In this document: piece by piece, positions 1 to 13,918 of the stretch | How positions within the stretch are numbered: position 1 is the first letter of the stretch | Layout of the letters: every line of letters starts with the position of its first letter | NCBI GenBank assembly: GCA_965644295.1 | Contig: CBFFRP010000083.1 | Location: 1-13,918 of the forward strand | From: Paraphysomonas bandaiensis | Lineage: Eukaryota > Protista > Chrysophyceae | Direction: 5' to 3' | Length of the DNA stretch: 13,918 nt | Made by a program: the position numbers and the translations under genes | The notes under the pieces: model-generated | Told to the model about the DNA's origin: nothing | What the model saw: the letters and a program-made list of their open reading frames with translations, nothing else | Database searches by the model: none

Positions 1-99
1 GTTGCACCTTGGTGCTTGCGGCGACGCACAAGCAGCTTTCGTAGCGTTAAATAGTAGGATAAAAGAGTTTGTATTGATTAGTTACGGGTAGTGGTCTAA
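1..99 (-). repeat. Dispersed ~99-bp repeat, copy A (inverted relative to copies B and C; may continue beyond the window start)
   Basis: Reverse complement of 1-99 aligns without gaps to 9341-9439 with 6 mismatches (93/99) by manual alignment. Contains the GCACC-NN-GGTGC mini-hairpin. Confidence 0.95.
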
Positions 100-381
100 C
101 TAGTATGACTAGCATTCTTCTAGCCACTAATTGATGCAAGGTCTCAACGCCTATTGCTAAATAATCAGACATTCACTACGACAGATTATAGTGCAAATGA
201 TTATTATCACAGATAACCTCTGATAAAACCAGTTAATAGCGCAATCGTTTACTATCACCTTGTGGCTTTTGATAGTACCTAAGGTAAATTACTTTGTATG
301 TTAAAAGTTCATCATGAAGCACAACAAATAAAATCACACATGTGTCTGAGGTTTACGAAATACGCTTTAGGTTATGTACAT

Positions 382-707
382 ATTGCGGTACTGAATGGCA
401 AAGACTTCTATACATATAAAATGGCGGAATTAGCTGAGCCCTCTACGGACATAGGCAAAAAATCGAAACTCGCGATGATATCAAGCAATTGTATATCAAT
501 TAGTATCCGAAAGGTGATGTTCTCTTTAAGGAGGTGGAAGCGATATATCGGTTAAGCTAGCTAAGGGTCGATCAAAGTTCATATGAGCTCGTTGACTCGA
601 ATATGGTGTGCCCCTACCCCAAATGTGGCATGAACGTCCATACTCAGGAAAATTGCTCAAATGAACGTTTTGGGAAGAGTCGTGGTGTCAGAAATAAACA
701 GGACTAG
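382..707 (+). mobile_element. Degenerate Ty1/Copia-like gag remnant
   Basis: IAVLNGKDFYTYKM (from 382) resembles the Copia Gag N-terminal 'L-x-G-x-N-Y/F-x-x-W-K' motif. A different frame gives CPYPKCGMNVHTQENC (609-656), a C-x4-C-x4-H-x4-C zinc knuckle followed by a basic tail. The two are separated by stops and a frame change. No pol or LTR pair seen. Confidence 0.5.
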
Positions 708-1041
708 TCGAAGGTATACGGTATACGGACAAATAGGAAAAGAGTCTCATAGCACAGCCTGCGAACACAGCTAAGAAAACAGAAGTTATATCAGTATAAG
801 ATCTAATTTCTGGTTGAGTATGGAGGCTCAAAATCGACGAATATATGTGGTCAAAAGATGTTTCTTGTAAGACAAAAGTCCAGACAGTTAGTTACCATAA
901 CATCTACAGCGCACAGTGAATACTAGATGCGTAAATTGAGAAGGAACCAACACTATTGAAGTGTAGGTCCACGCTCAACGTCGCATACCTCACAACAATA
1001 TGAATACGCACTTTCAGACCAACCACATTTACGTGAATTAC

Positions 1042-1061
1042 ATGTATATGTATATGTATAT
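1042..1061. repeat. (ATGTAT)3.3 microsatellite
   Basis: atgtatatgtatatgtatat read directly. Confidence 0.7.
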
Positions 1062-1222
1062 TACCACTACGCATATCATGTGAAGTGACAAGAAAAAACA
1101 ACACCTTAGACGAACAAAAAGCAGCAACTGTGATTCCACAGGCTTGAAAATACACCAAAACTGTCATAGTGAGACAGAAGCATGTGACGCGCTCATATTA
1201 GGAGCTCAGTAGAAATAACACG

Positions 1223-3270
1223 CTAGGAAGGAATCTTTTTTGCACGCGCCCTTCTTGCACGCGACCTATCCCTGTACTCGCGCAACCGCTCAGAGTCAAA
1301 CTTTGTGATAACTCCTCCAAGTTCTCCTGAGGGAGCGTACTGATGTCTTCTGATGTTCCTGTAGGAGGCAGTATCGGAAGGAACATCACCAGATTTTTTA
1401 CACTCGGGAGAAATACCGAATACGTAAGTCATTCCGATACTAGCTCGAGACTGATGTGCGGACTCTGCACTACTGTTGCAATCCGTAGTTATATTTTCTC
1501 GTGCTTTTACCAGCACGTCTTTGATAACTCTAAATATGAAAAAAATTACGGACAGTAATCGTATCAAATGTCCACTAACCCGCCAAAAATGGACTGCATA
1601 CTGTAAGATATGCGGTTAAGAGAGATGACTTTCTTAATGGCCCAAATCCATCGCCAACGTGCTTGCGAATAAACTCGCGGATTGACAGTTTCATTACAAG
1701 CAAACACGCGACTCCCAGAACTCACAGATATATGCTTCCCTGCCTCAGCACTATAGCTGAGTGCAGCTTCCACGAGGGAATGCGTGCCGTGCATAGACTT
1801 TGCGGAATCTTCATCCTCCTCCACAGGAAATCTGAATTTATATATGTCAGTGACATAAAAGCAGAACACAGCTGATATAGTACATAACCTAACTTACGTG
1901 TTCGTTCTCTTTATACTACTAGAACGAAGCAGGTTAGAAGATAGCTTGCCAGGAATGATATTATGGGGGCGGGGCAAAGTGAGGTTTTCCACAACACAGT
2001 TATCGCCTGCTATACAGCCGTCAACATATACAGTGACAGTATACATCTCACTGCCAGTTACAAATCAATGTACGAAAAACTTAACACGCACCTGATCGCC
2101 CAATAGTTAAAACTTTCTCTGATAGCCCACTATTAAATTTATAATCTGCATCCAACACGGCGACGAGGTAGTTCGCCGCAGCATCAATACGTTGTCTTGT
2201 CAACCGCTTCCTAAAACAATGTTACATTAGTACGCGATGTAAAACAATACTAATATGCAATATTGCGATGAATACTACAGCATTATATTGTTACACAATT
2301 GCGGCACGTACAAGAAAGTAAATCGAGGATGTCTATTCGAGGAATTGGACTCAGCAGAAATCCCGTTCTCACTGACTTCGAATATACGAGACGCCCTCAC
2401 ATATACTCTTTCGAGCTCAACATTTGCCTGCGTATCCACAGCAGAAACTTCAAAGCAATCAGCTTCTTTGTGATAAAAAACCGTAACCACTGCCCCTAGT
2501 TCACAACGCCAAAATACCATAGGTTGAGATAAAATCTCCTCCCCAGGTTTGCACACACCACCGGAGTGAATGCTGACGACAGATGTTGGGGAGATAGCAT
2601 TGGTGGGCGGGAGGGTTCTACACAGTGATATGTCATCTTTACTGCCTTGCCTGGCGAATGACCTTCTAAACTGTTGGGAAGTTGGTGATTTTAAGCCGGA
2701 TGATGCAGGGCTGGGCTTAATACTGGGCAGACTACTATCAGAATTGGGAGTGCAATCACTGCTCTCCACATCAATATACTGATCCATTAATATTGGATGT
2801 AGCTTTGTTTTGCCTTTAGAAATCATGCGACGCATGTAGAGTTTGTCTTCTTCCTCCTGTTTCTTTAGTTCTTCGTCGATATTGGCATTCCTGACATGTT
2901 CCAATAATACTAACGTGTTCATTCGATTATCACTGCTACCATTTCGGCCTGCCATCATACTACATTACCCAAATGTCATAATACTCATCATGTTATTACC
3001 TAAATGAACATCAATATCATCTCGACTAGATTGCTTTAAGAGTTGTCGTCTATTGTTAGAGACCACTTGAGAAACACGCAGTGGAGTACTCCTCTCTTTA
3101 TCTCGTCTTATAATCCCAATAGATTGTGTCTCAGTCAAATGAATATCATGTAATTCAGGAAGATTCTGTTGATATTCATTCTCTGATTGATGTGAAGGAT
3201 TATCGTCTATATGATATTTTCTTCCTGCTAGTGTCGTAGAGGCCTCATGTCGTGTATATCTCTTCCTCAT
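1223..3270 (-). CDS. Six-exon hypothetical protein, about 565 aa
   Basis: Manual model: exons 3270-3000, 2948-2312, 2210-2092, 2009-1898, 1831-1580, 1529-1223. All introns GT-AG and phase-compatible; total 1698 nt, open to TAG. Low-complexity Ser-rich N-half, a globular-looking beta-rich segment (MVFWRCELGAVVTVFYHKEADCFEVSAVD), and a basic amphipathic helix (ARWRWIWAIKKVISLNR). Confidence 0.8.
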
Positions 3271-3930
3271 AATGGATTAACACTGTGATAATATTTATCT
3301 TATTCTTACAAATGATAATAAAAAGATATTGTTAGCATATAAGAGGATTTAATGAATGATAATATGTATATATAGAGTGGGATGAGTGACTCTTTATGCA
3401 TCTCAGATCTGTTAAACAACAACCAAATTTAGAATCCATATAACAATTTTGTCTATTGATGTTTACAAAATTCCTGAAGATATTGTAAATTATTAGACTT
3501 TTCAGCTAAATTATCATGACTTTTCTTCTAAAAACTATGGTTTTTTAAGATAACTTTGTTCCCCCATATTCCCCGCAGGATTTCCCTTTTCCACAACATT
3601 GAGAAAAATCCCCCATTTACACATCAAAAGTTGGTGTATTTTTTTCTAATTGCAAGAATGTTCCTCAGGAACCATATTTGTATGGGTTTTTGGGTAAGAT
3701 GGTGTTGAGGTACAACACAATGATAGATAAACTATACAGAGCGCGTGTACGTATGATTATATAGAGAGATATGAGGGTTTAACATACAGATTAGCTCACC
3801 ATTACATTATCATTCATTGTAAAAGGAATCAGTTAATATTATCATATATACTCTTAAGTCATTGTATTTGTAGTATATTACATTGCTCTATAAGCATCTC
3901 TGTGATTAAATTAAAGGGTTATCCACTACA

Positions 3931-4560
3931 ATGGCAACATGTAAGGACTGTGACTGTGATAACTATCGAGAGGAACTTCTTGCGGCTTCAGATAAATTGG
4001 TAATCATCATATAATTATATAATATGATGATGTGATGTATTTCACAGATTACACCAGCCGGGAATTGTGCGAACTGTAATCATCCTCTTAATCGGCACCC
4101 GAGAACACCTGTTGCTGGACTCCCTACTGCTTCCGCCCCAGTCGAATGTAACCCGTCGATGGAAAAAGAGGGTGGTCAACCCAAGATTGTGATGGCATCC
4201 GCTATTAATATTTCAACACCCTCCGAACAGCCTGGCTACACAGAAAATATGCCTGTATACGATTCCTCAAGAGGTGGTTACGTTACTGGCACAGGAAGGG
4301 TCATGGGAAATACCACGGAAGGAGACTACAATGACTATGGCAGACGCGGAGTGGGCGTTAATTCAACAGTTGAAAGTCAGGGTGACATGGCATACGGTGG
4401 GGCTTTAGGAGCTCCGTACGGGGACCCCTACAGCGTGAGACGCACGCATGCTGGCAATGTTACTACTTCCTCCACAGGCTCTACTTCTGCGACATCCATA
4501 TCTATCACGGATATTAACGCCTCTTATGGTGACCCTTATAGTGTAAAAAGAATGACTTAG
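3931..4560 (+). CDS. Two-exon 193-aa protein with N-terminal Cys/His putative zinc-binding module and Gly/Tyr/Thr-rich tail
   Basis: Exon 3931-3999 (MATCKDCDCDNYREELLAASDKL), 48-nt GT-AG intron 4000-4047, exon 4048-4560 (ITPAGNCANCNHPLNRH...) in frame with ORF 4159-4560. Pattern C-x2-C-x-C ... C-x2-C-x-H-x4-H. Confidence 0.75.
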
Positions 4561-5045
4561 GGGTGCTTGATGCATTGATTCGCGGGGTTCTTGCGGGACT
4601 CAATTGTATCAATGAAATCTTCCTTTCACAGAATATATTGTTCCCTATGCCTATAACTATTCGTTAGGAAATTATTTATATTATTACTATTATTCAATGC
4701 ATAATAAATTCAAGTCCTAATAAGAACGGCGTAATCACTGCATGGTCACTTTTTGCTGGAGAATGTCGTATTCGTGTTCGGTAATACTAGCTGATCACGT
4801 ACTACAATTGTATCATCGGGTACAGACTCACAGATTCAACTATGAGTAAGTTTCGTTATATGTCCTTGCTTTAGTGCCAACAAATAATATTTTATATTTA
4901 CGCAAAATTGAATATATTACAAACTAATAAATAACGAATATGAAATCGTATTGAATATAAATACCAAAGTCGAGCTATACAGCTATACTACACGGAAGAA
5001 TCAGATCCAGTACACATGTACACATCATCTGATTTCAACCTAAAC

Positions 5046-6587
5046 CTAGTCATCAGATCTCACTTTCAAAACTGTCTTCTTTTTAACAGTGTAATCAGAG
5101 GTACCAGTATCTGACGAATCAATCTGCTGAACCTTTCGTTTCGACTTCCGGTTGCTCTGAGAAGTATCAACTGACGATTGGACCTCAGAAGTATAATATG
5201 TCTGACGTGATTCCGACTCTTCTTTTCCAACACCACTCATCTCATACCTTAGAGAACCTCTCATATATCAAGGGAAAAAACAATATAACACATTATATGA
5301 ACAGGTAAACAGCACAACACACACGTAGCACTTGTACAAAATTTCAAGGTCGTCGACCTGCTAGAGTATATTTCCGGTTTCATACTGTGCTGCTGTTCTG
5401 GTGTGTGATGTGGGACTTCATAATGCTGCATTATACCGAATTCTTCTTTCTCACTCTCTTGCGTGTCCATTTTATACCGCACCTTTTTAGTACTGGAAAT
5501 AGGAGTTGACAATTTCAGACCTTCAACAGTCGGGGTTCTATCTGCAGATCTATCTGGGGTAACGATCCTCTATAAATATAATAGTTATAAAAGATATGTG
5601 TAAGCAATGAGTATTGATTAGCTTTGAGAAGGATAGTGATATACTTTACTCATTTTGACGAGTAAATGTGAAATAAATGTAATCAAAGCATGGCTTAATC
5701 CCAGTTCGAATGATACGTTGATCAACTTCGAAAGACATACTAAAATCATAAATAACATTAATATTTACCCTCAGTATATCCAATAGCCCCTGTTGCTGGT
5801 ACTGTTCCATCTGAAGAGCCTTCACACAGCTCATTTCGTTTCCCACCATTTGTTCCTGATCTCGGGATACAACGTTCATATCACGTAGAATTAGTATCTC
5901 ATTCGCCATTCGAAATGGCAATAACACACCATCCAAACAGATTTCTAACAAGCTACTTGAAACAAAATCATTTTCTTCAAACATATTGTACAGGTATTAC
6001 CTCACAGACCCTTCTAAATTGAATACAATTTGGTCTTCAATCAGCGACAGTAACGCCTCGAATGCATCGTTGCGGATGAAAACACATACTTTACCAGCTT
6101 TACATATACGCGAAAGAATTAATCGATAAGAAACAATAGATATGACTCTATCAGTATTGTTGTAACAAGTTGTTTCTATGTTGGACACATCACTCATATC
6201 GATGCATTCTGGATGATTTACTGATGGCCCACTATCATCCTCACTTCCTTCTGATGAACTAGACGATGTAATACTGCCTGAAATGCTTCCTTCACTTTCT
6301 AAACTTTCAGGAGTATACTCTTCATCCGTACATATCGTTTGATCAAAGCCAGCTATACCAAATCTATAAGAGTTATTTGTCGCTATCAGGTGAACACAGT
6401 GGTTTAAGTCTTCGACGTTAATGATTGTACGGCAATGATGTTGTGCAATGATAGAACATAATGTGATACACTTCTTGAGTAAGTTATATATAGAATCCTT
6501 CAATAGCAGAACTGATGTGGAGTTTACATTGTAATAATGACATTTCATACATAAAGCAATTAGTTCAGAGTCTGTGGGATATTCCAT
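5046..6587 (-). CDS. Multi-exon protein with fused H4-like and H3-like histone folds and a low-complexity C-terminus
   Basis: Exon 6587-6001, 48-nt GT-AG intron 6000-5953, exon 5952-5769; probable further exons 5725-5645, 5569 onward and about 5260-5046 (start codon and 3' structure uncertain). 6578-6387 aligns ungapped to the H4 fold; 6158-6012 aligns ungapped to the H3 fold. Confidence 0.7.
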
Positions 6588-6873
6588 TCCTGAATCTTTC
6601 AATCAGTGGGTTATATTCTTCAATGGTGTTGTGTGCATCACTTAACAGTATAACTCACCTCAGAGGAATGACTATACGCCTATATCTAGATATTACAGTG
6701 AATATGATACATAGTCCCTTCTATAGTCCCTTCACTGCAGGAGTTTGTGACATTCGATTTGGAAGACCTCTTCAACATCATTGTTCTGGGCTCGCAAAAT
6801 ACCACTTTTCGCATACTTAAAATCTAATTTTCCTTTAAAAAGTAGGAAATAGTCCCAAAACTCGAAATCGAAA

Positions 6874-6895
6874 CCTAGATATCCGGATATCTAGG
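6874..6895. promoter_or_regulatory. Perfect 22-bp palindrome in a divergent intergenic region
   Basis: CCTAGATATCCGGATATCTAGG equals its own reverse complement. The palindrome is certain; a regulatory role is inferred only from position. Confidence 0.55.
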
Positions 6896-7117
6896 GACTG
6901 AAAATTGGACTTATTTATGAAGTGTGCAGTATTGTTTATTTTAAACCAATAGTTATTCTATTAATTGTATTACACACTTCTTATTGGTTTACTTCTTTTG
7001 AGCTGATCGAAGGTGCGTGTTGAATGTAATTGGAGTAATCATACTCCGGTACTGCTGAGAGACTATAAGTGAGACTGTACAGTAGCATCAGATATCCACA
7101 ACCATCCTATATATAAA

Positions 7118-9113
7118 ATGAACTGGCTTAATTGGGCTGTATTGATAACATGTGCCGATGAAACCTCACTCGAGGATCTTCAGCAGATAATCCAGAAAAC
7201 ACAAACCATATCCATATCAGAGAGACTCACAGAGATAACCTTTCAGGGCTATATTTTATTATCAAGAAAAGGAAAAGACTATCATCAATGCTGTATAGAT
7301 GGTCTCCTTAATCTTATTCAGACACCACTGCATGTAGAAGATAAGAGAATGTGTTTGGCGGCTATATACGAGATATGTGGAGATAGTCCGGAGGGTATAT
7401 TTTGCAATGTCCGTAACATGCTTCTACATGCAATTGAATATGTATACAATAATGCGGAAGTCAGTGAAGATTATTTATGCACAAGTCTTCAGATACTTGT
7501 ATGTTTTTAGTACACTTTCTATGTTGGCAATTGAGAATATTTAGGCACTATGCTTTACAAACTGCAATGAATCGACGTGTTTAAAAATTTTGTACTGGCC
7601 AATATCAACACTCTCCAGTATTTCATGTGAAGAACTTGCGGAAGAATTAAGGTTAGTGTCAATGATTTCGTCGTGGTAAGACTGACATGTGTCAGGTCCA
7701 CTGATAAAACACACCTGGTTAACCAAGGACCCAATCCATCATACTCGTGTATTTCAGGTACATAATATGTATTACACATTTGATATCACTGCTACGTGCA
7801 CAATGACTTCCTGTGAACAGCTTTTGTAAGTCAAAGTATGACTTCTGCGCTTACTTCTGTCCAGACTCTAGCCTACCGTATCATCGGATTGGTGGCAGTG
7901 TGTTCTTTCGGTACATTAGGAGAAAACTTTACCTCTATACTAATGAAGCGTGCAACCTTTTCATCCAATGAGTTTGATGATCCTGTTCGAACTGTTGTAG
8001 TTGCAATTCTATGGAATATATGCTGTGTATGTGGAAAAAATAGGATTGCAGAGAATATTGTCGAGAAAGACAGGGTCCTACTGAGTAGTCTGCACTGGAA
8101 AGTCGAAATGGAAAGGTCTATAGCAGTCATTGGGGCTTCTCAGGTGGTCGCATTAACCGTCATTTCGCCCTCTGTTTTGTTCATGATGGTAGGATTGTGT
8201 TTATCTCGTATATCCTTGTGTTAGTCTGACTGGAGGCGATGAAACAGGTGTATGAGCTGATTGGCAGCTTTTTTCTTCGCTCATCTGTCATGGGGAGCGT
8301 GAGAAAAATACTTGTAGCTAATTACCAAAAACGACAACCTTGTGATAAATTTTTACTCTCTAAGGGTAAACAATAGATTTCTATAGCTAGCAACCCTTGA
8401 CAGGTTGTATATGCAGCTGCTCGGGTGGCTGTCCTGTCTTCCCATGACAAATATGACTACAAAGGTATAAGTAAATGACTGCGCAATGTTGTAAAAGGCA
8501 TGGTCAAAGAGAAATTTTGATACCATGTGGGAATATAGTTATTTCAGAGGCTTTGGGTAAGTGGCATGAGAGAGATGCAGGTCAGGCCAGGCGGCTACTA
8601 ATGGAAGGTGTAAACGACGCAGGAGGAGTAATGGTAATATTATACCTGCATTGTTCACCCTATACTTTTCCCATGATTTATATTATATTATACCATTATG
8701 GACTATTGGATATATTTCAAATAATAACTTCGTCGTTTCATAGGATAACATTGTGTTACGAGTATTGTCGATTGAGATGGAAACATATTCCCTTTACTCA
8801 TTTCCTGCGGATTGCTTGACAGATGACGTCAAATCCTGCCTATTAATTTTGTTTTTTGGGATGATGAAACCGGTGCGTATCATGAAACTTCTAACGATTG
8901 AGCATTTTAAAATGTGATAGTATGTAACGCAAAGTAGTTTTTGTGCGTTTTATCATGGTACTGAATGTGGGATAGGTTTGTGGAGCAGACAATATGAAAT
9001 GTTTGCTGGAGAATCAAACCTATGAAGTGAAACAAAGTGTGCTGCAAAATGTAAGATATAACATTGCTTTGCTTCTCAAATAACGTATTTACCAGGCTAT
9101 TGAGCTATTTTAG
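7118..9113 (+). CDS. Ten-exon helical (HEAT-like) protein, about 445 aa, resembling the condensin CAP-G/Cnd3 C-terminal domain
   Basis: Manual model: 7118-7498, 7545-7651, 7696-7757, 7821-8188, 8248-8298, 8404-8464, 8548-8633, 8744-8872, 8976-9050, 9096-9113. All GT-AG and phase-consistent, 1338 nt. Segments VQTLAYRIIGLVAVCS, VRTVVVAILWNICCVCG and ERSIAVIGASQVV match in order the Cnd3-type helices as I recall them (VRELALKCLGLCCLLD, ALQALFDLLLVHG, VQAIAAEGLAKLL). The true start may lie upstream (possible intron 7013-7082). Gene existence is more certain than the family call. Confidence 0.6.
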
Positions 9114-9236
9114 CTAAAATGAGAAAGATGTATAGGTTCGTTGATAACTTTACTTACGTCGTAGTGAATGTCTTATTCTTAGTAATAGGTGTATAACAGA
9201 ACTAATGTAGCATCGCAATTTCACTAACTAGTGTTT

Positions 9237-9304
9237 AACTCTGATATCCTAATATTTAACGCTACGAAAGCTGCTTGTGAGTCACCGCAGGCACCAAGGT
9301 GCAA
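9237..9304 (+). repeat. Dispersed repeat, copy B (partial, tandem to copy C)
   Basis: 62/68 identical to the reverse complement of 2-69; offset 134 bp from copy C. Confidence 0.9.
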
Positions 9305-9340
9305 TAACTTTCGCTCTATCGCTCAAAGCAAACGCAGTAT

Positions 9341-9439
9341 TTAGACCTCTACCCGTAACTAATCAATACAAACTCTTTTATCCTACTATTTAACGCTATA
9401 GAAGATGCTTGTGCGTCGCCGCAAGCACCAAGGTGCGAC
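9341..9439 (+). repeat. Dispersed repeat, copy C
   Basis: 93/99 identical to the reverse complement of 1-99. Confidence 0.95.
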
Positions 9440-10338
9440 CACTTCCGTTCTTAGTGTGTGTTATGAGGCTCGCCATGATCGTGTGTCCTGGGACTCACCG
9501 GCGCGTGTGATCTGGAGGTCTCCCCTTGGGATGAGACTTCACTCGCTATATTATAGATGTGTATGTAAAGGACACGTTGTGCATCATCGTACAGCATTAC
9601 AAGTGAAAGCAGTGATCTAAGTCTACTACTACAACACTGGAACGCTTAAGACTACACATACATTGTGTGCAATTTGCATCGGGGACTGCCTTATGTACCT
9701 CATGGCAACCAGGGGAAACAGTACTATACCCTGCTGAGATTGGCAATCTGGTGGCCTTCCTTTAGGCATTGTGCCAAGTGGCTCGAAGGTATGTGGATGA
9801 AGGTCTTGCAAAAGGTTATGTGGATGAAGAAGCGTCGAAATCGACTCTTTTGCTGTCTTAGCCAGCGGTAGAGAGCACATGCAAGAGACGAAGAAGAGTT
9901 ACCATGTAATGTTCACATGTTCACACCGTTCCCGTACAGGATAGTCACTGAATGGTGTGAGATGACAGATACTTCGAAAAGTAGACATTTCTTGACCTTA
10001 CCATCATAAAGAATCGAATGTTATTACTTCATCACGTGAATGGTTTCTATGTTTCTATACCCTCAGTGTTTAGTGGTCATAATATTTTGTATCTTTGCTC
10101 CCCTGTTTTTTACAACCCATTTATGATTTTAACTAGTATGGTGCTGTAGTGAACGACCACTTTAACACTAGCAAATATTAGCACTGGTGAAGTATCCCAG
10201 CGAATAATAGCAGCCGAACTAGGCTTGACGTAGCACACAGCGACCCATATGCTGTACTAAGAGAACTAGAAAAAGAACTAACACATTATTAGACCTAAAG
10301 TACCATCTAATGCAAGTAGGGGCAATTAAACCAAGATA

Positions 10339-11538
10339 TCAGTAGTATATCGTCAAAGTGCGATGATGTGGTGGAATATCATCCTTCAATTTCTCGCCTA
10401 GTTGCCATAGTAACCAGTCTACTTCTATGACAATGATATCCCTGCCCCGTTTAACCAAAGCCTCTTTCAGCTTTTCTACGGCAATTATCGTACATGCTCT
10501 TATTTCTACCTCTTCCTCGCTTCCAAAAGGTATTAGAGTTTTTTGGTCAATTTTGCTGGCGAGGCTTGGGTCGTAAACGAGCACTCCCATTTGTCTTTAT
10601 GTACGCTGTTAGGAACAGAAACTAGCATTTAAATGATGCGCTGAGTTACCTTAAAATCTGGGGAACTCGATAGTCTGCAAACATTGTCAACTCTCCCATA
10701 TCTTTAAACTTGTAATATTGGGAGTTCCCGCCAGTCCCATTCGTCTCTTGTAATCTGCCACCATATGCCGCCCAGAGGTCCCCCACTAGTATCTGAGCAC
10801 GCTTGTAAAGGTGCACCAAGCGACCCTTGTATATAACAGTATCACGAAATCCCGGTAGATATCGAAGAATAAGCTCCACTAATTTCACTGCGCTTCCATC
10901 AGCTGCCACCACCATACCCTCTGCAAGGCCTGCAAATTCTGGGAAAGCAGAAACCATATCAGTCAGACCCGTAATACAAAAAGGTATCATCAATACAAAC
11001 CTTTCAGTAGAACTTCACCCATTTCTTTCAGGCGTAGTACGCGCTCAGATATGAGGGGTATAGTGTGATTAGGAAACCAAGATTGTAAAACATCCTGCAC
11101 AATATTTTTAATATATCACGATCAGAAGATATCGATTAGACTACCTCAGAAATGTTCGATAGACTCTCGGCACTAAATGCATTAGAATCCTTACAAAGCA
11201 CCTACAATGTCTTATTAAAAAATCAACGAGAACATATATAATATTACATTTTTGAGGCATGTTGCCAAGTGCTCATATTCCAAGTCATCAGGAGACGGCC
11301 AAAAACAGAAGTTCAGAGCATCTAATACAAATATATACTGACAAGTCATAGGTCCATTAGGAACATCTTCACAATAATGCCATCCTTCAGCATCCCATGC
11401 CACTTGACTCTTATCACCAATAGTGCTCACATCCATCTCTTGTGCTACACGATCTATTGCAGCGGCATCGATGCGAACAAATGATGCTTCTTCACATACA
11501 ATATTACAAGATCTCTTCACCTCAAGTAGTGGGTTCAT
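10339..11538 (-). CDS. QNG1: Queuosine 5'-phosphate N-glycosylase/hydrolase (queuosine salvage protein, DUF2419/C9orf64 family), 328 aa
   Basis: Family motifs QYIFVLDALNFCFWP, YKRAQILVGDLW, LTMFADYRVPQILR, EEVEIRAC, VDWLLWQLGE and terminal PHHRTLTIYY. Exons 11538-11248, 11201-11145, 11094-11001, 10938-10650, 10594-10339 (987 nt, in frame). Confidence 0.96.
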
Positions 11539-11880
11539 ATTCAATTACTTTTATGGTTATATGTCGATTGTAATGCCTAGTAGAATCTATGAGTGTCTAT
11601 TGTAAAGGAGGGAACGAATGGATGACTTTGGCAGGCCATTGATTTTTTATGAATTCGGGATTTTTATTTTATAAAAAACAGTGATTTTATCATAATCTCA
11701 TACAGAGTTTATAAAAGAGTCTATTTTTTGTACCTACAAAAAGGTTTTTTGTCAAATAATTTTTGCACAGCGTTAACATGTTAATATATGACAGCATTCG
11801 CATGTAAAATAAATTTCGTAAAAATAATTTTCTGAAAAAGTGTTACATACTGCTGGAGTCTGTTACCTGCTACATACTAA

Positions 11881-11944
11881 TATGGTGTATATGGTATAGG
11901 TATACTCTGTACTTCTAGCTATACCTATATATGGATACACCATA
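11881..11944. repeat. Interrupted inverted repeat (hairpin) between QNG1 and PHAF1
   Basis: TATGGTGTAT (11881-11890) pairs with ATACACCATA (11935-11944); TATAGGTATA (11895-11904) pairs with TATACCTATA (11920-11929); 15-nt loop. Confidence 0.7.
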
Positions 11945-12034
11945 GTACAGCATTAATAATTCTTTCTTTCATATATTCCTCATTCAAACACTAGCATACG
12001 ATACACTAGGAACTAATACCCGATTAAACTCATA

Positions 12035-13629
12035 ATGAACTCTTATGATGAACCATTTCAGATTAATTCAGGTGTCGGATTAAGTAAATTTAAACTAGGG
12101 ATGAGTATTAACGAGACGATTGAATATCTGACTAAAGAGTTCCCTCGAGTGCATTATGACCTCACGATAGGTGATTACACTACACAAGAAAGTTCAGAGT
12201 TACAATTATGCATACCATGCTGGGGTGTACGTTTGCGTTATCTTCCCCTGTCACAGAAATTATTTATCATTGATATCTATGACCTTAAGTGCACTGCATT
12301 CGAAATGAATGACACTGTTATCCATGATACAAAGCATAAAACTACACTTAAATCTTTACAGAATACTTTAGGTCCTCTTTTTCCAGGTAGAATTAGTATG
12401 GTATGCTACAAGGATTATCTTAATGCTGTACATTGATCCAGGTAAATTCGTCGAAGACGGGCTGTATTTGCTTCAATTCGACGGAATAAGTTTGTTGTTT
12501 TCGATCCCAACTCAGTTTCAGTCGATATACGAGAATGGAAATAAAATTCCTACACTTCTTCCCGATGATTCTTCTGCTCTCTTGAAACGAGTCTATGTTC
12601 ACCCCAGTGATCTGGAAATGGAAGGTGCAGACAAATACTCTGATGATTTGCCATTGGTAGCAGAAATAGTATTCAAACGCCGGTCGAATTCTCCGGATAG
12701 ACCATTGTCTCATGTCCATTTCAAGCTACCTGGCTCACAAAAAGATGGTTTGGTGACACTTGGCATGTCAGCGCAAGATGTCATATCTAATCTTGGTAAC
12801 CCGGATTTTGCTAGCTCAGCATCCCAGCGAAGCGACTCATACTCCCAGCGTTACGAGTATTATCGACTAGGTTAGCTCATATGCAGGATGTGATTTATTT
12901 GTTATTTACATTACATACCTGTTTGTAGGTTTGGACTTGTACTTTTCAAAGAAACGGCACCTTGTGTACCGCATTGTAATGCGTACTAATTTCCCTGGCC
13001 ACCAAGATTTCAGCAGATATGACAGATGTGCATTTCGAATAAATGATGAGGAAACAGCTGATCGATTAATATGCGCTAGGAGTCAGTGCAGTATTTTATC
13101 TAGTGTTGCAAGCGTTCCTGCAGTGGAAGGTCAGGGTACAACAGAGAAGAAGCGCGAAGCATCTGAAGACAAGACTTGGAAAGCAGCTTCAGGGAAAAAA
13201 TCGGACATCAGTGATTTGGAAGACGATTCGGAAAAAACACAGTCGGCCTCGGAGACAATGTCTGGTAACAGTTCAGACTCTGGAATTGGGATTGATGTGG
13301 CGGGCAGTATCACACCGGCCTCACACTGGTCCAGAACTGCGGTCAGAACAGAAATTTTGTTGTATTTTCGTAACGCATGTACAGGATCTGTTGTCTCAAT
13401 GGTTTGCTGGTAGCGGACAGACTGTGCCAGCGGCCATTAAACCAACCCCTGCAGGGTGTCCGTTTGCTCCAACGAAATTGTATGGCTATCCCCATGTAAG
13501 TTGTTGTGTCTGTCTGGAGGTAAGATACTTTTACGAGTGTATCAGATCAATGCGGTTGTGGAGGTATCGGATGGTGGATGGATTGTCTCAGTGACAATAC
13601 TAGATCCAGATATGTTGATAGACAACTAG
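12035..13629 (+). CDS. PHAF1: Phagosome assembly factor 1 homolog (C16orf70/UPF0183 family), about 462 aa
   Basis: Family motifs FKLGMSINE, LGPLFPG, LGMSAQDVISNLGNP, YYRLGLDLYF, MRTNFPGHQDFSRYDRCAF, PFAPTKLYGYP, VEVSDGGWIVSVTI. Exons 12035-12386, 12442-12870, 12929-13341, 13385-13495, 13546-13629 (1389 nt, all GT-AG). Confidence 0.92.
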
Positions 13630-13665
13630 GCTGTCGGACTGTTTATATCCAGATATGTTGATAGA
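13604..13665 (+). repeat. Perfect 19-bp direct repeat straddling the PHAF1 stop codon
   Basis: ATCCAGATATGTTGATAGA at 13604-13622 and 13647-13665 with a 24-nt spacer. Confidence 0.85.
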
Positions 13666-13918
13666 TAAGGAGGGTGGTACGCCAACTGTATGTATGAAAA
13701 TTATGAAATATTACTCTTTTAAGTGCAGCAGTATCTGTGGTCGTGAAGCCACAAAACTCCTTGAGAGACTACGTTTGCGAGCGACGAGTGTGTCCATATA
13801 ATGAAATGTAGAACTAGATTCGCAATGTGATTATTGTAATTAAATATACTCTTGTTTTACAACTCTACTTTTTACCTTACAAAAAATGAGCAGGGAGTTG
13901 TGTCTCTGTCTCGTAGAA

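Follow-up and report, generated by a model that had tools for sequence, protein, structure and literature searches.

Single-chain proteins that hold a pair of histone folds are, to our knowledge, few; SPT3, Sos and ABTB-type proteins are the examples that we know of in eukaryotic cells. Doublets of this kind in viruses are central to the debate over the origin of the nucleosome. Those of the Marseilleviridae are basic, join their two halves by a connector of about 20 amino acids (aa), conserve their DNA-binding arginines and build nucleosome-like particles (PMC8357426), and H4-H3-type doublets have been reported to be exclusive to this viral family (bioRxiv 10.1101/2021.11.30.470311). Among cellular proteins, SPT3 has been reported as seemingly lost outside the opisthokonts and a few other species (PMC6672047). 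The locus described here lies in a window of 13,918 nucleotides, by which we mean the entire stretch of DNA analyzed. We consider it reasonably likely that its product is a histone-fold doublet, an acidic protein whose two domains, termed here D1 and D2, form an intramolecular pseudo-dimer, and that it is probably a nuclear protein-binding scaffold.

The gene is transcribed and spliced, and its features, together with the adjoining intergenic region, are as follows:

5046-6587, reverse strand: whole coding sequence from ATG to stop, four exons and 394 aa, from spliced contigs of runs X1-X3 and their translation.
6592-7054, no strand: intergenic region adjoining the divergently transcribed neighbor; candidate bidirectional promoter.
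6001-6587, reverse strand: exon 1, aa 1-195 plus 2 nt, with D1, the acidic linker and the start of D2.
6372-6575, reverse strand: D1, histone fold, aa 5-72 (α1 6-15; α2 23-50; L2 with R53-T54 and the D60 clamp; α3 58-71).
6168-6371, reverse strand: acidic linker rich in Ser, Glu and Asp, aa 73-140, predicted to be disordered (pLDDT <50 for aa 73-125).
6001-6167, reverse strand: first part of D2, aa 141-195 (α1 151-165; L1 strand 170-172; α2 173-192).
5953-6000, reverse strand: intron 1, 48 nt, GT..AG, with the joint 5952/6001 in an X1 contig.
5769-5952, reverse strand: exon 2, aa 196-257, with the remainder of D2 and a C-terminal helix ending in LLDILR.
5570-5768, reverse strand: intron 2, 199 nt, GT..AG, with the joint found in three runs.
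5358-5569, reverse strand: exon 3, beginning the disordered Ser/Thr-Pro-rich tail.
5248-5357, reverse strand: intron 3, 110 nt, GT..AG, with the joint found in X1 and X2 and the intron unspliced in one X1 contig.
5046-5247, reverse strand: exon 4, tail with the basic clusters RKSKRK and KKK; stop codon at 5048-5046.

An initial annotation had placed an intron-containing gene for a divergent H4-H3 histone doublet at 5862-6587. Its open reading frame, its ATG at 6587 and its acidic linker were all as stated, and the 48-nt GT..AG intron (6000-5953) was confirmed by the presence of the junction 6001/5952 in a 989-nt spliced contig from run X1; the proposed gene end was too short, as the transcripts extend the gene to four exons, 394 aa and a stop codon at 5048-5046. 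Upstream of the start lies an in-frame TGA (6605-6603), the RNA contig begins at 6591, and the N-terminal MEYP is common to the product and its closest relative, L011. RNA contigs stop at 6591 and resume at 7055-7080, with zero RNA depth across 6712-6979, and the intervening region may act as a bidirectional promoter shared with the neighboring gene. With regard to selection, strain differences comprise four synonymous and two non-synonymous changes in the exons and five changes in the 110-nt intron 3.

Homology searches delineated a family of five. phmmer, run exhaustively over 1.84 billion representatives, returned four true relatives with the same architecture, and all five family sequences sit on diatom-like contigs. 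Word-seeded searches yielded no homologs of the window protein and, when run with profiles, recovered the known members alone; searches of single family proteins against metagenome and viral contigs found no relatives. The Pfam search of the window exons (E ≤10) likewise assigned no family, an irrelevant match at 0.25 aside, and a phmmer search of the PDB returned only a repeat-driven PPR artefact. P0001 carries the JGI label 'histone H3/H4', in keeping with a histone fold for D1. This appears to be a small, fast-evolving and previously unrecognized family of predicted doublets, so far restricted to diatoms. No synteny was detected between the window and the contigs of the relatives. A neighboring gene of L011 has its ortholog on a different contig of the window genome.

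The exon-intron structure is partly shared within this family. Intron 1 occurs at the same position and in the same phase in L009, with none at that place in L011 and L003, and the GT donor of intron 2 directly follows a homologous LLxxL[KRQ] motif in L003, L011 and L007. Joining exons 1 and 2 restores the family-conserved pattern NLEGSxSL...LPF...NE. The gene is single-copy in the genome, its base composition is ordinary and it is flanked by host genes. A recent viral insertion is ruled out by the introns, the host neighbors and the ordinary base composition. The virus-derived origin proposed in the initial annotation is likewise disfavored by the absence of relatives by sequence in IMG/VR, by introns at positions shared with relatives, by the host neighbors and by the single copy.

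D1 is a genuine histone fold, of the type found in H4, H2B and the archaeal histones. The profile built from the family D1 sequences was compared with the PDB, and the best 60 of its 136 matches were all histone-fold proteins, with HPhA at E 0.01. Modeled with AlphaFold2 (AF2) at a pLDDT of 73-93, D1 fits TAF9, TAF12, H4, HPhA and CENP-S as a single domain at 1.3-2.2 Å rmsd, the fit of the D1 of L003 to H4 being 1.3-1.7 Å. By profile and by structure, D1 thus presents the α1-L1-α2-L2-α3 order and long central helix that define the histone-fold superfamily (Pfam clan CL0012). The weak Pfam matches of the relatives fall mostly on histone-fold families (Bromo_TP at 0.005, TFIID-31kDa, Histone and CENP-T_C).

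The class of histone to which D1 is closest is a separate matter. In shuffling tests, the family D1 sequences match the H2B, H4 and H3 encoded in the window genome with z up to 8 and in one register, and D1 shows no preference for H4 over H2B and H3. The initial annotation had aligned D1 to H4 without gaps, and its 7 identities over 64 aa are reproduced against the genome's own H4. For the window sequence alone this similarity does not exceed chance (a BLOSUM62 score of -5, which 73 of 1000 shuffles also reach, and a BLASTP E of 6.7), yet the register was right, as four relatives match H4 at that very offset (26), with z of 3.5-7.3. D1 also holds the L2 motif A-x-H-x-x-R-x-T-I-x-x-x-D. Basic residues are absent from its L1, and of the DNA-binding features only R53-T54 in L2 are kept. 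An [IVAS]-G-[FY] motif resembling the GIAGF noted earlier is present in 4 of the 5 members; it lies in a low-confidence region, 7 residues farther from α3 than its counterpart in H4.

The evidence on D2 is of a different kind. The domain spans about aa 144-232, exon 2 holding the putative end of α2, L2 with LPF and an α3 that would begin at NE. Profiles of both D2 halves had no relevant match in the PDB, yielding insignificant matches to a poxvirus topoisomerase (vaccinia/variola) and to AsbF, and hhalign found nothing between D2 and the genome's own H3, H4, H2A, H2B, TAF11 and TAF13, nor between D1 and D2. The 10 identities over 49 aa with H3 on which the H3 assignment had been based were reproduced and are marginal for the window sequence, being reached by 5 of 1000 shuffles with no BLASTP match, but the four relatives show none of this similarity (z below 0). 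The segment 'EILILRDMNVVSR', which had been likened to H3, shares only 2 of 13 residues with it.

Structure prediction nonetheless points to D2 as the partner of D1. The AF2 model of the window protein (pLDDT 69, pTM 0.64; both cores at 84-93; aa 196-257 outside the model) and that of the relative L003 both put D2 in a handshake with D1, in agreement with the earlier proposal that two histone-fold-type halves pair within one chain. When compared with 48,161 chains, the best 8-9 structural matches were all single-chain histone-fold doublets. In VIA-align, on whose scale helical models can score Z of about 13 by chance, the window model matched 7n8n_A, the Melbournevirus doublet, first (Z 11.8, 129 aa, 2.8 Å), followed by an H2A-H2B fusion (9.9), 1wwi (9.8), SUPT3H (9.5), Spt3 (9.1), HMk (8.4) and Sos (7.8), and the L003 model produced an identical list of doublets with 7n8n_A at Z 12.2. 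Both models derive from shallow alignments of 6-7 sequences, the L003 model has a pLDDT of 52, and the L2-α3 part of D2 is of low confidence. Matches in the BFVD and Atlas libraries were to viral, archaeal and bacterial doublets. On these models D2 may itself be a histone fold, its α1-L1(strand)-α2 being predicted to pair with D1 in both of them, and the two domains are predicted to associate head-to-tail in an intramolecular handshake.

It could instead be that D1 is the only histone fold, with D2 an unrelated helical domain (of HEAT-like hairpins or coiled coil, for instance), the handshake an artefact and the true partner of D1 a separate protein. Such an arrangement would account for the lack of sequence signal in D2, and the language-model (Atlas) neighbors of one relative's D2 are indeed fragments of HEAT/importin repeats (score 0.91-0.95). 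The alignments have little depth, the stretch encoded by exon 2 is poorly conserved (11-25% identity), and the predicted complex of the separated window domains (D1, aa 1-76; D2, aa 126-195) scored 0.28 against a mark of 0.34, a value obtained without alignments or controls that weighs on neither side. Against it, two separately folded members agree in doublet geometry and in their match lists, and the α1-L1-α2 region of D2 reaches a pLDDT of 84-91 within a model whose pTM is 0.64 despite the disordered linker. The lengths of the D2 elements (α1 of 15 aa, L1 of 7 aa with a strand, and a long α2) are also compatible with a histone fold. We therefore regard a lone D1 as rather improbable and retain the doublet as the preferred reading.

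Within a doublet, the question becomes whether the two halves descend from H4 and H3, through fusion in the host or exchange with a Marseilleviridae-like giant virus, followed by divergence and domestication. The order of the domains fits such a descent, an H4/H2B-class half preceding one that, like H3, carries an additional helix at its N-terminus, and 7n8n_A is the best match of both models, ahead of the remaining doublets by about 2 Z units. Chain A of 7n8n appears to be the H4-H3 doublet, judging by residue numbers that run to 215 or beyond and by a 216-aa BFVD entry, and in BFVD itself the Melbournevirus H4-H3 doublet was matched with a probability of 0.99 and the mini H2B-H2A doublet with one of 0.28. 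D1 retains the histone-type R-x-T...D loop, and the window D2 reaches its H3 similarity at the 5 in 1000 given above. The sequences of the family speak against this descent. The window protein is unmatched by Pfam Histone (PF00125) at E ≤10, with one relative at 0.063; D1 scores equally against H2B, H3 and H4; and the D2-H3 signal is confined to the window sequence. The core is acidic in each of the five members (pI 4.5-5.0), an N-terminal tail is absent (D1 begins at residue 5), and the linker (64 aa at aa 77-140; pI 4.05; 15 D/E, no K/R and 21 S/T) keeps its acidic character in 5 of 5. Taken with the lack of IMG/VR relatives, the spliceosomal introns at conserved positions and the host neighbors, these features make a true H4-H3-derived doublet unlikely. 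Of the readings offered by the initial annotation, the best fit is its second, that of a lineage-specific fused histone-fold protein, and neither H4-H3 identity nor viral origin was upheld.

The gene could also be a very divergent diatom SPT3/SUPT3H, the SAGA subunit that carries TAF13-like and TAF11-like folds and binds TBP. Its layout of an N-terminal histone fold, a long linker and a second fold within 300-400 aa is that of SPT3, the structural comparison ranks SUPT3H and Spt3 high, and a genome-wide search with PF02269 found only TAF13 (63 bits) and left the gene of interest unmatched, so that it detected no canonical SPT3, which is reported as seemingly lost outside the opisthokonts and a few other species. 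None of the seven family sequences, however, matches PF02269 or PF04719 even at E ≤10, the latter finding only the TAF11 locus in the genome. D1 is unlike the genome's own TAF13 (z of about 0.6), resembling core histones instead; D2 is unlike TAF11; no relative matches TAF13 or TAF11 through its D1; and the structural Z falls below that of the viral doublet. ADA1 (PF12767) and SPT20 (PF12090) gave no signal in the genome, which weighs little because these searches had no positive control. Given these results, we hold a divergent SPT3 to be a poor candidate for the identity of the gene. Nor was the ordinary SPT3 or TAF placement that the initial annotation had considered borne out by any match to PF02269, PF04719 or PF07524, the best score for Bromo_TP (PF07524) being that of L003 (E 0.005, 17.3 bits against a cut-off of 24.6). 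TAF13, TAF11, TAF8, TAF10 and ordinary SPT3 were rejected as candidates: the genome has its own Bromo_TP gene (contig C413), TAF10 (contig C285) and separate TAF13, TAF11 and TAF8-like genes, and the locus fits none of these models.

For the doublet that we favor, we propose the following picture. D1 and D2 would fold back on each other in a histone-like handshake, yielding an intramolecular pseudo-dimer in which D2, a helix-strand-helix without relatives by sequence, serves as the partner fold of D1, and the two would be tethered by the disordered, Ser-rich acidic linker of about 65 aa. In view of its acidic, tail-less core, the protein most probably does not wrap DNA in the manner of a nucleosomal histone. 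Its histone-fold surfaces and acidic linker would instead dock it onto further histone-fold pairs, onto histones or onto partners that are basic. D2 is followed by a helix and then by a disordered tail that carries Ser/Thr-Pro sites as well as NLS-like clusters of basic residues, and the protein is likely to be nuclear. Its role is probably that of a protein-binding scaffold in chromatin or transcription, comparable to SPT3 and the TAF pairs.

The results presented here also bear on annotation, as Pfam and single-sequence searches are blind to this family, whereas a five-sequence profile combined with structure prediction recovers the fold. Among described systems, the core histones H4 and H2B and the archaeal HMf-type histones share with D1 the α2-L2-α3 register and the L2 motif, but D1 has no Pfam-level match, lacks a tail, is neutral to acidic and is fused to its partner. 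Methanopyrus HMk (1f1e), the Thermus/Aquifex DUF1931 proteins (1wwi, 1r4v), Sos (1q9c) and engineered H2B-H2A fusions resemble the product in its predicted handshake geometry (Z 6.6-9.9) and differ in belonging to other lineages, in their short linkers and in having no detected sequence relationship to it. SPT3/SUPT3H is likewise a cellular eukaryotic protein of similar length, with a histone fold at its very N-terminus and a long linker; as is presumed of the product, it is no DNA-wrapping histone and pairs its second fold with its first, and it is close in structure (Z 9.1-9.5). It differs from the product, which carries neither PF02269 nor PF04719, has a D1 closer to H4, H2B and archaeal histones than to TAF13 and a strongly acidic linker, and is encoded in a genome where SAGA core partners went undetected in searches lacking a positive control. 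The gene is a concrete candidate for the role that would fall to SPT3 in diatoms.

The Marseilleviridae doublet (Melbournevirus MEL_368, 7n8n) is the closest in shape, being a single chain in which an H4/H2B-class half comes first and a partner with an extra N-terminal helix second (Z 11.8 and 12.2). Unlike the basic, particle-building viral proteins described above, the product is acidic and tail-less, its acidic linker measures 64 aa, its gene belongs to the host and contains introns, and it shows no detectable sequence similarity to them. There is a slim chance that diatoms possess a cellular doublet of the H4-then-H3 type, related to that of the Marseilleviridae by common ancestry, as donor or recipient, or arisen by independent fusion, and remodeled into an acidic non-nucleosomal chromatin factor; cellular eukaryotes would then have their first known case of an H4-H3-type doublet. 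A cellular doublet whose shape is best matched by a viral H4-H3 protein provides a data point on the ease with which such fusions arise and change function.

Contigs from four public sequencing runs were compared with positions 4300-8300 of the window. In those of runs X1-X3 we found GT..AG joints in the gene under study and in its neighbour, with zero depth over intergenic positions 6712-6979, so these three runs behave as transcriptomes. The gene opens with a 201-aa open frame on the minus strand (6602 to 5997), with an ATG at 6587 and an in-frame TGA just 5' of it, and a 989-nt X1 contig (6591-6001 / 5952-5769 / 5569-5356) carries the spliced 6001/5952 junction, confirming the 48-nt intron (6000-5953) predicted in the initial annotation. 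Because spliced contigs define three introns, the coding sequence extends well beyond the span first proposed (5862-6587), which lies inside the gene but covers only part of it.

Features of the gene under study and of its neighbours in the window
6587-5049 (stop 5048-5046), minus strand: coding sequence of the gene under study, 394 aa
6000-5953, minus strand: intron 1, 48 nt, spliced in the X1 contig
5768-5570, minus strand: intron 2, 199 nt, three runs
5357-5248, minus strand: intron 3, 110 nt, spliced in some RNA-like contigs and unspliced in others
7055-8300, plus strand: divergently transcribed neighbour, four or more short GT..AG introns, confirmed by splicing in contigs of three runs
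10646-11544, minus strand: queuosine salvage protein gene (PF10343, E 9e-29), at least two exons
12035-12875, plus strand: PHAF1-like (phagosome assembly factor 1) open frames, E 3e-5, just below the Pfam gathering score

Retention of intron 3 would end the frame early, giving a 359-aa product. The fourth run, X5, is DNA from a slightly different strain or allele: about 1% of positions in 4300-8300 differ, and its indels (13, 12, 7 and 1 nt) fall only in introns or intergenic DNA. The exons of the gene differ at six positions (four synonymous, two non-synonymous) and the 110-nt intron 3 at five, small counts that would fit purifying selection on the gene.

The protein has no Pfam match, and a word-seeded homologue search returned nothing. 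Run exhaustively over 1.84 billion representatives, phmmer identified four true relatives (P0001, P0002, P0004 and P0005; E 5e-7 to 4e-4) and one further match that proved a repeat artefact; profile searches found no members beyond these five. After the relatives' contigs were fetched and their proteins spliced by hand, all five proteins presented a common plan: a first domain (D1, aa 5-72 in the window protein), an acidic Ser/Asp/Glu linker (aa 77-140), a second domain (D2, aa ~144-232) retaining the landmarks IS..S, AF, NLEG-x-x-SL and LPF, and a final helix whose terminal LLxxL[KRQ] immediately precedes a GT donor. Intron 1 recurs at an identical position and phase in one relative's locus (L009) and is absent from two others (L011 and L003); joining the exons on either side of it recovers sequence conserved in the family, which independently supports the splice. 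D1 is only 39% identical to that of the closest relative, L011, as against 36-83%, exon by exon, between the neighbour gene of L011 and its orthologue in the host genome, so that the family is fast-evolving.

The family profile gave 136 matches against all PDB sequences, the best 60 of which are all histone-fold proteins; the matches listed include H2B, H4, CENP-S, TAF6 and archaeal HPhA (E 0.01 over positions 11-66). Among the weak Pfam matches of the relatives are Bromo_TP (0.005), TFIID-31kDa, Histone and CENP-T_C, language-model neighbours bearing a family name all belong to histone-fold families, and the JGI pipeline labels P0001 'histone H3/H4'. In gapless-window shuffle tests against the host's own histones, D1 of the relatives reached z values of up to 8.0 (H2B), 7.3 (H4) and 6.3 (H3), always in the alpha2-L2-alpha3 register, with no signal against host TAF13 and TAF11. 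The D1-H4 alignment originally proposed is in the right register, recurring on the same diagonal (offset 26) in four members, but is not significant for the window sequence alone (7/64 identities, matched by 73/1000 shuffles; BLASTP E 6.7). D1 also keeps the L2 motif R-x-T-I-x-x-x-D, spaced as in H2B, H4 and HPhA. On these sequence comparisons, D1 is assigned to the histone fold.

For D2, the proposed H3 alignment (10/49) was reproduced as the best diagonal (5/1000 shuffles), but z fell below 0 in four relatives. Since BLASTP of window D2 against host H3 found no match and the signal is absent from all four relatives, we take the similarity as chance or lineage-specific. Profiles of each D2 half against the PDB gave nothing relevant, and hhalign on D2 found nothing. 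Language-model neighbours of a relative's D2 alone are importin/HEAT-repeat fragments, a lead that would count against a histone-fold reading of this domain.

AlphaFold2 modelling of the window exon-1 product with the family alignment (pLDDT 69, pTM 0.64) predicted helices 6-15, 23-50 and 58-71 in D1 (pLDDT 73-93), a disordered linker and, in D2, a short helix 134-140, alpha1 151-165, strand 170-172 and alpha2 173-192 (pLDDT 84-91). In a Foldseek-independent search of 48,161 PDB representatives, places 1-9 were all single-chain histone-fold doublets spanning residues 1-195: Melbournevirus 7n8n_A (Z 11.8, 129 aa, 2.8 A), an H2A-H2B fusion (9.9), Thermus 1wwi (9.8), the Melbournevirus mini doublet (9.7), human SUPT3H (9.5), yeast Spt3 (9.1), Methanopyrus HMk (8.4), Sos (7.8) and Aquifex 1r4v (6.6), although for helical models Z of this size is possible by chance. 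The relative L003, folded separately with full D2 (pLDDT only 52), gave the same doublet list (7n8n_A, Z 12.2), and Foldseek against PDB, BFVD and ESM Atlas concordantly returned viral, archaeal and bacterial doublets. The models, built on shallow alignments and with no confident L2-alpha3 of D2 (exon 2), say that D1 and D2 would pair as an intramolecular handshake, doublets being the best structural matches. We conclude that these proteins probably form a new, small, diatom-restricted family, one more member of an established class, the single-chain histone-fold doublets.

A nucleosomal-type histone is rejected. The core is acidic (pI 4.5-5.0 in all five members), there is no N-terminal tail, as D1 starts at residue 5, and the linker holds 15 acidic and 0 basic residues, whereas Melbournevirus doublets have a connector of ~20 aa and keep their DNA-binding arginines (PMC8357426). 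With the D2-H3 signal also absent from the relatives, identity as an H4-H3 histone doublet is not supported. Nor is a virus-derived origin: IMG/VR yielded no viral relatives, the gene is interrupted by introns, and its neighbours are host genes.

The gene is single-copy in the host genome (62.6 Mb), whose several silicon-transporter genes identify the host as a diatom. Base composition is ordinary, and the remaining genes of the window, such as those for queuosine salvage and the PHAF1-like protein, are ordinary host genes. The divergent neighbour (introns of 46, 44, 63 and 59 nt; two exons with no Pfam match at E <=0.1) has a ~460-bp upstream region in common with the gene. At 4159-4560 (plus strand), a Gly/Tyr/Ser-rich 133-aa ORF in which the motif YGDPYSV[RK]R recurs has no Pfam match; its RNA-contig word depth of ~1850-3300, against ~5-30 for neighbouring genes, suggests an uncharacterised gene with very high expression.

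An ordinary SPT3 or TAF ortholog, the outcome against which the initial annotation was to be checked, is likewise rejected: none of the family proteins reaches the threshold for PF02269, PF04719 or PF07524, and the host encodes separate TAF13, TAF11, TAF8-like and TAF10 genes. Long microsatellite-like repeats reading 'MYVC' for hundreds of codons flank the TAF13 and TAF11 loci (L001:1789-2448 and L026:1863-3081), through either coincidence or a common satellite. A weak PF02269 match elsewhere in the host genome (L002:1368-1695, G000:C254) is not SPT3 but an intron-interrupted histone-fold gene of the NC2/NF-Y type. The protein could conceivably be a cryptic SPT3, as no canonical SPT3 was found in the host genome, in agreement with a published survey that describes it as 'seemingly lost' except in opisthokonts and a few further species (PMC6672047); D1, however, resembles histones and not TAF13, and searches of the host genome, run without a positive control, gave no ADA1 or SPT20 signal.

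Taken together, the gene, its intron, the D1 register and the alignments of the initial annotation reproduce, while its span, H4-H3 identity and viral origin do not; D1, the family plan and the predicted doublet support its alternative, a putative lineage-specific fused histone-fold protein. Such a protein is predicted to fold into a histone-like pseudo-dimer. Four Ser/Thr-Pro sites in its tail, one of them T-P-x-R, and the basic clusters RKSKRK and KKK suggest possible nuclear import and phosphoregulation. The acidic core and linker would argue against DNA wrapping and favour basic or histone-fold partners, a mode of binding that may be likened to that of SPT3/TAF pairs or of acidic histone-binding proteins.
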